From assembly GCA_043800335.1 (NCBI GenBank), contig JAZDNC010000049.1, positions 1 through 63,028 on the forward strand: a stretch of 63,028 nucleotides of DNA. The letters run 5' to 3'. The notes beneath the pieces are model-generated. The model worked only from the letters and a program-made list of their open reading frames with translations. It did not search any database and was not told the origin of the DNA. The position numbers were made by a program, and so were the translations under genes. This DNA comes from Chloroflexota bacterium (GTDB lineage Bacteria > Chloroflexota > Dehalococcoidia > Dehalococcoidales > JAZDNC01). Positions 1 to 63,028 of the stretch are shown piece after piece; position 1 is the stretch's first letter, and each line of letters opens with the position of its first letter.

Positions 1-1
1 A

Positions 2-331
2 GCGCTGAAGGATGATGATTTGATTTTCAGTGACCTTGAAGGTAAGCCACTTCTACCGGATACTGTTACCCATGCCTGGATTAAGCTGGTGAGACGTACT
101 GGCTTTAATGGAATCCGCTTGCATGACGCCCGGCATACTCACGCCTCTCTAATGCTAAAACAGGGAGTACACCCGAAAATAGTCCAAGAGAGGCTAGGCC
201 ACGCCAGCATACAGATAACCCTTGATACCTATAGCCACGTAGCCCCTGGACTTCAAGAAGCTGCCGCCGCAGGCTTTGACAAGATGGTGTTACCCATGCG
301 TGAAAAGGTAGCGGTTGAAAACCATTATTAG
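2..331 (+). CDS. Tyrosine recombinase / phage-type integrase, C-terminal catalytic part (5' end outside window)
   Basis: Frame is open from the window edge. HDARHTHASLML...ERLGHASIQITLDTYSHV matches the R/HxxR/Y catalytic box pattern of tyrosine recombinases. Confidence 0.85.
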   Translation, partial: ALKDDDLIFSDLEGKPLLPDTVTHAWIKLVRRTGFNGIRLHDARHTHASLMLKQGVHPKIVQERLGHASIQITLDTYSHVAPGLQEAAAAGFDKMVLPMREKVAVENHY

Positions 332-343
332 CAAATTATTAGC

Positions 344-386
344 AAAAATGAAAAAGCCCCCGGACTCTGTTAAAGATTTGGGGGCT
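344..386 (-). terminator. Intrinsic terminator downstream of tRNA-fMet (minus strand)
   Basis: 7-bp stem AGCCCCC (355-361) / GGGGGCT (380-386). On the minus strand it is followed by TTTTTCATTTTT (plus 344-355). The loop is long (18 nt). Confidence 0.55.
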
Positions 387-402
387 CTTTAGCTTCAAAT
401 AT

Positions 403-477
403 TGGTAGCGGGGGTTGGACTCGAACCAACGACCTTCGGGTTATGAGCCCGACGAGCTGCCACTGCTCCACCCCGCG
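403..477 (-). tRNA. Initiator tRNA-Met (anticodon CAU), CCA encoded
   Basis: Reverse complement reads CGCGGGGTGGAGCAGTGGCAGCTCGTCGGGCTCATAACCCGAAGGTCGTTGGTTCGAGTCCAACCCCCGCTACCA. It folds as a cloverleaf with a CUCAUAA loop, GGG/CCC in the anticodon stem and an unpaired 1:72 (C x U), all typical of bacterial initiators. Confidence 0.93.
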
Positions 478-554
478 TCAACCTTAGTAGTATAGGCTAA
501 GGCGGGAAAATAAGTCAAATTTCCGCAGGCTTCGAAAAGCGTGTTGAGGTTGCT

Positions 555-854
555 TTAGCTTACCGCCTTGACCTTGCTCTCGATGGTGGCGAGCTTGTCG
601 CGCCGGTCATCTATCTTGAGCATGGTGAGTACCCGCTTTGAGCCCATCTCAAAGGGCACCTCGTGCATCACCTGGTAGAGGGCAAGCACCCGCACCAGTG
701 GCCCCTGGATAATGGTTGACATCGCCGTGACGTGAAAGGTGATGTCCTTGGCTTCCTTCAGAATGGTGAGACAGCGGGCGACGTACTTTGACACGTCCGG
801 AGTCTCCGTGCCGATGGGCACCACCGACACTTCGGCAATAACCTGCTCTTTCAT
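555..854 (-). CDS. MTH1187/YkoF-like (DUF77) thiamine-binding family protein
   Basis: 99 aa. The pattern EVSVVPIGT...VSKYVA..L..L....I.F.V.AM.T.I.G resembles the DUF77 family. Confidence 0.65.
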   Translation of the reverse strand: MKEQVIAEVSVVPIGTETPDVSKYVARCLTILKEAKDITFHVTAMSTIIQGPLVRVLALYQVMHEVPFEMGSKRVLTMLKIDDRRDKLATIESKVKAVS

Positions 855-925
855 CTGAACACCCCCTCTTAAATATCATAGCCCAAACCACTCCCTTTGA
901 CCATAACCGGAATGGTTTTGGTTGG

Positions 926-1192
926 GTCATTGCGAGAAGCCCTGACGCTTCGCTCAGGGTAAACTTCGCGATGTGGCAATCCGCCAGTGTCATTCCTGCG
1001 GAAGCAGGAATCCAGAGGGGAAGAGGGGTGTGGACTCACGGGTCAAGCCCTTCAGGGAGGACCTTCAGGGTGGTTCCACTGAGGTCACTCGTTCCGATTA
1101 GTCGTCAGAGTGAACCACGAAGTGAACCCGACAATGACAAGGAGGTGAGTGAATTAAATGAGATTGCCACGGGCTGAAGCCCTCGCAATGAC
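926..1192. repeat. Cluster of modular palindromic intergenic repeats (units A, B, C, D)
   Basis: Contains gtcattgcgag...gcaatcc, tgtcattcctgcggaagcaggaatccag, gggtcaagcccttcaggg...tgaacccgacaatgaca and gattgcc...ctcgcaatgac. The same units recur at about 10 other loci in the window. Confidence 0.9.
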
Positions 1193-1207
1193 ATCAACTT
1201 TTACCCA

Positions 1208-1236
1208 TTGACATCGGGCGGGATATTAGCTATGAT
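1208..1236 (+). promoter_or_regulatory. Sigma-70-type promoter of the fur-family operon
   Basis: TTGACA (1208-1213), 17-nt spacer, TATGAT (1231-1236). Confidence 0.6.
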
Positions 1237-1251
1237 AAACGAAAATCGTTT
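1237..1251 (+). promoter_or_regulatory. Palindromic operator candidate (Fur/Zur-box-like)
   Basis: AAACGA-AAA-TCGTTT is a perfect 6-3-6 inverted repeat. It lies immediately after the -10 box and before the SD GGGAGA and ATG 1268. Confidence 0.45.
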
Positions 1252-1267
1252 TCATTTGGGAGATAGA

Positions 1268-1720
1268 ATGCTCGCCAGTGAGAAAAGGCTGGTCAGTGCC
1301 CTCAGGCAGAACGGCTTCAAACTTACCCCCGGACGCCGTTTGCTTATTGGTCTAATCACAGCCAGCCACGAGCACCTTACCCCGGCTGAGCTGTTTGAGC
1401 GGGCGAGAAAGATAAACCCAGGCATATCACTGGTCACCGTCTACCGCACGCTGGAGCTCCTCATGGGACTTGGCTTTATCTGCCAGGTGCACAGCGAAGG
1501 TGACTGCCATAGCTATCTCCTGAGACCCGAAGCTCGCCACCACCATCATCTGGTCTGCGCCGACTGCGGCAGGGTTATAGACTTTACCGGCTGTAACCTG
1601 AGCGCTCTTGAGGCAAGGATTACCCGGAAGACGGGCTTCAAGGTAGAGAGCCACCTGCTAGAGTTCTCAGGGAAGTGCGCCAGCTGTCTCGGTAAACCTG
1701 TCGGAGAAAGCAGTGGCTAG
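1268..1720 (+). CDS. Fur-family metal-responsive transcriptional regulator
   Basis: Winged-helix N-terminus (LTPGRRLLIGLI...SLVTVYRTL), an HHHH run, and CxxC...CxxC (CADCG, CASC). Start set at ATG 1268 (GGGAGA SD) rather than the track's TTG 1208. Confidence 0.8.
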   Translation: MLASEKRLVSALRQNGFKLTPGRRLLIGLITASHEHLTPAELFERARKINPGISLVTVYRTLELLMGLGFICQVHSEGDCHSYLLRPEARHHHHLVCADCGRVIDFTGCNLSALEARITRKTGFKVESHLLEFSGKCASCLGKPVGESSG

Positions 1721-2363
1721 GCGTATCCTCTACGAGCTGAGAGAGCACATCCCCTTTACTGCTCTGGGTGCTCTAAGCGGGATTATCATTCTGGTCATAA
1801 TCATGCTAACTCATACCCCCCAGCCGATTTCAGAAACTCTTTTCTATTTCTCTCATCCCCTTCACGTCCTTCTCAGTTCTCTGGTGACTACCGCCATGTA
1901 CCGGAAATACGGTAGCGGCAGATGGTGGCAGACAATACTTATCGGCTATCTGGGCACCGTTATCCCGGCAACCCTGAGCGATGTCATCATCCCCTATCTG
2001 GGAGGCAGTCTGCTCAGGGCGCAGATGGAGTTTGAGCTCCCTTTCATTGATGCCGGCATCATGCCTGTTTTTGGCATCGCCAAGTGGCAGATAGTGAATC
2101 TTATGGCGCTAATTGGCATCGCTATTGGCTATCTGAAGCCGCTAACCAAAATTCCCCACGCCGGACATGTCTTCCTCAGCACCTGGGCATCACTCTTCTA
2201 CTTCACCGCCTTCGGTCTTGCCAACTGGCTCTCCTTACTGCCCCTTGTTTTTATCTTTTTGTTCCTGGCAGTCTGGCTCCCCTGCTGTCTGAGCGATATT
2301 GTCTTCCCCTTATTTTTTGTTCCTAGCACACCAAAGTCGAAAGGAGTAGTATATAACACATGA
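1713..2363 (+). CDS. Polytopic integral membrane protein, function unknown (possible metal permease)
   Basis: 216 aa with several hydrophobic helices and conserved His residues. Overlaps the fur stop by 8 nt and the next gene by 4 nt. Confidence 0.6.
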   Translation: MARRILYELREHIPFTALGALSGIIILVIIMLTHTPQPISETLFYFSHPLHVLLSSLVTTAMYRKYGSGRWWQTILIGYLGTVIPATLSDVIIPYLGGSLLRAQMEFELPFIDAGIMPVFGIAKWQIVNLMALIGIAIGYLKPLTKIPHAGHVFLSTWASLFYFTAFGLANWLSLLPLVFIFLFLAVWLPCCLSDIVFPLFFVPSTPKSKGVVYNT

Positions 2364-3208
2364 ACCTTCGCTTTGTTACCCTCAATGAGAATACGGCAAG
2401 CCGGAATGACCTCATCGCCGAGTGGGGTCTTTCAATTCTGATTGAGAGCGAAGAGGGCAATATCCTCCTTGATACAGGAGCAACCACCTCCGTTTGCCAC
2501 AATGCCCAGGTACTGGGCGTTGACCTCAAGAAAATCGACAAGATTGTGCTGAGTCACGCCCACCGCGACCACACCGGCGGATTGAGAGAGCTTCTCCACC
2601 TGATAAAAAAGAAGGAGATAGAAGTTGTTGCCCACCCTGATATATGGCAACCCAAATACGGGCGCCATCCAGAGGAAGGTGACCGCTACTCCGGTGTTTC
2701 TTTCGTCCGCGAGGAGCTGGAGAACCTGGGGGCACGCTTCAACATATCAAGAGAGCCGGTGAAGTTGACTCCGCATATTATGACCACCGGTGAAGTCCCG
2801 ATGGTCACTGATTTCGAGCAGATTGACGCCAGGCTTTTTGTCAGGACAGAGCGTGGTCTTGAGCCGGATAAGCTCATGGATGACCTGGCGATTGTTATTA
2901 CCACCGAAGATGGACTCATTGTTGTCTCAGGCTGTGCCCACCGCGGCATCGTCAACACCATCTATCAAGCACAGAAGGTTACTGGTGTCAAAAAGGTAAA
3001 GATGGTAATTGGGGGGACGCACCTTATTCGCACCTCTCCGGAGAGGATAAAAAAGACAATTGCCGTCTTCATAGAGCTGGGGCTGGAGAAAATCGGGGTC
3101 TCCCACTGTACCGGGATGCCAGCGGCGGTAGCCCTCTCTCAAGCGTTCGGCGAGAAATTCTTTTTCAATAATGCCGGGACTATCACCAAATTTCCTTTTG
3201 AGAGATGA
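2360..3208 (+). CDS. MBL-fold metallo-hydrolase
   Basis: HxHxDH motif ([11 protein letters not shown]). N-terminus EWGLSILIE...ILLDTG is typical of the MJ0301-like MBL subgroup. Confidence 0.8.
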
Positions 3209-4134
3209 CGGCAAATCTGGAAATACAGCTTGCCCCCAGACACCGAAGCGGGCTGGTGCTTAAAAACCCGGTCATGACCGCCTCGGGCACCTTCGGCTAC
3301 GGCATAGAATTTAGCGAATTCTTTGATATCCAGCGTCTGGGGGCGATTGTCTGTAAGGCGACCACCCTGAAGCCGACCCGGGGCAACCCCCAGCCCCGGA
3401 TTGCCGAGACTGCCTCGGGGATGCTGAATGCCATTGGTCTACAAAATGACGGAGTAGAGCACCTTATCAAAGAGAAAGCCCCCGTCTGGGCGAAGTGGCG
3501 GGTGCCGGTCATTGTGAATATCGCTGCTGACAGTACCGGAGACTATGCCGAATTGGCGAGACGCCTCGACGGTGTTCCCGGCGTTGCGGGGCTTGAGGTG
3601 AATATCAGCTGTCCCAATGTCGCCACGGGCGGTGCCGCCTTCGGTGCCTACTGCGCGCCGGCGGGTGAGGTCACCAGCGCAGTGAAGAAGGCGACCTCGC
3701 TTCCGGTCATCGTAAAACTTACTCCCAACACCACCGACATCGCTGAGGTAGCCAGAGCCGTTGCCGATGCCGGGGCGGACGCCATCTCTCTCATCAATAC
3801 CCTTAAGGGCATGGCGATTGACATTAAGAAGCGCAAACCTCTACTTGGCAACGTCACCGGGGGTCTTTCCGGTCCGGCAATCAAGCCCGTCGCTCTCTAC
3901 ATGGTCTACGAGGTGGCAAAAGCGGTCAAAGTCCCCGTCGTCGGCGTCGGGGGTATTGTGAGCGCTGGTGACGCTATTGAGTTCATCATGGCGGGGGCGA
4001 GCGCCCTCCAGGTCGGCTCCGCCAGCTTCAGAAATCCACAGGCAGCGCTCGATGTTCTGCTGGGGATTGAAGAGTTCTGCGCTAAAGAGGGCGTGGGAGA
4101 CATCAAAGAGCTAATCGGGGTGGCTAGAGTCTAG
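3205..4134 (+). CDS. pyrD: Dihydroorotate dehydrogenase, class 1 catalytic subunit
   Basis: [26 protein letters not shown] and GGI..G.DA.EF..AGA motifs. Confidence 0.88.
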
Positions 4135-4138
4135 CATT

Positions 4139-4233
4139 TGTCATTATCGGGCTTGACCCGATAATCCAGAAGATTGAGGAAACTATTGGCGTATGGTCCA
4201 AGCTTTAGATTCCCGCTTACACGGGAATGACAG
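4139..4233. repeat. Palindromic intergenic repeat units (C- and B-type)
   Basis: Hairpins tgtcattatcgggcttgacccgataatccag and agattcccgcttacacgggaatgacag. Confidence 0.85.
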
Positions 4234-4243
4234 TCATTAGTCT

Positions 4244-4819
4244 TCAGGAAACGAAGTCCTTGCCTGCCCTGAAAGCCTGTGCGAGCGCACCAGGCACGTT
4301 CTTGATTGCCCCCTTCTCATCCACCCCGGGAAAGAGGAGTGCCCCGGTGTATTTAATGTCAAGCGTGAGGTATAGGGTCTTGACCGTGACCAGAGCCGAC
4401 TCAAAGAGAGAAGTGCTGGTGCCGCCCCTCCCGCTCACGGCGACGAAAAGTCCCTTTCTCTCCTTCCGGTCACCTAAAGGCGGGACTTTAAGCTGGTATT
4501 TACGGCTCCACAGCGCCTGACAGCGGTCAATCATGAGCTTCATCTGGGCGGTAAGCCCCATGAAGTGTAGCGGTGAACCCAGAACTACCCGGTCTGCCTT
4601 CTCCAGCTCGCTGTAAACCATCTGCATGTCGTCCTGGATACGGCACCTGCCCTCTTTCAGACAGGCATCGCAGTGCTGGCAAGGGCTGATTTTAAGGTCA
4701 TTCAGGACGATGAGGTGGGTCTCCGCCTTCTGGCTCTCGGCGCCCCTCAAGGCCTCATTAAGGAGGATTTCGGTGTTACCGCCGCGCCTGGGACTGCCGT
4801 TCAGGGCAAGTAGTCTCAT
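4244..4819 (-). CDS. Flavodoxin-like NAD(P)H-dependent FMN reductase / iron-sulfur flavoprotein family
   Basis: MRLLALNGSPRRGGNTE N-terminus plus a Cys cluster CQHCDAC...C. Confidence 0.75.
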   Translation of the reverse strand: MRLLALNGSPRRGGNTEILLNEALRGAESQKAETHLIVLNDLKISPCQHCDACLKEGRCRIQDDMQMVYSELEKADRVVLGSPLHFMGLTAQMKLMIDRCQALWSRKYQLKVPPLGDRKERKGLFVAVSGRGGTSTSLFESALVTVKTLYLTLDIKYTGALLFPGVDEKGAIKNVPGALAQAFRAGKDFVS

Positions 4820-5316
4820 TCGGCTTCACTCCCCATAGACTCAATAATAGCTTTTTCTCTTAAGCGCATCTTTTGCTCTGCCTCGCTCTCGCCGTGGTCG
4901 TAGCCAAGGATATGGAGCACCCCGTGAATGAGGAGAATGGCTAGCTCCCGCTTGACCGAATGCCCGTGTTCCCGTGCTTGAATTTCTGCCTGCGGGTAGG
5001 AGATGATGACCTCCCCCAGGTGTTTCACGCCGTCGGGGGCAAAGATGAAGACCGGCTCTTCCCCCTTCTTACGCTCCTTGCCACTCACCACCGGCTCGCC
5101 GGGTCTCATGGCGAAGGAGAGGACATCGGTGGGGGCGTCTTCACCCAGGTACTCTTTATTAAGCTCACGGATATGTTCCTGTGTGGTAATAAGGAGTCCA
5201 AGCTCCGAGTTTTCGGGGGCTTTCTCCAGCATGAGGGCGCTGGTGGCGACAGCCTCAAGCCAGGTTGAGTCAAGCTTATCGGCAAACTCTTCATCAATCA
5301 GGATGTTGATTTCCAT
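4816..5316 (-). CDS. ybeY: Endoribonuclease YbeY (rRNA maturation)
   Basis: HGVLHILGYDH zinc motif. Start moved to MEINILIDE (ATG 5316). 4-nt overlap with the downstream gene. Confidence 0.88.
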   Translation of the reverse strand: MEINILIDEEFADKLDSTWLEAVATSALMLEKAPENSELGLLITTQEHIRELNKEYLGEDAPTDVLSFAMRPGEPVVSGKERKKGEEPVFIFAPDGVKHLGEVIISYPQAEIQAREHGHSVKRELAILLIHGVLHILGYDHGESEAEQKMRLREKAIIESMGSEAE

Positions 5317-5392
5317 ATTTAAGATGATAGCATAAAGAGATAAGAAGCTGAAAAAGTGATAGACTATGACCACCAGAATTCAGGAGGATACC

Positions 5393-6103
5393 ATGGGCAA
5401 AAATATAGCCATCGGTATGATAATCTTATTCCTGATTACAGCTAGCTCTTTTCTAGTCAGTTCTTTTTCAGAAATCAGAAATCTCAAAGTTAGTTTGAAT
5501 AACACGACAACGATGCTGGGTGAGATAGCATCTCAACTGGAACAAACAGAGGGCAAACTTACGCAATCCGAGGCTAAATTGGCTCAGACAGAGACCGAGC
5601 TAACCCAAACAAGGAAGGAATTATCCCAAGCAAGAGTGGATTTGTTACAGGCACAGCGACAGTTTGAATCGGAACGTGCTTCATTGACCAAAGCAGCTGA
5701 AGATAACAGATTTTTCTTCTACTACATTAAGGCACAACAGCAGCAATATAGCCTTGATACTCTGGGCTTGCTGATGGATTATTTGTATTGGTTGAAAGAA
5801 TATCAAGCGAACGTGTTTGATTGCAGTGAGATGAGCGCCTGTCTTGAGCATTCGCTTGAGAATTTCGGCTTTCATACCTTAATCGCTGTTGGAAATTCAC
5901 CTGACGGCTCTGCGACAGGACACGCTTGGCTACTTGTCGAAACTGAGCCCAATGCATATATGCCTGTTGAGGCAACCCAACTGTCAGTTGTTTACTGGGA
6001 TAATCCCTATTTCAATAACTATTTTAGGTACGACCGCACTTTCGAGACTATACAAGACGCCTTAATTTATGGCCCAACAGAATTTGACTGGTGGACGTAT
6101 TAG
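5393..6103 (+). CDS. Membrane-anchored coiled-coil protein with transglutaminase-like Cys-His-Glu/Asp domain
   Basis: AGGAGG SD 7 nt before ATG 5393. N-terminal TM helix, Q/E/T-rich coiled coil, then FDCSEMS...GHAWLLVE...PVEAT. AT-richer than its neighbours. Confidence 0.6.
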   Translation: MGKNIAIGMIILFLITASSFLVSSFSEIRNLKVSLNNTTTMLGEIASQLEQTEGKLTQSEAKLAQTETELTQTRKELSQARVDLLQAQRQFESERASLTKAAEDNRFFFYYIKAQQQQYSLDTLGLLMDYLYWLKEYQANVFDCSEMSACLEHSLENFGFHTLIAVGNSPDGSATGHAWLLVETEPNAYMPVEATQLSVVYWDNPYFNNYFRYDRTFETIQDALIYGPTEFDWWTY

Positions 6104-6116
6104 CCCTTACTTGTCA

Positions 6117-6142
6117 GATTGCTTCGCTTCGCTCGCAATGAG
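6117..6142. repeat. Unit-A repeat copy (inverted orientation)
   Basis: gattgcttcgcttcgctcgcaatgag. Confidence 0.7.
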
Positions 6143-6177
6143 TGTTGAAGTTCTACTAACAAATCTAATCACACTTC

Positions 6178-6207
6178 TTGAGCAATTGCTTTTTCTTGTG
6201 TTATATT
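6178..6207 (+). promoter_or_regulatory. Promoter copy upstream of the truncated tRNA-Ser
   Basis: TTGAGC, 18 nt, then extended -10 TGtTATATT (6199-6207). Duplicate of the promoter at 6897-6927. Confidence 0.5.
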
Positions 6208-6215
6208 AAGGACAC

Positions 6216-6296
6216 GGAGGGATCGCATAGTGGTCTAGTGCGGGCGCCTGCTAAGCGCTTACACCGGATAAAAACGGTGTCGTGGGTTTAAATGCC
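6216..6296 (+). pseudogene. Truncated tRNA-Ser(GCU): 5' about 73-80 nt only
   Basis: 6216-6288 is identical to 6936-7008. Similarity decays inside the T-loop, and the 3' T-stem and acceptor strand are missing. Confidence 0.85.
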
Positions 6297-6321
6297 AATT
6301 GTAGTATAATCATATAACTAA

Positions 6322-6543
6322 ATGTTACAGTACTCCGAGCACGCCAAGGAGCGAATGAAGGAGCGAGGTATATCTCAACAGGAAGTAGAGGCTTGTGTTG
6401 AGAACCCTGACCAGAGTTATCCATCTGATGATGACTACGATTGCAGAAACTATATCAAAACGTTTCCCACCGGACGGAGAATACGGGTTGTAATCAATGA
6501 GCAAACCAAACTTGTAATCACGGCAATAGAGCAGGGAGGATGA
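6322..6543 (+). CDS. DUF4258-family putative toxin
   Basis: 73 aa. YSEHAKERMKERGISQQEVE is the characteristic DUF4258 N-terminus. Only 1 nt separates it from the next ORF. Confidence 0.7.
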   Translation: MLQYSEHAKERMKERGISQQEVEACVENPDQSYPSDDDYDCRNYIKTFPTGRRIRVVINEQTKLVITAIEQGG

Positions 6544-6544
6544 A

Positions 6545-6778
6545 GTGAGAATTAAATACGACGCGCAGGCTGATGCTGTATACATATACCTAAGCGATAA
6601 GCCATACGCTTACGGTAAAGACCTTGATGACTCCAGACATATAGACTATGCGGCTGATGGTACGCCAATTGGGATTGAGCTGCTCTGTGTCAAGAAAGGC
6701 GTCAATCCGGAAGACCTCCCCGAGCAAGCTAAGATTATTAGATTATTGGAGCAAAATCGCATCAAGGTCTTTGCCTAG
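6545..6778 (+). CDS. DUF2283-family putative antitoxin
   Basis: 77 aa, GTG start. MRIKYDAQADAVYIYL...IGIELL is the DUF2283 pattern. Confidence 0.7.
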   Translation: MRIKYDAQADAVYIYLSDKPYAYGKDLDDSRHIDYAADGTPIGIELLCVKKGVNPEDLPEQAKIIRLLEQNRIKVFA

Positions 6779-6896
6779 TATCCATTTCCTTTCGTCTTTC
6801 AATCTTTCAATACAACCTTTCAATACAACATTCACAGAGCAAAAGTTCAGACGCCTATTGCCTCGCTCTGAACGATACTCGCACTCGCCTCTCCTT

Positions 6897-6927
6897 CTTG
6901 AGCAGAAAGTTCTGACTGTGTTATATT
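6897..6927 (+). promoter_or_regulatory. Promoter of the intact tRNA-Ser
   Basis: TTGAAG, about 19 nt, then extended -10 TGtTATATT (6919-6927), 8 nt before the mature tRNA 5' end. Confidence 0.5.
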
Positions 6928-6935
6928 AAGGGCAC

Positions 6936-7029
6936 GGAGGGATCGCATAGTGGTCTAGTGCGGGCGCCTGCTAAGCGCTTACACCGGATAAAAACGGTGT
7001 CGTGGGTTCAAATCCCGCTCCCTCCGCCA
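6936..7029 (+). tRNA. tRNA-Ser (anticodon GCU), long variable arm, CCA encoded
   Basis: Acceptor GGAGGGA/TCCCTCC, CUGCUAA loop, variable stem ACACCG/CGGTGT, T-arm GTGGG-TTCAAAT-CCCGC. 94 nt. Confidence 0.93.
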
Positions 7030-7038
7030 CTCTAAATC

Positions 7039-7061
7039 CGCCCCCGGAAGGGGGCGTTTTT
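7039..7061 (+). terminator. Intrinsic terminator after tRNA-Ser
   Basis: cgccccc-ggaa-gggggcg followed by TTTTT. Confidence 0.8.
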
Positions 7062-7071
7062 GTAGGAGAGT

Positions 7072-8340
7072 ATGTCCCGCTACTATATCTGGACAATCGG
7101 CTGTCAGATGAACGAGTCTGAGTCGGAGCATCTGGCTTCCGCCCTCTCAAAGCTCGGCTACGAAGCCGTTACCTCTGCCGATGAAGCCGATTTGGTTATC
7201 CTGAACACGTGTGTCGTCCGGGAGAGCGCCGAGAATAAGGCGGTCAACAAGCTCCACGCCCTCAGGTCCCTGAAGAAGCGTAACCCGGGGGCGGTTATCG
7301 CCCTCACCGGCTGTATGGTTGACGACAACACCGGCGACCTGAAAAAGAGGTTCCCCCACGTGGATTACTTCCTCAAGCCGGGGGACTACCCGGACTGGCT
7401 CAAGCGAGTCACTAAGGAGGAATCTTTACCCGAAAGCCCCCCCGTCTCAAGCTATGTGCCCATCATCCACGGCTGTAACAACTTCTGTAGCTACTGCATC
7501 GTCCCTTACCGCCGGGGGTGTGAGCGCAGCCGTCCCCCTGAAGAAATCGTCGGTGAGGTGAAAGAGCTGGTCAGACGGGGGACGAGAGAGGCCATCCTGC
7601 TGGGGCAGAATGTTGACGCCTACGGGCACGACCTCGCCGGAAAGCCGGAACTGGCTGACCTTCTCACCGAGGTAAGCAGGGTCGAAGGCTTGCTCAGAGT
7701 CCGCTTCCTCACCAGCCATCCCAGCTACATAAGCCTGCGTTTGACTCAGACCATGAGCCATCTGGATAAGGTCTGTAAACAGCTCAGCCTCCCCATCCAG
7801 TCGGGGAGCGACCGCATCCTGAAAGCGATGGGGCGGGGCTATACGGCTCAGGAATACCGTCAGCTGGTTGGGCACATCAGAAGCTATATGCCCGGTATCG
7901 CCCTTTCCACAGATGTCATCGTCGGCTTCCCCGGCGAGAGCGAGGCGGACTTTGCTGAGACGGTTAAAGCTCTCACCGAGATAAAGTTTGACCAGATACA
8001 TGTCGCCGCCTACTCGCCGCGCCCAGGGACTCTAGCGGCAAGGGAGATGGCGGATGACGTCCCGCCGCAAGTGAAAAAAGCCAGATTGAGCCAGATTGAG
8101 ATGCTGGAGGAGCGTATCGCTACTGAGCTCAACGCCGGCTTGATGGGTAAGACCCTTCCGGTGCTGGTGGAGGGCAGGAAGGGCAACCTCTTTTACGGCA
8201 GGACGGGAAGTGATAAACTGGTGTTCTTTAAGGGCGAATCCAGGGATATCGGGCATCTCTTAGACATCAGAGTTACCCGCACCAGTCCCTGGTCGCTCTC
8301 GGGCGTGAAAGTTGAATCAGAGTTGAACGAAGGAGGCTAA
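7072..8340 (+). CDS. miaB: tRNA-i6A37 methylthiotransferase (radical SAM MTTase)
   Basis: N-terminal TIGCQMNESESE, radical SAM CSYCIVPYRRG, C-terminal TRAM-like domain. Confidence 0.85.
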   Translation: MSRYYIWTIGCQMNESESEHLASALSKLGYEAVTSADEADLVILNTCVVRESAENKAVNKLHALRSLKKRNPGAVIALTGCMVDDNTGDLKKRFPHVDYFLKPGDYPDWLKRVTKEESLPESPPVSSYVPIIHGCNNFCSYCIVPYRRGCERSRPPEEIVGEVKELVRRGTREAILLGQNVDAYGHDLAGKPELADLLTEVSRVEGLLRVRFLTSHPSYISLRLTQTMSHLDKVCKQLSLPIQSGSDRILKAMGRGYTAQEYRQLVGHIRSYMPGIALSTDVIVGFPGESEADFAETVKALTEIKFDQIHVAAYSPRPGTLAAREMADDVPPQVKKARLSQIEMLEERIATELNAGLMGKTLPVLVEGRKGNLFYGRTGSDKLVFFKGESRDIGHLLDIRVTRTSPWSLSGVKVESELNEGG

Positions 8341-8341
8341 G

Positions 8342-8701
8342 TTGCTTAAAGGCAGGTTTCCGGTTTCAGGGTTGGCGGTGTGCTTACTGGGGGTTCTTCT
8401 CCTGGCGGGCTGTGCTCCGGCTACGGGTACCACACCCGGTGGCTTTGACTGGACTTTTCTGGTCACCATGCTCGTTGTTTTTGCCGCCCTTTATTTCCTC
8501 ACCATCCGTCCCCAGCGCCGGCGTCAGAAAGAGCTGGTGAGGATGCAGGGCGACCTCAAGAGGGGTGATAAGGTCATCACCGCCGGCGGCATCTACGGCG
8601 TGGTGGACTCAACCAGCGAGGAAAGCGTTGTCGTCAGGGTGGAGTCCGTGGCACAGCTCAGGATGACGCGGTCAAGCATCGTGATGAAGCGGAAGGACTG
8701 A
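8342..8701 (+). CDS. yajC: Preprotein translocase subunit YajC (with N-terminal extension)
   Basis: IRPQRRRQKE...L.KGDKVITAGGIYG.V core. The N-terminus has a lipobox-like LLLAGC. The start is uncertain. Confidence 0.8.
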   Translation: MLKGRFPVSGLAVCLLGVLLLAGCAPATGTTPGGFDWTFLVTMLVVFAALYFLTIRPQRRRQKELVRMQGDLKRGDKVITAGGIYGVVDSTSEESVVVRVESVAQLRMTRSSIVMKRKD

Positions 8702-8711
8702 CCCCAGCGAC

Positions 8712-10283
8712 TTACTTAATTTTGCTTTTAAAGAGATAAGCCATAAGGATGTCGGTCGGGGCGTAGTCGTCGGTTAAGATGAGGGCTTCCCTGGCTTTAA
8801 GGTAGTCCTCCAGCTTCGCCTCATCGTGGGGGTAGGCATAGGCAATTTCCCCCCCGCTACTCGCAAACTGTCTCAGGTCGGCGAGGTCAATGGCGCGGTC
8901 GGTGGCGGCGATGACAAATGTAGTCCTGCCGACGCCATCCCAGTTACGGCTGGTGCCAAAGAGATAGACGTGCCGGAAGACCTGTTCCAGTGTCTTCACG
9001 AAAGAGGGCATGTACCTGCCTTCGCTATAGTTGTCAACGATGTTGACCAGATAGATGCCGTTATCCTCCAGGGTTGCCTTGACCAGACGGTCAAACTCCA
9101 GAGTGGTCAGATGGTAAGGGGTAGCCAGGTCGTTGAAGACGTCACCGATTATATAGTTATACTTATACCCTCCCTCACGCTCAATCAGGAATAGCCGGGC
9201 ATCCTCATTGTAGGTTCTGACGCTCGTGTCAAGTGGGAGTCCCAGCTCAGCGTGGGCGACCTCTGTCACCAGCGGGTCAATCTCGGCGACATCGTTAATG
9301 CTCCCGGGGTAAACTGTCTCCATGAAGCGGGGGAAGGAGTACCCCCCGCCGCCGAGATGGAGAAGTCGGGGGACGCGATTTTCTCCGGCGGTGTAGCTTA
9401 CAATTTCGGTGAAGATTTTGAGATATTCGTACTGGAGCCTAGTCGGGTCGTCGGGCAACACGTAGCTGTGAACCAGACAGTCCAGAGCAAGCACCTTGAT
9501 CCCTCCCGCCTCATCCCAGACGCCGATGGTGTAGTAGTTGGACTCCCTCGTATGACTCGCAGTACTACCCGCTTTTAATGGAGAGAAGATGGCGGTAAAA
9601 ATGGCTAAGACAACCGCCGCCCATATCACGATATTTCTCAAGGAGAGGCGCCACCGGTCCGGAATCTTGAAAAGAAACCAGGCAAGCACGGCAGTCAGGA
9701 GTAAGGCAACCGCCACCAGCCTGACCGTCATTCGGGTGCCGAACCAGAGGATGAAGTAGAAGCCGGTCATAAAGGTGCCGAGGATGGAGCCGACGGTAGA
9801 GCAGGCGTACACCGACCCCACGATGCTTCCGGTCTGACCGATTTCCGCCAGAGCCAGCTTGATGACAAGGGGCGACACCATGCTGAGGATAACGGCGGGC
9901 AGAAGAAAGATAAGTGAGGTCTTCAGAATGAAATTCGCCATCAAGGGTAGGCCGTTGAACCAGCCCCTGGCGATAACAAAGCCGAGGGCGGGCACGATAG
10001 CTATGGTCGCCCAGCTTCCGGCTAACATTATGATGACCAGAGCCAGGGGGTAGGGATATCTGTCGGCGAGCTTGCCGCCCAGGTAGTTACCCAGCGCTAT
10101 CCCTGCCAGGATTACCCCGATGATGCTGGTCCAGGTGTAGAGCGAGACACCGATGTAAGGCGCAAGGATTCTCGAGGCGATGAGCTCTATCACCATGACG
10201 CAGAAGCTATTGATGAAGACAATAGCCATTGATTTCCAGAGGGTAATCGCACGGTTCACGCTAGCCTCGCTAAACGCTACCAA
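8712..10283 (-). CDS. Fused membrane (MFS-like) / spermidine synthase-like protein
   Basis: About 7 TM helices at the N-terminus, then a SAM-fold region with LHLGGGGYSFPR and IIGDVFND. Confidence 0.75.
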   Translation of the reverse strand: MVAFSEASVNRAITLWKSMAIVFINSFCVMVIELIASRILAPYIGVSLYTWTSIIGVILAGIALGNYLGGKLADRYPYPLALVIIMLAGSWATIAIVPALGFVIARGWFNGLPLMANFILKTSLIFLLPAVILSMVSPLVIKLALAEIGQTGSIVGSVYACSTVGSILGTFMTGFYFILWFGTRMTVRLVAVALLLTAVLAWFLFKIPDRWRLSLRNIVIWAAVVLAIFTAIFSPLKAGSTASHTRESNYYTIGVWDEAGGIKVLALDCLVHSYVLPDDPTRLQYEYLKIFTEIVSYTAGENRVPRLLHLGGGGYSFPRFMETVYPGSINDVAEIDPLVTEVAHAELGLPLDTSVRTYNEDARLFLIEREGGYKYNYIIGDVFNDLATPYHLTTLEFDRLVKATLEDNGIYLVNIVDNYSEGRYMPSFVKTLEQVFRHVYLFGTSRNWDGVGRTTFVIAATDRAIDLADLRQFASSGGEIAYAYPHDEAKLEDYLKAREALILTDDYAPTDILMAYLFKSKIK

Positions 10284-10291
10284 AGCACCGG

Positions 10292-11275
10292 CTAAAGCTC
10301 TTTGACTGAGTAGGTTATCTCCCTCTCGCCTATCTCCTGCTTTACTTTGCCCTCAGACTCAAGATACTTCAGGTGGGCGATAGTCTCGCCGGTGGCGAAC
10401 ATCTTCTGCCAGACCGGCACTGCTTCCCAGGTATCGTACCTGAGGTCCCAGGTCATTTGAGAAGCCACCTGATAGGCGGTCTGTCTGCCTCTTCCCAGGA
10501 TAGAGAAGGCTTCGCCAGCCCTGACCTCATGATGGCGCTTAAGCTCCCCGATGCGCTCCCTCATGTTGGTGAAGACGTTGCGGTGTCCGGGGAGAACCAG
10601 CGACACATCGAGTCTGGAGACCTTATCCAGGCTGGCGAGATAATCAGCCAGAGGGTTATCCTCGGCAGACCAGGAGGAGACATTGGGTGAGATATCTGCC
10701 AATATGTGGTCGCCGGAGAGAAAAAGCTTCCTTTCTGGCTCGTAGAGGCACATATGCCCCTTGGTGTGCCCCGGCGTCTCAATAGCGAGAAAGTGGTAGT
10801 CGCCAAAGTCAATCACATCACCCTGCTTGAGGAACTGGAAGCTGTGGTTGGTTCGCTCCCACAGACCAAAAATAGGGTGGTTATTAACGGTGCGTAGCTC
10901 GTCGCCAGGAAAGCCGTTGCGGGCGCCGGCGCTCACCCGTCTCTCCCAGCTCTGGGCGACGTCGAGGTTGCGGTTCAGTAAATCGAAATCAGCCCGGCTG
11001 AAGTAGACGACTGAATTCTGTGTAACCAGTTTAGGCAGGAGACCAGTGTGGTCGGGGTGCATGTGGGTGATAAAGAAGTCAGTTTGGCTCAGGTCAACCC
11101 CCAGTGATTTGAGTCCGGCGAGCACGTTGTCGCGGCACTCGTCCAGATTTATGCCGGTATCCACCATGAGGGCTCTCGTGCCGTTTTTGACGATGTAAAT
11201 ATTTATGTTGCGTAGCGGACTGCTCGAGAAGGGAACCTGAATCTGATAAAGACCGGGCATGATTTCCTGAATCAT
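10292..11275 (-). CDS. MBL-fold metallo-hydrolase
   Basis: [10 protein letters not shown] motif, later HTKGH and PGH. Confidence 0.8.
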
Positions 11276-11751
11276 CGTTCTGGAGCCTCTATTTTAGCGT
11301 TCTTAGCTTTCTCTTTGCTATCAAGCATGATGGTCACCGGGCCATCGTTATGTATTTCAACATCCATGAGGACTTGAAAACGCCCGGTCGCTACCCTGAG
11401 TCCGGTAGTCGCTATTGCAGTGACGAACTCATTAAAGAGCCTCTGTGCTTCTTCCGGAGGGGCGGCATCGGGGAAGCTGGGGCGTCTCCCCTTTCTGGCA
11501 TCGGCAAGAAGAGTGAACTGGCTCACCAGGAGAAGCTCGCCCTTAACATCCAGGGCCGAGAGATTGAACTTGCCCGCCGCATCGGGAAAGATGCGAAGCT
11601 CTGCGGTCTTCTGAGCCAGGTATCTCGCATCCTCTTCGGTATCGCTACCGGCAACTCCAACCAGCACCACGAGCCCCCGCCCGATGCTGCCCACCACCCC
11701 GCCATCAACCCTGACCGACGCTTGGCTTACCCGCTGCAAGAGAACCTTCAC
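11272..11751 (-). CDS. dtd: D-aminoacyl-tRNA deacylase
   Basis: [29 protein letters not shown] and SQFTL motifs. Confidence 0.88.
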
Positions 11752-12002
11752 TTTGCCTTGTCCTGAGGAGTCTTCTCGGTGCTCACTGGCGGGCTCTTCT
11801 TGCTATCCTCAATATCTCGGGGACGGTGGTCGGTGACATAGAAACCGCTTCCCTTAAAAATGACCGGAGCCGGCTGAAAGACCCTTCGGACTTTCCCCTG
11901 GCAGTGGGGGCAGGCGTTAGCCGGGGATTCCGTAAAGCCCTGCTTCAGCTCAAAATGAACGCCGCAGCAGAGGCATTCATATTCGTAAATTGGCATTCCC
12001 AC
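11748..12002 (-). CDS. FmdB-family zinc-ribbon protein
   Basis: [16 protein letters not shown]...CPHCQG. Confidence 0.8.
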
Positions 12003-12113
12003 CTCACCTTACTCAATAAACAAACATTATATACCAATTGGTTAATTCAAGACAACGCCCAGTCCCAGAACTGGACGGAAGTCTGTCTGTGGCGGAAAAT
12101 ATCTGAGAAGGGG

Positions 12114-12138
12114 GCTCGCTTGCTAAGCTCGCAATGAC
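12114..12138. repeat. Unit-A repeat copy (inverted orientation)
   Basis: gctcgcttgctaagctcgcaatgac. Confidence 0.65.
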
Positions 12139-12262
12139 AATGCAAGTTCAGCCAGCAGGCTTGGATGTGCGGTATCGGTGTTGACAGTGAATTGCGTTTG
12201 TGCTAACCTTTTAATTCGTCATTTAGCACTGGATTCGGGGCAAGTCAAAAGCCAACTACAGA

Positions 12263-12291
12263 TTGAAGTTTTAGCTTTAGTTTTGTATAAT
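12263..12291 (+). promoter_or_regulatory. Promoter candidate for the rpsL operon
   Basis: TTGAAG (12263-12268), 17 nt, TATAAT (12286-12291). Confidence 0.55.
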
Positions 12292-12346
12292 GGCTTAATG
12301 GATGAGCATCAACTCATCCATTAAAATTGTGTCCGCAGGAGGTAGC

Positions 12347-12784
12347 GTGCCCACAATTAATCAACTCGTGCGTAAAGGGCGCAGGGACATCACCAGAAGG
12401 ACCAAGTCGCCGGCTCTGCATTACATCTTTAACGCCTTGAAGGGTCGGCAGGAGCCCGTCAAAGGCTCACCCCAGAAGCGGGGTGTCTGCCTTCAGGTGA
12501 GGACAATGACGCCCAAGAAGCCAAACTCGGGCTTGCGCAAGATAGCCAGGGTGCGTCTCTCCAACGGTATGGAGGTGACCGCCTATATCCCCGGTGAAGG
12601 GCATGAGCTTCAGGAACACTCGGTGGTGCTCATCCGGGGTGGGCGCGTGCCTGATTTGCCCGGGGTGCGCTACCATATAATCCGCGGAGCACTGGACGCC
12701 AGTGGGGTGGGTAGCCGTAAACAGGGGCGCAGTAAATATGGCACCAAGCGGGCGAAAGCCACCGCTGAGGGTGCCACTGCCTAG
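12347..12784 (+). CDS. rpsL: 30S ribosomal protein S12
   Basis: GTG start after [19 protein letters not shown]-terminus. Confidence 0.95.
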
Positions 12785-12794
12785 GGGGTTATAG

Positions 12795-13265
12795 ATGCCC
12801 AGGAGAGCAAGGGTAACCGGTAGAGAGACCGTAGCCGACGCCAAGTACCAGAGCGCTACTGTCACCAGATTCATCAATAAGATGATGAGGGGGGGCAAGA
12901 AAAGCCTGGCTGAGGATATCGTCTACTCAGCAATGGAGCTGGTGGAACAGCAGGAGTCCAAGGCGGCGGTGGGTGTGCTGGAGCAGGCGCTCCGGAATGC
13001 GGCACCGGTGCTTGAGGTTAAACCCCGCCGTGTGGGTGGCGCCACCTATCAGGTGCCCGTAGAGATTAAACCCGACCGCTCCATGACCCTCGCCATGCGC
13101 TGGGTGATAAGAGCCGCCCGGGAGAGACCGGGAAAATCAATGGTCGAGAAGCTGGCGGCAGAGCTTTCGGGTGCCGCCAAGGGGGAAGGCGCTGCGGTCA
13201 AGCGCCGCGAAGAGACACATAAGATGGCGGAGGCAAACCGCGCCTTTGCCCATTTCAGGTGGTAG
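12795..13265 (+). CDS. rpsG: 30S ribosomal protein S7
   Basis: MPRRARV..., EVKPRRVGGATYQVP. Confidence 0.95.
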   Translation: MPRRARVTGRETVADAKYQSATVTRFINKMMRGGKKSLAEDIVYSAMELVEQQESKAAVGVLEQALRNAAPVLEVKPRRVGGATYQVPVEIKPDRSMTLAMRWVIRAARERPGKSMVEKLAAELSGAAKGEGAAVKRREETHKMAEANRAFAHFRW

Positions 13266-13307
13266 GGGATTACGATTAATAACCTGAATCTTGTTGAGAA
13301 AAAACAG

Positions 13308-15410
13308 ATGGCGACTGGTAATGGCTTGGGCCGTTTCCCGCTGGAGATGGTGCGCAACATTGGCATCATCGCGCACATCCACGCCGGTAAGACCACGACC
13401 ACGGAGAGGATACTTTTCTACACCGGGCGCACCTATAAGATTGGTGACGTGGACGAGGGCACCTCCATCATGAACTTCATGGAGCAGGAGAGGGCGCGCG
13501 GTATCACCATCAAGGCGGCGGCTACCACCTGCTACTGGCAGGAGCACCGCATCAATATTATTGATACACCGGGACATGTTGACTTCACCGCCGAGGTGGA
13601 GCGGAGTCTCAGGGTCCTGGACGGCGGGGTGGTGGTCTTTGACGCCGTTTCCGGGGTCGAAGCCCAGTCAGAGACTGTCTGGCGGCAGGCAGTCCGCTAT
13701 CAGGTGCCCCGCATCTGCTTCATCAACAAGCTGGATAGACCCGGCTCCAGCTACTCCAAGACCCTCGCCATGATTGAAGACAGGCTCAAGGCGAAAGCCC
13801 TGCCGGTCTATATCCCCCTCGGTAGCGAGGAGACTTTCAAGGGCATCATTGACCTGGTTGAAAACAAAGCCTGGACCTTCTCGGGAGAACCGGGAGTGGC
13901 GCCAGAAGAGATTCCTATCCCGGAAGAGGAGAAAACGAGCGTCGCCGAATACCGTAAGAAACTGGTTGAGCGGCTGGCTGAAGAAGACGATGAGATAATG
14001 ACCGCCTATTTCGCTGAGGCGGCTATCCCCCCTGCCACGCTCAAAGCCGCCCTGAGGCGGGTGACACTGGCTAACCAAGCCGTGCCTATTCTCTGCGGGG
14101 CTTCCTTTCGCAATATCGGGATGGAGCACCTTATGGACGCTATTATCAACTACCTCCCCTCACCGGTGGACATGCCCCCGGTCAAGGGGGTCAATCCCGA
14201 GACCGGTTCCGAAGTAAGCCGCCAAACTAGCGACGATGAGCCTTTCACTGCTCTCGCCTTCAAGGTGGTCTCTGACCCCTTCGTGGGCAGGCTGGTCTAC
14301 CTCAGAGTTTATTCGGGTTCGGTTGAAGTTGGTTCACCGGTCTATAACGTCGCCCGCGACCAGAAAGAGCGCATCGGGCGTCTTCTCCGCATGCACGCCA
14401 ACCACCGCGAGGAGATAGCCCGCGTCGAAACCGGCGACATTATCGCCACACTCGGGCTCAAGAACACCTTTACCGGCGATACCCTCTGTCAGCAGGACTC
14501 ACCCCTCCTCCTTGAAGCCATCAGCTTCCCCGACCCGGTGGTCTCCATCGCCATTGAGCCTAAAAGCCGTGATGACCAGGACCGGCTGGTTGAGGCACTC
14601 CGGCGGCTGGCGGAGGAAGACCCGACCTTCAAGGTGAACTATAATGAGGAGACGGGACAGACCATAATCTCCGGGATGGGAGAGCTCCATCTCGAGGTTG
14701 TCGTCTCACGTCTTGTCAGTGACTTCAAGGTGTCGGCCAAGGTCGGCAAGCCCAGGGTCGCCTACCGTGAGACCATCACCCAGACGGTGAAGGCTGAGGG
14801 CAGATTTGTCCGGCAGAGCGGCGGGCACGGCCAGTACGGGCATGTTCTTGTTGAACTCGCGCCTTTGCCCGCGGGTAAGGGCTTTGTCTTTGAGGACAAG
14901 CTCCGCGGGGGCACCATCCCCCGGCAGTTTATCGCGCCGGTGGAAGCAGGCTTGAAAGAAGCCATGCAGTCCGGGGTGCTAGCCGGCTATCCTCTGGTTG
15001 ATATCAAGGCGTCACTTTATGACGGTAGCTACCACGAGGTTGACTCATCGGATATAGCTTTTAAAATGGCAGGGGCTTTGGCTCTCCGCAACGGGGCGCC
15101 CAAGGCGAGTCCGGTGCTCCTTGAGCCGATGATGAAGATAGAGATTGTAACGCCCAAGGACTTTCTGGGTGACGTCATCAGTGACCTGAGCGCTCGCCGC
15201 GGACAGATTGAGGTCGTGGTGACTGGTGGTGATGTAAGCTCGATTCACGGGCTGGTGCCGCTGGCGGAGGCGTTCGGCTACGCCACCACTCTCCGTTCCA
15301 TAACCCAGGGGCGTGGCACCTACACCATGGAGTTTGCCCGCTACGAGCGATTACCCGAGGCTTTAGCCGAGGATATTATAAAAAAGACAAAAGGTGGAGT
15401 TCATGCCTAA
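13308..15410 (+). CDS. fusA: Elongation factor G
   Basis: [25 protein letters not shown]. 700 aa. Confidence 0.95.
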
Positions 15411-15711
15411 GCAGAAGATTCGCATCAAACTCAAGGGCTACGACCACAAGCTCCTCGACCAGTCGGCGGAGCAGATTGTGGCGGCGGTGGAGCGCACCGG
15501 GGCGGTGGTCTCAGGCCCCATCCCCCTGCCCACCCACATCCAGAAGTTCAGCGTCATCCGCTCCACCTTTATTGATAAGGACTCTCAGGAGCAGTTTGAA
15601 ATCCGGACTCACATGCGGCTGATTGACATCGTGGAGTCGACCTCCAAGACGATAGACGCATTAACCTCGCTGAGCCTACCATCAGGAGTCAACATTGATA
15701 TTAAGCTGTAA
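15403..15711 (+). CDS. rpsJ: 30S ribosomal protein S10
   Basis: [20 protein letters not shown] 15403 overlaps the fusA stop by 8 nt. Confidence 0.93.
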
Positions 15712-15717
15712 AGGTTA

Positions 15718-16341
15718 GTGACTATGATTCAGGGCATTATCGGACGCAAGCTGGGCATGACCCAGGTCTTTCGCAGTAACGGCGATGTCGCCGCGGTAAC
15801 CGCCATCGAGGCTGGCCCCTGCGCCGTGATTCAGGTGAAGACGGCGGCTAAAGACGGCTATGACGCAGTTCAGCTAGGCTTTGGCAAAGCCAAGAGGCTC
15901 AGCTCCCCGGAGAAGGGTCACCTGGGCAAGTCCGGGGAGTTCCGTCATCTCAGAGAGATAAGGGTCGCCGGGGAAGAGACCGCCAGCCTGGGGACCAAGG
16001 TTGATGTCAGCATCTTTAAGGCAGGAGACCGGGTTGATATTGTGGGCGCCACCAAGGGCAAGGGTTTTGCCGGCGTGGTCAAACGCTATCACTTCGCCGG
16101 TGGGCCCAAGACACGGGGCCAGTCCGACCGCACCCGCGCCCCGGGCACAATCGGTAACCTGCCCGGGCACGTCTCACCGGGGATGCGCATGGCGGGACAC
16201 ATGGGGACGGGTCAGGCTACGGCACAAAACATCGAGGTCGTCTCCAGCGACCCGGAGCGAAACCTCCTTCTCCTCAAGGGCGCGGTGCCCGGTGCGACCA
16301 ACGGGATAGTCGTGATTAAGAAATCAGGCAAGGGGAAATAG
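15718..16341 (+). CDS. rplC: 50S ribosomal protein L3
   Basis: GIIGRKLGMTQVF. Alternative start at ATG 15724. Confidence 0.93.
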   Translation: MTMIQGIIGRKLGMTQVFRSNGDVAAVTAIEAGPCAVIQVKTAAKDGYDAVQLGFGKAKRLSSPEKGHLGKSGEFRHLREIRVAGEETASLGTKVDVSIFKAGDRVDIVGATKGKGFAGVVKRYHFAGGPKTRGQSDRTRAPGTIGNLPGHVSPGMRMAGHMGTGQATAQNIEVVSSDPERNLLLLKGAVPGATNGIVVIKKSGKGK

Positions 16342-16343
16342 AC

Positions 16344-16976
16344 GTGGAAATTCCGGTCTACAATCTTGCTGGAGAAGTCGTCCGGCAAATAAGAGTGAGT
16401 GACGATGTCTTTGCCGTGCCTTTCAATGAGGCGGTGGTGCATCAGGCGGTGGTGAGACAGCAGGCTAATTCGCGTCAGGGGACCGCTTCGACCAAGACCC
16501 GTGCCGAGGTAGCGGGTAGCGGCAGGAAACTCTACCGGCAAAAGCACACTGGTGAATCTCGTGCCGGTGACATCCGCTCGCCCCTGCGCCGTCACGGCGG
16601 TATCACCTTCGGCCCGAAGCCGAGAGACTACCGCCAGGAGATGCCCCGGGAGATGCGCCGGCTGGCGATAAGGTGCGCCCTGTCGGACAAGGCGGGTAGC
16701 GGTGACCTTTTGGTTCTGGAGGCTCTTGACTTCGCTGCTCCCAGGACCAAGGAGATGGTTGGCATCCTGAATGCCCTCAAGATTGAGGGCTCTACCCTGA
16801 TTGCGACCGAAGAGCGCAGAGAGAACGTGATTAAGTCGGCGAGAAATCTGCCCGGGATTAGGGTGGCTCTGGCCAATCTGCTCAGCGTCCTGGACATAAT
16901 GTCCTGCAAGAAGCTTCTTATGACCGAGGCGGGAGTCAGGAAGATTGAGTCCCTCTGGGGCAGGAAGGCGGCTTAA
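16344..16976 (+). CDS. rplD: 50S ribosomal protein L4
   Basis: Position in the S10 operon; QGTASTKTRAEV.GSGRK. Confidence 0.93.
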   Translation: MEIPVYNLAGEVVRQIRVSDDVFAVPFNEAVVHQAVVRQQANSRQGTASTKTRAEVAGSGRKLYRQKHTGESRAGDIRSPLRRHGGITFGPKPRDYRQEMPREMRRLAIRCALSDKAGSGDLLVLEALDFAAPRTKEMVGILNALKIEGSTLIATEERRENVIKSARNLPGIRVALANLLSVLDIMSCKKLLMTEAGVRKIESLWGRKAA

Positions 16977-16982
16977 GTAGGC

Positions 16983-17267
16983 ATGGACCTTTTTGAGATT
17001 TTGCGGAAACCGCTGGTTACGGAGAAGAACAGTGCTCTCCAGGCACAGGGTAAGTATGTTTTTGAGGTAGCGAGCGGGGCCAATAAAGCCCAGATTAAAG
17101 AGGCGGTGCAGAAGGCTTTCAAGGTGCGAGTCACTGCGGTCAATGTGATTACCGTGCAGGGCGAGAGGCGTCGCACCGGGCGGCGGGAGATAGCCGGCCC
17201 GCCGGGGAAAAAGGCGATAGTAACCCTGGCACCCGGTAACAAGATAGAAATCTTCGAGGGTGTCTAG
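16983..17267 (+). CDS. rplW: 50S ribosomal protein L23
   Basis: [13 protein letters not shown]...[10 protein letters not shown]. Confidence 0.93.
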
Positions 17268-17281
17268 AGGGGGGACGTTCG

Positions 17282-18109
17282 ATGGGATTAAAAGTCTATA
17301 GACCAACCTCTCCGGCGAGGCGGGGAGTGATTGCCCCAGACTTTGCCGAGATTACCAAAGAAGAGCCGGAAAAGACACTCGTTTTCTTCGCCAGAAGACA
17401 GGCCGGGCGTAATAACCGGGGCATTGTCACCTGCCGCCACCGGGGTGGCGGGGCGAGGAGATTTGTCCGTATCATTGATTTCAAACGGGACAAGATAGGC
17501 GTCCCCGGGCGCGTTGCGGCGGTTGAGTATGACCCGGGCCGCTCTGCCAGGCTGGCCCTAATCTTCTATGCCGACGGCGAGAAGCGCTACATCCTGGCCC
17601 CCGACGCAGTTAAAGTCGGCGATGTCATAAGGTCAGGAGAAGGTGCCGAAATCAAGCCGGGCAACACCATGCCCATGAAGCTCATGCCTTCAGGCACCAT
17701 GATTCATAACATTGAGATTATTAAAGGACGGGGCGGACAGCTCGTCAGGAGCGCCGGGACAACGGCCCAGCTTATGGGCAGGGAAGGGGACAATGCCCTG
17801 ATAAGACTCCCCTCGGGTGAGATGCGCCGCGTCCCGGGTGACTGCATGGCCACCATCGGGCAACTCGGTAACGCCGAGCACAAGAACATTAAGCTGGGCA
17901 AGGCGGGGAAGAAGCGCTTTATGGGTTTCCGTCCCACGGTACGTGGCGGCGCCATGAGCCCCCGCGACCATCCCCACGGTGGCGGTTCTGCCCGGTGCCC
18001 GATCGGGCTTCCCGGGCCCAAAACACCCTGGGGCAAACCGGCCAGGGGAGTTAAGACCCGCCGCAGAAAGGTCTCGAATAACATGATTGTCAACAGGCGA
18101 GGTAAATAG
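17282..18109 (+). CDS. rplB: 50S ribosomal protein L2
   Basis: [22 protein letters not shown]. Confidence 0.95.
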
Positions 18110-18110
18110 C

Positions 18111-18467
18111 ATGTCAAGGTCGACGAAGAAAGGCCCAGCAGTTGACCCGAAGCTGGTCAAGAAAGCAGATGCCGCAATCCGCTCCGGCCAGAAGACGGTG
18201 ATTCGGACCTGGTCACGCGCCTGCACCATTATACCGAGCATGGTCGGACTTACCTTCGGGGTGCATGACGGGAGAAGGCACGTACCCATCTATATCACGG
18301 AGCAGATGGTGGGACACCGCCTGGGTGAGTTCGCGCTGACACGCATCTTCCGCGGGCATGGCACCAAGGTGGAGAAGGTTGCCGCGGCTCAGCCGGTGGC
18401 TCCTGCGCCAGGACAGTCCCAGCTGGCGGCTACCCCAGCGTCAGCGAAGGCGGAGCCTAGCGCTTAG
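18111..18467 (+). CDS. rpsS: 30S ribosomal protein S19 (with Ala/Pro-rich C-terminal tail)
   Basis: [12 protein letters not shown] start at ATG 18111. Core [19 protein letters not shown]. About 30-aa low-complexity tail. Confidence 0.93.
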
Positions 18468-18483
18468 AGGTTAGGATATAGAT

Positions 18484-18822
18484 ATGGAAGTTAGAGCAAC
18501 TGCCAAAAACATAAGTATCTCACCACGCAAGGTGAATCTGGTGCTGCGCCTTATCCGGGGCAAAAGGGTGGAGGAGGCATTAAACCTTCTGAGATTCACG
18601 CCGACACCGACCGCAAAGGCGGTCGCCAAGGTGGTGAAGTCGGCGGCAGCCAATGCCGAGAACAACTACCAGCTCTCGCCCTCGGCGCTTAAGATTGTCC
18701 GGGCGTTCGGGGATAAGGGAGTAACACTGAAGAGGTTCCGGCCGCGCTCAAGGGGACAGACGAGTCCCCTGCTCAAGCGGCATACCCATATTACGGTTAT
18801 TGTTTCCGGCGAGGAGGGCTAA
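18484..18822 (+). CDS. rplV: 50S ribosomal protein L22
   Basis: ISPRKVNLVLRLIRGK. Confidence 0.93.
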   Translation: MEVRATAKNISISPRKVNLVLRLIRGKRVEEALNLLRFTPTPTAKAVAKVVKSAAANAENNYQLSPSALKIVRAFGDKGVTLKRFRPRSRGQTSPLLKRHTHITVIVSGEEG

Positions 18823-19616
18823 TGGGACGTAAGGTTCATCCTTTTGGCTATAGAATCGGCGTTATCCGTGACTGGCAGGCGAAGTGGTACGCCGACAGGG
18901 ACTACTCCGAGCTGTTACAGCAGGACATAAAGCTCAGGCGTAGCATCAGGGAGAAGTACCCCGAAGCCGGTATCTCCGCCGTTGAGATTGAACGACAGGC
19001 AAACAAGGTGCAGGTGACGGTGCACACGGCGCGTCCCGGTGTCGTCATCGGGCGGGGGGGACAGCGGGTTGACGAGATGCGACAGCATCTTGAGGGTCTT
19101 CTTAACCGGAAGATTCAGCTCAACATCCAGGAGATTCACCAGCCTGAGCTTGACGCCTACCTGGTAGCGCGTGCCATCGCCGAACAGATTGAGCGCCGGG
19201 TTGCCTACCGGCGGGCGATGAAGCAGGCTATGTTCCGCACCCTTCAGTCGGGTGCCAAGGGGATACGCGTCAGGTGTGCCGGAAGGCTGGCGGGAGCGGA
19301 AATCGCCCGGCGCCAGCTCATGCACGAGGGAAGAGTCCCCCTCCAGACCCTGAGGGCGGATATTGATTATGGATTTACCGAGGCACACACCATCATGGGG
19401 CGCATCGGGATAAAGGTGTGGATTTATAAGGGAGATATACTGCCCGAGTCCAAGCTGGCGGAGATGGCTGAGGTAACCTCCCAGCCACTGCCGGCAGTGG
19501 TCGCTGCCACCACAGAGACTAAAGCCGAGGCAGCCCCCGCAGCTACGGCTCTCGCCGCCCAGGCGTCAACCTTAACCGGGAAAGAGGCTAGCGATGCTAC
19601 AACCCAGCCGGGTTAA
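18822..19616 (+). CDS. rpsC: 30S ribosomal protein S3 (Ala-rich C-terminal tail)
   Basis: [15 protein letters not shown]-domain GRGG. Confidence 0.95.
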
Positions 19617-20040
19617 ATACCGTAAGGTAATGAAAGGGAACATCAAGGGCAAAGCCCACGACGGCACCAGTGTGGTTTTTGGCGACTTTGCGCTCCAGGC
19701 GCTCGAGCCAGCCCGGCTCACCGCCAGACAGATTGAGGCAGCGCGAAGGGCTATGACCCGCTACGTCCGCCGCGGGGGCAAGGTCTGGATAAGGGTCTTC
19801 CCGGACAAGCCGGTGACCAAGAAACCCGCCGAGACCCACATGGGTGGCGGCAAAGGTTCGCCCGACCACTGGGTGGCGGTGGTCAAGGCCTACCGGATTC
19901 TATTTGAGATGGGTGATGTCACCGAGGATGTTGCCAGGGAAGCCATGAGGCTGGCGGCACACAAGTTACCCATCCAGACCAGATTCATGGTCAAGGGAGA
20001 GGTGCCTCGAGTTGGCATGAAAAGCGAGGCTGAGCGATGA
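19594..20040 (+). CDS. rplP: 50S ribosomal protein L16
   Basis: [15 protein letters not shown]. Confidence 0.95.
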
Positions 20041-20243
20041 GCACCAAGAAGATTACCGAGATGCGTGCCCTGAGCTTGGAAGCGATGAGGAAGGAACTCG
20101 CCAAGTCCCACGAAGAGCTCCTGAACTTACGCTTCCGCCTGGCGACAAGACAGCTGGTGAACCACCGGGAAATACCAAATGCCAAGAAGCGGATTGCCCG
20201 GCTTAACACCCTGATTAAGGAAAAGGAACTGGGGATACGTTAG
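20037..20243 (+). CDS. rpmC: 50S ribosomal protein L29
   Basis: [12 protein letters not shown]; operon position. Confidence 0.92.
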
Positions 20244-20246
20244 AAG

Positions 20247-20528
20247 ATGAACAGCAAACATAAGACGTTACTCGGCAGTGTTGCCACCAAGAAGATGGAT
20301 AAGACGGTGGTGGTGGCGGTGCAAAGGCTCCGCCACGCCCCGCTTTATCGGAAGCTCATACGCGAGGTGGTAAAGTTCAAAGCCCATGATGAGAAGAACG
20401 AATGTGCCCCGGGTGACAAAGTAAGAATCATGGAGACCCGTCCCCTGTCAAAGGAAAAACACTGGAAGGTCATCGAGATAGTCGTGAGGGGTAAGGTGGC
20501 AGAGATTAAACCCGAGGAAATCAAATGA
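20247..20528 (+). CDS. rpsQ: 30S ribosomal protein S17
   Basis: [10 protein letters not shown]...KFKAHDE...GD.V.I.ETRPLSK.K.W. Confidence 0.93.
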
Positions 20529-20893
20529 TACAGCAGTATACCAGGCTCAAGGTTGCGGATAACTCCGGTGCCCGCCAGGTCTCGTGTATTAATGTCCTAG
20601 GCGGGTCAGGGAGGCGCTTCGCCGCGGTGGGCGATGTCATTGTCGCCTCGGTGAAGAGGGCGATTCCCGGTGGTGGCTCCAAGAAAGGGGATGTGGTAAG
20701 GGCGGTGGTGGTGCGCTGCACCCAGCCCTACAAGCGCCCCGATGGTTCAACCATCCGCTTTGACGATAACGCCGTGGTCATTCTGAATGACCGTAACAAC
20801 CCCAAAGGGACACGCATTTTCGGACCGGTAGGCCGGGAGCTCAGGGAGAAGCAGTTCACCAAGATTATCTCCCTTGCCCCCGAGGTTCTGTGA
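20525..20893 (+). CDS. rplN: 50S ribosomal protein L14
   Basis: [17 protein letters not shown]. Confidence 0.95.
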
Positions 20894-20901
20894 GGTAACA
20901 G

Positions 20902-21213
20902 GTGAAGATAAAAAAAGACGACACGGTGCTCATCATCGCCGGTAAGGACAGGGGCAAGAAGGGGAAGGTGCGTTTTGCCTACCCCCGGGATGACCGGGTT
21001 CTGGTGGAAGGGATAAACCTGATTAAAAAGAACATGAAGCAGGTGAGCGAACAGCAGCCGGGCGGTATCATCTCCCGTGAGGCGCCCATCGCCGCCGCCA
21101 ACGTCATGCTGCTTTGCTCAAAGTGCAATCACCCGGCGCGCATCGGCTTCCGCACCCTTAAAGACGGGAGGAAGGTTCGCTTCTGCCGTGTCTGTAATGA
21201 GGTTATTGACTGA
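20902..21213 (+). CDS. rplX: 50S ribosomal protein L24
   Basis: [20 protein letters not shown] (KOW motif). Confidence 0.93.
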
Positions 21214-21755
21214 TGCCACGCTTAAAAGAGAAGTATCAAAAAGAGGTTGTGCCGGCGCTGATGAAGTCCTTCAGCTACCGTAACCCGATGCAGGTGCCGA
21301 AGCTGGAGAAGATAGTGCTTAACATTGGCTGTGGCGAGGCTATCACCAACGCCAAAGCCCTGGAGGCGGCGCAGCGGGACCTGTCAAGCATCTCCGGACA
21401 GCACCCTGTGGTCACCCGCGCCAAGCGCTCCATCGCCGCCTTCAAGATTAGGAAAGGACTTGCCATCGGTCTCAAGGTGACGCTCCGGGGCGGACGGATG
21501 TACGACTTTTTCGACCGGCTGGTAAACATCACGCTACCGCGCATCAGGGAATTCCAGGGGGTGAGCAAGGACTCCTTTGACGGTATGGGCAACTACTCAC
21601 TGGGGTTCAAGGAGCAGACGGCGTTTCCGGAGATAGAATACGACAAGATAGACAAGGTTCGTGGTCTGGAGATATCGGTGATTACCACCGCCAAAACGGA
21701 TGAGGAAGGTAGAAAGCTCCTGGAGCTTTTAGGTATGCCTTTCAGTAAGGAATAG
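21213..21755 (+). CDS. rplE: 50S ribosomal protein L5
   Basis: [23 protein letters not shown]. Confidence 0.95.
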
Positions 21756-21757
21756 AG

Positions 21758-21943
21758 ATGGCAAAGCTGTCTAAGGTTCTGAAAGCCGCACGTCCGGCGA
21801 AGTTTAAGGTCCAGCAGCACAACCGCTGCAGCCTCTGTGGTCGCCCCCGCGCCTATATGCGTAAGTTCGGGGTGTGCCGCATCTGTTTTAGGCGGCTGGC
21901 GCTGGTCGGGCAGGTTCCCGGAGTCAGGAAATCAAGCTGGTAG
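21758..21943 (+). CDS. rpsN: 30S ribosomal protein S14, type Z (zinc-binding)
   Basis: 61 aa. [10 protein letters not shown]...CRICFR. Confidence 0.93.
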
Positions 21944-21971
21944 TTGCCAGGACTGTGCAGAGGGGGTAAAA

Positions 21972-22370
21972 GTGGCAGTTAATGACCCGATAGCCGATAT
22001 GCTTAATCGAATACGTAATGCCGTCATGCTCAGGCGTGAGTCGGTCGTAATCCCGTCGTCGGCACCGAAGATGGCAATCGCCAGGGTGCTCAAGTCCGAG
22101 GGCTTTATCGCCGATTACCAGCTGGTCAAGGGCAAAGTCCAGGGGGATATAAAAATCTCCCTCAAGTACTACGATAAGAAAACCCCGGTCATCAGCGGCA
22201 TGGAGCGGGTGAGCAAACCGGGGCTCCGGGTCTATTTACAGAAACAGGAAATCCCGCGCCTCTACGGTGGACTGGGAGTGGCTATCATTTCAACCAATAA
22301 GGGCGTTATGACGGGGAAAGAGGCGTGGCGGGACGGGCTGGGGGGCGAGTTCCTGTGCTCTGTCTGGTAG
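21972..22370 (+). CDS. rpsH: 30S ribosomal protein S8
   Basis: GTG 21972 after an [22 protein letters not shown]. The track's longer N-terminus overlaps rpsN. Confidence 0.93.
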
Positions 22371-22379
22371 GGAGTAAAT

Positions 22380-22934
22380 ATGTCTAGAATTGGCAAGCTA
22401 CCGATAACAATACCCGCCGGGGTAAAGGTTGAGGTCAAGGGGAGTGAGGTGAGCGTCGAGGGCGCCAAGGGCAAACTCACCCGCCGCTTCCACCCCAACA
22501 TGACTATCACCCTTAAAGAAGGCAAACTGACCGTCTCGCGTCCGGACGACGGGCGGGAGAACCGCGCCCTCCACGGACTTACCCGTAACCTTCTGGCGAA
22601 CATGGTTACCGGGGTTTCTGCCGGCTTTGAGAAAAGCCTGGAGATTGTTGGCGTTGGCTACCGGGCAGAAAAGTCGGGCGCTAAACTCGTACTCAGGGTT
22701 GGATTCTCACACTCGGTAGAGGTAGTTCCTCCTGCCGGCGTAAGCCTGGATATAGAAGGCGCTAACCGGGTTAAGGTCAAAGGGGCGGACAAGGAAGCGG
22801 TGGGACAGGTAGCGGCGAATCTGAGGGCTATCCGTCCCCCCGATGCCTACAAGGGTAAGGGAATAAGATATGCCGGAGAGGTAGTCAAAATCAAACCGGG
22901 CAAGACAGCTAAAGCGGTGGGGAGTAAACAGTAA
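22380..22934 (+). CDS. rplF: 50S ribosomal protein L6
   Basis: [14 protein letters not shown]. Confidence 0.95.
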
Positions 22935-23299
22935 TGGCTAAGCTGACAACGAGACAGGCGCGTGAGAAAAGACACCTCAGAGTGAGGCTCAAGGTCTCGG
23001 GGACCGGCGAAAGGCCCAGGTTATCGGTTTTCCGCAGCCTGAACCACATCTACGCCCAGATTATCAATGACAACGAGGCTAAGACACTGGTTGCGGCATC
23101 TACCCTGGACGGGGAGATAAAAGAGTCGCTCAAGGACAAGAAAAAGACCGATGAAGCCAAGCTGGTGGGTAAGCTTCTCGCAGAGAGAGCCAAGGCGCAA
23201 AAGATTAGCCAGGTCGTTTTCGACCGCGGTGGCTATAAATACCACGGCAGGGTGAAAGCCCTGGCGGACGGTGCCCGCGAGGCCGGACTTAAATTCTAG
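22934..23299 (+). CDS. rplR: 50S ribosomal protein L18
   Basis: [33 protein letters not shown]. Confidence 0.95.
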
Positions 23300-23309
23300 G
23301 AGTATTTGA

Positions 23310-23846
23310 GTGATGGAAAAGGCGAAGAAGATAGACCCGACGGAGCTTACCCTTACCGATAAGCTTATCTACATTAACCGGGTAGCCAAGGTAGTCAAAG
23401 GGGGGAAACGGCTCAGTTTCAGTGCCCTGGTCGTTACCGGCGACGGTAACGGCTACGTCGGCATTGGCGTGGGTAAGGCGAACGAGGTGCCCGAAGCGAT
23501 AAACAAGGCGGGCAACGCGGCGCGCAAAGAGCTGGTGCATGTCCCTCTGGTGGGGAACACTATCGCCCATGAGATGAAGGTGAAGTTTGGAGCCGCCGAG
23601 GTCCTCTTGAAGCCGGCGGGACCCGGCACCGGAGTCATCGCCGGGAGCAGTGTCCGGGCGGTGCTTGAGGCGGCGGGGATTAAGGACGTACTGAGCAAAT
23701 CAATGGGTAGTTCCAACCGGGTTAATGTCGCCAAGGCGACCCTGCTCGCCCTGAGTCGGCTCAGAAATCCGGAAGAAGAGGTGAGCCGGCGGAAAGCCGC
23801 CCCTCAAGCTAAGGAGCCAGTCCAGAAGGGGGGACAGGGTGGCTAG
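23310..23846 (+). CDS. rpsE: 30S ribosomal protein S5
   Basis: [28 protein letters not shown]. Alternative start at ATG 23313. Confidence 0.94.
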
Positions 23847-24033
23847 GCTACGCATTACCTTAATCAGAAGTGGCATCGGTAACCCCCTTGACCAGAAGCG
23901 CACCTTGAGAGCCCTGGGCTTCAAGCGCCTTAACCAGAGCGTAAGCCATGAAGACTCCTATGCGGTGCGCGGCATGATTATGAAAGTGAGACACCTTGTC
24001 AAGGTGGAGGTGGAGAATGGTAAGGCTAGATGA
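23839..24033 (+). CDS. rpmD: 50S ribosomal protein L30
   Basis: [11 protein letters not shown]....QKRTLRALG. Confidence 0.9.
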
Positions 24034-24487
24034 ACTCGCCCCGGCGCCGGGGTCAAAAAAAGAGCGCAAAATCGTGGGGCGGGGTAACGGCAGCGGGCAC
24101 GGTGGCCGCGCGGGAAGGGGCGACAAGGGTCAGAAAGCCCGCTCGGGCATGACCAGGCGCCCGGCTTTCGAGGGGGGTGGGGTTATGCCATCACTCCTCA
24201 GGTTGCCCCACAAACGTGGCTTCACCAACATCTTTCGCCAAGCCTACTCTCCGGTCAACGTCGGCGACCTCAATGTCTTCGCCGACGGTGGTGAGGTCAC
24301 TCCGGAGAAGCTCATCAAGATGAAACTCGTCAGCTCACCGGATATGCCGGTTAAGATTCTGGGAAGCGGTGACTTGAAGCGCCGTCTCAGCGTGAAAGCG
24401 AATGCCTTTTCGGCCCGGGCGAAAGCCCAAATTGAGTCCGCCGGGGGCAGTGTAGAGGTGATTGGTCATGCCTCAGAAACCGACTAG
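24017..24487 (+). CDS. rplO: 50S ribosomal protein L15
   Basis: ATG 24017. [24 protein letters not shown]. Confidence 0.93.
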   Translation: MVRLDELAPAPGSKKERKIVGRGNGSGHGGRAGRGDKGQKARSGMTRRPAFEGGGVMPSLLRLPHKRGFTNIFRQAYSPVNVGDLNVFADGGEVTPEKLIKMKLVSSPDMPVKILGSGDLKRRLSVKANAFSARAKAQIESAGGSVEVIGHASETD

Positions 24488-25796
24488 GCCCCGGCTCTTC
24501 CAGGCCATGCTCGACGCCCTGAGCCTAGCCGACCTCAGGCAGAAGATACTGCTAACCTTTGCTATTCTTGCTGTCTTCCGCTTCGTCGCCCATGTGCCCG
24601 TGGTTGGGGTGGACGTCGCCGCGCTTAGGCAGCTCTTCCAGCGTAACGCCGTCCTAGGTATGCTTGACCTTTTCTCAGGCGGTGCCATGCGCAACTTCAG
24701 TGTTGTCGCCATGGGCATCTACCCTTATATCACCGCTACCATCGTATTACAGCTCCTGGTACCCGTTTTCCCGCGTCTCCAGGCAATCAGCGAGGAGGGT
24801 GAGGCGGGACGGAACAAATTAAACATGTTCACCTACTGGCTCACCATCCCTCTGTGTGGACTTTCCGGCTACGGACAGCTCCTCATCATGCAGCGGTCAG
24901 ACCCACCGGTGGTGGCTACCACCGAGCTGTTACAGACGATAGTCATCGTGCTTTCCATCATCGCCGGCACGATGTTCCTCATCTGGCTGGGTGAACTAAT
25001 CACGGAGTATGGCATCGGCAACGGTATTTCAATCATCATTTTCGCCGGCATCGTGACCGGCATGCCCGAGATGATTGGACAGGGCATTCTCGCCCAGCAG
25101 CAGGGACAGCTCTTCGGCGTCATTATCTATGCGGTGATTGCCCTGGCGACCACGGTCGCCATCGTTATCTTCACCGAGGCCCACCGGCGCATCCCGGTGC
25201 AGTATGCCAAGAGCATCTTCCGCGGCGGGCGCGTGTACAAGCAGTCCGGCTCGACCCATATTCCTCTCCGGGTGAATACCGCCGGCATGATACCGGTCAT
25301 TTTTGCCTCGTCAATGGTGATGTTCCCCAGCGTGGTCGCCAGCTACTTCGCCCGGGCGCCCGGCCAGCCGGAGAACTTCGCCAACCACATCGTCAACATC
25401 TTTAACTCCGGGGCGGACATGCCGCTGGGGCTGGTCTACTGGAACATCCTCTTCTGGCTCACCATCGGCTTCGCCTTCTTCTACACCTATTTGCTTTTCG
25501 AGCAGCAGAACCTCCCCGGAACCCTGCAGCGCCAGGGTGGCTTTATCCCGGGCATTCGACCGGGCAAGGCGACTGCCGACTATCTGAACGGGGTAATTAA
25601 GCGCATCACCTGGGCGGGAGCCCTCTTCCTGGCGATAGTTACGGTCATGCCGGTTATTGCCAGGGAGCTTACCGGCGTCCAGATAATCCAGCTTTCCAGC
25701 ATGGGGCTTCTGGTCCTGGTCGGAGTGATTTTGGATACCATGAAGCACATTGAGGCACAGCTGGTCATGCGCCGCTACGAGGGCTTCATCAAATAG
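24468..25796 (+). CDS. secY: Preprotein translocase subunit SecY
   Basis: 10-TM protein at the spc-operon position. GMIPVIFASS, GGFIPGIRPG. Confidence 0.95.
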   Translation: MPQKPTRPRLFQAMLDALSLADLRQKILLTFAILAVFRFVAHVPVVGVDVAALRQLFQRNAVLGMLDLFSGGAMRNFSVVAMGIYPYITATIVLQLLVPVFPRLQAISEEGEAGRNKLNMFTYWLTIPLCGLSGYGQLLIMQRSDPPVVATTELLQTIVIVLSIIAGTMFLIWLGELITEYGIGNGISIIIFAGIVTGMPEMIGQGILAQQQGQLFGVIIYAVIALATTVAIVIFTEAHRRIPVQYAKSIFRGGRVYKQSGSTHIPLRVNTAGMIPVIFASSMVMFPSVVASYFARAPGQPENFANHIVNIFNSGADMPLGLVYWNILFWLTIGFAFFYTYLLFEQQNLPGTLQRQGGFIPGIRPGKATADYLNGVIKRITWAGALFLAIVTVMPVIARELTGVQIIQLSSMGLLVLVGVILDTMKHIEAQLVMRRYEGFIK

Positions 25797-25802
25797 GTAA
25801 AT

Positions 25803-26462
25803 ATGTATATTGTTTTACTCGGTGCCCCGGGGGCGGGCAAGGGGACACAGGCAGCGAATCTGGCGAGAAGGCTCGGCGCCGTTCATATCTCTACTGGTGA
25901 CCTCTTTCGCAACAAGGTAAAAGAGGCGACGGAGCTGGGTCTTCTCTTGAAGTCTTACATGGACAAGGGGTTACTCGTCCCGGATGAGATAACCGTAAGA
26001 CTCCTCCTTGAAGAGATTGAGGGGGCTAAGGGGGCTAAGGGGGTGATTTTCGACGGCTTCCCCAGGAATCTGGCCCAGGCCGAGGCACTGGACGAAGCCC
26101 TGAAAGAGCGGGGGAAGAAGGTAGAGCGGGCAATCTATATCAGGGTGTCTTCTGAGGAGCTGGTGAGGCGGCTCAGCGGGCGCTTTATCTGCCGTGCCTG
26201 CCAGGCGCCTTATCAGGTCGAGACCTCACCCCCGAAGGTGAGCGGCAGGTGTGACCGTTGTGGCGGCGAGCTATATCAGCGTGATGATGATGCCCCTGCC
26301 ACAGTAAGAAAGAGACTTGAGGTCTATCTCGCCGAGGCAAGTGCCCTGAACGACTACTACGCTAGGCAGGGTAAACTTGCCGAGGTGAACGGTGAGGGCA
26401 GCCCCGAGGAGATTGGGGAAAGAATCATGGCTGTCCTGGAGACGGTGGGGAAGCGAGGTTAA
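25803..26462 (+). CDS. adk: Adenylate kinase (zinc-lid type)
   Basis: LLGAPGAGKGTQA. Lid CRAC...CDRCG. Confidence 0.95.
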   Translation: MYIVLLGAPGAGKGTQAANLARRLGAVHISTGDLFRNKVKEATELGLLLKSYMDKGLLVPDEITVRLLLEEIEGAKGAKGVIFDGFPRNLAQAEALDEALKERGKKVERAIYIRVSSEELVRRLSGRFICRACQAPYQVETSPPKVSGRCDRCGGELYQRDDDAPATVRKRLEVYLAEASALNDYYARQGKLAEVNGEGSPEEIGERIMAVLETVGKRG

Positions 26463-27214
26463 TGGGCATCGTTATCAAGTCGGAGCGGGAGATTGAGGTC
26501 ATGCGGCAGGCGGGTAGAATTGTCGCTGCGGTTCTTGCTATACTGGCTAAGGAAGTAAAGGTAGGGATGAAGACCAGAGAGCTTGACGTAATCGCCGAAA
26601 GGGAAATCAGGGCAAGGGGCGGTGTGCCCTCGTTCAAGGGCTATCACGGCTTCCCGGCGAGTCTCTGTGTCTCCATAAACGATGAGGTGGTGCACGGCAT
26701 CCCCGGTGATAAGGTGATTAATGAGGGCGATAAGGTCTCCCTTGACTTAGGGGCAATCTATCAGGGGTTTCAGGGTGATGCCGCCGTCACCGTCGTGGTG
26801 GGGAAGGCGGGTGCCGTAGCTAAGGCGCTGGTTCAGGCGACCGAGGGGGCTCTCTATGCCGGGATTGAAGCCGCCAGGGCCGGCGTCCATCTGGGCGATG
26901 TCTCCGCCGCCATCCAGCACCACGCCGAGGCCTGCGGTTTTGCGGTGGTCAGGGAGTACACCGGACACGGCATCGGGCGTAAGATGCACGAAGAACCGCT
27001 CATCCCTAACTTCGGTGAGTCGGGGACGGGGCCCGTGCTCAGGAAGGGGATGGCGCTGGCGCTGGAGCCCATGCTCAACGCCGGTAACTGGCCCACAAGG
27101 GTGGGTAGCGATGGCTGGGTGGTACTTACCGCCGATGGCAGTCTCTCGGCACACTTTGAGCACACCATCGCCATCACCGATGACAGAGCCGAGATTTTGA
27201 CAACTCTGGCGTGA
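26462..27214 (+). CDS. map: Methionine aminopeptidase type I
   Basis: [11 protein letters not shown]...G..GD, YTGHGIG, EPM...G. Confidence 0.94.
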
Positions 27215-27222
27215 AGGGGGTT

Positions 27223-27441
27223 ATGCCTAAGAAAGAGACAATAGAGGTAGAGGGCACCGTCGTTGAGTCCCTGCCCAACGCCATGTTCCGGGTGGAGCTA
27301 GCTAACGGGCACGCGGTGCTAGCCCACATCTCAGGCAAGATAAGAATGCATTACATTAGAATCTTACCCGGTGACAAGGTCCTAATTGAGCTTTCGCCCT
27401 ATGACCTGAGCCGGGGTAGAATTACCTACAGGTTCTCTTAA
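27223..27441 (+). CDS. infA: Translation initiation factor IF-1
   Basis: [36 protein letters not shown]. Confidence 0.94.
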
Positions 27442-27454
27442 GGAGTTTATTTAG

Positions 27455-27568
27455 ATGAAAGTTAGAGCTTCAGTTAAAACAAGATGTGAGAAGTGCCGCG
27501 TCATCAGACGGCAGGGGGTGGTGCGTATTATCTGCGCTAACCCCAAACACAAACAGCGTCAGGGATAA
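27455..27568 (+). CDS. rpmJ: 50S ribosomal protein L36
   Basis: Not in the ORF track (37 aa). Hand translation: [37 protein letters not shown]. Confidence 0.93.
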
Positions 27569-27582
27569 GGGAGAAAAAAGCC

Positions 27583-27972
27583 ATGGCACGTATTTCCGGG
27601 GTAGATGTTCCGGGGAACAAGCAAGCCTGGGTGTCGCTGCAGTACCTCTACGGTATCGGGTCCACGCTCAGCCAGAAGATTCTGGCGGAGACCAAGATTG
27701 ACCCCAACGCCAAGCTGGATAGCCTCTCCGATGCCGATATCAACCGCATCAGGGAGGTTATCGCCCGCGACTATGTCGTTGAGGGAGACCTGAGAAGGGA
27801 GTCCAGCCTGAATATTAAGCGGCTGGTTGAGATTGGCTCGTATCGCGGGGTAAGGCACCGCAGGAATCTGCCGGTGCACGGACAGCGCACCCGGACCAAC
27901 GCCAGAACCCGCCGTGGTCCCAAGCGGACGGTGGCCGGTCGCGGTCAGCGGCGCGGTGTTGGTAAGAAGTAA
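27583..27972 (+). CDS. rpsM: 30S ribosomal protein S13
   Basis: [28 protein letters not shown]. Confidence 0.95.
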
Positions 27973-27987
27973 TCAGAGGAGGTAGAG

Positions 27988-28380
27988 ATGGCAAGCGAGA
28001 GGAAGCCCGGCACGAGAAGACGGGAAAAAAGGGTCATCCCTGCGGGGCGGGCTTACATACAGGCCAGTTTCAATAACACCATTGTAACCATCGCCGACCC
28101 CCAGGGGAGCGTCATCGGCTGGGCAAGCTCCGGCACCGCCGGATTCAAGGGCTCGCGCAAGGGCACGCCCTACGCCGCCCAGATGGCGGCACGTGATGCG
28201 GCGCGCAAAGCCATGGAGCAGGGAATGAAGCAGATTGAAATCCTGGTCAGGGGTCCCGGTAGCGGCAGGGAGGCGGCGATTCGCTCCCTCCAGGCAGCGG
28301 GACTGCACATTACCGGTATCAGGGATGTGACGCCGATTCCGCATAACGGCTGTCGTCCCCCCAAGAGGAGGCGTGTCTAG
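27988..28380 (+). CDS. rpsK: 30S ribosomal protein S11
   Basis: [29 protein letters not shown]. Confidence 0.95.
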
Positions 28381-28382
28381 AG

Positions 28383-29006
28383 ATGGCGAGACATACCACT
28401 GCGGTCTGCCGGCTCTGCCGGCGGAGCGGCGATAAGCTCATACTCAAGGGCACCAAGTGTATCAATAACTGCACCTTTGATAAGCGTTCTCAGCCACCGG
28501 GACCCAGGTCAGCCCGGAGGCGCCGCCTGTCTGACCGGGGGGCACAGCTCAGGGACAAACAGCGGGCACGCTGGACCTACGGGATTATGGAAAGACAGTT
28601 CAGGCGCATCTTTCATGAGGCAGAGAGGCAGGGGGGTGTCACCGGCGATAATCTCATCGCCCTCCTGGAGAGGCGACTGGATAATGTCATCTACCGGCTG
28701 GGCTTCGCCGAATCCCGCGCCCAAGCAAGACAAGTGGTGCGCCACGGACACATTATGCTCAATGGTAAGAAAGACAACATCCCCTCGTCCCTGATTGATG
28801 AGGGAGATACCATCTCCTTCCCTGAGCACAGTAAGAAACTGGAGTCTTACAAGTTGCTGCTTGAGGCGATTAAAAGCAAGCCTGTCCCTAACTGGCTTAG
28901 CCTGGACCGGGAGAACCTGGTGGGCAAGGTTCTCGCCCTGCCCACACCTGAGGATGCCCAGGCCAAGTTTGCGGGGAAGACTATCGTTGAGTACTACTCG
29001 CGGTAG
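28383..29006 (+). CDS. rpsD: 30S ribosomal protein S4
   Basis: CRLCRR.G.KL.LKG.KC, S4 domain [22 protein letters not shown]. Confidence 0.95.
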
Positions 29007-29020
29007 AGGAGGAATTCATT

Positions 29021-30007
29021 TTGTCTCATCTCGTCATGCCTAAAGTTACAACTGTTGAAACCCAGGATAACTACGGTCGTTTTGTCGCCGAACCGCTGGA
29101 GAAGGGGTTTGGCGTGACACTGGGTAACGCCTTGAGGCGGGTGCTCCTTGGTTACCTCCCCGGGGCGGCGGTAACCAGAATCAGGATTGAGGGCATCCAG
29201 CACGAGTTCTCGTCAATCCCTCACGTCAAGGAAGACACCATGGAGTTTTTGCTCAATGTCAAGGCGCTGCGACTTAAGCCTGTCTCCGGCCAGCCGGGCA
29301 AGCTGACCCTGGAGGCGAGCGGAGAGGGACGGGTCAGCGCCGCCGACATCAAGCCCTCGGCCGATTTTGAGATTGTCAACCCGGAGCTACACCTCGCCAC
29401 TCTGGATGCCGAAGGGGCAAAGCTCTCCGTTGAGTTTGATGTGGAACTGGGTAAGGGCTACAAAGAGGCGGAGACCGGAGAGAACAACTTCCCCGCCGGC
29501 ACGATTGGCGTTGATGCCGTCTTTACCCCGGTGCACAAGGTCAATTACACCACCGAGTCTGTCTCTATCGGCCGGGAAACCAGCCACGAGCGACTCATCA
29601 TGGAGGTCTGGACCGACGGCACAATCTCGCCGCTGGAAGCCCTGGGGCAGAGTGCAAAGCTCCTTACCGAGCAGCTGGCTCCCTTTGCCGAGCAGCTATT
29701 ACCGGTTCCGGAAAAGGCAGGGGAGATACCCTCACACCCATCAATACCTGACGAGCAGTATAATATGCCCGTTGACCAGCTTGACCTTTCGGTCAGGACA
29801 AGGAACTGTCTCAGGCACGCCGGCATCACCACCGTTGGCGAGATTCTAGAGCGGGGGGAAGATGAGCTGATGACTATCCGCAACTTCGGGCAGAAGTCCC
29901 GGCAGGAGATAATAGACCGCCTGGCCGGACTGGGGCTGACCCTAACCCCTGGCGGTTTGAAAGCCGGGGCGGAACCCGAGAAGGTGGAATCTGAGAAGAA
30001 GGAATGA
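29021..30007 (+). CDS. rpoA: DNA-directed RNA polymerase alpha subunit
   Basis: GNALRRVLL, C-terminal domain LSVRTRNCL...I.TVGEL. Confidence 0.95.
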   Translation: MSHLVMPKVTTVETQDNYGRFVAEPLEKGFGVTLGNALRRVLLGYLPGAAVTRIRIEGIQHEFSSIPHVKEDTMEFLLNVKALRLKPVSGQPGKLTLEASGEGRVSAADIKPSADFEIVNPELHLATLDAEGAKLSVEFDVELGKGYKEAETGENNFPAGTIGVDAVFTPVHKVNYTTESVSIGRETSHERLIMEVWTDGTISPLEALGQSAKLLTEQLAPFAEQLLPVPEKAGEIPSHPSIPDEQYNMPVDQLDLSVRTRNCLRHAGITTVGEILERGEDELMTIRNFGQKSRQEIIDRLAGLGLTLTPGGLKAGAEPEKVESEKKE

Positions 30008-30010
30008 GCA

Positions 30011-30364
30011 ATGAGACATAAGGTATCAGGTAGAAAGTTCAGTCGGGGCACCAGCCACCGCTGGGCGATGTACCGCAATCTGGTGACCGACCTGCTTAAG
30101 TACGAAGCCATTACCACCACCGAGGCGAAAGCCAAGGAGATACGCGCCTTTGCCGAGAAGATGATTAGTCTGGGCAAAGAAGGGAGTCTGGCTTCGCGCC
30201 GGCAGGCACTCAGCTTCGTCTTCGATGAAGAGATCGCCCACAAGGTCTTCAGCGAGATTGCCCCGAGGTACGCCGAGCGCAAGGGGGGCTATACCCGCAT
30301 CACGAAACTGGGCCCCAGAACGGGAGACTTCGCCCCCATGGTCAAGCTGGAGCTGGTAAAATAG
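30011..30364 (+). CDS. rplQ: 50S ribosomal protein L17
   Basis: [12 protein letters not shown]...HR.AM.RNL. Confidence 0.95.
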
Positions 30365-30377
30365 GGGAAGGTCTTTC

Positions 30378-31148
30378 TTGACCGAAGGTCGCAAGATAGT
30401 CCTGATTCTGGAGTATAACGGAGCGAATTACGCGGGCTTTCAGTACCAGAAGGGTCAGCCAACGGTTCAGGAGAAATTAGAGGAGGCGATTTACCGGCTA
30501 ACCGGAGAGAAAATAAGAATAATCGGCGCCAGCCGTACCGATAGCGGTGTCCACGCCCTGGGACAGGTGGTGAGCTTCAGGACGGGGTCGCGTTTGCCAA
30601 AGGAAGCCTTCGTTCGCGGGCTCAACTACCATCTACCCCGTGACATTGCGGTCAGGGAAGCCTACGCGGTAGCCGAACCGGTGAACATCAGAAGTGAGGC
30701 GATAAGCCGGGAGTACCACTACCACATTCTGAACCGGACGACTCCCTCGCCGCTAAGGAGCGGTTTCAGTTATCTGGTTAGAGAGGTGCTTGATGCCGAC
30801 CTCATGAACGAAGCCTGCCGGATGCTCCTGGGCGAACACGACTTTACCTCTTTCGCCAGCTCACTCACGGGAACCAGGCTTAAAAGCGGCGTGAGAAAAG
30901 TATATCAGGCGGAGGTAACCAGAGAAAAGGAGCTGGTGGTCTTCAAGATGGTGGCAAACTCCTTTCTCCCGCACCAGGTGCGCTCGACAGTGGGCAGTCT
31001 CATCAGGGTAGGGCTCAGGAAGATGAGCACTGAGGATTTTTATAGTATAATAGGGGCGAAAAAGCCGGGACTGGCGGGACCTCTGGTACCTGCCCGGGGG
31101 CTTTTTTTGATTAGGGTTAATTACCCATATTCTTTTGAGGATAAATAA
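30378..31148 (+). CDS. truA: tRNA pseudouridine(38-40) synthase
   Basis: YNG..Y.GFQ.Q, ASRTDSGVHALGQV, HDF.SF. Confidence 0.9.
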   Translation: MTEGRKIVLILEYNGANYAGFQYQKGQPTVQEKLEEAIYRLTGEKIRIIGASRTDSGVHALGQVVSFRTGSRLPKEAFVRGLNYHLPRDIAVREAYAVAEPVNIRSEAISREYHYHILNRTTPSPLRSGFSYLVREVLDADLMNEACRMLLGEHDFTSFASSLTGTRLKSGVRKVYQAEVTREKELVVFKMVANSFLPHQVRSTVGSLIRVGLRKMSTEDFYSIIGAKKPGLAGPLVPARGLFLIRVNYPYSFEDK

Positions 31149-31149
31149 G

Positions 31150-31608
31150 ATGAAAACCCATAGCACCAAGGCCGTAGAAATCAAACACGAATGGCAGGTG
31201 GTTGACGCCTCCGAGGAGACGCTGGGACGGCTCGCCAGCCGAATAGCCCATCTCCTTATGGGTAAGCACAAGCCAAACTTCGTGCGTAACCTGGATACCG
31301 GCGATTACGTCGTCGTGCTTAACGCCGACAAAATCCGGGTGAGCGGTAAGAAGATGAGCCAGAAAATCTACTACCACTACACCGGCTACCCGGGCGGACT
31401 CAAGCAGATTAGCCTGGCGGATTTGATGGCGGAACACCCGACCCGGGCTCTGGAGCATGCGGTGAGAGGGATGCTGCCGCATACCCACCTCGGTGACCGC
31501 ATGATGACCAAGCTCAGGGTCTACACCGGGGATAGCCATCCCCATGAAGCCCAGCTCAAGAAGGCTAAGGCTGAGGGGAAGGAAGGCGCGTCGGAGAAGA
31601 AAGCCTAG
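31150..31608 (+). CDS. rplM: 50S ribosomal protein L13
   Basis: ATG 31150. W.VVDA....LGRLAS.IA..L.GKHKP. Confidence 0.94.
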   Translation: MKTHSTKAVEIKHEWQVVDASEETLGRLASRIAHLLMGKHKPNFVRNLDTGDYVVVLNADKIRVSGKKMSQKIYYHYTGYPGGLKQISLADLMAEHPTRALEHAVRGMLPHTHLGDRMMTKLRVYTGDSHPHEAQLKKAKAEGKEGASEKKA

Positions 31609-31641
31609 AATTTTGAGACCGAGGGAGGGGAAGATTTCTTA

Positions 31642-32037
31642 ATGGAAAAAAGGAGTTATGTTCACGGCACCGGCAGGCGCAAGACTGCGGTGGCTCAGGT
31701 TAAGCTGTTACCCGGCGAAGGTGCGATTCTCATTAACGGTGTGCCTTATGAGGAACTATATAACCGGCTTGACCATCGCCAGAGGATTTTACAGCCTTTT
31801 ATCGTCGCCGATGTCGCCGGCAAGTACAATGCTGTGGTCAAGGTTGACGGCGGGGGCACCTCAGGTCAGGCGGGTGCCGTCGCCCACGGGATAGCCCGCG
31901 CCCTGGTGGCTCTGAACGAGTCCTTTAAAGCCCCCTTACGCCAGAGCGGTCTTCTGACCCGTGACCCGAGGGGTAAGGAGAGGAAGAAGCCCGGTCTCAA
32001 ACGGGCGAGGAAGGCAAAGCAGTATACCAAGCGTTAA
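31642..32037 (+). CDS. rpsI: 30S ribosomal protein S9
   Basis: GTGRRK.AVA.V.L.PG.G, LTRD.R.KERKK.G...ARK..Q..KR. Confidence 0.95.
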   Translation: MEKRSYVHGTGRRKTAVAQVKLLPGEGAILINGVPYEELYNRLDHRQRILQPFIVADVAGKYNAVVKVDGGGTSGQAGAVAHGIARALVALNESFKAPLRQSGLLTRDPRGKERKKPGLKRARKAKQYTKR

Positions 32038-32063
32038 ACTGCGCGCCAGAGTCCCGAGATACA

Positions 32064-32099
32064 AAGCCAGATACTTGATTGTGTCTGGCTTTTCTTTTG
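32064..32099 (+). terminator. Intrinsic terminator ending the ribosomal supercluster
   Basis: AAGCCAGA...TCTGGCTT stem followed by TTCTTTTGG. Lies between convergent genes. Confidence 0.7.
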
Positions 32100-32170
32100 G
32101 CACGAGTCTACCGTGCCCGAATCACACTCTTTTGATTAACTGGGTCAGTTTGACCATCTCGACAAGAGGA

Positions 32171-33598
32171 CTAAACGCCAGCGAACTCGCGTCCCAGCTC
32201 AAGTAGACTGTCCACCCGCTTTGGGCTGTCACTCTCGGAATAGATACGGAGTAGTGGCTCGGTTCCGGAGAACCGGATGAGAAGCCACGAGCCGTCAACC
32301 AGGGTAAAACGGAAGCCGTCAATATCGTCCACCTTGGCTACCTTGACGCCGTCAATTGAACTGGGTGACTTATCCCGGACACGCTTCATGATTTCCTGTC
32401 GGTTCTCCTCAGGGAAGGTCAGGTCTATCCGGTTGAAGTAATGAGCACCTACCAGTTTATAGAGTTCTTCCAGCAGGGCTGAGGGTGATTTGGAAGTTTT
32501 TTCAATGAAGTCTATGAAGTAGAGCCCGGCAAGGATGCCGTCTCTCTCAGGAATGTGCCCGCGGAAGCCGTAGCCACCGCTCTCCTCACCCCCGATGAGG
32601 GCATTTTCCGAAGCCATGAGCGGTGCCACCCAGCTGAAGCCGACCCTGGTCTCCTTGACGGGGACATGGTATATCTCCGCCAGCCGGTAAGTCATGCTGG
32701 TATTGGTTATGGTCTTGATGATAGCCCCCCGCTCTCCCCGCACCTTGAGGAAGTAGAGACAGAGCAAGGCAAAGGTTTCCAGGGTAGAGATGAACTTACC
32801 GTTCTCAGCCATTATGCCCACACGGTCGGCGTCACCGTCGGTAGCGATGCCGAGTGCTGCTCCCTCCTTCTTAACCGTGGCGCCAAGCAAGCCGAGGTTA
32901 CCGGCGACGGGTTCGGGCTGTTTCATCCCCGGGAAGGCGGGGTTACGCTCGGAGTTAATCTCTCTTAACTCGATATTCCCACCCTCAAGCAATCTCCTGA
33001 GGTAGCCGATGCCGGCGCCAAACATCGGGTCAACAACTACCCTGAGCTTGGCACGCCGGAGTTCAGCAAGGTTTAAGAGTCTTCCAAGCTGGGCGAAATA
33101 GGGCGGGTCAAGGTCAGGCTCTTCAAGCAATCCCTTTTTCCGTGCGCTCTCGATTGTAATCTGCTTGACTCCGCCCTTGGTGTAGCGACGGGTGACGCAG
33201 GCTTCAATCTCCTTCACCACCTTCTCAGGGGCACTAGCACCGTCCGGGGTCTTGTACTTGAAGCCGTTCCAGGCTCCGGGATTGTGGCTGGCGGTAATCA
33301 TGATGCCGCCATCGAGTTTTCCCGCCGCCACGCCGTAGCTCACCACCGGTGTCGGTGTGACTTTGGGCGATAGGTAGACCTTGATGCCGTTAGCCGCGAT
33401 GACCTCGGCTGAGGTCCGGGCGAAATCCTCCGAGGCAAAACGGGTGTCATAGCCAATGAGGATGCCTTGCTTGCCCTTACCAGTTTGCAGGAGGTAGTCT
33501 GCCACCCCCTGGGCGCAGATGGCGACATTGGCAAAGGTGAAATCCCTGGCGATGATGCCCCGCCAGCCGTCGGTGCCAAACTTGATTGGACTTTCCAT
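32171..33598 (-). CDS. Phosphoglucomutase/phosphomannomutase family (alpha-D-phosphohexomutase)
   Basis: FGTDGWRG, active-site TASHNPGAWNG, GIATDGDADR, GEESGG. Confidence 0.88.
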   Translation of the reverse strand: MESPIKFGTDGWRGIIARDFTFANVAICAQGVADYLLQTGKGKQGILIGYDTRFASEDFARTSAEVIAANGIKVYLSPKVTPTPVVSYGVAAGKLDGGIMITASHNPGAWNGFKYKTPDGASAPEKVVKEIEACVTRRYTKGGVKQITIESARKKGLLEEPDLDPPYFAQLGRLLNLAELRRAKLRVVVDPMFGAGIGYLRRLLEGGNIELREINSERNPAFPGMKQPEPVAGNLGLLGATVKKEGAALGIATDGDADRVGIMAENGKFISTLETFALLCLYFLKVRGERGAIIKTITNTSMTYRLAEIYHVPVKETRVGFSWVAPLMASENALIGGEESGGYGFRGHIPERDGILAGLYFIDFIEKTSKSPSALLEELYKLVGAHYFNRIDLTFPEENRQEIMKRVRDKSPSSIDGVKVAKVDDIDGFRFTLVDGSWLLIRFSGTEPLLRIYSESDSPKRVDSLLELGREFAGV

Positions 33599-33654
33599 AA
33601 GCCTAGACTATCCTTTTCCGTTCCGAACTACTGACAAGCTCTCGCCGGCTACTT

Positions 33655-34875
33655 TTACCTTCGCTTAAGCTGGCGCGCCTCCCTTTTCAGTATCGCGGCT
33701 TTGTCGGTCTTCTCCCAGGGCAGGTCAAGGTCGGGTCTGCCGAAGTGCCCGTAGGCCGCCACCTGGCGGAAGAGGGGGCGGCGCAGCCTGAAGTTCTTGA
33801 TGATGGCGCCGGGACGGAAATCGAAGTGCTTATCAACCAGCTTCATGAGGGCTTCATCGTCAATCTTACCCGTGCCGAAGGTCTCAACATAGATTGAGAG
33901 CGGCTTTGCCATGCCGATGGCATAGGCGACCTGAATCTCGACCTGGTCAGCCAGCCCGGCGGCGACGATGTTCTTCGCCGTGTAGCGTGCCATGTAAGCC
34001 GCGGAGCGGTCAACCTTGGTCGGGTCTTTCCCGGAGAAAGCCCCGCCGCCGTGCCGGGCAAACCCGCCATAGGTGTCAACCAGAATCTTACGCCCGACAA
34101 AACCGCTATCGGAGGCGGGACCACCGATGACGAAACGCCCGGTTGCATTGACATAATACTGGGTCTTCCGGTCGAGAAGCTTGGCCGGGATGACTGCCTT
34201 GACCACGTGCTGGATGATGTCACGCCTGATTACCTCGGGAGCGACATCATCATGCTGGGCGGCGATGACAACAGTCTCTATCCGCTTGGGTTTGCCGTAG
34301 CTGTATTCCACGGTGACCTGGGACTTGCCATCGGGGCGAAGATAGGGAATTATTCCCTCTTTCCTCACCTGAGCCAGCCGCCGCGCGAGTCCGTGGGCGA
34401 GGGCGATGGGAAGGGGCATCAGCTCCGGCGTTTCGTTGCAGGCAAAGCCGACCATCATGCCCTGGTCGCCGGCACCAATCTCATCCAGGGGGTCTTTCGA
34501 GCCAGCCTTGGTCTCGGCGGACTTACTCACCCCCAGCGAGATGTCCGGGGACTGCTTATTAATTGATACCAGAACGCCACACGAGCTCGCCTCAAAGGCA
34601 TACTCCGGTTTGGTGTAGCCAATCTCCCTGATGGTCTGGCGCACGATTTCAGGGATTTCCACGTAGGTCTTGGTGGTAATCTCCCCCACAATCATAACCA
34701 GCCCGTTGGTCACCGCGGCGTCACAGGCGACCCGAGCCGTCGGGTCTTCCTTGATGATGGCGTCCAGAACAGCATCGCAAATCTGGTCGCAGATTTTGTC
34801 CGGATGTCCCTCGGTGACCGACTCCGAGGTGAAGAGATAGCTCGGTGAACGGAAGAAACAGTTGTTGCTTGCCAT
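33655..34875 (-). CDS. metK: S-adenosylmethionine synthase
   Basis: [35 protein letters not shown] 34875 is preceded by AAGGAG. Confidence 0.95.
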
Positions 34876-34892
34876 TGACTCTCCTTTCAATT

Positions 34893-36182
<1,290 letters not shown>

Positions 36183-36236
36183 TTAAATATGTCCACCACT
36201 TTGCTTACGTTGCTACTCACTCTTTCTGAGGTAACA

Positions 36237-36264
36237 ATTATAACACGATTCCCCTCTGTCTCAA
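36237..36264 (-). promoter_or_regulatory. Promoter candidate for ahcY-metK
   Basis: Minus strand reads TTGAGA, 16 nt, then TGtTATAAT (extended -10). Confidence 0.5.
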
Positions 36265-36329
36265 CTACCTCAGGCTCCGCATTCTTTTCCAAATATGTCT
36301 CCCAGCTCTCATCACCTCGCTCAGCCGGG

Positions 36330-36842
36330 CTAGCCCTTCAGCCACTCCCGTATCTCCCCGAGCACCCGCTCGTTGTTAGCCCGGGTCACCGGGACGAGGT
36401 CAACCTCTTCTCTCCGCTTCAGAGCATCCGCAAAGGGGTTTGAGCTGAGCATGATGGTCGCCAGGACCTTTTTGCCGCTCTGGACGGCGCGGAGCACCGC
36501 CTCCCTGAATTGATCTGAGAATAGCTCCATCTTGCCGATTTCATCAATGACAATCAGGTTAGACTCGCTGATTGCTCGGCTAACTGCTTTGACCCCCAGG
36601 TTTTCCAGGACGGAGATGTCAACGCCGTACTTACCCACCCGGTAGGGACTCTTGATTTTGACGTGAGCCAGGACGCCACTCTCACCGCTAAGGGTTATCA
36701 GGCGGAAACCGAGCCTTGTTTCGGGGCTCCTTATCTCCTCGGTGTAGAATCCACCCGCATCTTTCAGCCCGACGATGGCAGCTTTGATGAGGCTGGTCTT
36801 ACCTGTCCCGGGCTTCCCGGTGAGTAGCAGTACCCTTTTCAT
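36330..36842 (-). CDS. THEP1/COG1618-type nucleoside-triphosphatase
   Basis: Walker A LTGKPGTGKTSL, Walker B LIVIDEIGKMEL. Confidence 0.8.
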   Translation of the reverse strand: MKRVLLLTGKPGTGKTSLIKAAIVGLKDAGGFYTEEIRSPETRLGFRLITLSGESGVLAHVKIKSPYRVGKYGVDISVLENLGVKAVSRAISESNLIVIDEIGKMELFSDQFREAVLRAVQSGKKVLATIMLSSNPFADALKRREEVDLVPVTRANNERVLGEIREWLKG

Positions 36843-36955
36843 TTTCGGGATGCGCCGCCGGAAGGCTTGGACTTAGTCTCCAGCTTTCTCTTCTCTTCCA
36901 GCTTCTTCTTACGCTGGCGGTGCTTCAGGAGGGCAACCCTTCTCGGCTTGTTCAT
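36839..36955 (-). CDS. Possible 38-aa Lys/Arg-rich small protein (hypothetical)
   Basis: Hand translation: MNKPRRVALLKHRQRKKKLEEKRKLETKSKPSGGASRK*. Its stop overlaps the NTPase start (ATGA). Not in the ORF track. Confidence 0.35.
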   Translation of the reverse strand: MNKPRRVALLKHRQRKKKLEEKRKLETKSKPSGGASRK

Positions 36956-37045
36956 AGACTAATCATAGCCTAAATAAGGCGTCCTGTCATGAGTTCTAAT
37001 CTGGCAAGAAGGAGAGGCTTCAGCGTCCAAGCGGTATAAGCCCAC

Positions 37046-37205
37046 GCTCGCTCTGAGTCTGTGGTTCGACAAGCGTTCGACTGAGCGTTCGACCGAGCTC
37101 ACGCCGAGGTCTCACTTCGTGGTTCACTCTGACGACTAATCGGAACGAGTGACTCAGTGGAACCACGCCGAAGGCTCACCATGAGCGAGGCAAGGTCTGT
37201 GGTTC
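37046..37205. repeat. Intergenic repeat cluster including an inverted copy of the 55-bp unit D
   Basis: 37112-37166 is the reverse complement of 1070-1125 with one indel. An 11-bp direct repeat GTCTGTGGTTC occurs at 37057-37067 and 37195-37205. Confidence 0.85.
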
Positions 37206-37228
37206 AATTGTCGTGGGAAAAGGAAGCC

Positions 37229-38263
37229 CTACCTGACGTATGCCTTCCTCATGACTACCGATAGTTCCGCCAGAAGTCTGAGCGCCGTCTCCGCCGCCTC
37301 TTCGCTCAGGGTCGCCAGCCCGCAGGATGGGGTGAGCAGCCCGTGCTCGGCAAGCGACTCAAAGCGAATACCCTTGCGGGTAAAGGGGGCGATGGCTTCC
37401 TCCAGCCGGTCTTTGAGACTGGAGACGGTCTCCCTTTTAAGCTCGTCCTCGCCGTTGGGCACAATCCCCCAGGCGACCGCTCCGCCCCTCTGGATGAATT
37501 TGCCCACCTCAGCCGGGTAGAGACTGAAAGGCTGGGCGTAGTTATAGGCATCGAAGCTCAGGATGTCGGTTGAAGTGGAAAGGAGTAACTGCCAGTCGGT
37601 ATTGCCGCAGCAGTGGATGCCCTTGAGTCCCCTGATGCCTCCGAACACCTCTTCCAGAAGCTTCTGGGCCTTCTCTTTAGAAATCACCACGTAGGCAGAG
37701 CCGAGGGAGACCAGGTAAGGCTCGTCAACAAAGACAATGGTGTTCTTGAAGACCTTGGCCAGCTCCCTCTCCTGCCAGCCGGCTTTGAGGCGCAGGAGCT
37801 TGGCGGTGAGGTCGGCAAGGTTCTCATCGTAGATTAGGGGCTGACCCCTCCTGTCTTTCACCGTCAGTCCGAAGCTGACCGGACCCGTGACCTGTCCCTT
37901 GACTGCTATCGGCGAGATGCTGTTCTGGGCGAGGAACTCATACAGCCCTTCGGCATACTCCCGGCTCACCGGGAACCGGTCGACATTGTTCTCAAGATAA
38001 GTGATGTAAAGCCGTTCCATATCCCTGTCCGAGATGCCGCTCGGGTCGACATAGATTCTCTTCTCGTCTTCTTCTATCACCACACCGGGCAGTCCCTCGC
38101 TGAACTGGACGTACATGTTCTCTCGGAACGTGCGCCGGGGTAGCTGGGGCCAGCAAGGGATTTCTTTAAGATACTTTGCCACCAGCTCACAGGCGGTTCT
38201 GGCACTGGTATGGGGCAGACTGCCAATCATGGTGGGAAGTAAACCAAATCTGGTGTCAGGCAC
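37229..38263 (-). CDS. Zn-dependent thiol methyltransferase of the MetE-C-terminal/URO-D-like superfamily (candidate core methionine synthase)
   Basis: 344 aa. GSLPH near the N-terminus, IHCCGN (His-x-Cys) and PSCGL (Cys) as Zn-ligand-like motifs. Sits inside the SAM-cycle cluster. Confidence 0.5.
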   Translation of the reverse strand: MPDTRFGLLPTMIGSLPHTSARTACELVAKYLKEIPCWPQLPRRTFRENMYVQFSEGLPGVVIEEDEKRIYVDPSGISDRDMERLYITYLENNVDRFPVSREYAEGLYEFLAQNSISPIAVKGQVTGPVSFGLTVKDRRGQPLIYDENLADLTAKLLRLKAGWQERELAKVFKNTIVFVDEPYLVSLGSAYVVISKEKAQKLLEEVFGGIRGLKGIHCCGNTDWQLLLSTSTDILSFDAYNYAQPFSLYPAEVGKFIQRGGAVAWGIVPNGEDELKRETVSSLKDRLEEAIAPFTRKGIRFESLAEHGLLTPSCGLATLSEEAAETALRLLAELSVVMRKAYVR

Positions 38264-38342
38264 AGTAAACCTCTGGGTCTCAAAATTTATAGAGGGAGTT
38301 TAAGCGGGAAGAAGCCCCTCTGTCAACCTCTGTATTTACACT

Positions 38343-38466
38343 GGTGTCATTCCTGCGGAAGCAGGAATCCAGAAGAGGAAGAGGGGAGTGGATTGTCGGG
38401 TCAAGCCCTTCAGGGTGAACCCGACAATGACATATGAGAACGGACTTGCTCGCCCCTCGCAATGAC
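38343..38466. repeat. Intergenic repeat cluster (units B, C, A)
   Basis: tgtcattcctgcggaagcaggaatccag, then gattgtcgggtcaagcccttcagggtgaacccgacaatgaca, then ...ctcgcaatgac. Confidence 0.9.
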
Positions 38467-38469
38467 AAC

Positions 38470-39354
38470 TTACTTTATATACCTGCCGATGATGGGCTTG
38501 AGCTTCCGCTTTAGCTCAGGCGGGATTTTCTCCCTTGCCGTAACGAATGCCGTCTTGAGGGCGTTCTGGCACTCACACTTACGAGTCTTGGGGACTTTAC
38601 CAACCGCCAGCTTGATGATTTGCTTCGCCGTCTCGACATTGCGGTTCATGCAACTGATGATAATATCAACCGTTACCGGCTTCTCCCGCGCCAGCCAGCA
38701 GTCGTAGTCGGTAACGAGAGCAATACTGGCGTAGCAAATCTCGGCTTCACGGGCGAGCCTGGCTTCGGGGAGCACTGTCATGCCGATGATGTCCGCCCCC
38801 CAGGACTGGTAGAGCCGGGACTCAGCCTTGGTGGAGAAAGCGGGACCCTCCATGGTGACGAACGTCCCGCCACGGTGCACCGTCGCCCCCGCCTTCTTGC
38901 CGGCATTGTAGAGAATTCGGCTCAGCTCCGGGCAGAAAGGCTCAGCGAAGGAGATGTGCGCTACCAGTCCGCTGCCGAAAAAGGTATTGACTCTACTCGT
39001 GGTGCGGTCAATGACCTGGTCGGGGATGACCAGATCGCCCGGCTTTATATCTTCCTTATAGCTGCCGCAGGAGTTGATGGCGATGATGTGCTCCACCCCC
39101 AGCGTCTTAAAGGCGTACATATTGGCTCTCTGCGGGATTTCCGAGGGCATGTAGACGTGTCCCCGCCCGTGCCGGGGGAGAAAGGCGACGCCCGTCCCCT
39201 CTAGGCTCCCGATGATGAAGCTGTCCGAGGGCTTGCCGAAGGGGGTGTCGATGGCGACCTCCTGAATTTGGGTCATGCCCTCAATCTGGTAAAGCCCCGT
39301 TCCGCCGATACCGCCGAGATTAGCCCTGGGTTCACCATGAATGGGTTGCGGCAT
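38470..39354 (-). CDS. mtnP: S-methyl-5'-thioadenosine phosphorylase
   Basis: GGIGGTGLY, FLPRHGRGH, GMT..PEA.LARE. TAGGAGG SD upstream. Confidence 0.88.
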   Translation of the reverse strand: MPQPIHGEPRANLGGIGGTGLYQIEGMTQIQEVAIDTPFGKPSDSFIIGSLEGTGVAFLPRHGRGHVYMPSEIPQRANMYAFKTLGVEHIIAINSCGSYKEDIKPGDLVIPDQVIDRTTSRVNTFFGSGLVAHISFAEPFCPELSRILYNAGKKAGATVHRGGTFVTMEGPAFSTKAESRLYQSWGADIIGMTVLPEARLAREAEICYASIALVTDYDCWLAREKPVTVDIIISCMNRNVETAKQIIKLAVGKVPKTRKCECQNALKTAFVTAREKIPPELKRKLKPIIGRYIK

Positions 39355-39491
39355 GAAAAGAACCTCCTAAGTTCACTATCAGAAGTGCGATAATTTACAA
39401 AAGTATAAGTTATCTTAAAACTGCTTCTCTAAGCTATGAAATAATAACGGATTAGCGACAATGAGTTCGCAGGGGTTATCTCCTTAAGTGG

Positions 39492-39704
39492 CTACATTTT
39501 TCGGAGTCCTTCGGTCTCTTCTTCAAGCTTTTCGCTGAAAGGTATGTCCACGACTGAGCAGCTAACATAATTACTATCAAATACGTGCTTTTCGGCGTAG
39601 GCACGTTTACCCTTGATGCGGTCAGGGATTTCTACAACATATTCAACTTTCTCAACTCTCAACATTCTCTCATATCTGGTTAGGATGTAATTTGAACTAC
39701 TCAT
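39492..39704 (-). CDS. Hypothetical 70-aa protein (second gene of the AT-rich cassette)
   Basis: ORF in AT-rich DNA. Its start overlaps the upstream ORF's stop by 8 nt. No family recognised. Confidence 0.5.
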   Translation of the reverse strand: MSSSNYILTRYERMLRVEKVEYVVEIPDRIKGKRAYAEKHVFDSNYVSCSVVDIPFSEKLEEETEGLRKM

Positions 39705-40197
39705 TTTTCCCTTCTTTCCGACCTGCTTCTTGGTTTTTCCACTTAGCGAAATCCGACCACATTTGTTTTATGAGTTTCTCCGATGCAAGTGTAGACCTGC
39801 TTCCAACCTCAGGTATGGTCAGTTCCGAAGTGCTTCTGGATTCCAACCTATATAGGAAAATCGGTGTAGTTAAGGTACAACATTTTAGAAATTCCTCTGC
39901 ATCAAATAGTCTGAAGAACCAATCATTCAAATTATTGCCCTGACCCCTGCATACCAAAAAGAGGTAGTTTTCTTTATTACAAACCGCTTGGAACATCTCG
40001 GTTAACATAACCGTTCCAAAGAAACTACCCTCTTCTTTAGAAGAATATTTTATTTCAATATAGAGTAATTTGCCATCTTTATCTGCAATTAAATCGCAGC
40101 TCTGATTTCTAGCTGGTCTTACGTTGGTAAAACCGTTTTTCTCCAACCACTCTTTACATTTGGTCTTAGCCAGTGTGTCAGAAACTACTCTTGCCAT
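39697..40197 (-). CDS. PD-(D/E)xK nuclease-fold protein, DUF3883-like N-terminal domain
   Basis: CDLIADKDGKLLYIEIKYSS (D...E-x-K) followed by GTVMLTEMFQAV..KENYLFLVC. The C-terminal half is unassigned. Start taken at ATG 40197 (the track uses TTG 40218). Confidence 0.6.
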   Translation of the reverse strand: MARVVSDTLAKTKCKEWLEKNGFTNVRPARNQSCDLIADKDGKLLYIEIKYSSKEEGSFFGTVMLTEMFQAVCNKENYLFLVCRGQGNNLNDWFFRLFDAEEFLKCCTLTTPIFLYRLESRSTSELTIPEVGSRSTLASEKLIKQMWSDFAKWKNQEAGRKEGKNE

Positions 40198-40286
40198 ATG
40201 TCTGCCTTCTAAGTGCAAACATATGTTAGAACAACTTTAAGTCCGTGTCGAGTGGGTTGAACGGTTGGGCAGTATTTCTTAGGTTG

Positions 40287-41453
40287 TTAAGGTTTAATCT
40301 GGGTTACTATCCTCTTAATCTCCACCCCGTAAGGCGGTCTTATTATACCCTTTTCGGTGATGAATGCGGTGATAAGACGGTGCGGGGTAACATCAAAAGC
40401 CGGGTTCTCCGCCCTCACTCCCACGGGCGCTACCCTGACCCCCATCTGGTGCGTCACCTCGTCCTCGCTCCTGAACTCAATCGGTATCTCATCCCCGCTC
40501 TTTAGCTCCGGGTCAAAGGTAGAGGTCGGCGCCGCCACATAGAAGGGTATTTTATGCGCTTTTGCCAGCACGGCGAGGGAGTAGGTGCCAATCTTGTTCG
40601 CCGTATCGCCGTTTGCCGTGATTCGGTCTGCCCCCACGATGACGAGGTCAATCTTCTTCTCTCTCATGACGTAGCCTGCCATGGAGTCGGTGATGAGCGT
40701 GACCGGGACGCCGGCGCCCTTCAGTTCCCAGGTGGTGAGGCGCGCCCCCTGGCAGAGGGGACGGGTCTCGGTGGCGTAGACTTTTATTTTCTTCTCCTGC
40801 TCGTGGGCATAGATGATGACGCCCAGCGCCGTCCCGTAGCCGGTGGTGGCGAGTGGCCCCGTGTTGCAGTGGGTGAGGATGGTGGCATTATTCTTGAGTA
40901 GCTTTGCCCCGAACTTACTCAGTTTGCAGGTGGACTCGGTCTCCTCCTTATGGATTTGGCTCGCCTCGGCGGTAAGAGCGGACTTGATACTGGAGACACT
41001 TTTGGCTTTTTGGGCTACCTGTTCCATCCGGCTCACGGCGAAGAAGAGGTTCTTGGCGGTGGGCCGCGTTTTGGCGATGGTATTAGTAATTTTCTTAAGT
41101 TCCTTGAGAAAGGCGTCTTTCGTTTCTGCCTTAATCTGAAGCGCCCCTAGCAAGATGCCATAGGCGGCGGCAACCCCGATGGCAGGGGCACCCCTGACCT
41201 TAAGTCCTTTGATGGCTCTGGCTACTTCACGATAGTCGGTGATTTCAAGATAGACCTCTTTTGCTGGCAGCTTCGTCTGGTCAATCAGTCTCAGGCGGTC
41301 ACCCTCCCAGATTACAGGTTGCGCTCCGATTTGACACCTCCCGTCTTTTGCTGTGCTTTCTCCCAGTCCCGTCGGTAAATCTCCATCAGGACAAAGCTGA
41401 GCCCGTCTTGAACCATTGTGGTATAAGGCTTGAAGCCCGCTTTTTTGAAGCAT
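40287..41453 (-). CDS. mtnA: Methylthioribose-1-phosphate isomerase (eIF-2B alpha/beta/delta family); start unresolved
   Basis: IWEGDRLRLIDQTKLP, VRGAPAIG, TRP..QGARLT..EL, VGADRI..NGD.ANKIGTY. ATG 41453 would overlap the GNAT gene by 142 nt. Confidence 0.85.
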   Translation of the reverse strand: MLQKSGLQALYHNGSRRAQLCPDGDLPTGLGESTAKDGRCQIGAQPVIWEGDRLRLIDQTKLPAKEVYLEITDYREVARAIKGLKVRGAPAIGVAAAYGILLGALQIKAETKDAFLKELKKITNTIAKTRPTAKNLFFAVSRMEQVAQKAKSVSSIKSALTAEASQIHKEETESTCKLSKFGAKLLKNNATILTHCNTGPLATTGYGTALGVIIYAHEQEKKIKVYATETRPLCQGARLTTWELKGAGVPVTLITDSMAGYVMREKKIDLVIVGADRITANGDTANKIGTYSLAVLAKAHKIPFYVAAPTSTFDPELKSGDEIPIEFRSEDEVTHQMGVRVAPVGVRAENPAFDVTPHRLITAFITEKGIIRPPYGVEIKRIVTQIKP

Positions 41454-41875
41454 TTCTGTGCCCGCTGGTTTGACTCCAGCGTTTTGAGGTAGATGCGCCG
41501 GAGCTTCGTCTCGGTAAAGATGTGGTTGAGGAGGGTATTCACGGCATCCTCGCCGTAACCCTTATCCCAGTAGTCCCGGTCGCCAATCATGATGCCCAGC
41601 TCCGCTTCCATCTCGTCTTCGTCCAGGTTGTAATAGGCGATGTTGCCGATGTGCTCACCCTTAAGGGTCTCCAGGGCGAAGATGTGGCGCGTCGTCATCC
41701 GGGCAAAGCGGAGCTGTTTGGGGTATGCCGCCTGGTACTCCTCGAAACTGAGGCGGGTGGGCTTCATGCCGTCAAGGCGGCTGAGCTCGGGGTCGCGCTG
41801 CCAGAGATAGTCTTCATGGACATCGCCGTCTTGTTTTTCACGGAGCCTGACCTTTTTGCCGGTAGCGGTAGTCAT
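41312..41875 (-). CDS. GNAT-family N-acetyltransferase (RimJ/RimL-like)
   Basis: IGNIAYYNLD....AELGIMIGDRDYWDKGYG..A...L..H.F. Confidence 0.8.
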   Translation of the reverse strand: MTTATGKKVRLREKQDGDVHEDYLWQRDPELSRLDGMKPTRLSFEEYQAAYPKQLRFARMTTRHIFALETLKGEHIGNIAYYNLDEDEMEAELGIMIGDRDYWDKGYGEDAVNTLLNHIFTETKLRRIYLKTLESNQRAQKCFKKAGFKPYTTMVQDGLSFVLMEIYRRDWEKAQQKTGGVKSERNL

Positions 41876-42802
41876 CTAGATTCTGAAACCCAGAGGGTCT
41901 TCCCCGCTGGCAAGGTCTTCCAGAGCCTCCTCCGCCGCCTGAGAGACAGCTTCGCTATCACTCTGAAGGCACTGTCTCAAACAACTTCGTGCCTCAGCAC
42001 CGCCTACCTGCCCCAGCGACCTGATGGCGGCGAGCTGAACCTCCGGGTCGGGGTCCTCCAGAAGCTCAATCAGATAGGCTACGCTCTCTTCCTCGCCAAT
42101 TTCACCCAGCGCCGTGGCGGCTTCATAGCGTAGCTCGGCGTCGGTGCTCTTTATCTCCTTGTACAGGAGTGGTAGCCACGTGGTATCACAGCTTCTGCCC
42201 ATGGCATAAACGGCGCTTGCCTTGAACTTGGGGTCACCGCTGTTATAGGCAAGAGTTATGGCTTCGCTCACCTCGGCAAGGCTCAGTGGGGAAACCGCCT
42301 CGAGCGCCCGGCGTCTCAGCTCAACCGGGTTTTTCTCATCGCGGGCGGCTTGAAGCAGGCTTCGCCTGAGGCTCTCGACATAGACCGGGCGCAGTTTACC
42401 GTGTTCTGCCAGCACGGCAAATCTGCCCAGCGCCGCGGCGGCGGCAGCCCTGACCTCGTCCGATGAGTCCCGCTCCATGAGGTTAATCAGCGACCTGATG
42501 AGGGAGGCGTCATCACAGTCCCAGAGCCCCTTTATGGCGCTTTGACGCACCCCAGCGTCCTCATCACAGAGCAGGAGCCGGAAGATGCCATCGAAGCTGA
42601 GCTCAAAGTTGTTTTCGCCAAGTTCCGCGAGGCGGTTAGTTATATGAAGCCGCCGCTTCGGGGGCAGAAGTGAAAAACGCTCCCGGAAGGTAGCCAGCTC
42701 CTCCCGGCTGAGGTCGGATAGCTCGGTAAGCTCGGTGTTATGGAGCGGTCTATCCGTATCAGTCAGATGGGAGAGTATAGCTTCCAGGGGCAAGGACTCC
42801 AT
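41876..42802 (-). CDS. HEAT-repeat protein
   Basis: Repeated D..VR..A..ALG motifs (PBS-lyase/HEAT-like) along 308 aa. Confidence 0.75.
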   Translation of the reverse strand: MESLPLEAILSHLTDTDRPLHNTELTELSDLSREELATFRERFSLLPPKRRLHITNRLAELGENNFELSFDGIFRLLLCDEDAGVRQSAIKGLWDCDDASLIRSLINLMERDSSDEVRAAAAAALGRFAVLAEHGKLRPVYVESLRRSLLQAARDEKNPVELRRRALEAVSPLSLAEVSEAITLAYNSGDPKFKASAVYAMGRSCDTTWLPLLYKEIKSTDAELRYEAATALGEIGEEESVAYLIELLEDPDPEVQLAAIRSLGQVGGAEARSCLRQCLQSDSEAVSQAAEEALEDLASGEDPLGFRI

Positions 42803-42804
42803 AC

Positions 42805-43614
42805 CTAAGTCTCCTCCTCTCCCTCTCCGTCCTCGCCCTCTTCCTCGCCGTACTCCCAGATAGGCTCGGTGAAGTAGTCGATGTACTCGCCCATCGCCGT
42901 GGCTGCCGCCTGCTTCATTTTCTCCTTTACTTCCTCGGCAATCTGGCTAAGCTCTTCGGTGTCAATGGTGATACCAAGCATCCGGGTCAGGACATTGACG
43001 ATAGCCAGTGCCGCCACGGGGTTGGGCAGGCGGCTGGCGTAGGTGGGTACTTCCCCCAAAAGACAGATGCCGTCAATCTTTCTTTCCTTGGCGATGCCCA
43101 GAAGCAGTCCGTTGAGCCCGGCAATCTGAAGGGCACCCGCTTGCCACAGATTGCGCTCCCTGAGCTCGTGTGCCACAACCTCATTACTGGCTGCCCCCCA
43201 GACGCGGGATTGCTCGGTGTGGTGCATCCGGGTGAGGGCGGCGGCACAGGTATAGACACGCGTTACTTTGTATCGCTCTGCCACGTCCATGACCATATTC
43301 GCCAGGTCGTAAGCCTTGGCCGCCGGCTGGTCTTCGCCAACGAAGATGATGATGTCGCTGTCGCCGCGGCGGTTTTTCCAGTAGTAAAACTCGCTGCGCG
43401 GGAACTGCGGGGCTTCGACAATGCTGTTCCTTACCATCACCCCTATCGGCTCAAAGAAGTCCAGTGGCTCAATCTCCGCCAGCTTCTTGAAGGGGAGCTT
43501 CTTCAGGAGATATGTCGTCACATTCAAAGAGACGTTTGAGACCCCGGGCCAGGAGGCAAGCAATACCGGGTTTTTGAGTTTCGGGCGGGCAAAAAATTTG
43601 ACTTGGCCGTTCAT
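42805..43614 (-). CDS. PAC2 (proteasome-assembly-chaperone-2-like, COG2047) family protein
   Basis: L.ASWPGVSNV...IIIFVGEDQP...VTRVYTCAA pattern and an acidic C-terminal tail EEEGEDGEGEEE. Confidence 0.5.
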   Translation of the reverse strand: MNGQVKFFARPKLKNPVLLASWPGVSNVSLNVTTYLLKKLPFKKLAEIEPLDFFEPIGVMVRNSIVEAPQFPRSEFYYWKNRRGDSDIIIFVGEDQPAAKAYDLANMVMDVAERYKVTRVYTCAAALTRMHHTEQSRVWGAASNEVVAHELRERNLWQAGALQIAGLNGLLLGIAKERKIDGICLLGEVPTYASRLPNPVAALAIVNVLTRMLGITIDTEELSQIAEEVKEKMKQAAATAMGEYIDYFTEPIWEYGEEEGEDGEGEEET

Positions 43615-43631
43615 TTCTCCCTCTTGCTAAT

Positions 43632-44930
43632 CTATTTGCCGGCGACCGAGATTCTGGGGCAGTAGATTGAAGGGGTAAAGACCCCGCCCACCCACCGCCC
43701 GTCACTACCGAGCGCCAGAACCTCTTTGAGTAACTCGTAGACGTTGCCGAAGACCATGGCGTCCTTGACCCGTCCCACGACCTGACCCTTCTCTACCCTG
43801 TAGCCCAGAAGGACGTTGCCGCTGAAATCACCGCCGAGGATATTACCCTGGGTCGCGCCCATGAGGTGCTCGATAATCAACCCTTCGTCTATTGAACTTA
43901 TCATCGCCTCGAAAGAAGTTTCTCCGGGTGTAATCAGAAGGGCGCTGGGCGCCGGACTCACCTGCCCGCCCGGTCCGCGCTCGCCGTTGCCGGTGCTTCT
44001 GGTCTTGGCTAACGCCGCGGTGCCGAGGTCATAGAGGAAGCTCATGACTCTGCCTCTCTCAATTAGAGGAGTGCGCTGGCTGGCTACCCCTTCATCATCA
44101 CAGGGCCGGCTGCTGGGACGATTGGCTATGGTGGCATCATCATAGAGACTAAGCTTTGAATCAAAAACGGTCTCACCGAGTCGTCCCCCCAGCGGCGAAG
44201 CCCCCTGGAGCACCGTCTTACCGTTAAAAGCCGAGATGAGGGGCGTGATAAGGGCACTCCCAACCCCGAAAGGGGTAAAGATTACCGGCATAGCCCGGGT
44301 CGGAAGGCTGACCTGATTTCTTGCCCACTCAAGCTGCCTTGCCACCGTCCGGACGATGGGAGCGATATCATTTATGGGCTGACACGAGGTCACGAAGTCG
44401 CCCACGAAGAGCATATCGCTATCCCGGATAAGCGTTCCCTCAACCTCCAGACTCATGGCGGAGAGCTTGTAATCGGCTTCGCCGCTAAGGGAATTCAGGA
44501 TACGCACCCTGGATACAGATTTGGTAACATGAGCCGAGCACAGGACCTCCGGGGTGTGCCCCCTCACCCGGTCAATGAGCGCTTCGCCTAGCCCGGTCAT
44601 TGCTTCCAGAGGCACCACCGCCACGCCGGGGTCGAAGACCTCGACCTTGGGATAGATATTTAGCTTGGGGAAGGTAAACTTAGCTTCCAGGCCAAACTGG
44701 GCGGTCTCCAGGGCGTGGTCAACCAGATTTCCCGCATCGGCGAGACTGGTGGCGGTGGCATAGCCCAGCCTGCCGTTTTTAATGAGACGCAGGACGATGT
44801 GATTTGACTCATTGGTCTCAATCTTCTTAAGCCGGTTGGCTTCAAACTGAACCGGCGTGGTCTCGGTGACGACCTGGTAGACCTCGGCTGCCTCGCTCAG
44901 CTTCTTTGCCCGGACAAGCAGGGATTCCAT
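43632..44930 (-). CDS. pmbA: PmbA/TldE-family protein (non-catalytic TldD partner)
   Basis: PmbA_TldD-like length and C-terminal G-rich motifs. No HExxxH. Confidence 0.8.
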   Translation of the reverse strand: MESLLVRAKKLSEAAEVYQVVTETTPVQFEANRLKKIETNESNHIVLRLIKNGRLGYATATSLADAGNLVDHALETAQFGLEAKFTFPKLNIYPKVEVFDPGVAVVPLEAMTGLGEALIDRVRGHTPEVLCSAHVTKSVSRVRILNSLSGEADYKLSAMSLEVEGTLIRDSDMLFVGDFVTSCQPINDIAPIVRTVARQLEWARNQVSLPTRAMPVIFTPFGVGSALITPLISAFNGKTVLQGASPLGGRLGETVFDSKLSLYDDATIANRPSSRPCDDEGVASQRTPLIERGRVMSFLYDLGTAALAKTRSTGNGERGPGGQVSPAPSALLITPGETSFEAMISSIDEGLIIEHLMGATQGNILGGDFSGNVLLGYRVEKGQVVGRVKDAMVFGNVYELLKEVLALGSDGRWVGGVFTPSIYCPRISVAGK

Positions 44931-46307
44931 CTAGCCTCCTCCCACCAGACAGTTCCGAATCCTGATATGGGGACTACCGTTTGATACCGGAAGCGGAGAC
45001 TGCCCTTCTTTGCCACAGCCCCCACCCTGGTTGAAATCCAGGTCGCTCCCGATGGCATCGATGTTCTTCAGGGTGGTGAAGATATTACCGGTGAGCACCA
45101 CCGGTTTCAGCATCTCGGCGACCCTGCCGTTTCTAATCATGTAGGCTTCACCCGCCGAGAAAGTGAACATCTCCATGGATGTCGTGCCGCCGTACCAGTT
45201 TTTAGCGTAGATACCTTCTTTAATGTCGGCAATGAGCTCCTCAAAAGTAGCTTTCCTCGGCTCAATATAGGTATTGGTCATGCGGACGATAGGCGGGAAG
45301 TGATAGTTTATCGCCCGGGCGTTCCCCGTCGGCTTTTCCCCCATCTTGGCTGCCGTCTCGCGGGAGTGGAGTCTTCCCACCAGCTTGCCTTCGTGTATAA
45401 GGTAGGTCTTGGTTGACGTCACCCCTTCGTCATCATACTGGTAACTGCCGCGGAGCCCGGGTACGGCGGCGCCGTCAACAATGTTGAGCTCTTTTCCGCC
45501 GAACTCCCGACCCAGTGTCATAATCTCACAAAGCTTGTCGTTCTCATAGACGGCGTCAGATTCGGAGAGGTGTCCGAAGGCTTCGTGAACAAAAACCCCG
45601 GCCAGGATGGGGTCAAGCACCACGGTGTAGGCACCGCCCTTTGCCCGCGGTGACTGAAGCAGTTGAACCGCCCGCTCCGCCAGACCCTGCACTTCCTTAT
45701 GCAGGCTCCGGATGGGGGCGATTTCCCCGGTCGTTCCGATGCTGACTCCTGCCTGCTGCACCTCGCCATCCTTAGCGGCGACGGCGCTCAGGCGCAATGT
45801 GACATCGGAGAACTCCTGCGTGATGAGGCTACCGGAAGAGCTAAGATAGATTCGCTTGCGGTGATTGTCCCCGTAGTCTATCCTTGAAGTCCTGAGCTTC
45901 GGCGTCTCCCAGATGATGGCATTGTACTCATCAAGAAGCCTCTTCTTCTCGGCGAGAGGGATGGTTAGTGGGTTCACCGTGCCCCGTGGCGGGGCAGTGA
46001 TCACCACGGCTTCCGCCTGGGCTAGTTCGCTCTTCTCCCGCCGGGCGAGTTCCGCCTGTTTCACGACAAGGGCGACTTTCTCGCTGAGCTTATCAAAATC
46101 ATTGAAGCTGACAAAGCCCCAGCCACCCTTGACCAGGGCGCGTATGTTGCCTCCGGTGCTCCGGCTGTGTCCAGCGGCTTCCAGCTCCCTGCCGCGATAG
46201 GTGAGCAGGCTCGTCTCGCTCTCTTCAAGATGGGCTTCGATGTAGTCTGCCTGATACTTCCTGAGCAGGTCTTTCAGCTCATGGCTGACTGTCTCAATTG
46301 AACTCAT
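44931..46307 (-). CDS. tldD: TldD-family metalloprotease
   Basis: HEAFGHLSE (HExxxH). GGCGKEGQ near the C-terminus. Directly abuts pmbA. Confidence 0.85.
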   Translation of the reverse strand: MSSIETVSHELKDLLRKYQADYIEAHLEESETSLLTYRGRELEAAGHSRSTGGNIRALVKGGWGFVSFNDFDKLSEKVALVVKQAELARREKSELAQAEAVVITAPPRGTVNPLTIPLAEKKRLLDEYNAIIWETPKLRTSRIDYGDNHRKRIYLSSSGSLITQEFSDVTLRLSAVAAKDGEVQQAGVSIGTTGEIAPIRSLHKEVQGLAERAVQLLQSPRAKGGAYTVVLDPILAGVFVHEAFGHLSESDAVYENDKLCEIMTLGREFGGKELNIVDGAAVPGLRGSYQYDDEGVTSTKTYLIHEGKLVGRLHSRETAAKMGEKPTGNARAINYHFPPIVRMTNTYIEPRKATFEELIADIKEGIYAKNWYGGTTSMEMFTFSAGEAYMIRNGRVAEMLKPVVLTGNIFTTLKNIDAIGSDLDFNQGGGCGKEGQSPLPVSNGSPHIRIRNCLVGGG

Positions 46308-46369
46308 ACGAATTGGTCTCCCGATGACGTCTAAGTTTAAGTTTAGGCGACCTCTGCCGAGTTGTCAAT

Positions 46370-46700
46370 TTGTCATTATCGGATTGGCTGAAGTCTAATT
46401 GTCATTGCGAGCGGAGCAAGTCCGCCCTTTCTTAACGTCATTGCGAGGGGCTTCAGCCCCGTGGCAATCTCATTCAATTTGCTCCTTGTCATTATCAGAC
46501 CCGACACAATCCAAAGAAGGCGTAGCATTTAGATTCCCGTTCACAGTGAACCCGTTCACTTCGTGGTTCACCCTGAAGAGATTCACCATGAATGGGTGAC
46601 TCAGTGGAACCAGGGTGAACCTGCTTCCGCAGGAATGACAGAGTGGTCGTGGATTTGATATGTGGTCATTGCGGCCGAAGGCGTGGCAATCCGTATCCAG
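46370..46700. repeat. Large intergenic repeat cluster (units A x3, C x2, 122-bp composite unit)
   Basis: gtcattgcgag at about 46400, 46437 and 46665. 46519-46640 is the reverse complement of 54601-54722. Confidence 0.9.
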
Positions 46701-46729
46701 AGAGCTAAAGTGAGGGGAGAAAATTTCTG

Positions 46730-46738
46730 TGTTATACT
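46730..46738 (+). promoter_or_regulatory. Extended -10 element (TGtTATACT)
   Basis: Lies 40 nt upstream of ATG 46778. Same gtgttata motif as other promoters in the window. Confidence 0.4.
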
Positions 46739-46777
46739 GGGAATAAGGTTTCAAACGTAATTTTGCCGGGAGGCACT

Positions 46778-47515
46778 ATGAGCAAGCTTATTGAAAAACT
46801 TAACCAGATTTTGCGTCCGACCCCACCCCCGATGGGCTTCGGCAGAAGTCAACCAGTTCCGCCCAAAGCCAGGATGCTTATTATCGCCAGTGAAACCTCC
46901 GATAGTCTCAGCGGTGCCGACGGCGTTCTGCTGGACTCAATGAATAAAGAGGTGCTGACCGGAATTGCCAAAACCTCGCCCGACCTGCCCTGGGGCGTCA
47001 GTCTAAGCCGTTATGATTCGAAACAGTTAGCGGGACTCACGAAATCCGGGGCAGATTTCGTTGTTTTTACCGCCGAAAACACATCACTCGGCTTACTCAG
47101 CCATGATAAACTGGGAAAAATTCTTGAGGTCGAGCCTTCGCTCGCCGATAGCCTTTTGAGAACGGTAAACGAGCTACCCGTGGATGCGGTTCTCCTCGCT
47201 CTCAAGTACGAAGGCGAAACATCTCTTAGCTGGTATCACCTCATGCTCTCACGCCGCTTTGCCAGCCTGCTCACCAAGCCGCTACTGGTCTTAGCACCAC
47301 AGGGAGTTACAGGCAAGGAGCTTCTGGCTTTATGGGAGGCCGGGGTATCCGGCGTGGTCGTGCCGGCTGAGAGGGTTAAGGAACTAAAAGAAGAGTCTGA
47401 TAGGCTTACTTTCCCCGAACGCCGTCTGAGCCGGATGGGGGCACTCATACCGCGCCTGAGCCAGGAGACGCCTAAAGAACCAGGGGAAGACGAAGAAGAG
47501 GAAGAGGAGCCTTAG
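46778..47515 (+). CDS. Hypothetical protein with acidic C-terminal tail
   Basis: GGGAGG SD before ATG 46778. 245 aa. C-terminus EPGEDEEEEEEP. No family recognised. Confidence 0.6.
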   Translation: MSKLIEKLNQILRPTPPPMGFGRSQPVPPKARMLIIASETSDSLSGADGVLLDSMNKEVLTGIAKTSPDLPWGVSLSRYDSKQLAGLTKSGADFVVFTAENTSLGLLSHDKLGKILEVEPSLADSLLRTVNELPVDAVLLALKYEGETSLSWYHLMLSRRFASLLTKPLLVLAPQGVTGKELLALWEAGVSGVVVPAERVKELKEESDRLTFPERRLSRMGALIPRLSQETPKEPGEDEEEEEEP

Positions 47516-48657
47516 AGCTGTCCCTGCTGGAGCTGATAGGCTTTGCCCTCGGTAGTGATGGCGGGAGCGATGACCATCTCCGTCTGGTGCATCTCGGCGA
47601 TAGTCGCCGCACCGCAGACGCCCATGGCGGTTCTTAGCGCTCCGATAAAGTTCTGACTGCCGTCGGTGACCGATGTCGGCCCGAAGAGAATCTGCTCCAG
47701 CGTGCTAGTCGTTCCCACCTTGATGCGGGTGCCTCTGGGCAGGGCGGGATGGGGGTTTGACATTCCCCACTCGTAGCCGTGGCCGGGGGCTTCTCTGGCT
47801 TTGGCGAAGACCGAGCCCATCATGACCGCATCCGCCCCGGCGACGATAGCTTTACACAGGTCTCCGCCCTTGCGGAAGCCGCCATCGGTGATGATGGGGA
47901 CATATCTTCCCGTCTCGGCGAGGTAGCTGTCCCTGGCGGCGGCACAGTCAATGGTTGCCGTTATCTGGGGCACGCCTACTCCCAATACCTCTCTTGAGGT
48001 GCAGGCAGCCCCGGGACCCACCCCAACCAGCACAGCGGAGACGCCGGTGCGCATGAGGTCTAGGCAGGCTTTGTAGCCGACGCAGTTGCCGACCATGACC
48101 GGCACCTTGACCGTCTGGCAGAACTCCTCGAAGACCAGCCCCTTGAGGCTCCTGGAGACATGACGTGCCGTGGTCACCGTGGACTGGACAACAAAGATGT
48201 CGGCACCGGCTTCAATAGCGATGGGGGCGAAGCGCTTGGCGTTGGCCGGGGCGGTGGCAACGGCACAGGTTGCGCCGGCTTTCTTGATGGCTTCAACCTT
48301 TTCCCCGATAAGCTTCTCCTTGACCGGGGCGGTGTAGAGCTTCTGGAGAAGGGCGGTAACCTCACCCTGGGGAGTTCTGGCAATCTGTGAGAGTATCTCC
48401 TTGGGATTATCGTAGCGTGTCTGAATACCGTCCAGATTCATCACCGCCAGCCCGCCGAACTTGCTCATCAGGATAGCGAAATCAACATCGGTTACGGCGT
48501 CCATAGCGGCGGCGATGAGGGGGATAGCAAATTTGATACCGCCCACGCTGAAGTCGGTAGTGGTCTGTTCCGGATTTATGGTGGTGTCCCCGGGGACAAT
48601 GGCTACTTCATCAAATCCATAAGAGCGCTTCAGCTCTTTGAAATGTGGGGTGGTCAT
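47512..48657 (-). CDS. IMP dehydrogenase-related protein lacking CBS domains (GuaB3-like)
   Basis: YGFDEVAIVPGD, GVGPGA.CT.R...GVG.PQ..A, GGFRKGGD..KA...GADAVM.G. AAGGAGG SD before ATG 48657. Confidence 0.8.
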   Translation of the reverse strand: MTTPHFKELKRSYGFDEVAIVPGDTTINPEQTTTDFSVGGIKFAIPLIAAAMDAVTDVDFAILMSKFGGLAVMNLDGIQTRYDNPKEILSQIARTPQGEVTALLQKLYTAPVKEKLIGEKVEAIKKAGATCAVATAPANAKRFAPIAIEAGADIFVVQSTVTTARHVSRSLKGLVFEEFCQTVKVPVMVGNCVGYKACLDLMRTGVSAVLVGVGPGAACTSREVLGVGVPQITATIDCAAARDSYLAETGRYVPIITDGGFRKGGDLCKAIVAGADAVMMGSVFAKAREAPGHGYEWGMSNPHPALPRGTRIKVGTTSTLEQILFGPTSVTDGSQNFIGALRTAMGVCGAATIAEMHQTEMVIAPAITTEGKAYQLQQGQL

Positions 48658-48756
48658 AGGAGTCCTCCTTTTGAAAGGTAAATATAGCAAAAAGAGGGCT
48701 TTTAAGTCAATAAAAAATGGAGATTGAGAGTGTTGCAAATTTGGGAGAAATTAAAT

Positions 48757-48844
48757 TGTCATTGCGAGCCAAAGGCGAAGCAATCCGTAAATCCGCATCG
48801 CATGAAGGAAACGGATTGCTTTGGGCTGGCGCCATCGCAATGAC
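48757..48844. repeat. Two unit-A repeats in tail-to-tail inverted arrangement
   Basis: tgtcattgcgagccaaaggcgaagcaatccgt ... acggattgctttgggctggcgccatcgcaatgac. Confidence 0.9.
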
Positions 48845-48884
48845 GGAAGGAGCATTGCGGTTTCTGATCGGATTAGCCCGCTCT

Positions 48885-49715
48885 TCAATCTAAACTGAGG
48901 TAGGTTTGCTTAAGGAGCATGGCATCCCCTTCCAGGTTGGGGCTCTCGCAGATGACCAGCCCCTTGACATCATAGTCAGCAATCGCCCTGAGGATTTCTT
49001 TATACTGTAAGTCGGAGTCCTCCAGGTTCAGGTGGCTTCTCTCGCCCTTACTGGTATAGGCAATCCCGGAGAAATGGATGTGCATGTCGTCCAGTGCCTT
49101 TCGCCCTAGTTTCTCCCCAATGAACTCAAAAGCCTTTGCCAGCTCCTCGCGGGAGTTGAACTTACCGGTGCGGGCGTGATAGTGGGCGACGTCAAAGCAG
49201 GGCAGGACACCCGGTAGCTCTTTACAAAGGGCAACCGTCTCTTCAAGATTGCCGAACTGGGTCTCCTTGCCGGTCACCTCGGGCCTAAGGCAAACGCTAA
49301 CTTGCTCGGCTTTGAGCTGGGTAAGGACTTCAGTCAGCTCACTTTTGACCGTGGCATAGGCTTTCTCCGGCGTATCGTCCAGGTAGAAGGCGGCGTGAAA
49401 GACGATGTTCCTCGCCCCGCAGACAGTGCCGATGCGGGCGCTCTGGAGGAGCCTTTTCTGGCTGGACTTTCTCTTTTCAACCTCGTGGGCGTTGAAATTG
49501 AGGTAATAAGGGGCGTGGACGGAGAGTTTTATGCCGAGCCTCTCTGCCGTCTCGCCGACCTTTTGGGCGGTCGGCTCGCTCATGTTCACTCCCTGGACGA
49601 ACTCCATCTCCATGCAGTCCAGCCCCAGCTCGTGAATGCGCTCAATTCCGGAAACGGTGGAGCGCTCGCGGCTGCTGTGGGGCACGCCGCCGGTGCCGAA
49701 GAGAAGCCCGGACAT
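48885..49715 (-). CDS. nfo: AP endonuclease family 2 / endonuclease IV-like TIM-barrel protein
   Basis: HAPYYLNFNA, CFDVAHYHA, HIHFSG...GERSH. Confidence 0.65.
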   Translation of the reverse strand: MSGLLFGTGGVPHSSRERSTVSGIERIHELGLDCMEMEFVQGVNMSEPTAQKVGETAERLGIKLSVHAPYYLNFNAHEVEKRKSSQKRLLQSARIGTVCGARNIVFHAAFYLDDTPEKAYATVKSELTEVLTQLKAEQVSVCLRPEVTGKETQFGNLEETVALCKELPGVLPCFDVAHYHARTGKFNSREELAKAFEFIGEKLGRKALDDMHIHFSGIAYTSKGERSHLNLEDSDLQYKEILRAIADYDVKGLVICESPNLEGDAMLLKQTYLSLD

Positions 49716-49790
49716 CTTATCTCCTGAAAATTAACGCTTTCTGTCTCAGTATAGCACAGGACTCAATTTAAGACTCTTACTACTTATTCT

Positions 49791-49825
49791 CGTCATTGCG
49801 AGGGCTTCAGCCCGTGGCAATCCGT
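49791..49825. repeat. Unit-A repeat copy
   Basis: cgtcattgcgagggcttcagcccgtggcaatccgt. Confidence 0.85.
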
Positions 49826-49892
49826 AACTCTTATCGTGCTCAGGGACGAACTCACTCCATTCGCAAAGACAACGTGTGCTGATGAGTGTGTG

Positions 49893-49901
49893 TGGTATAA
49901 T
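49893..49901 (+). promoter_or_regulatory. Extended -10 element (TGgTATAAT) upstream of rsfS
   Basis: gtgtgtggtataat, 27 nt before GTG 49929. Confidence 0.45.
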
Positions 49902-49928
49902 TTCAACTAAACCAGAGTATTTTATGAG

Positions 49929-50282
49929 GTGAAAGTTCTGGAAGCCCTTGAGGTAGCCCACCGTGCCATAGAAGCCGCCTCTGAGAAACTGGCCAGCGAC
50001 ATCCTGCTCCTGGACACGCGGGGGGTGTGTGGCTTTGCCGACTACTTCGTTATCCTGACCGGTGAGAGCGAGCGTCAGCTTGACGCCATCGCCGAGGAAA
50101 TAGGGCACAGCCTGAAGGGGAGCGGCGTTTACCCTCTTCACATCGAGGGCACACCCGGGTCAGGCTGGCTTCTCCTTGACTATAATGATGTCGTGATTCA
50201 CATCTTTTCCCCGGAGGAGCGCCAGAGCTACGCCTTGGACCAGCTCTGGGCGAATGCCCCTACCGTGCTCCGGATTCAATAA
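49929..50282 (+). CDS. rsfS: Ribosome silencing factor
   Basis: DILLLD......ADYFVILTGES.RQ..AIA..I. Confidence 0.88.
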   Translation: MKVLEALEVAHRAIEAASEKLASDILLLDTRGVCGFADYFVILTGESERQLDAIAEEIGHSLKGSGVYPLHIEGTPGSGWLLLDYNDVVIHIFSPEERQSYALDQLWANAPTVLRIQ

Positions 50283-50287
50283 GACAG

Positions 50288-50716
50288 CTAGACCCTCTTG
50301 TATTCAAAGATTTCACTCCCGGTAAAAAAGAGAGAAATCTCTTTTATCGCGGTTTCCATCGAGTCCGAGCCGTGGATGGTGTTTCTTTCAATATCTATCC
50401 CGAAGTCGCCCCTGATTGTTCCCGACTCCGCCTCCTTTGGGTCGGTCTTACCCATGAGCTTACGGATTAGGCTAACGGCACCTTCACCTTCAAATACCGC
50501 CGCCACTATCGGCTCCGAGGTGATGTAGCGCACCAGCCCGGGAAAGAATGGTTTATCGGCGTGGACGGCGTAGTGCCGTTCGGCGAGGGATTTGTCCATG
50601 TGAAGCAGCCTGAGGGCGACCAGTTTGAGCCCCTCTTTTTCAAATCGGGCCAGTATCGTTCCAGCCAGTCCTCTCACGACGCCATCGGGTTTGATGAGAA
50701 TCAGTGACCTCTCCAT
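50288..50716 (-). CDS. ndk: Nucleoside-diphosphate kinase
   Basis: MERSLILIKPDGV.RGL, NTIHGSDS. Start at ATG 50716 (the track ORF runs into repeats). Confidence 0.93.
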   Translation of the reverse strand: MERSLILIKPDGVVRGLAGTILARFEKEGLKLVALRLLHMDKSLAERHYAVHADKPFFPGLVRYITSEPIVAAVFEGEGAVSLIRKLMGKTDPKEAESGTIRGDFGIDIERNTIHGSDSMETAIKEISLFFTGSEIFEYKRV

Positions 50717-50828
50717 GACTTCTAAAGCTCCTTCCAGGTTGAGAAACAAGGTATTTGAATAAATCGCTGAAATTCTACACGCCTTTGTATCTTTAGGCAA
50801 TGAGCATTCTAGGGTTGGCTGAAACTCA

Positions 50829-50943
50829 GTTGTCATTGCGAGCCGAGGGCGTAGCAATCTGCCTCTTTTGTCATTCCCGCGAAAGCGGGAATCCAGAAGG
50901 GGAGGGATTCTGGATTGTCGGGCTTGACCCGACAATGACAAGG
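50829..50943. repeat. Intergenic repeat cluster (units A, B, C)
   Basis: ttgtcattgcgagccgagggcgtagcaatc, then ttgtcattcccgcgaaagcgggaatccag, then gattgtcgggcttgacccgacaatgaca. Confidence 0.9.
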
Positions 50944-51027
50944 ACATATGGATGAGATTACTTCGGCTTGTTCCATGCAGTGACGCCGACTTCCGACTTG
51001 CTCCGAAGTAAAGCGGGGCAAAGAACC

Positions 51028-51717
51028 CTATCTCTTCTTGGGCTGGGTGATGGCGGGTCGCCTCAGATAGACCGGCTCAAGGGTCGCCGGGTCGTCGCCG
51101 AGCCCGCTCTGGAGAAGTCTTCTGCCTAGTTCGGCAAGGCAGGATGCCCGGCGCAGGTTCGCTGCTGGGGGAGGGATAACGGCTTTCGCGCCAAGCCGGT
51201 CTTTAAGCTCTTTCTCAATCTGGGGTATGAACTCGCCGCAGAAAACCGTCTTTCTGGTTACACTCTTTACCAAGTTCCCCAGCGTGGTGATGTAAGGCTC
51301 TTTAAGCTCAAGCCACGCATCATTCTTCATCTGGTAGAGGGCGGTGGCGATTTCGCCCCTTCCCGCGTTAAAGACGGGTGAGACGGGCAAGCCGGTTATC
51401 CCGTGCGGGTAGGCGGTTACCGCAAGGCTGTTGACGCCGACGAGGGGAATACCCAGGCTCATCGCCAGTCCCTTAGCCACGCTCACCCCAACTCTTGTCC
51501 CGTTAAAGCTCCCGGGTCCCTTAGCCACGATGATAGTGCCCACTTCCTTCAGGCTCAGATGGTGTTGTGTCAGGAGATAGTTGAGGTAGGGCAGTAATTC
51601 AACGGTGTGGTTCTGCCGGGCGAGCCAGGTGAGCTCAAAAACCAGGGCGTCTCCATCAAGCAGCGCCAGACTGGCGTAATCGGTTGAGGTATCTATAGCG
51701 AGGCAAAGACTGTTCAT
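51028..51717 (-). CDS. tsaB: tRNA t6A37 biosynthesis protein TsaB
   Basis: LAIDTST, GPGSFNGTRVGV..AKG. Confidence 0.85.
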   Translation of the reverse strand: MNSLCLAIDTSTDYASLALLDGDALVFELTWLARQNHTVELLPYLNYLLTQHHLSLKEVGTIIVAKGPGSFNGTRVGVSVAKGLAMSLGIPLVGVNSLAVTAYPHGITGLPVSPVFNAGRGEIATALYQMKNDAWLELKEPYITTLGNLVKSVTRKTVFCGEFIPQIEKELKDRLGAKAVIPPPAANLRRASCLAELGRRLLQSGLGDDPATLEPVYLRRPAITQPKKR

Positions 51718-52193
51718 TTCAAAACGGCTTTCAACTGCCTGATTATTTTCCGGTATCTTTCCCCATAGGCTTTGAGCCTGAGGCTGCGTTCGTTCTCGGC
51801 AGTATAGCTAAGCTCAATCAGGAGATGTACCTCGGGCAGAAATCCGGCACCCTTCTCTCCCCACTCTATCACTGAGACACCATTACCGTAAAGATAGTCA
51901 TCCAGCCCCAGTCCCTGAATCTCCTCCAGGCGGTCAAGACGGTACAAATCAATGTGATAAAGGGTGAGTCGCCCCGCGAGCTCCCGAATCAGGACGAAGG
52001 TGGGGCTTAAAACATTCTCCTTTATCCCCAGACCGAGGGCAATGCCCTGAGTGAGTGTGGTCTTCCCTGCCCCCAGCTTTCCGGTAAGGATAAAGAGGTC
52101 GCCCGCCCGGGCTAGCTCGCCGAGACGCCTGCCGATTTGCCTTGTTTCCTCAAGGCTTTGGCTTGTAAGACAGAGTTCGTCTGAAGGCGCCAT
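51714..52193 (-). CDS. tsaE: tRNA t6A37 biosynthesis ATPase TsaE
   Basis: L.G.LGAGKTT..QGI, SPTF, HIDLYRL. Confidence 0.88.
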   Translation of the reverse strand: MAPSDELCLTSQSLEETRQIGRRLGELARAGDLFILTGKLGAGKTTLTQGIALGLGIKENVLSPTFVLIRELAGRLTLYHIDLYRLDRLEEIQGLGLDDYLYGNGVSVIEWGEKGAGFLPEVHLLIELSYTAENERSLRLKAYGERYRKIIRQLKAVLK

Positions 52194-52197
52194 CGTC

Positions 52198-53214
52198 TTA
52201 GTGAATTCTTGATTTTACGGTGAAGTGGTCCCAGCCGCTCCGGGTCAGGATGACTCTTTCCCCGCTCTTATTTGTGACGTTAATTTCGCCGAGGGGCTTA
52301 GACGTAATCTCTCCGATTACGGTCACCGGGACTCTGGACTTTGCCTGAATCCGGGCGATGGCTGCGCTGTCCCCGGTAAAAAGTAGCTCGTAGTCTCCCC
52401 CGCCACCGAGGGCGAGGTCAAGCGCCTGACTCCCGAAGGCTTCTTTGACCTCGGGGAGAACCGGCACCTTATCGGCATCAATTCTGGCGCCAACCCGGCT
52501 GGCTTTAAGGATATGCCTCAAATCGGACATGACTCCGTCCGAGATATCCATCGCCGCCTTTATCCCCGATTTAACCAGGAGTTTGCCCTCGGCGATTCTC
52601 GGCATCGGGTGGAGAAAAGCCTGCTTGAAGGCGCTTTTTATTTCGGACTTGAATTTCAGTTTCTCATGGAACATCTCCACGTAGGCGGCGGCGCCCCCTA
52701 GGTAGCCCGTGACCGCAATCCTGTCACCGGGCTTGGCGGCAGAGCGGAGCAGGATGGCATCACCGGTGTCGCCATGAACGGTGAGGGTTACACTGAAGGT
52801 ATCTCCCCGGCTGATGTGCCCGCCGACGATAGCCTGACCAGTCTCCTTCGCCAGCTTGAGCATGCCCTTGTAGAGGCTGGTTACGCTCTCGACCTCGGTG
52901 TCCTCGGGCAAGGTTAGTGAAACGAGAACGTATCTGGGCGAGCCTCCCTTAGCCGCAATGTCGCTGGTGATAACGGCGAGGGCTTTCCAGCCCAGCTCCT
53001 CCCAGGTGCCGAACTCGGGGCGGAAATGGATACCATCAATCTGGCAGTCGACATGGGAAAGCTGGATACGGCTATTGCACCTCCAGGCGGCACAGTCGTC
53101 CCCGACGCCCAGGACAAGGTTGCGCCATGACTCCGCGTTATCATCCCTGGCGTCGTTAACCAGCTTCGCCAGCCGGTCAATCAGCCCGAACTGCCCTATC
53201 TCGGAGACCTTCAC
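52198..53214 (-). CDS. thiL: Thiamine-monophosphate kinase
   Basis: KVSEIGQFGLIDR, GDDCA, AIVGG. Start assigned to GTG 53214 (the track uses TTG 53250). Confidence 0.85.
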   Translation of the reverse strand: MKVSEIGQFGLIDRLAKLVNDARDDNAESWRNLVLGVGDDCAAWRCNSRIQLSHVDCQIDGIHFRPEFGTWEELGWKALAVITSDIAAKGGSPRYVLVSLTLPEDTEVESVTSLYKGMLKLAKETGQAIVGGHISRGDTFSVTLTVHGDTGDAILLRSAAKPGDRIAVTGYLGGAAAYVEMFHEKLKFKSEIKSAFKQAFLHPMPRIAEGKLLVKSGIKAAMDISDGVMSDLRHILKASRVGARIDADKVPVLPEVKEAFGSQALDLALGGGGDYELLFTGDSAAIARIQAKSRVPVTVIGEITSKPLGEINVTNKSGERVILTRSGWDHFTVKSRIH

Positions 53215-53221
53215 GTCTGGA

Positions 53222-53250
53222 ATTATAACACGCCATACTCGGGCTAACAA
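53222..53250 (-). promoter_or_regulatory. Promoter candidate for thiL-tsaE-tsaB (possibly leaderless)
   Basis: Minus strand reads TTGTTA, 17 nt, then TGtTATAAT. The -10 box ends 7 nt before GTG 53214. Confidence 0.45.
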
Positions 53251-53335
53251 TTCATTTGATTCTGTTCATAGTCACAGTTATGGAGTGCAACTGTCTTTTA
53301 CTCTCCCACCGAAGGAGAGGAATAAGGTAAGGGTA

Positions 53336-53380
53336 ATGTCCTCCCTTCGCTCTAACTCTCTCGGAGACGGTTTCGCAAAT
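53336..53380. repeat. Left arm of the inverted repeat bracketing the AT-rich methyltransferase segment
   Basis: cggtttcgcaaat (53368-53380) is the exact reverse complement of 54499-54511. Looser pyrimidine-rich similarity extends outward (gtcctc...). Confidence 0.5.
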
Positions 53381-53578
53381 TAAGACACACTCCCCTTTGG
53401 TTTACCCTTTATGCGTTTTTTCCTAGTCGGCAAGCAGGTGGTGAGATAGAGCACGGTCATAAAACGTAATGGCAGCTAGAACCGCCGATGCTTGAATTAC
53501 CAAATGGTGGTCAATCTACTCTAATTCGTCGAATGTGCAGTCAAATAATCAGGTTACTGCTCGTCACAATCTACGACA

Positions 53579-53607
53579 TTGACAAATCGAGGCGCTGTAG
53601 ATAAAAT
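53579..53607 (+). promoter_or_regulatory. Promoter candidate for the methyltransferase gene
   Basis: TTGACA (53579-53584), 17 nt, TAAAAT (53602-53607). Confidence 0.5.
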
Positions 53608-53745
53608 GTGAATGAATATTAACTATAAGTGATTATTAACTATTGCTTAATTTGTTATAGTTACGTGATAAATGTCAAGAGGATATTCTATTCTAAAAAC
53701 AGCGGCGAAAGTGAAAGGGCACTCTATTTTACGGATTAATCGATA

Positions 53746-54291
53746 ATGATTGGACTTCGTGAAATAAAACGTCCTTATGTTCCGAAGACCCCGATTGTCG
53801 CTAAAGAAGTGCCTTACTTTATAGATTGGGTCCCGACGGGGCTCAACGATATACATTATTACTTCGACCTGGCACCGGTATCCGCATTAGACACAGTTTA
53901 TGATTTGGGTTCGGGGGATGGCAGGCTAGTGCTTGCTGCTTTGGCGAAAGGGGCTGGAAAATCCGTTGGCGTTGAGTTGGACTCTGAACTTATTCAGGAT
54001 GCCAAAAAGGCAGCAAGACTTAATGGTTATTACGACAATATTAACTTTATCCAGGACGACTTCATGAAAGTGCATTTAGCGCAAGCCTCTGTAGTGCTCT
54101 GCTATCTATCACCTGTTATATATGAAACGCTAAAGCCGAAGTTTGCATCTGAACTTAAATCGGGTGCTAGAATTGTTACGCAGGCTTGGGGAATCCCAGG
54201 ATGGCAGCCAGCCAGGTCCATTATGAAAGAAGGTCAATATTTTTACCTTTATATTATGCCGCCGAAGAAGTTGCGAGCGAAGGTGGTTTAA
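53746..54291 (+). CDS. Class I SAM-dependent methyltransferase (small, substrate unknown)
   Basis: Motif I VYDLGSGDGRLVLAAL, then acidic loop VELD. No DPPY/NPPY-type DNA-MTase motif. AT-rich. Confidence 0.7.
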   Translation: MIGLREIKRPYVPKTPIVAKEVPYFIDWVPTGLNDIHYYFDLAPVSALDTVYDLGSGDGRLVLAALAKGAGKSVGVELDSELIQDAKKAARLNGYYDNINFIQDDFMKVHLAQASVVLCYLSPVIYETLKPKFASELKSGARIVTQAWGIPGWQPARSIMKEGQYFYLYIMPPKKLRAKVV

Positions 54292-54498
54292 GAGGAGCGT
54301 AGGTTCGGGAATCCGCCGTAAGTGCAAATGCCGCCTATTTTCGCATCGAATTCCCACCTTGTTTTCATTGGGTTTTTGAGCTGTCCTTTGCTCTTAGCAT
54401 CTAGCTGGGAATGGTTGTCCAACATTTCAATTACACGTTATCCAACAAGAATAGAAGTGATAATTCTCAGTGCTGGAGAGCATCCTACAACTGATGTC

Positions 54499-54543
54499 AT
54501 TTGCGAAACCGCCCACTCCCGCAGAGGGGAGAGAGGACTTCCG
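54499..54543. repeat. Right arm of the inverted repeat bracketing the AT-rich methyltransferase segment
   Basis: atttgcgaaaccg (54499-54511), plus outward similarity ending ...gaggac. Confidence 0.5.
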
Positions 54544-54560
54544 CTTTCAACAACGTGCTT

Positions 54561-54807
54561 ATGTCACTCTCGGGCTTCAGCCCACGGCAATCCGCCAAGT
54601 TGTCATTCCTGCGCAAGCAGGTTCACCCTGGTTCCACTGAGTCACCCATTCATGGTGAATCTCTTCAGGGTGAACCACGAAGTGAACGGGTTCACTGTGA
54701 ACGGGAATCTAAATGCTACGCCTTACCTCTAGACTCGCGGGGCAAGACAGATAATGACAGAGACATAGTGGCTGAGTTTGCTTTGTCTTCGGCTCGCAAT
54801 GACAATT
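54561..54807. repeat. Intergenic repeat cluster with the 122-bp composite unit
   Basis: Unit-A variant at 54561-54596. 54601-54722 is the reverse complement of 46519-46640 (1 mismatch). Unit A inverted at about 54777-54805. Confidence 0.9.
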
Positions 54808-54837
54808 CAGTTCATCAGTTATTGGAAAAGCCTTCCG

Positions 54838-56118
54838 CTAATTCCCTTCTGTCTTCTCCGTTACCGCCGGCTCTTTTACGGCGACAGGCTTTTTGCCGGG
54901 GGCGGGCATGGTGAGCACCATCGCCACACATACCAGGTTGGCGACAATGGTTATCAGCCACCAAAACTTGTAGTCGTGATAGGTATCAATAAGCCACCCG
55001 GCAAGAGGTGGGGAGACCACGCTCCCGACGGTCATAAAGACCATCGAAAGCCCGAAGATTGTCCCGAACTTTTTTGTCCCGAAATACTCGGCGATGATGG
55101 TTGCCCGGAGCGGGCTTGCTCCACCCAGCCCCAGGCCATAGACGATACCGAATAGGAGAATAAGAGTGTACGGGCTCGTCCCGCTGATAAGCCATAGCAT
55201 AATCAGCCCGGCTGACTGGAGCGCCTGGCCGAGAGCCATAATGTAGCTGTTTCTGAAATAGTCAGCCAAAAGCCCCATGAGGATGCGGGTGAAGAGGCTT
55301 ACCATGTTATAAAGCGCGACGACGGTGCTGGCGGTGAGGCGGCTAATCCCCAGGCTGGTGAGGTAGGGCACGACATAAAGATTAAGAGTGCTGGCGGCAA
55401 TAAAATGGAAAAAAATTGAAAATCCCACCGTCCAGAACACCCGTGTTCTGAGGGCTTCACTGACGCTGGCGCTGACCTCAGCCACCCGGCGGTGGCGCGA
55501 GACTCCTGCCGGGGCTACCTCCCTCCCGTCGGGCACAGGCTCGTAGTCCTCGGGACGGCCCCGGAAAACAAGTGAGAGAGGTATGCCGAGCGCCATAAAA
55601 CCGAATGTCGTGTAAAGGAGTGTTTTTTGCCAGCCGATTGAATCTATCAGTTTCACAACCAGTGGCACCAGCGCTCCCCCGATGCCAGGCCCCAGATAGA
55701 AAACACCCGAGGCTCTGCCGATACCCTTTTTAAACCACCGCGATATAACCGCAATGGGGAGAATGCTTGTTACCAGGGAACTGCCGACTCCGACCGCCAG
55801 GAAGCCTCCATAATACATAGCCAGATTTCTGGTCAGGCTGAGGCAAAGCATGCCGAGCCCCGTACAGAAAACCCCCAGAACCATCAGCTTACCGGGCGAC
55901 CAGCGGTCAACTGCCGCTCCCCAGATGGGATTAAATACCCCTGCCTCCATGCTGCGGAGGGATGAGGCGAATGACACCTCCGTCAGGCTCCAGCCGAATG
56001 TCGCAATGATGGGGGTAACAAAACCGGTCCATCCGTAGCCAAGGATAGCGCTGTAGTAAGCGGAGAGCATCATACCGGACAGCACAATCCACCAGCCATG
56101 GAACACCTTGAACTTCAC
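54838..56118 (-). CDS. MFS transporter (oxalate/formate antiporter-like subgroup)
   Basis: 426 aa, about 12 TM helices. Central cytoplasmic loop RGRPEDYEP... Confidence 0.8.
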   Translation of the reverse strand: MKFKVFHGWWIVLSGMMLSAYYSAILGYGWTGFVTPIIATFGWSLTEVSFASSLRSMEAGVFNPIWGAAVDRWSPGKLMVLGVFCTGLGMLCLSLTRNLAMYYGGFLAVGVGSSLVTSILPIAVISRWFKKGIGRASGVFYLGPGIGGALVPLVVKLIDSIGWQKTLLYTTFGFMALGIPLSLVFRGRPEDYEPVPDGREVAPAGVSRHRRVAEVSASVSEALRTRVFWTVGFSIFFHFIAASTLNLYVVPYLTSLGISRLTASTVVALYNMVSLFTRILMGLLADYFRNSYIMALGQALQSAGLIMLWLISGTSPYTLILLFGIVYGLGLGGASPLRATIIAEYFGTKKFGTIFGLSMVFMTVGSVVSPPLAGWLIDTYHDYKFWWLITIVANLVCVAMVLTMPAPGKKPVAVKEPAVTEKTEGN

Positions 56119-56374
56119 AGTTCCCTCTCTTCGCCTTCCCCTGGGGCAGGATTAATGACTGCGGCTACGGAGTCTCGGCGGGGCGAAGTTATGCAGGCAT
56201 TCTACCCGATTGGACAGGATTTTGAAAGCTGTCATGACTCCTGGGGGAATAGATTTCCGCTCCCTTTGCCGGAGAGCCTGCCTTGCCCTTGTCGGGGAGA
56301 ATGTTGTGCGAGGATGCTTTTCTGCGCTCGCGAGGACACCCGGATTTCACCGACTTAAAAGATAGCTAGCGCAG

Positions 56375-56403
56375 TTGCGCCCCGGCGTATCTACTGCTAT
56401 AAT
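56375..56403 (+). promoter_or_regulatory. Promoter candidate for the dehydratase/IDH/synthase cluster
   Basis: TTGCGC, 17 nt, then TGcTATAAT (extended -10). Confidence 0.5.
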
Positions 56404-56447
56404 TCAAAATCATTCTTTTTCAGGCTTATTCATAAGGGGAGGTGCTC

Positions 56448-57701
56448 TTGGGTAAGACATTAGCCGAAAAGATACTTTCTGCCAAATCGGGGGTTGACGC
56501 CAAGGCGGGTGACATTGTCATCGCCAAGGTTGACCTGGCTTTCATCCAGGACACGACAGGACCCCTCGCGGCGCGCCAGTTTATCGCCGGCAAGTACAAG
56601 AAAATTGCCAAGGGTACGAAGGCGGCGGTCTTCCTCGACCACGGGGCACCCAGCCCGGTCAAGGATATGTCCAATGACCATATCTTCCTCCGCCAGTTTG
56701 CTCATGACACGGGCGCGATGCTGAGTGATATTGGCGAGGGCGCCTGCCATCAGCTCGTCTCGGAAAAGCTTGCTCGTCCTGGAGATTTAATTGTCGGCAC
56801 CGACTCCCACACGGTAACTGCCGGGGGAATCGGCGCTTTTGCCACTGGCATGGGTTCAACCGACGGTGCCATTGCCATGGCGATGGGGAAGAACTGGTTC
56901 CGCGTTCCCGAGGCGATTAATATCGCCTGCACCGGCAAGTTCCCTAAGTTTGTCTCGGGGAAAGACCTTATTCTATACATCATCGGCAAGATAGGGGCGG
57001 ACGGGGCAACCTATAAATCAATTGAGTTTACCGGCAGCGCTGTCAAGAACATATCGGTCTCAGACCGGCTCACCATCTGCAACATGGCGATTGAGGCCGG
57101 CGGTAAAACCGGCATCTTCCCATCGGACGAGCTGACCAAGGAGTATCTGGAGAGTCAGGGAAGGGTTAAGGATTACACTCCCATCGCTGCCGACAAAGAC
57201 GCGGCCTACGAGCAGACCATCAAGATTGATATTTCAAAGCTCGAGCCGGTGGTCGCCAAGCCCCACACCGTTGACAACATGGCTTACGCCAAAGATTTAA
57301 AGGGTGTAAAGATTCAGCAGGTCTATATCGGCACCTGCACCAACGGGCGCATCGAAAACATCGCCGAGGTTGCCGGCTACCTGAAAGGCAAGAAGGTTCA
57401 CTCCGGCACCAGGCTGGTCATCGGGCCCGCCTCACGTAAGGTTTTGCTTGACTCCATCCGGGCGGGCTACATCGAGACGCTGGTCGAAGCTGGTGCAGCG
57501 ATTGTCACCCCGGGCTGCGGTGCATGCCTCGGCGTCCACCAGGGTGTACTGGGCGACAAAGAAAACTGCCTTTCCACCGCCAACCGCAACTTCAAGGGCA
57601 GGATGGGCAACCCTGACGCCTTTGTTTATCTCGGCTCCCCGGCAACGGCGGCGGCGACGGCGCTCCGCGGTGAAATCACCGACCCGAGAGAAATTTTCTA
57701 G
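56448..57701 (+). CDS. leuC: Aconitase-superfamily dehydratase large subunit (3-isopropylmalate/homoaconitate/aconitate type, about 418 aa short form)
   Basis: GKTLAEKIL N-terminus, DSHT, Fe-S ligands GTCTNGR and PGCGACLG. TTG 56448 lies after a GGGGAGG SD. Confidence 0.85.
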   Translation: MGKTLAEKILSAKSGVDAKAGDIVIAKVDLAFIQDTTGPLAARQFIAGKYKKIAKGTKAAVFLDHGAPSPVKDMSNDHIFLRQFAHDTGAMLSDIGEGACHQLVSEKLARPGDLIVGTDSHTVTAGGIGAFATGMGSTDGAIAMAMGKNWFRVPEAINIACTGKFPKFVSGKDLILYIIGKIGADGATYKSIEFTGSAVKNISVSDRLTICNMAIEAGGKTGIFPSDELTKEYLESQGRVKDYTPIAADKDAAYEQTIKIDISKLEPVVAKPHTVDNMAYAKDLKGVKIQQVYIGTCTNGRIENIAEVAGYLKGKKVHSGTRLVIGPASRKVLLDSIRAGYIETLVEAGAAIVTPGCGACLGVHQGVLGDKENCLSTANRNFKGRMGNPDAFVYLGSPATAAATALRGEITDPREIF

Positions 57702-57739
57702 GGTCTACTCATAAAGAATATTGACATTGAGAGGTAAAG

Positions 57740-58234
57740 ATGCTGACCGGAAGAGCTTTTAAATTCGGCGATGATATCTCGACTGACCTCATCATTCCCG
57801 GGAAATACGCCCAGATTCGGAGCAATCTCCCCGAGCTTGCCAAGCACGTTATGGAGGACGCCGACCCTACCTTCGTCAAGAAGGTAAAGGAGGGAGACTT
57901 TATCGTGGGTGGCAAGAACTTCGGGCTTGGCTCATCCCGCGAGCACGCGCCTCTCGTCATCAAAATGGCAGGGGTTAAAGCCATCCTCGCCAAGTCCGTC
58001 GCCCGCATCTTTTTCCGTAACGCCATCAATCTGGGGCTTCCCGTTCTTATCTGTGATACGGATAAGATTAAAGACGGCGATACGCTTGAGGTTGACCTGA
58101 AAGCAGGCAAAATCAAGGACAAGACCAATGGCGCTGAGCTTACTTTCGGCAAGATTCCCGATGTCATGCTCCGCATCCTTAATGATGGCGGGCTTCTGCC
58201 GTATCTTGAGAAATACGGGGATATTAAAGTCTAA
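57740..58234 (+). CDS. leuD: Aconitase-superfamily dehydratase small subunit
   Basis: GDDISTD.IIPG, GKNFG.GSSREHA. Confidence 0.85.
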   Translation: MLTGRAFKFGDDISTDLIIPGKYAQIRSNLPELAKHVMEDADPTFVKKVKEGDFIVGGKNFGLGSSREHAPLVIKMAGVKAILAKSVARIFFRNAINLGLPVLICDTDKIKDGDTLEVDLKAGKIKDKTNGAELTFGKIPDVMLRILNDGGLLPYLEKYGDIKV

Positions 58235-58290
58235 AGACGAAACACGTGTGTAACAGGATTATGGTAATAATCTCACTCAGGAGGCGCTAG

Positions 58291-59370
58291 ATGCCCTACA
58301 GAGTTACGCTCCTACCCGGTGACGGTATCGGTCCCGAGGTAACCGAGGCGACGCTACGGGTGCTTGATGCCACCGGCGTCAAGTTCAGCTGGGATACTTT
58401 TGAGGTGGGGGAATCTGCCCTCAAGAAGTACAAGACCCCACTGCCTGACGTGGTTCTGGAGTCAATCAGGAAAAACAAGGTCGGACTGAAGGGTCCGGTG
58501 ACCACGCCCGTCGGCTATGGCTTCAGGAGCGTCAACGTGGCTATTCGTAAAGCCCTAAATCTCTACGCCTGCCTCCGCCCCTGCAAGAATTATGCCGGTA
58601 TCGCCTCTCTCTATAGTGGCATCGACATGGTTATCGTCCGCGAGAACATGGAGGATACCTACGCCGGGGTGGAGTTTGAAAAGGGGAAACCGGAGACTTT
58701 AAAGCTTATCAAGTATATCCACGACTCCGGTGCCGGCGAGCTTCCCGCCGACTCGGGCATCAGCATCAAGATGATTTCCGAGACGGGAAGCCGCCGCGTC
58801 ATCAAGTTCGCCTTTGACTATGCCAGAGCCAACGGGCGGAAGAAGGTCACCCTCATCCACAAGGCGAACATCATGAAGTTCACCGACGGGCTCTTCCTCG
58901 CCGTGGGCAGGGATGTGGCAAAGGCGTATCCGGGGATAGAGTTCCAGGACTTAATCTCCGATAACGTGAACGCACAGCTTATTCTGCGTCCCCAGCAGTT
59001 TGAGGTTATCGTGGCGCCGAATCTTTTCGGCGACCTTATCTCTGACCTCTGCGCCGCCCTCGTCGGGGGACTCGGGGTTGCCCCGGGGGCTAATCTGGGG
59101 GACGAGCTGGCGGTATTTGAAGCCACCCACGGCAGCGCCCCGGACATCGCCGGGCAGAACAAGGCTAACCCCATGGCGCTTATGCTCACCAGCGTCATGA
59201 TGCTGAGGCACCTGGGGGAGAAAGCCGCCGCCGACAGGCTGGAGAAAGCCATCACCGCGGTCATCGCCGAGGGCAAGTATGTCACTGCCGACCTCAAGAC
59301 GAAAGATAAGGCTTCAGCCGTCGGCACCTCTCAGGTGGCGGATGCTATTATAAAGAGGCTTAAAGCATAG
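58291..59370 (+). CDS. Isocitrate/isopropylmalate dehydrogenase family, IDH-type substrate motif
   Basis: LPGDGIGPEV; GFRSVNVAIRKALNLYACLRP (S-x-N as in isocitrate DH; not seen in my recollection of E. coli LeuB); NLFGDL.SD. Confidence 0.8.
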   Translation: MPYRVTLLPGDGIGPEVTEATLRVLDATGVKFSWDTFEVGESALKKYKTPLPDVVLESIRKNKVGLKGPVTTPVGYGFRSVNVAIRKALNLYACLRPCKNYAGIASLYSGIDMVIVRENMEDTYAGVEFEKGKPETLKLIKYIHDSGAGELPADSGISIKMISETGSRRVIKFAFDYARANGRKKVTLIHKANIMKFTDGLFLAVGRDVAKAYPGIEFQDLISDNVNAQLILRPQQFEVIVAPNLFGDLISDLCAALVGGLGVAPGANLGDELAVFEATHGSAPDIAGQNKANPMALMLTSVMMLRHLGEKAAADRLEKAITAVIAEGKYVTADLKTKDKASAVGTSQVADAIIKRLKA

Positions 59371-59422
59371 AAATCGGAATCAATGTCAGCTTTGCTGACC
59401 TGGAATAGCGGGAGAGGAAACA

Positions 59423-60661
59423 ATGGGTAAGATTTACTTTATTGATGTCACCAACCGTGACGGCGTTCAGACCGCCAAGCTGGGACTCGCCAAGCTGGAG
59501 AAGACCATGATTAACCTGTATCTCAACGAGATGGGCGTCTTCCAGTCCGAGTTCGGCTTCCCGACGACGAGGCACGAGACCAACTACCTCAAAGCCAACC
59601 TGGAGCTGGCGAAGATGGGAGTCTTGAGCCCGATGCGTCTCGAGGGCTGGATACGCGGCATCCCCGAGGACGTTGAGCTCACCTTCAAGCTCGTCCCGGA
59701 GCTGGAGCACCTGAACCTCTCGGTCTCCACCTCCGAACAGATGATTAACGGTAAGTACCAGGGGAGAAGAAAAAAAGAGGACATCACCAACGAGATGGTG
59801 GAAGCCCTGAAGCTCGCCAAGAAGTACGGGGCTAAGACTGTCGGGGTCAACTCCGAAGACGCCTCCCGGACCGACCTGGACTTCCTACTTAAGTTCGGTA
59901 TGGCCGCCAAGATGAATGGGGCAGACCGCTTCCGCTACTGCGACACCCTGGGTTATGATAACCCTTTTACCATTTACGAGTCGTCTAAAGCCCTGGCCCA
60001 GTGGATTGAGCTGCCCATCGAGCTTCACTGCCACGGCGACCTGGGCATGGCGGTGGCTAACTCCCTCGCCGGCGCCAAGGGCGCTATTGACGGCGGGCAG
60101 GACGCCTATATCAACACCACGGTGAACGGCATCGGAGAGAGAGCCGGCAATGCCGACCTGGTCGCCACAGTCCTGGCAGTAGTCAAGTCAAAGAACTTCG
60201 CCGGCAAGTACGAGCTGGGGCAGCCGATTGACCTCTCCAAGTCACACAAGATAAGTCATTTTGCCAGCGATGCCTTCGGTGTGCCCATTCCCATCAACCA
60301 GCCCGGCGTCGGCGCTAACGCCTTCGCCCATGCCTCCGGCATCCACGCCGACGGGGTACTGAAAGATGTCCATAACTACGAGCTTTATGGCTTCGAGGAG
60401 CTGGGACGCGGCGAACCAATCAGGGTAGAGACGGGAAGACAGATAATCTCCGGTGAATACAGCGGTATCTCCGGCTTCAGGCACATCATGGGCAAGAGGT
60501 CGGTCGAGTTTGCCGATGCCACAGAGGCGGAGACGGGTCTGGAGCGGGCGCGCTATGCCACCGTCGAGTCCCAGAGCCCGCTGGTGGAGGATGAGCTGGT
60601 CTTTATTTGCAAGTATCCCCAGATTGTCAGGAAGCTCCTGACGCTAACCCCGCTAGATTAG
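59423..60661 (+). CDS. Homocitrate/2-isopropylmalate/Re-citrate synthase family (DRE-TIM), no LeuA regulatory domain
   Basis: DVTNRDGVQ, HCHGDLGMAVAN, H.SGIH.DG. 412 aa. Confidence 0.8.
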   Translation: MGKIYFIDVTNRDGVQTAKLGLAKLEKTMINLYLNEMGVFQSEFGFPTTRHETNYLKANLELAKMGVLSPMRLEGWIRGIPEDVELTFKLVPELEHLNLSVSTSEQMINGKYQGRRKKEDITNEMVEALKLAKKYGAKTVGVNSEDASRTDLDFLLKFGMAAKMNGADRFRYCDTLGYDNPFTIYESSKALAQWIELPIELHCHGDLGMAVANSLAGAKGAIDGGQDAYINTTVNGIGERAGNADLVATVLAVVKSKNFAGKYELGQPIDLSKSHKISHFASDAFGVPIPINQPGVGANAFAHASGIHADGVLKDVHNYELYGFEELGRGEPIRVETGRQIISGEYSGISGFRHIMGKRSVEFADATEAETGLERARYATVESQSPLVEDELVFICKYPQIVRKLLTLTPLD

Positions 60662-60681
60662 TTTTAGGCGCATCCAGAATC

Positions 60682-60714
60682 AGGGCAGGAGTTAAACCTC
60701 CTGCCCTCTTTGTT
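60682..60714 (+). terminator. Intrinsic terminator
   Basis: Perfect 10-bp stem agggcaggag / ctcctgccct, 6-nt loop, then CTTTGTT. Confidence 0.75.
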
Positions 60715-60719
60715 ATAAT
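60711..60719 (+). promoter_or_regulatory. Extended -10 element (TGtTATAAT)
   Basis: 19 nt upstream of ATG 60738, with an AGGAGG SD in between. Confidence 0.45.
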
Positions 60720-60737
60720 GAATCCAGGAGGTGCTCT

Positions 60738-60986
60738 ATGTTTCTGGCAGCACAAATTAGCCTGTATCCCCTGCGTCAAACGCACTTTACCCCCGGGATA
60801 AAGCGGGCACAGGAAATCTTTGAGAAACACGGACTCACCGTTGAGGTGGGAGCGATGAGCAGCGTGCTTTCTGGAGAGTCGGAGGCTCTTTTTAGTGCCC
60901 TGAGAGAGGTCTTCGAGACGCTGGCGGAGAGCGGTGAGCTGGTCATGATGACGACCTTCTCCAACGCCTGCCCCGTCGGCAGATAA
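60738..60986 (+). CDS. YkoF-related small protein (ACT-like fold, thiamine/HMP-binding family)
   Basis: 82 aa. AQISLYPL...G..VEVG.MSS.L.GE. Confidence 0.5.
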   Translation: MFLAAQISLYPLRQTHFTPGIKRAQEIFEKHGLTVEVGAMSSVLSGESEALFSALREVFETLAESGELVMMTTFSNACPVGR

Positions 60987-60990
60987 AACA

Positions 60991-61019
60991 AACCGAAGCG
61001 GAGTAAGTCCGCTTCGGTT
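60991..61019. terminator. Bidirectional hairpin between convergent genes
   Basis: Perfect 12-bp stem aaccgaagcgga / tccgcttcggtt with loop gtaag. Confidence 0.65.
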
Positions 61020-61047
61020 GCTTCGTTCCAGAATAAGTCAGGCTAGT

Positions 61048-61272
61048 CTACGCTACGGAGACCACCTGCTTGACCTCGGGCACTTCCTTCTTGAGCACCT
61101 GCTCAATACCCCTCTTCAGGGTTAAAGTTGCCATTGGTCAGCCGCCGCAGGCACCGGTAAGTCTGACCTTGACCGTGCCTTTCTCGTCCACCCCGACAAG
61201 CTCGACATCACCCCCATCCTGCTGGAGGGCAGGTCTTATCTTGGCGAGCGCCGCCTCAACCTTTTCCTTCAT
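61048..61272 (-). CDS. Nfu/NifU-C-terminal-domain Fe-S scaffold protein with in-frame TGA at the second Cys of CxxC (selenocysteine candidate, nonsense allele or base-call error)
   Basis: Hand translation: [44 protein letters not shown][TGA][36 protein letters not shown] 7 nt before ATG 61272. TGA at 61138-61140. Confidence 0.7.
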
Positions 61273-61437
61273 AATCTTTCTCCTTTCGGACTGACTTGAA
61301 ACGTTGTCCGTTCCATGAAATATTACTGTCTAACTCTTATTTTACATGTTTTCTACTACAAAGCGCAACTATAAAGATTAGGCTACCTTGGCTTTTAGTC
61401 GGCGACGCGAGGAGTGAGAGAGTCCTGACAGCCCGAA

Positions 61438-61845
61438 TTAGTTGCCCCGTGGGCGTTTCTGGTTTGGGGCAACTGTTTTCGCGATGTTCTTTAAGAGAAT
61501 AAGTATGTTGACGGCAGCCCGCTGGATTTCTGGCGGTTCCTGGGCAAGGGTGCGGGCGACCCAGGGGTCGAGCTGTCTGCTCCCGAAATAAGACGGCGTT
61601 CTCTCCGCTACCCCCGATGGTGTGGGCAGATACCCCGCCAGGGTGAAAAGCTCGTTCACGTCAAAACCGAGTGGTCGGGCAATCTTTTTCAGGGTCTGTC
61701 CCGAGGGCGAGCGCTCCCCCCGCTCAATCCGTCCCAAATATGATGCGGAAGCGCCTGAGGCTTTCGCCAGTTCTCTTATCGTAAGCGACAGGGCGATACG
61801 CTGGTTTCTGATTAGCTGGGCTAAATCCCTTTTCATTGCCGGCAT
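61438..61845 (-). CDS. XRE-family helix-turn-helix transcriptional regulator
   Basis: LTIRELAKASGASASYLGRIERGERSPSGQTLKKIA. Confidence 0.8.
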   Translation of the reverse strand: MPAMKRDLAQLIRNQRIALSLTIRELAKASGASASYLGRIERGERSPSGQTLKKIARPLGFDVNELFTLAGYLPTPSGVAERTPSYFGSRQLDPWVARTLAQEPPEIQRAAVNILILLKNIAKTVAPNQKRPRGN

Positions 61846-61908
61846 TTGACGCCAGTCTAACAGATAAAAAAGCGATTGGCAAGCCGCCAGTGTGACTATT
61901 CAGCCGCG

Positions 61909-63028
61909 CTAAGTCAGTCCCATCGGGTCAACGTCAACCGACCAGCCCCTACCCAGATTTAATTGGGATAAAAAGTCCGGTACCTCGGGACTGCGCAGGG
62001 TGAGTTGCCAGTGGTAGCGCCCCCGGAGCCGCGGGATGAAGGCGGGTGCGGGCCCGATTAGCCTGAGCTCTGGGATGCCTCTCGCGTCCCTTTCCTCAAG
62101 TATCCTGCGTTTAAGTCTCTCCGCCTCCCGGCGAGCGATAGCCCCGCTCTGGTGGACGTAGCTGAAGGTTACAAGGTGGCTGAATGGGGGATTGCCCAGC
62201 CTTAGACGGTAGTTAATCTCCCTCTCGTAGAAAGCCTGATAGTTGTGGCCTACCGCCGTGCTTATGGCGTAGTGCCTCGGGGCGTAGCTCTGGATGACGA
62301 CCTCCCCGCTGAGCTCCCCCCGTCCCGCCCGCCCGGCGACCTGACACAGAAGCTGGAATGTTCTTTCTCCGGCGCGGAAATCTGGGAGATTCAAGGCTGA
62401 GTCGGCACTGACCACCCCGACCAGGGTCACCCCGGGCAAGTCCAGTCCGCTCGCCACCATCTGTGTCCCGATGAGGATGTCGGCTTCATGGTTGCGGAAC
62501 TTAGCCAGTATCTCCTCATGCGCATATCTGCCCTTCACGGTGTCACTGTCCCAGCGCAGGACGCGGGCTTGGGGAAAACTAGACCTTACCTCCTCTTCCA
62601 GCTTCTGGATGCCTGTCCCCAGAAAGCTCAGGTGGGGGCTATGGCACTCGGGGCAGAGTAGGGGCACCTGAGCACGGTAGCTACACTGGTGACAGATGAG
62701 GCTATTTTCAGCCAGATGATAGTTTAATGCTACCTGACATCTCGGACAGCGGAAGACGCGCCCGCAGTGCCGGCACTGGATAAAGGTGGCAGCCCCCCGC
62801 CGGTTGAGGAAGAATATTACCTGTTCCCCGCCCCTCAGAGCGCGAGCGGTCTTCTCTTTGAGAACGCGACTCAAAAGGCTAAGGTTTCCCGCCCGGAGTT
62901 CCTCTCTCAGGTCGACGATACTCACCTCCGGCATTGCCGAGTGCGGGCTCACCCTCTCCGGCAGGGCGAGCAGCTGGTAACGTCCCCGCTTAGCCTGATA
63001 GAAGGTAGCCACATCCGGGGTGGCACTG
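61909..63028 (-). CDS. priA: Primosomal protein N' (PriA helicase), C-terminal part; N-terminus outside window
   Basis: Zn-finger region CRHCG...CPRC...CHQC...CPEC, helicase C-terminal motifs GTQM...G.D, QV.GRAGR. The frame stays open to the window edge. Confidence 0.88.
   Translation of the reverse strand, partial: SATPDVATFYQAKRGRYQLLALPERVSPHSAMPEVSIVDLREELRAGNLSLLSRVLKEKTARALRGGEQVIFFLNRRGAATFIQCRHCGRVFRCPRCQVALNYHLAENSLICHQCSYRAQVPLLCPECHSPHLSFLGTGIQKLEEEVRSSFPQARVLRWDSDTVKGRYAHEEILAKFRNHEADILIGTQMVASGLDLPGVTLVGVVSADSALNLPDFRAGERTFQLLCQVAGRAGRGELSGEVVIQSYAPRHYAISTAVGHNYQAFYEREINYRLRLGNPPFSHLVTFSYVHQSGAIARREAERLKRRILEERDARGIPELRLIGPAPAFIPRLRGRYHWQLTLRSPEVPDFLSQLNLGRGWSVDVDPMGLT

Follow-up and report, generated by a model that had tools for sequence, protein, structure and literature searches.

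A DUF4258/DUF2283 gene pair between a truncated and an intact copy of tRNA-Ser(GCU): a putative insertion scar in a Dehalococcoidales genome

Organization of the tRNA-Ser(GCU) locus

The stretch of DNA analyzed here (the window; 63,028 nucleotides, contig JAZDNC010000049.1 of assembly GCA_043800335.1) comes from a Chloroflexota bacterium of the order Dehalococcoidales. Between ybeY and miaB it carries a truncated and an intact copy of tRNA-Ser(GCU), each behind a promoter, with two small genes between them:

4816–5373, minus strand: ybeY, the conserved left flank (Pfam YbeY, 4.2e-37)
5393–6103, plus strand: AT-rich accessory ORF with a membrane anchor, a coiled coil and a C-terminal domain (GC 0.425, GC3 0.44)
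6117–6141, plus strand: one of the dispersed copies of a 25-nt host repeat (GATTGCTTCGCTTCGCTCGCAATGA), immediately preceding the left promoter
6174–6215, plus strand: left, putatively displaced, tRNA promoter, from a promoter scan (−35 TTGAGC at 6178–6183; extended −10 TGTGTTATATT at 6197–6207; predicted start at about 6214)
6216–6296, plus strand: truncated copy of tRNA-Ser(GCU), equal to the intact gene over nt 1–73, then with 6/8 matches through the T-loop
6297–6321, plus strand: junction stretch of 16% GC, with TATAAT at 6305–6310
6322–6543, plus strand: gene for a DUF4258 protein of 73 aa (Pfam, 1.7e-14)
6545–6778, plus strand: gene for a DUF2283 protein of 77 aa, presumed antitoxin or regulator (Pfam, 7.5e-13)
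6779–6893, plus strand: non-coding stretch upstream of the right promoter, with two exact tandem 13-mers, CTTTCAATACAAC, at 6804–6829
6894–6935, plus strand: right promoter, that of the intact tRNA (−35 at 6898–6903; −10 at 6922–6927)
6936–7029, plus strand: intact tRNA-Ser(GCU) (ARAGORN, Rfam, cloverleaf fold), the sole copy in the genome
7039–7064, plus strand: intrinsic terminator after the tRNA, at 7039–7056 and followed by a T-run
7072–8340, plus strand: miaB, the conserved right flank (Pfam UPF0004, Radical_SAM and TRAM)

A repeat search, with which pairwise alignment agrees, found a single direct repeat at this locus, 6174–6296 versus 6894–7016, with a length of 123 nt, 90% identity and a spacing of 720 nt; it comprises the promoter and nt 1–73/81 of tRNA-Ser(GCU). 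Position-by-position comparison of both copies revealed an exact core of 76 nt (6213–6288 = 6933–7008), within which lies the identity of tRNA nt 1–73 (6216–6288 and 6936–7008) claimed in an earlier, sequence-only reading of this DNA. A 123-nt repeat with a core of this kind is far beyond chance. The two copies mismatch at 6185–6189, 6192, 6194–6196, 6212, 6289 and 6294. Left and right copies have the same letters in the −35 block (CTTCTTGAGCA) and in the extended −10 block (TGTGTTATATTAAGG), while 9 of the 12 positions of the spacer differ, exactly the duplicated promoter with a divergent spacer that the sequence-only reading had described. A consensus promoter scan gives both copies equal scores (TTGAGC-18-TATATT with TG), and both spacers contain palindromes. 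Upstream of the −35 block the two copies are unalignable.

At the other end, identity breaks off inside the 7-nt T-loop (6287–6293), and past 6296 the copies are no longer similar; the mismatches at 6289 and 6294 place the loss of similarity where it had been proposed (about 6289–6296). The T-loop is one of the canonical sublocations for such a breakpoint (anticodon loop, T-loop and 3' end), and a passage of PMC8371274, citing Williams 2002, gives it as a canonical crossover position of tRNA-targeting integrases. The junction is an imperfect 6/8 match, TAAATGCC versus CAAATCCC (stub-side sequence …GGGTTTAAATGCCAATTG…), and the 3' T-stem half-site is not preserved at the stub (GCCAA versus CCCGC). 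The truncated copy thus ends without the 3' T-stem and without the 3' strand of the acceptor. ARAGORN and Rfam call tRNA-Ser(GCU) at 6936–7029 only (53.4 bits), and the right copy folds into a cloverleaf (−43.3 kcal/mol, z −3.97), while the left stretch does not (z −0.64); the earlier description of an incomplete left copy, and of a complete right copy followed by a terminator, therefore holds. The gene is single-copy in the genome-wide tRNA list, so any insertion into it had to rebuild it. Its variable arm, which is lineage-specific, is the same in both copies; consequently the second copy came from very close kin or from the genome itself, or was later homogenized.

The third codon positions of the inserted genes set them apart from their neighbors: GC3 is 0.44–0.50 for the ORF at 5393–6103 and both cassette genes (0.47–0.50 for the two cassette genes alone), versus 0.73 for miaB and 0.63 for ybeY. 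The inserted DNA is compositionally foreign. The ORF at 5393–6103, whose AT-richness had been pointed out before and is confirmed by the values above, occurs once in the genome and has homologues in 7 of 60 relatives, at different loci; it represents an accessory insertion of its own within this intergenic region. The 25-nt host repeat beside it is present in 34 copies in the genome at ≤3 mismatches, and other genomes of the order carry its core with 100% identity; a weak match to the repeat lies at about 6857–6881, and in the genome G333 a related repeat is found just upstream of the promoter of a host tRNA-Arg.

The DUF4258/DUF2283 gene pair

Open reading frames and Pfam agree with the claim that a DUF4258 and a DUF2283 gene, 1 nt apart, are the sole genes in the 0.6 kb between the tRNA copies. 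The DUF2283 gene has a strong GGGAGGA ribosome-binding site; ATG 6322, the start of the DUF4258 gene, has no preceding Shine-Dalgarno sequence. The AlphaFold2 model of the DUF4258 protein (pLDDT 90.6) has its best PDB matches in the CdiA-CT NC101 toxin and BrnT, with Foldseek probabilities of 0.98–0.99 and TM scores of 0.64–0.67, and on this model the protein is predicted to be a BECR-fold RNase toxin. DUF4258 has been listed among the BECR-fold RNase toxins as uncharacterized (PMC11980606; bioRxiv 10.64898/2026.08.28.747851), and DUF2283 is a domain of the ICE regulator FseA (PMC4755241). The model of the DUF2283 partner is poor (pLDDT 63) and unfit for a fold search. PDB sequence searches with both cassette proteins gave no significant match, an exact-sequence look-up returned no record for either, and a word-based protein search recovered three toxin homologues only.

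Two small, adjacent, co-directional genes, one of them with a predicted toxin fold, make up the layout of a type II toxin-antitoxin module, and the pair resembles in this respect, and in its 1-nt spacing, the modules with BECR-fold RNase toxins of the RelE/ParE or colicin-like kind. It also moves between genomes as a unit, as these do: in six other contexts the DUF2283 gene always lies directly downstream of the DUF4258 gene (73–79% identical). Unlike the tabulated DUF4258 modules, which are antitoxin-first, the toxin gene comes first here, and in place of a classical antitoxin the partner is DUF2283. Nucleotide similarity to the homologous cassettes begins only at 6321–6331 and is limited to the two ORFs. 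Three of these cassettes (L025, L112 and L113) stand bare among housekeeping genes: the surrounding ~4 kb contain no tRNA gene, and no integrase was seen in the vicinity; direct repeats sought around the homologous cassettes amounted to short host-repeat matches only. In another (L140), the homologue is cargo of a tRNA-integrating element with an integrase of the same domain architecture as the family described below and with GGTTAGCAA-type arm repeats, so that the pair does occur beside an integrase elsewhere, a check that the sequence-only reading had proposed. Viral contigs scanned for the 5' part of the tRNA, a DUF2283 alignment and the tandem 13-mers contained none of them.

The terminator after the intact tRNA is the sole terminator-like site between 5200 and 7300. 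Transcription from the displaced tRNA promoter meets no terminator before the second promoter and should therefore read through the stub into the gene pair. The resulting transcript would present the stub as a 108-nt structured leader, followed by the toxin gene, the partner gene and the tRNA. A TATAAT at 6305–6310, 11 nt before ATG 6322, is present as had been stated, and could yield a second, near-leaderless transcript. With the signals arranged in this way, the gene pair may be expressed from the displaced promoter.

Related loci and the integrase elements of the order

In ~360 genomes from the order, and at 80 loci from metagenomes, miaB is preceded by a single tRNA-Ser(GCU), and neither a stub nor a DUF4258/DUF2283 pair is present; no tandem tRNA-Ser(GCU) pair was found among these ~440 related loci. 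The gene adjoins miaB directly in most relatives, ybeY lies 0.4–1.1 kb upstream of it, and a TTGAGC ... TGnTATAnT motif precedes it across the order; this is the empty site for which a search of related genomes had been suggested. The idea that the tRNA is a recurrent insertion hotspot is likewise borne out, by varied accessory genes between tRNA-Ser(GCU) and miaB in relatives and by the patchy occurrence of the ORF at 5393–6103, at other loci. The 80 metagenome loci came from MiaB-anchored contigs, none above 62% identity, so that no close relative and no occupancy polymorphism was seen among them; exact scans for the lineage-specific variable arm gave 0 matches in metagenome contigs and 0 in genome contigs. 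Second 5' copies of tRNA-Ser(GCU) in G238, G155 and G003 proved to be contigs broken inside one gene (ybeY to tRNA, and tRNA to miaB), and those in G169, G219 and G242, which lie at contig ends and where the ybeY side was not seen, were taken as a broken single gene. Comparison by eye with the promoter spacers of relatives was uninformative as to the native promoter copy.

Islander accepts a displaced 5' tDNA fragment as a minority island configuration (PMC4383910). A passage of PMC8371274, again citing Williams 2002, assigns the 5'-displacing configuration to archaeal pTN3-like integrases and calls it 'seldomly encountered in bacteria'. As in such islands, an intact tRNA gene is preceded here by a 5' fragment in the same orientation, the breakpoint lies at a canonical position in a tRNA loop, the DNA between is foreign and absent from relatives, and the rebuilt gene would be expressed from insert-borne sequence. 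Unlike these islands, the unit is only 0.72 kb long, it has a replacement promoter homologous to that which was displaced, and it lacks the integrase that Islander-type detection calls for. The earlier claim that no integrase remains between the tRNA copies is correct, DUF4258 and DUF2283 being all that is encoded there; the closest integrase fragment is at 1–331 of the window, adjoining tRNA-Met.

The 5'-half layout, which the sequence-only reading had flagged as unusual, is the one that a particular integrase family normally leaves behind in the order. This family, represented in the same genome at 27050–27634 of contig C94, is present in 59 of 121 genomes, and at 15 of the 26 loci with a tRNA ≤133 nt from the integrase stop the integrase lies upstream of the tRNA and co-directional with it. 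Far-end tRNA stubs (nt 1–38/42) were found in five genomes: in G004, G333 and G103 they are mid-contig 5' stubs on the same contig (3.6, 6.4 and 22.6 kb), G018 has its stub at a distance of 34 kb on the opposite strand, and in G342 the stub is on another contig. A decayed example exists in the genome studied here, with a stub at 617–655 of contig C50, and an intact tRNA-Ser(CGA) and a broken integrase on C94; the motif TGTGACCATTyyGTGACCA occurs on both the C50 stub and the C94 side and nowhere else in the genome. In all verified 5'-displacing elements of the order the crossover is in the anticodon loop (stubs of nt 1–38/42), not in the T-loop.

The locus resembles the tyrosine-integrase elements of the order (G004 C2:881946–885502, G333 C49:84954–91353 and C50/C94) in its insertion 5' of a class II (Ser) or Arg tRNA, in its toxin-antitoxin-like cargo (DUF4411 and an M78 peptidase in the G004 element), and in tandem short repeats 60–130 nt upstream of the rebuilt tRNA. 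The 13-mers lie 107–132 nt upstream of the tRNA versus ~64–95 nt for the integrase arm-type repeats in G004, G333 and C94, a comparable position. In contrast, those elements keep the integrase beside the tRNA, and both of their arms bear repeats of the GTTAGCAA or GTGACCA type (examined in G333 and C50/C94), whereas the locus here has no integrase and has tandem 13-mers on the tRNA side only, nothing resembling arm-type sites having been found on the stub side. Its stub reaches nt 73–81 rather than nt 38–42, and the similarity of its copies spans the −10 and −35 blocks, whereas the identity block of the G004 and C50/C94 elements is the tRNA part alone (nt 1–39). No integrase acting on the T-loop of tRNA-Ser(GCU) was found in the genome or elsewhere searched.

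CIMEs, of the Streptococcus thermophilus ICESt1/ICESt3 type, are cis-mobilizable elements in which both att sites are complete and the cognate integrase is known. The locus shares with them an att-like direct repeat around a short cargo without a recombinase; it differs in having a seemingly incomplete arm on the stub side, and the search for a cognate integrase found none.

Origin of the duplicated promoter and tRNA front

We consider it somewhat probable that the locus is the scar of a mobile-element insertion in tRNA-Ser(GCU), the agent probably being a tyrosine-integrase element of the 5'-displacing type that now lacks its integrase. Foreign, AT-rich DNA would have entered the T-loop from the 5' side, bringing along a tRNA promoter of its own and nt 1 to ~80 of the tRNA; the incoming copy would have joined the resident 3' end to form the working gene at 6894–7029, and the resident promoter and 5' part would have been displaced 720 nt upstream as the dead stub at 6174–6296. 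In this scheme we infer that the left promoter and 5' copy are the native ones. The element, of a minority type in general and a common one in the order, may later have lost its integrase and stub-side arm, leaving a self-stabilizing type II toxin-antitoxin-like pair of a putative BECR-fold RNase toxin and its DUF2283 partner. The integrase-element reading is supported by the anatomy of the repeat, by the break in the canonical T-loop crossover position, by the foreign composition of the insert, by the tandem 13-mers at 6804–6829 and by the single tRNA in the ~440 related loci, and the empty site, the dead left copy, the L140 pair and the 5'-displacing family in the order likewise support the att-scar-like interpretation offered at the outset; by analogy with that family, an integrase may have acted at this tRNA. 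Arguing against it are the absence of an integrase, a break that falls in the T-loop and not in the anticodon loop, and the atypical promoter homology, which together make integrase-free recombination a serious rival. The missing arm-type sites and 3' T-stem half-site of the stub, and the variable arm shared by both copies, also count against it.

Such a rival, which we regard as unlikely but well worth weighing, supposes that DNA of a very close relative with the gene pair upstream of its own tRNA-Ser promoter recombined into the chromosome, through a homology joint in the 3' part of the tRNA or in miaB and an illegitimate, microhomology-guided joint in the resident T-loop; were a circular fragment to integrate by a Campbell-type single crossover, the outcome would be the same, and either route would duplicate the promoter and 5' part in one step. 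An orthologous upstream region would account for copy similarity that extends into the promoter, and possibly to the decayed host repeat further upstream, where the G004 and C50/C94 elements share the tRNA part alone with their hosts. The 6/8 match at the junction is typical of microhomology joints, and the shared variable arm, the bare homologous cassettes and the restriction of their nucleotide similarity to the two ORFs also fit. However, a breakpoint exactly in the T-loop would then be a coincidence, the donor layout needed is seen in none of the ~440 related loci, and a spacer with 9 of 12 positions different between identical flanks misfits a donor that shares the variable arm, unless gene conversion followed. 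Improbable in our estimate is a local tandem duplication of the promoter-tRNA unit whose left 3' end was lost by cassette insertion or deletion, while gene conversion kept the tRNA parts identical. It would explain the 76-nt exact block, the lineage-specific variable arm and the close agreement of the −10 and −35 blocks, and three genomes of the order (G143, G121 and G178) have two full copies of tRNA-Ser(GCU); yet those copies are on different contigs, with contamination of up to 7%, no tandem pair exists in the ~440 loci, the copies are unalignable upstream of the −35 block with a spacer saturated with differences, and no fewer than two events would be required, with truncation at a fortunate point.

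The tandem layout would not be real if the contig had threaded an empty site and a circular or variant molecule through the shared repeat. The genome is a 94-contig metagenome-type assembly, and contigs of relatives often break inside tRNA-Ser(GCU). Even so, we hold such an artefact to be very improbable: mismatches at 6212 and 6289 limit the exact repeat to 76 nt, which ordinary reads of 150 nt would span, each of the two junctions has to be present in some molecule in any case, and a 0.72-kb circle would be without replication functions. It is also improbable that an undescribed recombination system, T-loop-specific and 5'-displacing, exists in which the 0.72-kb unit is an integrase-less cassette that can still be used. 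Were this so, every cassette would supply a tRNA promoter and 5' part of its own to an integron-like capture site on a tRNA gene, the displaced resident promoter would serve as the expression signal of the cassette and tie toxin-antitoxin expression to the growth-rate control of tRNA promoters, and the leader formed by the tRNA stub, in which the anticodon and variable arms are preserved, might act as a cis-acting stabilizer or as a decoy for the RNase toxin.

On the favored reading of an insertion scar, the locus shows a small addiction module persisting in an essential single-copy tRNA locus after the decay of its carrier element, and adds a T-loop case to the rarely documented insertions that replace the front of a tRNA gene and not its back; a scar of this sort is most likely of an uncommon but known kind. 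The side result on the 5'-displacing integrase family may matter more than the locus itself: a layout that the literature describes as seldom met in bacteria accounts for more than half of the examined tRNA-linked loci of one integrase family in this order of small-genome bacteria, and island finders tuned to 3' fragments and to integrase presence would miss such cases.

A duplicated tRNA front half around a DUF4258-DUF2283 gene pair

Repeat search and alignment revealed a single long direct repeat in the region (6174-6296 against 6894-7016; 123 nt, 90% identity, spacing 720 nt), whose copies enclose two small genes.

Features of the locus
4816-5373, minus strand: ybeY, left flank; GC3 0.63
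5393-6103: accessory ORF; GC3 0.44
6174-6296: left copy, promoter and truncated tRNA-Ser(GCU)
6322-6543: DUF4258 putative toxin gene, domain match 1.7e-14; GC3 0.47
6545-6778: DUF2283 partner gene, domain match 7.5e-13; GC3 0.50
6894-7029: right copy, promoter and intact tRNA-Ser(GCU)
7072-8340: miaB, right flank; GC3 0.73

Base-by-base comparison places the identity that the sequence-only reading had reported for 6216-6288 and 6936-7008 inside an exact block of 76 nt (6213-6288 = 6933-7008), which takes in tRNA nucleotides 1-73. The mismatches lie at 6185-6189, 6192 and 6194-6196 (9 of 12 promoter-spacer positions), 6212, 6289 and 6294, and similarity is gone beyond 6296, in agreement with the promoter duplication, diverged spacer and break in the T-loop described by that reading. 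The -35 block CTTCTTGAGCA and the extended -10 block TGTGTTATATTAAGG are present in both copies with equal promoter-scan scores, and the motif TTGAGC(A)-N-TGnTATAnT is kept upstream of tRNA-Ser(GCU) across the order, so that both copies look like real tRNA promoters. The left copy retains the 5' strand of the T-stem and, with a single change, the T-loop; it has GCCAA in place of CCCGC and lacks the acceptor 3' strand, as had been claimed. ARAGORN and Rfam call tRNA-Ser(GCU) at 6936-7029 only; the right copy folds as a cloverleaf (z -3.97) and the left stretch does not (z -0.64). The intact gene is followed by the sole terminator-like site within 5200-7300 (7039-7056), and the earlier description of a complete right copy with a strong terminator holds. 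The lineage-specific variable arm ACACCGGATAAAAACGGTGT is the same in both copies and occurs in none of 17 relatives with an aligned tRNA-Ser(GCU).

The DUF4258 and DUF2283 ORFs are 1 nt apart and, as proposed, are the only genes between the copies. They lie in an AT-rich stretch from about 5250 to 6900, and they and the accessory ORF are each single-copy in the genome. In the PDB, the confident DUF4258 protein model (pLDDT 90.6) comes closest to the CdiA-CT toxin from E. coli NC101, to BrnT and to the toxin of a Salmonella toxin-antitoxin pair (Foldseek probability 0.93-0.99, TM 0.64-0.67); the protein also has a weak Colicin_E5 Pfam match. DUF4258 is grouped with BECR-fold RNase toxins, with no characterised member (PMC11980606; bioRxiv 10.64898/2026.08.28.747851). 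The ICE-excision regulator FseA has a DUF2283 domain (PMC4755241). The model of the DUF2283 protein here is poor; its closest relatives are in genomes labelled Dehalococcoidales or Chloroflexota, and the window's organism presumably has a similar affiliation. No terminator separates the left promoter, itself intact, from the right one; a transcript begun near 6214 would have the stub as its structured leader of 108 nt and would go on across the toxin gene and the partner gene into the tRNA. The TATAAT at 6305-6310 could yield a near-leaderless toxin mRNA. The toxin gene has no Shine-Dalgarno sequence, and GGGAGGA stands 5 nt before the GTG start codon of the partner gene.

Tandem 13-nt repeats occupy 6800-6838 (CAATCTTTCAATA / CAACCTTTCAATA / CAACATTCACA), with CTTTCAATACAAC exact twice (6804-6829), 107-132 nt upstream of the intact tRNA; the genome holds no further exact copy.

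The empty site and the mobility of the gene pair

The empty site sought by the sequence-only reading was found in 40 relatives, which have one tRNA-Ser(GCU) just 5' of miaB; wherever the contig also includes ybeY, that gene lies 0.4-1.1 kb upstream of the tRNA. The 19 loci retrieved among them all lack the gene pair and the stub. Likewise, 80 MiaB-anchored metagenome loci show a single tRNA-Ser(GCU) before miaB, without pair or stub. The relatives compared have MiaB identities of at most 62%, too distant for dating the event. A tRNA-based scan across 363 genomes of the order gave no mid-contig 5' fragment of tRNA-Ser(GCU) besides the window's own; several contig-end fragments, considered as extra stubs, proved to be one gene split by assembly.

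The accessory ORF at 5393-6103 is patchy, with homologues in 7 of 60 relatives, at other loci. The tRNA-Ser(GCU)-miaB gap of relatives holds varying accessory genes (L054, L050, L070, L045, L083, L036, L104), namely DpnI-like endonucleases, an N6/N4 methylase with a MutH-like endonuclease, HIT with GIY-YIG, GrpB, and GIY-YIG alone, with no tRNA fragments at their borders. Together these indicate that the tRNA-Ser(GCU) neighbourhood is a recurrent landing place, as had been suspected.

The gene pair itself, in unchanged order, is found in six other contexts at 60-79% identity: on a short contig with its own promoter (L022), between hisI and hisF (L025), between etfA and an EF-G-like gene (L112), beside other housekeeping genes (L113), on a short contig whose other genes have no assignment (L024), and inside an element with an excisionase-like HTH, an 870-aa protein and an integrase (L023/L140). 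In L140, three GGTTAGCAATT repeats separate the integrase gene from a tRNA 3' end at which the contig stops; this answers the earlier question of whether the pair occurs beside integrases elsewhere. The pair is thus a portable module, carried at times as cargo by tRNA-integrating elements. Nucleotide similarity of the homologous cassettes to the window is limited to 6321-6777, and the promoter, leader and Shine-Dalgarno sequence seen in L022 are lost from the window copy. In L112, from a Dehalococcoidales MAG, the cassette is flanked by two 21-nt segments (4509-4529, 5397-5417), both copies of one part of another dispersed repeat (GCTTCGCCCCTCTTAAACGCC).

An integrase family with a 5'-displacing layout

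A genome-wide tRNA-fragment search found a further 5' stub, on contig C50 of this genome (617-655; nt 1-39 of tRNA-Ser(CGA)). The intact tRNA-Ser(CGA), on contig C94 (26943-27030), is immediately preceded by a broken co-directional integrase. The genome has the motif TGTGACCATTyyGTGACCA at two places only, roughly 120 nt beyond the C50 stub and roughly 65 nt ahead of the intact tRNA, a placing that would be expected of arm-type sites on two att arms. The C94 integrase has homologues in 59 of 121 genomes searched in the order, and 26 of the 30 best loci (L141-L170) have a tRNA 47-133 nt beyond the integrase stop codon. The tRNA is co-directional in 15 of these, with the element upstream of it (Ser-CGA, Ser-UGA, Arg-UCG), and convergent with the integrase, the textbook layout, in the other 11. 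Far-end stubs of the targeted tRNA, ending at about nt 38-43, bear out the co-directional group.

Far-end stubs in relatives
G004 (L171; 2 contigs, 100% complete by marker genes): Ser-CGA, stub nt 1-39, element of 3.6 kb; M78-peptidase protein, DUF4411 protein, integrase
G333 (L172): Arg-UCG, stub nt 1-38, element of 6.4 kb; both arms with GTTAGCAAA repeats
G103: Ser-UGA, stub nt 1-39, element of 22.6 kb
G018: mid-contig stub nt 1-42, opposite strand, 34 kb away
G342: mid-contig stub nt 1-43, on another contig

The 5'-half layout is therefore normal for one tyrosine-integrase family of this order; the duplication of 5' half and promoter stands as first described, and its supposed oddity does not hold within this order. 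In archaea, according to PMC8371274, only pTN3-like integrases have this layout, which is 'seldomly encountered in bacteria'; the Islander filters accept a 5' fragment upstream (PMC4383910). At the window start (1-331 and 403-477), an integrase fragment with 72% identity to the C94 integrase faces tRNA-Met convergently, so that both layouts of the family occur in one genome.

The broken C94 integrase is fused in frame to an NHL-repeat stretch, and the C50 stub side leads into an IS3-type transposase at the contig end (loci C50:480-655 and C94:26943-28244; L132, L133). Between tRNA-Ser(GGA) and tRNA-Ser(CGA), C94:26079-27030 holds a DUF5652 membrane-protein gene, a 21-nt copy of a tRNA-Ser 3' end (26614-26634) and a GIY-YIG gene, and looks like a small 3'-type scar.

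Origin of the locus

The feature is real and of a kind known but uncommon. tRNA-Ser(GCU) is single-copy in this genome (1.44 Mb, 94 contigs), so any DNA entering the gene had to restore it. Integration that displaces the 5' part would leave, in order, the resident promoter and 5' part, a crossover, the insert, the insert's promoter and 5' part, a crossover and the resident 3' end; the locus has exactly this structure. The T-loop is a canonical crossover site of tRNA-targeting integrases (PMC8371274, citing Williams 2002), and verified elements of the order carry arm repeats at a distance upstream of the tRNA comparable to that of the window's 13-mers. At 6117-6141 a mismatch-free copy of a dispersed host repeat adjoins the left copy, and the host-side promoter in G333 also borders a related repeat, which fits the left copy being the resident one. 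We lean towards a decayed integrase element of which only the addiction module is kept. The att-scar-like layout with its integrase gone, as first proposed, fits the structure, and integrase origin stays the favoured reading.

Other origins keep some weight because no integrase gene lies between the copies, because crossovers of the verified family fall in the anticodon loop whereas the break here is in the T-loop, because the stub-side arm has neither repeats nor a T-stem half-site, and because the promoter is a mosaic and the variable arm identical. In G004 and C50/C94 the promoter blocks are not common to both copies, whereas at this locus they are shared around a diverged spacer, so gene conversion between repeats or an orthologous donor region is needed. 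Import from close kin by one homologous end and one microhomology joint, with no integrase, draws on a junction with a 6-of-8 match, and we regard it as a rather unlikely but serious contender. Tandem duplication followed by decay appears improbable, and an assembly artefact still more so, since the exact repeat of just 76 nt is bridgeable by ordinary reads.

The dispersed 25-nt repeat, GATTGCTTCGCTTCGCTCGCAATGA, occurs at 6117-6141 and at 33 other places in the genome (34 copies at ≤3 mismatches). One frame reads DCFASLAM, the core recurs at 100% identity across many further genomes of the order, and the repeat is frequent in intergenic DNA beside tRNA promoters and beside homologous toxin-antitoxin cassettes. 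The 12-nt patch that is the sole strongly diverged section of the tRNA repeat holds a palindrome in each copy, just 3' of the -35 block (left, 6182-6191, AGCAATTGCT, a perfect 10-mer; right, 6902-6913, CAGAA-AG-TTCTG); these could be chance or operator sites. The DUF2283 gene contains a 16-nt inverted repeat (6614-6629 / 6760-6775; 94% complementary, arms 130 nt apart), whose second arm ends at the stop codon.

Follow-up and report, generated by a model that had tools for sequence, protein, structure and literature searches.

An AT-rich gene pair between mtnA and mtnP

The window, namely the whole stretch of 63,028 nucleotides of Chloroflexota DNA analyzed here, carries on its minus strand (39492-40197) two co-oriented genes, which respectively encode a predicted nuclease and a smaller partner protein, and which overlap by 8 nucleotides at 39697-39704 [Table 1]. 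The nuclease start was taken as the ATG at 40197, in agreement with the starts of all homologues; the mechanical ORF list runs on to a TTG at 40218. GC content is 0.37-0.42 across 39300-40350 as against 0.52-0.61 (about 0.58) in the flanks, and the GC3 values of the two genes (0.40 and 0.44) compare with 0.66 for mtnA and 0.76 for mtnP. Together with the TIGR matches of both flanking genes, these values bear out the AT-rich two-gene insert that an earlier sequence-only reading of this DNA had placed between mtnP and mtnA. The stop/start overlap that it described is likewise real, and both motifs that it quoted from the larger protein, CDLIADKDGKLLYIEIKYSS and GTVMLTEMFQAV, are found in the ORF. 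Of its overall interpretation, the nuclease fold, the pairing of the genes and the foreign composition stand, while the assignment to the DUF3883 type and the remnant of a repeat do not. The cassette's surroundings in the window are housekeeping genes, with no defence island there.

Table 1. Genes and sequence features of the cassette and its host flanks
Feature	Coordinates	Strand	Description
mtnP, S-methyl-5'-thioadenosine phosphorylase	38470..39354	-	Downstream host flank, outside the cassette; TIGR01694, 320 bits against a cut-off of 275
Spacer, partner stop to mtnP start	39355..39491	-	137 nt; no detectable methyltransferase remnant; lone CGACAATGA 9-mer at 39456-39464
Partner gene	39492..39704	-	70 aa; ATG 8 nt ahead of the nuclease gene end; predicted two long beta-hairpins and one helix
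Nuclease gene	39697..40197	-	166 aa; predicted PD-(D/E)xK, Hjc-like core at residues ~1-100 with catalytic D35, E48 and K50, then a family-specific C-terminal beta-hairpin and long helix
Inverted repeat, 11 bp, CATATGTTTGC ... GCAGACATATG	40195..40225	-	5' arm shares positions with the -10 hexamer; nuclease start codon at the end of the 3' arm; Shine-Dalgarno GAAGG in the loop
Predicted sigma-70-like promoter	40223..40251	-	From a promoter scan; -35 TCGACA (40251-40246), 17-nt spacer, -10 TAACAT (40228-40223)
mtnA, S-methyl-5-thioribose-1-phosphate isomerase	40287..41453	-	Upstream host flank, outside the cassette; TIGR00512, 446 bits against a cut-off of 279

The cassette also lies between mtnA and mtnP in two relatives (L115 and L017, at 80% and 68% DNA identity). 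As the site is common to genomes this divergent, sequence comparison indicates that the insertion is old rather than recent. For the earlier proposal of an acquired insert this synteny cuts both ways: the position is conserved in both relatives, but the composition is not native. The CGACAATGA 9-mer occurs five times in the window against 0.41 copies expected, but of the repeat family represented at 1129, 38422 and 50930 the spacer shares no more than the 9-mer itself. It is missing from the equivalent spacer of L115, the closest relative, and hence the supposed remnant of a repeat cluster at the cassette edge comes down to a bare 9-mer that this relative has not kept.

The larger protein is a predicted PD-(D/E)xK nuclease

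Profile searches with the larger protein recovered three Pfam families, all below threshold: Hjc (PF01870; E 6.6e-4, 20.0 bits against a cut-off of 21.1), NOV_C/DUF3883 (PF13020; E 1.5e-3, 19.0 bits against a gathering threshold of 22.1) and PDDEXK_5. The NCBIfam Hjc model NF040854 likewise gave 12.2 bits against its cut-off of 70, and a profile search of the PDB matched Pyrococcus Hjc. An AF2 model (pLDDT 83.8, pTM 0.80), in which residues 120-140 are of low confidence when the protein is modeled alone, had as its top Foldseek matches in the PDB archaeal Hjc, the SPARDA nuclease domains, SwaI, HincII and EcoRV, with probabilities of 0.95-1.0. Hjc was the best structural match, with a TM-score of 0.58 normalized to the target (range for Hjc 0.45-0.58). 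D35, E48 and K50 are unchanged in all 43 nuclease homologues compared (57-70% identity), and the catalytic residues are also retained in a solitary homologue with 43% identity. These profile matches, the predicted structure and the invariant residues identify the larger protein as a PD-(D/E)xK nuclease with an Hjc-like fold, for which cleavage of nucleic acids is predicted. Its core shows the restriction-endonuclease-like alpha-beta-beta-beta-alpha-beta order, in which the conserved acidic residue and the E-x-K motif occupy adjacent strands. The restriction-endonuclease fold named in the sequence-only reading is thereby upheld, as is its expectation of conserved D/E/K residues in homologues; its choice of the DUF3883 type gives way to the closer Hjc. 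One homologue (P0107) bears a precomputed Pfam tag for NOV_C/DUF3883, and in some source records homologues are entered as 'Holliday junction resolvase'.

Neither the nuclease nor its partner had a usable match in PADLOC, NCBIfam or PHROGs, and no toxin-antitoxin (TA) or defence family was found for them there or in Pfam; PADLOC-DB v2 returned zero matches for either protein at E-values up to 1. Profile and structure searches accordingly agree with the earlier impression that the C-terminal part of the nuclease and the whole of the partner resemble nothing known.

The partner protein and its linkage to the nuclease

The partner was assigned to no family in Pfam, NCBIfam, PADLOC or PHROGs, and no recognizable DNA-binding domain was detected in it. 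Its predicted structure (pLDDT 96, pTM 0.61), obtained with a smaller alignment that lacked the locus-derived sequences, is an extended pair of beta-hairpins. Foldseek recovered no structural analogue from the PDB (best E-value 2.9), and its matches among viral models were weak and solely to uncharacterized small phage proteins. The modeled fold thus appears to be one without a solved analogue. Homologues of the partner form only 19 clusters at 50% identity among 1.84 billion representatives, and their pI spans 4.8-9.1, too wide a range for the partner to be an acidic DNA mimic throughout.

Each of the 20 distinct complete close loci has a partner homologue immediately downstream of the nuclease, and in none of them was an intact nuclease found without a partner. 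When 21 distinct complete loci are considered, both genes are intact in 19, and in one the nuclease is frameshifted while the partner is intact. The strict pairing elsewhere matches the co-occurrence anticipated by the sequence-only reading. In loci with a reliably called start, the nuclease stop and the partner start meet in anything from an overlap of 8 nt to a gap of 6 nt; in the window the overlap points to translational coupling of the partner to the nuclease gene. A distant nuclease homologue (the one with 43% identity and an intact motif) adjoins thyA and is solitary; since it stands without a partner, the nuclease fold need not be lethal by itself. With dN/dS values of 0.09-0.19 (nuclease) and 0.07-0.39 (partner), both genes are under purifying selection. 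The partner diverges faster, with 54% identity between the window and L017 as against 66% for the nuclease.

A predicted promoter and a conserved inverted repeat precede the pair

Upstream of the cassette the TCGAC and TA..AT positions of the predicted promoter are invariant in 19 distinct loci from several phyla, which suggests that this segment acts as the cassette's own promoter. The inverted repeat downstream of it has 96.6% of its cells paired over 19 sequences, with changes on both sides at four pairs; no shuffle attained the observed pairing, and slid controls reached 24-56%. The corresponding RNA folds have energies of -10 to -17 kcal/mol and z-scores of -3.5 to -5.6. Rfam yielded only sub-threshold chance matches on the cassette, and no family for the inverted repeat. 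These alignments show that the predicted promoter and the inverted repeat travel with the gene pair as conserved elements, the repeat being maintained by compensatory changes. Because the span from arm to arm varies between loci (31 to 36 nt) and the mismatches are G-U-compatible, we rank an RNA hairpin above a protein operator. Since the -10 hexamer and the 5' arm overlap, the full hairpin sequestering the start codon would be present solely in transcripts that read through from genes upstream, and at each site of insertion expression would then rely on the promoter that the cassette brings with it.

Spread of the cassette and its emergence from a disrupted operon

The pair is carried by Patescibacteria, Chloroflexota and DPANN-labelled MAGs. 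The nuclease is present in 15 of 185,579 species representatives, and public metagenomes hold at least 136 clusters of the nuclease and at least 233 of the partner. The nuclease was not found among INPHARED phages, PLSDB plasmids or IMG/VR. The cassette is AT-rich in every genome examined, with a GC content 4-30 points under that of its flanks (where flanking sequence was adequate, a single locus fell short of a 10-point difference). The genomic context differs in almost every genome, and 1.43-kb units with 97% identity are placed in differing contexts; one copy adjoins HicAB. These comparisons indicate that the pair was transferred between phyla and between loci, and the horizontal acquisition formerly suggested for a single locus, partly from its compositional anomaly, thus extends to many contexts, with foreign composition in every genome. 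The pair, a self-contained module of 0.8 kb in the window, accordingly belongs to an undescribed family that has spread horizontally between distant uncultivated microbes.

In Patescibacteria-type contigs the cassette is always at one place, the junction of a gene which we term gene A with a PF01555 methylase gene, and both of these genes are truncated. It replaces gene A from about codon 147 to its end along with the first ~66 codons of the methylase, with a deletion of about 430 bp of the target. Of 80 related loci, 57 hold the operon intact and without the cassette; the same scan recovered 8 more loci with the cassette at this junction. In all cassette-bearing loci the adjacent methylase begins no earlier than profile position 36 and is without the SPPY motif (catalytic motif IV). 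The truncated restriction and methylase flanks erode stepwise to the cassette borders and the pair itself remains intact. Chloroflexota copies retain the methylase remnant, e.g. as a truncated methyltransferase ORF of 186 codons in the equivalent interval of L017; the copy in the window has lost it. A search for such a remnant in the 137-nt spacers of the window and L115 gave only noise, and the window has no methyltransferase homologue at all. Taken together, these sequence comparisons indicate that the pair goes back to a cassette lodged within a disrupted restriction-modification operon. Gene A had no match in Pfam, NCBIfam or the PDB; its overlap with the methylase gene and an invariant D...E-x-K suggest that it encodes the restriction enzyme. 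Kinship of gene A to the cassette nuclease was ruled out (hhalign probability 0.1%).

A single ancestral insertion, with nested deletions thereafter, would suffice to explain all cassette junctions. Between loci L020 and L010, 87% DNA identity stops about 44 nt inside the methylase remnant, and synonymous differences amount to 0.19-0.34 within the cassette as against 0.92 within the remnant. Furthermore, several methylase remnants have their closer similarity (93-97%) to intact methylases and resemble other remnants less. These observations indicate, at the sequence level, that the cassette and its methylase flank have separate histories. The dN/dS of the truncated methylase is ~0.1, which fits either continued function or recombination with intact alleles.

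Relationship to known systems

The cassette nuclease shares with archaeal Hjc (PF01870; PDB 1gef, 2wcw) the topology of the PD-(D/E)xK core, the placement of D...E-x-K and a similarly small core. It differs in adding a C-terminal hairpin and helix of ~65 residues, in having a partner gene and in its mobile and patchy spread, as opposed to that of a conserved housekeeping gene. With NOV_C/DUF3883 (PF13020) it has in common the restriction-endonuclease fold and a similar arrangement of motifs; NOV_C is usually the C-terminal domain of large multidomain proteins, whereas the cassette nuclease is a free-standing protein of 166 residues. The pair resembles the toxin-first type II TA modules HigBA, HicAB and MqsRA in comprising two small coupled genes which are mobile and patchily distributed, persist as a unit and have a faster-evolving second gene. 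However, it has no homology to these systems or to Uma2/COG4636, its partner lacks a recognizable DNA-binding domain, and the known toxin-first TA systems employ RNases. Uma2/COG4636 is a predicted PD-(D/E)xK toxin family, and a nuclease of such a type was proposed earlier as a TA toxin (Makarova et al. 2009, PMC2701414); its members are mostly solitary and unrelated in sequence to the cassette nuclease.

Type II restriction-modification systems, which have been viewed as selfish addiction modules (Kobayashi and co-workers, PMC2853133, PMC2993543), share with the cassette a small PD-(D/E)xK endonuclease, an AT-rich mobile unit, a beta-class DNA methyltransferase gene linked in most loci and an expected tight control of the nuclease. 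Here, however, the linked methylase is always truncated, lacks catalytic motif IV and belongs with a different endonuclease-like gene, gene A, which is truncated by the cassette as well, and the window has no methylase. Free-standing homing endonuclease genes are comparable in being small nuclease cassettes, in the one fixed place in a conserved operon and in flank recombination; the cassette differs from them in that it destroys both host genes, always has a second gene and is kept under selection without the target. No classical homing-endonuclease motif was found.

Functional interpretation

We tentatively favor, at somewhat less than even confidence, the proposal that the pair is a TA-like or defence nuclease module. 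Its effector would be a dimer-type, Hjc-like PD-(D/E)xK endonuclease, which would cut DNA and be harmful when unopposed, and the co-translated 70-residue protein would be its dedicated binding partner. By binding the nuclease this partner would most likely restrain it, either neutralizing or gating its activity, so that the pair would form an addiction or abortive-defence module with the toxin first and the antitoxin second. The inverted repeat may further limit translation of the nuclease. The proposal draws on the fold with its invariant residues, the strict pairing, purifying selection, mobility, persistence at the mtnA-mtnP site and the conserved control region. The arrangement of two adjacent co-oriented small genes with a shared upstream promoter region is a feature of TA layouts, and faster divergence is usual for antitoxins. 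Speaking against it are the absence of matches to TA or defence models, the partner without a DNA-binding domain, the solitary distant homologue, the housekeeping surroundings and the absence from the phage, plasmid and viral-contig sets, collections in which addiction modules often occur. Moreover, a toxin-first order with coupled translation of the antitoxin is the less common layout.

The strict co-occurrence and co-selection of the two genes fit equally well with an obligate two-subunit nuclease, in which the partner, instead of inhibiting the nuclease, would serve as a subunit for structure, specificity or activation. Such an enzyme could provide restriction-like defence without a methylase of its own, e.g. 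as a modification-dependent or structure-specific nuclease cutting branched phage DNA. The partner model does resemble a protein that completes the sheet of another, residues 120-140 of the nuclease are of low confidence alone, and restriction enzymes and the SPARDA effector nuclease are among the best structural matches. In addition, the adjacent methylase is inactivated (no SPPY) in every cassette locus with such a gene, as a modification-dependent nuclease would demand, although plain hitch-hiking can explain the link to the methylase. On the other hand, PADLOC matches neither protein, the cassette of the window lies outside defence islands, and the sole case of decay spares the partner and breaks the nuclease, which is slightly better accommodated by the logic of an inhibitor. 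We regard this alternative as rather unlikely. Less probable still is a homing-type selfish element, whose nuclease would cut the intact operon of gene A and methylase in the stretch absent from the cassette allele, with repair copying the cassette in and knocking the operon out, and with the Chloroflexota copies as secondary landings. It would account for the fixed place in Patescibacteria-type contigs, with the operon intact and cassette-free in 57 of 80 related loci; the L020/L010 identity break, the unequal synonymous difference and the remnants close to intact methylases are also what recombination via flanking homology is expected to leave. Nevertheless, repeated targeting is not demonstrated, as all junctions fit one insertion with nested deletions, and the role of the partner is left unexplained. 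Homing genes decay after fixation, whereas purifying selection acts on the pair in Chloroflexota, where the target operon is missing, and the pair has persisted at the mtnA-mtnP site through deep divergence.

That archaeal Hjc is the best match in both sequence and structure, and that some homologues are named accordingly, might point to a housekeeping role in the host, in which the nuclease would act with an accessory factor as a Holliday-junction resolvase or as some other structure-specific enzyme of repair. This is very improbable given the occurrence in just 15 of 185,579 species representatives, the variable contexts, the foreign composition throughout and the scores that fall short of the Hjc thresholds of Pfam and NCBIfam. 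The pair might also be all that remains, without any function, of a restriction-modification island that has decayed, as it lies in, or comes from, a disrupted operon whose other genes visibly decay. With both ORFs intact in 19 of 21 distinct loci, invariant catalytic residues and dN/dS well under 1 throughout, we attach almost no weight to this explanation and consider it already refuted by the selection data. A more speculative extension, which we hold to be improbable, is that a nuclease-plus-guardian cassette represents a new kind of selfish element, which would invade and knock out type II restriction-modification operons through flank recombination, replacing the junction of restriction and methylase genes. 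Its own promoter and the hairpin at the start codon would insulate it from read-through, and after escape to sites like mtnA-mtnP it would survive by addiction.

Implications

If the favored TA-like or defence reading is true, the pair would define an undescribed family of DNA-nuclease-based two-gene modules circulating among Patescibacteria, DPANN-labelled archaea and Chloroflexota. In these lineages defence and addiction have hardly been explored, and the current defence-finder libraries do not extend to them. The cassette, which entered and disabled a restriction-modification operon and then moved along with the wreckage, offers a concrete and datable conflict between selfish modules, and a testable case of displacement. 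As regards the window, the pair is a long-resident foreign module, which has left mtnA and mtnP undisturbed.

Sequence and structure of the gene pair

The window carries one copy of the cassette, and the sequence-only reading of it as an AT-rich pair of co-oriented, overlapping ORFs between mtnP and mtnA was borne out: the ORFs overlap by 8 nt, GC falls from about 0.58 in the flanks to 0.37-0.42 across the cassette, the GC3 values of the two ORFs, 0.40 and 0.44, are below the 0.66 and 0.76 of the flanking genes, and NCBIfam identifies both flanks. In Pfam the larger protein falls just under the thresholds of Hjc (20.0 bits; threshold 21.1), NOV_C/DUF3883 (19.0; 22.1) and PDDEXK_5, all three of which have the restriction-endonuclease fold. 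A profile of 43 homologues matched only Pyrococcus Hjc in the PDB, and the AlphaFold2 model (pLDDT 83.8, pTM 0.80) most resembles archaeal Hjc, followed by SPARDA nuclease domains and the type II enzymes SwaI, HincII and EcoRV. The suspected catalytic residues proved conserved, D35, E48 and K50 being invariant in these homologues, as are GTVMLTE and YLFLVCRG. Together, these profile, model and conservation data identify a predicted PD-(D/E)xK nuclease, which has an Hjc-like core and a family-specific C-terminal hairpin and helix. The fold proposed earlier thus stands, but not the DUF3883 type, which scores below threshold and below Hjc; membership in Hjc or DUF3883 was rejected, as neither threshold was passed.

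The 70-aa partner, as suspected, lacks recognizable relatives: there was no match in Pfam, NCBIfam or PADLOC and none meaningful in PHROG. Its profile retrieved only 19 clusters (all 35-141 aa) from 1.84 billion representatives, and a word-indexed search 233 proteins of 68-89 aa. The predicted structure (pLDDT 96, pTM 0.61) has one helix with two long beta-hairpins around it and no PDB analogue (best E-value 2.9).

Conservation, spread and control region

At least 136 nuclease homologues (57-70% identity) were recovered, with a partner homologue directly downstream in every close locus retrieved. Both genes are intact in 19 of 21 distinct complete loci; in L028 the nuclease is frameshifted and the partner intact, and a Cytophagales MAG (L027) has a solitary homologue of 43% identity with no partner gene. 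Co-occurrence is therefore strict in close loci, this distant case excepted; the solitary homologue retains the catalytic motif and overlaps the thyA start. Cassette GC lies 4-30 points under the flanks; of the loci with enough flanking sequence, only one shows a gap of less than 10 points. The labels of the carriers are Dehalococcoidales, Chloroflexi, Anaerolineales, Patescibacteria groups, Pacearchaeota, Methanosarcinales, Gammaproteobacteria MAGs and Cytophagales. Among 185,579 species representatives only 15 have the family, and it was not found in phage, plasmid or viral-contig collections. On a Pacearchaeota-labelled contig (L025) a tRNA-Leu gene lies 72 nt upstream of the cassette start; tRNA genes are a classic landing zone of mobile DNA. 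Some copies have small conflict-type neighbours, namely an adjoining HicA/HicB pair (L001) and, upstream, a second Hjc-related endonuclease (L010; PF10107, E 5.6e-8).

The 60 nt upstream of the nuclease ATG travel with the cassette and include a predicted promoter (-35 TCGACA, 17-nt spacer, -10 TAnnAT) with invariant key positions. The 5' arm of an 11-bp inverted repeat overlaps that -10 hexamer, and the 3' arm ends in the ATG. Paired cells make up 96.6%, with both sides changed in 4 pairs and most one-sided changes G-U compatible, and pairing collapses in slid controls; predicted RNA hairpins reach -10 to -17 kcal/mol. Arm spacing varies (31-36 nt across loci), and this favours a hairpin over a fixed operator. 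Given the overlap of the 5' arm with the promoter, only read-through transcripts would carry the full hairpin, which could there block translation from foreign transcription.

Relationship to a restriction-modification-like operon

In Patescibacteria-type contigs a gene truncated at its 3' end, A, lies upstream of the pair, and a beta-class PF01555 methyltransferase truncated at its 5' end lies downstream. Scanning metagenomes with gene A yielded 80 loci. The cassette is absent from 57, where A is full-length (219-288 codons, in most 222-247) and directly overlaps a methylase that is also full-length (278-340 codons) and has SPPY motif IV; in 8 the cassette separates truncated A (at most 172 codons) from truncated methylase (at most 166); the remainder were cut by contig ends or otherwise incomplete. 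No locus combines the cassette with intact A or intact methylase. In the longest alleles it replaces A from about codon 147 to the end and methylase codons 1 to about 66. Further truncations are nested and stop at the cassette borders, which agrees with erosion of dead flanks while selection keeps the pair. Cassette and remnant flanks have partly separate histories; thus recombination with other alleles occurred. No homologue of either gene was found in the window, and no methylase remnant was detectable in its partner-mtnP spacer.

The unannotated gene A (222-247 aa), which matches nothing in Pfam, NCBIfam or the PDB and has an invariant D46...E89-A-K91, and the overlapping SPPY methyltransferase (L036-L114) are widespread in groundwater and Patescibacteria-type metagenome contigs and are probably an uncharacterized type II restriction-modification system. 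A bipartite inverted repeat of about 75 nt (arms 26-29 nt, 85-97% complementary) brackets both the intact and the cassette-disrupted operon, which may itself be a mobile unit. Truncated methyltransferase ORFs remain open over 140-215 codons at dN/dS of about 0.07-0.11, without the catalytic motif and, for the most part, lacking a start codon; the fragment may still be in use, or the signal may stem from recombination with intact alleles.

Locations of features in the window and in other genome or metagenome loci (L numbers)
Feature	Sequence	Positions	Remark
Nuclease gene, 166 aa	window	39697-40197	minus; ATG start matches all homologues
Partner gene, 70 aa	window	39492-39704	minus
mtnA	window	40287-41453	passes NCBIfam equivalog threshold for MtnA
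mtnP	window	38470-39354	passes NCBIfam equivalog threshold for MTAP
Cassette site and neighbours	window	37229-41453	
Dispersed repeat, core CGACAATGA	window	1129, 20637, 38422, 50930	
Gene A + methylase operon	L038; L040	3653-5171; 1707-3225	
Bracketing inverted repeat	L038; L085	3565-3638, 5159-5226; 217-290, 1863-1930	
Truncated methyltransferase ORFs	L016; L017; L019; L005; L023; L026	2097-2654; 6248-6805; 5094-5639; 5680-6105; 1903-2400; 922-1566	
TCCCCCTCNCCTTTGAAGGAGAGGGGGA repeat	L016; L017; L014	1240-1267, 2735-2762; 1821-1924, 7911-7996, 9131-9208; 5833-5891	
mtnP start behind cassette	L014	6775-6818	
Landing site by metK	L019	2854-4125	
Solitary nuclease homologue	L027	5992-6462	
Cassette near tRNA-Leu	L025	4992-5076	
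HicA/HicB pair	L001	5910-6343	
PF10107 endonuclease	L010	1-411	

Chloroflexota copies and age of the insertion

Dehalococcoidia-type genomes hold the cassette in at least five contexts (mtnA/mtnP, MetK/PGM, aminotransferase/TrpRS, AI-2E transporter/HicAB-PolA and AMMECR1), usually with a methylase remnant of 160-186 codons still attached. L016 and L017 share a 1,428-bp unit, 97% identical, in different contexts. Behind the L014 cassette lie the first ~45 nt of mtnP at a site otherwise unrelated to that gene, and hence an mtnP-adjacent copy has acted as donor. Synteny with the window extends over about 10 kb (67-69% DNA identity) in L017, a Dehalococcoidales MAG, where the order is mtnA, cassette, truncated methylase, mtnP, and L115 shares the nuclease, partner, spacer and mtnP arrangement at 80% DNA identity. 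A recent insertion is thereby not supported: the cassette is conserved at this site in both, and its composition is not native. As the nuclease has diverged from that of L017 (pN 0.21) as much as have MtnP (0.21) and MtnA (0.26), and no Chloroflexota copy is closer to that of the window than the others (65-68% for all), the insertion is old in this lineage, low GC3 being nonetheless retained.

The window site also adjoins a weak methionine-synthase-like gene, and that of L019 adjoins metK; two independent landings beside methionine/SAM-cycle genes may be coincidence. In L016 a GC-rich palindromic dispersed repeat, TCCCCCTCNCCTTTGAAGGAGAGGGGGA, which recurs in other Dehalococcoidia MAGs, lies on both sides of the unit and is a possible recombination substrate for its movement. 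The 9-mer CGACAATGA has 5 matches in the window against 0.41 expected, three of them (1129, 38422 and 50930) within a dispersed intergenic hairpin-like repeat, GGATTGTCGGG...CCCGACAATGA. Insertion into a former repeat cluster is not accepted, because at 39456 only the 9-mer matches and L115 lacks it.

Functional interpretation

On these data, nuclease and partner form a unit that is mobile, self-regulated and under selection. As dN/dS is 0.09-0.19 (nuclease) and 0.07-0.39 (partner), we regard mere decay as the least credible reading of all, and a housekeeping resolvase, for all the Hjc-like core, is nearly as improbable. A homing-type element spreading into restriction-modification operons is a somewhat less remote prospect. 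The main rival, itself rather doubtful, is an obligate two-subunit defence nuclease, possibly modification-dependent. For a PD-(D/E)xK toxin, the nearest published precedent is the predicted Uma2/COG4636 family (PMC2701414), which has no sequence relation to the cassette nuclease. Our tentative preference is that the cassette is a toxin-antitoxin-like or defence module, in which the nuclease would be the effector and the partner its guard.

Follow-up and report, generated by a model that had tools for sequence, protein, structure and literature searches.

A UGA-interrupted nfu gene from a Chloroflexota bacterium points to a candidate family of selenocysteine-containing Fe–S cluster carriers

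The recoding of UGA as selenocysteine (Sec) is a well-understood process, and the list of selenoprotein families continues to grow. In Fe–S carriers of the Cys-type Nfu family, two protomers bridge an Fe–S cluster through their CxxC motifs, and methanococci have selenium-regulated Sec and Cys isoenzymes of hydrogenase and formate dehydrogenase. The only case of selenium in the Fe–S cluster delivery machinery is—to our knowledge—the HesB-like A-type carrier. This HesB-like family (IscA/A-type carrier; TIGR01911), with the motif UxGP, is a verified selenoprotein family (PMC13188914, Table 1). The model of the bacterial SECIS (bSECIS) has an apical loop of 3–9 nt and an upper stem of 4–16 bp, G within the first two nucleotides of the loop (most often as GG or GU), a distance of 16–37 nt from the UGA to the apical loop and a minimum free energy (MFE) of -7.5 kcal/mol or lower (PMC13188914).

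Here we analyse a stretch of 63,028 nucleotides from a Chloroflexota bacterium, referred to throughout as the window, which contains an nfu gene with an in-frame UGA at the codon for the second Cys of its CxxC motif. We consider it very likely that this gene encodes a 74-residue Nfu Fe–S carrier with the motif CGGU, in which the UGA is recoded as Sec by the standard bacterial route. The features on which this reading is built are as follows.

61280..61284, minus strand: Shine–Dalgarno sequence AGGAG, 7 nt 5' of the ATG, read from the sequence.
61048..61272, minus strand: nfu gene of 74 codons, NifU C-terminal/Nfu domain (PF01106), with one UGA read through.
61138..61140, minus strand: in-frame UGA in place of the second Cys codon in GAC-G-G-(C/U)-P, proposed to encode Sec.
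61108..61122, minus strand: hairpin 1, ACCCU-GAAGA-GGGGU, a putative accessory stem in the spacer ahead of hairpin 2, over codons T-L-K-R-G, from the MFE fold.
61091..61106, minus strand: hairpin 2, UUGAGC-AGGU-GCUCAA, the proposed SelB-binding SECIS apex, over codons I-E-Q-V-L-K, 31 nt past the UGA.
60981..61019, minus strand: intrinsic-terminator-like hairpin (12 bp) and T-run, after the TAG of the full-length ORF.

With Cys-type Nfu proteins (PF01106; 2z51, 1xhj, human NFU1 2m5o and the C-terminal domain of bacterial NfuA) the predicted protein is collinear over the whole domain and has the motif GAC-x-G-C/U-P...TLK in common; it differs from them in the UGA-encoded second motif position and in the conserved hairpin 31 nt downstream. 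Like the HesB-like selenoprotein, it would be an Fe–S carrier with Sec in place of a cluster-ligand Cys, but the fold and family are unrelated (A-type versus Nfu) and the motif is a different one. Hairpin 2 resembles bacterial SECIS elements (bSECISearch model; E. coli fdhF type): it is a stem–loop inside the ORF past the UGA, with a stem of 6 bp and a loop of 4 nt, both within the ranges of the model, and the loop (A-G-G-U) has G in second place followed by G, in agreement with the loop rule. Its apex, GC-AGGU-GC, resembles that of the E. coli fdhF SECIS, GCA-GGUC-UGC. It departs from such elements in its extreme spacing (37 nt from UGA to loop, the upper limit of the model, compared with 20 nt for hairpin 1), in the presence of a second conserved hairpin in the spacer, and in a predicted strength slightly under the cut-off of -7.5 kcal/mol (-7.1 kcal/mol for hairpin 2 alone; -13.7 kcal/mol for both hairpins). 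The likeness to the methanococcal isoform pairs lies in 14 loci that hold both a Cys-nfu and a Sec-nfu; the window itself has the Sec copy only.

The original prediction had read this frame as an Nfu domain from end to end, split by the TGA into pieces too short for the list of ORFs, and both parts of that reading were confirmed. In our own listing of ORFs, the gene is represented only by a 44-aa and a 28-aa piece. With Cys substituted at the TGA, the translation matches the Pfam NifU family over profile positions 1–67 of 67 (E = 4.7e-31; 107.2 bits against a cut-off of 27), and the TGA is the only defect in an otherwise complete 74-codon domain. The best-matching solved structures are 2z51 (Arabidopsis CnfU/Nfu2, E = 2.3e-21) and then 1xhj (S. 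epidermidis NifU). Alignment with homologues bears out the placement of the TGA at the second Cys of the CxxC motif: the column is Cys (GACGGCPM) in all 10 of the top Cys-type single-domain Nfu homologues retrieved from the match list, and identity to single-domain Cys forms (from Chloroflexota, Clostridia and Aminicenantes metagenome-assembled genomes, MAGs) is 73–88%. The first Cys is kept, and the motif is complete only if the UGA encodes Sec or Cys. The predicted flanking signals were also found; the hairpin of the terminator-like element spans 61019..60991, with the T-run next to it, and is placed after the stop codon TAG (61050..61048), not after the TGA. Ten of the 55 long ORFs in the window end in TGA, and UGA is therefore not globally reassigned there.

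We scanned 185,579 species-representative GTDB genomes with a degenerate pattern that required TGA at the second-Cys codon of nfu. The scan matched 49 loci, 48 of which are intact NifU-domain ORFs with TGA; the other (L024) is a chance match. Among metagenome contigs, the same TGA-requiring scan matched 31 loci, including 29 true Sec-Nfu genes. Orthologues with TGA, a search for which had been suggested with the original prediction, are thus represented by a syntenic relative (L053/L054, below) and by about 75 further bacterial or metagenomic loci. Those in species genomes belong nearly all to Desulfotomaculia and their relatives (Desulforamulus, Desulfofundulus, Pelotomaculum, Desulfoscipio, Desulfocucumis, Desulforudis and others), type strains included; isolates that carry Sec-nfu include Desulforamulus putei DSM 12395, Pelotomaculum propionicicum, Desulfofundulus australicus and Desulfoscipio geothermicus. 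Loci beyond this group include MAGs of Chloroflexota (L011), Clostridia (L025) and Chitinophagales (L023), and four metagenomic Sec-Nfu proteins are near that of the window (L064, L066, L082 and L086), one of which (L082) has both the TGA and the ykoF neighbour found in the window. In a Peptococcaceae MAG (L007, 2612–2980, minus strand), two nfu genes lie in tandem, with TGA in both.

Both hairpins that the original prediction had described downstream of the UGA are present at the positions listed above. Starting at the UGA, a stretch of 70 nt has a predicted folding energy of -26.7 kcal/mol (z = -3.4), a stability reached by 0 of 200 shuffles, and both hairpins are in the MFE fold. An outer long-range helix in the window (UGACC/GGUCA, GGCA/UGCC) was set aside as incidental, being neither part of the RNAalifold consensus nor kept in L053. 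Counting the U of the UGA as position 1, UUGAGC-NNNN-GCUCAA occupies positions 35–50 in almost all Sec forms (codons I-E-R/Q-x-L-K), with the loops GGGU (29), GGUC (18), GGAU (6), GGUU (5) and AGGU (3, the clade of the window). When the count is confined to sequences with the peptide GIE[RQK]xLK and Cys forms serve as the control, hairpin 2 is fully paired in 61 of 64 Sec forms versus 2 of 15 Cys forms (Fisher p = 2e-10, a value overstated because the samples are phylogenetically clustered).

The constraint is visible at the level of synonymous codons. Synonymous entropy at codons +11 to +16 (ATT GAG CGG GTG CTC AAG) is 0.1–0.6 bits in Sec forms and 0.35–1.55 bits in Cys forms; in Sec forms it is 0.39 bits at +6 (ACC) and 0 bits at +9 (CAG), and mostly 1.5–2.4 bits at flanking four-fold and six-fold degenerate codons. 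Cys forms are variable at most codons at which Sec forms lose synonymous variation. The Thr codon of hairpin 1 is ACC in 63 of 67 Sec forms versus 5 of 15 Cys forms, and the Gln codon is CAG in 39 of 39 versus 8 of 14. The pairing register of hairpin 1 differs between lineages, and counting its pairs in a fixed register did not distinguish the two kinds of gene, Sec and Cys (p = 0.35); for this hairpin, only the codon-level tests did so. For the 64 forms with hairpin 2, RNAalifold returned hairpin 2 and two pairs of hairpin 1, all nearly invariant, and for all 72 Sec forms it gave no consensus structure; because hairpin 2 is invariant, no compensatory changes can be counted. A covariance model trained only on 52 Bacillota Sec forms had its sole strong match in the window at 61087–61140 (minus strand), at 58.3 bits; of the 14 Cys paralogues in the genomes used for training, 13 score lower (26–51 bits) and one higher (59.8). 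Rfam, as was to be expected, gave no match to the hairpin region (60950–61350, E ≤ 10) and, at gathering thresholds, two tRNAs only in the whole window. On the evidence of these codon comparisons, synonymous choice preserves hairpin 2 in UGA-bearing genes only, which supports the suggestion of the original prediction that this hairpin may be a SECIS apex.

Seven loci have TGA at the same Cys without hairpin 2 (L011, L066, L023, L060, L062, L065 and L071). These NifU-domain genes come from Chloroflexota, Chitinophagales and unassigned metagenome contigs, and may use a different SECIS, or some of them may be pseudogenes.

A natural comparison is provided by 14 Pelotomaculum-type genomes, in which a Cys-nfu and a Sec-nfu lie in tandem on the same strand, 434–604 bp apart (L009, L013, L019, L022, L026, L027, L035, L039, L041, L042, L070, L073, L079 and L081). 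The Cys copy is upstream of the Sec copy in L009, L013 and L019, the pairs for which orientation was examined. Within pairs, 17–20 of the 21 downstream residues are identical, and yet the predicted folding energies of positions 16–54 are -11.8 to -12.9 kcal/mol for Sec copies versus -1.5 to -9.5 kcal/mol for Cys copies; the Sec copy is the more stable in all 14 pairs, and a complete hairpin 2 is missing from 13 of the 14 Cys paralogues. Such matched paralogues serve as a natural control of unusual clarity when a SECIS is to be defined. Their arrangement suggests, speculatively, a selenium-dependent choice between isoforms.

In the mechanism that we propose, the UGA at 61140..61138 would be recoded as selenocysteine, with Sec-tRNA(Sec) delivered by SelB. 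SelB would be tethered to an mRNA stem–loop inside the coding sequence, for which hairpin 2 is the putative binding apex, and hairpin 1 may compact the 31 nt that separate hairpin 2 from the UGA. If the product works as Cys-type Nfu proteins do, each protomer would contribute a selenolate as one of its cluster ligands.

Genes for the Sec machinery (selA, selB, selD and tRNA-Sec) are absent from the 63-kb window: the scanned ORFs of the size of SelA, SelB or SelD all belong to other families (PGM, MetK, AhcY, TldD/PmbA, ThiL and others) or have no Pfam match. The window holds no convincing TGA-interrupted ORF other than nfu, and no tRNA-Sec was found near Sec-nfu at 40 loci. Dehalococcoidia include genomes with 46–49 selenoprotein genes (BSepDB paper, PMC13326102). 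In a Chloroflexota relative represented by L055 and L056, in which the neighbour gene is 82% identical to that of the window, a CMD/AhpD-like ORF (PF02627, E = 2.6e-14; L055 5050–5334, plus strand, and the same in L056 at 2190–2474) has TGA in the motif R-C-E-P-U. In L055, the hairpin CCUUGC-AGGU-GCAAGG follows 14 nt past this TGA, with the same apex, GC-AGGU-GC, as hairpin 2 of the window. CMD-like CxxU proteins are a listed selenoprotein family (PMC13188914), and the ORF in L055/L056, called as a 44-aa stub, is probably a selenoprotein.

Sequence data speak to recoding rather than to the residue inserted, and the alternative that survives best concerns that residue: the UGA would be decoded as Cys through a selC*-type tRNA(Cys) and SelB, or by near-cognate read-through, giving an ordinary Cys (or Trp) Nfu. 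We regard this as improbable. Species of selC* tRNA(Cys) occur in Clostridia and other anaerobes and are able to act in translation (PMC5389517), and Desulfoscipio geothermicus DSM 3669 (L032) has, at 442–534 (minus strand) and about 2.7 kb from its Sec-nfu, a 93-nt tRNA-Cys(GCA) (ARAGORN) that resembles tRNA-Sec (40.4 bits against the Rfam tRNA-Sec model, which has a gathering score of 47) and fits this published class (PMC5389517). Its anticodon is GCA, however, not UCA, and would not read UGA; genomes with selC* carry a full Sec apparatus (PMC5389517), and the window has no selC*-like tRNA. Moreover, 14 genomes keep a TGC/TGT paralogue beside the TGA copy, which is hard to explain if both genes give the same Cys product.

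Less room is left for the view that the TGA arose in sequencing or assembly, or through a nonsense mutation of recent date, in an nfu gene that is dead or dying; we give it a very slim chance. A single base separates TGA from TGC or TGT, the closest Cys orthologue (L050) has TGC, and the 63-kb window is without Sec machinery. Against this, the same codon is TGA in contigs that we fetched through the neighbour gene, one from NCBI (L053, GCA_041643295.1) and one from the Logan assembly of SRR23936498 (L054). The two have the same sequence, with both halves of nfu intact; their neighbour gene is 92% identical to that of the window, and homocitrate synthase, ykoF and nfu follow one another as they do there. 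Between the window and L053/L054, nfu differs at 24 of 132 bases upstream of the TGA (19 of them at third codon positions) and at 9 bases downstream, and these 33 differences show that L053/L054 come from a different organism. The TGA recurs in L064, L082, L086 and about 70 other loci. The original prediction had kept an error or recent nonsense mutation as an alternative, which this recurrence in other assemblies of diverged organisms refutes.

Also against a pseudogene, the downstream frame is open to the same stop and the terminator is placed after the full-length stop. Past the TGA, most codon changes are silent (synonymous:non-synonymous 13:4 between the window and L064, 12:4 for L086 and 18:9 for L066), and the region after the UGA is therefore translated; judged by these ratios, this part of nfu is under purifying selection. 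The Cys-to-Sec swap put forward in the original prediction draws its support from the conserved TGA and from these intact, selected flanks.

The Cys orthologue L050 shares the ykoF synteny and is 88% identical in nfu (105–332), with TGC at the Sec codon. It has kept hairpin 2 base for base and lost hairpin 1, so that the hairpin alone is not diagnostic of Sec. By identity of ykoF to that of the window (L053, 83%; L050, 69%; L082, 63%), L050 falls between Sec-bearing relatives, and we take it for an apparently recent reversion from Sec to Cys that has left a fossil SECIS behind.

Least credible of all is a true stop at the UGA, yielding a functional 44-residue N-terminal peptide and possibly a separate 28-residue peptide from the in-frame ATG at 61134, two codons past the TGA, as gene calls and GenBank entries for 44–45-residue 'NifU-like domain-containing' proteins might suggest: the 44-residue piece ends before the second cluster ligand and covers half the Pfam domain, no Shine–Dalgarno sequence lies ahead of the internal ATG, this start is not conserved (most Sec forms have Gly there, UPGA..., not Met), and the RNA-level constraint on hairpin 2 would be left unexplained.

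Returning to Sec insertion as the preferred reading, we asked how Sec-Nfu stands in current catalogues. NifU/PF01106 is not in the May 2026 table of known and predicted prokaryotic selenoprotein families, the nearest entry in which is the HesB-like A-type carrier (PMC13188914). NCBIfam release 20 has no Sec-Nfu model, its sole matches being to generic NifU and NfuA models at scores under the cut-offs of these, and a full-text literature search, covering the main text of open papers, returned no paper on a Sec-containing NifU or Nfu. Sec-Nfu is thus a candidate selenoprotein family missing from current catalogues, and its genes, from the comparative evidence given here, almost certainly encode Sec. 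GenBank and UniRef hold 44–45-aa stubs named 'NifU-like domain-containing protein' from D. putei, D. palustris, D. aeronauticus, D. hydrothermalis and D. australicus, and the stub records SHF07090.1, GBF33769.1, SHK97902.1, CCO09300.1 and SHF38771.1 end at the UGA; the Sec-nfu genes of cultured Desulfotomaculia are systematically mis-annotated.

If true, Sec-Nfu puts selenium into the core Fe–S cluster delivery machinery. A fuller scenario, which we offer tentatively and hold to be somewhat less probable than its opposite, is that in this uncatalogued family the selenolate ligates a transferable Fe–S cluster and makes its hand-off faster or redox-gated, that the neighbouring Cys paralogue forms part of a selenium-responsive switch in Fe–S maturation, and that the SECIS is a two-hairpin variant with its SelB apex at the far limit of known spacing. 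As isolates carry Sec-nfu, some of them with a Cys twin, the effect of a Sec ligand on Fe–S transfer is directly testable.

Judged from their translations by eye, the neighbours of Bacillota Sec-nfu look like a C–N hydrolase, an acetyl-CoA synthetase and an ECF sigma/anti-sigma pair, and we saw no obvious selenium or Fe–S link among those that are conserved. In the window, two long minus-strand ORFs (8712–10283, 523 aa, and 37229–38263, 344 aa) match no Pfam family at E ≤ 0.01. Next to nfu and convergent with it is an 82-aa YkoF/thiamine-binding-protein-like gene (60738–60986, plus strand), a pairing kept in L050, L053/L054 and L082. The best named relatives of the neighbouring 412-aa homocitrate/Re-citrate-synthase-like protein are from Chloroflexota/Dehalococcoidales MAGs (75–77% identity). 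At 56442–60661 (plus strand), the window encodes the large and small subunits of an aconitase/homoaconitase, an isocitrate/homoisocitrate dehydrogenase and the homocitrate-synthase-like gene; this cluster adjoins nfu in relatives too, and one homologue is named 'citrate (Re)-synthase'.
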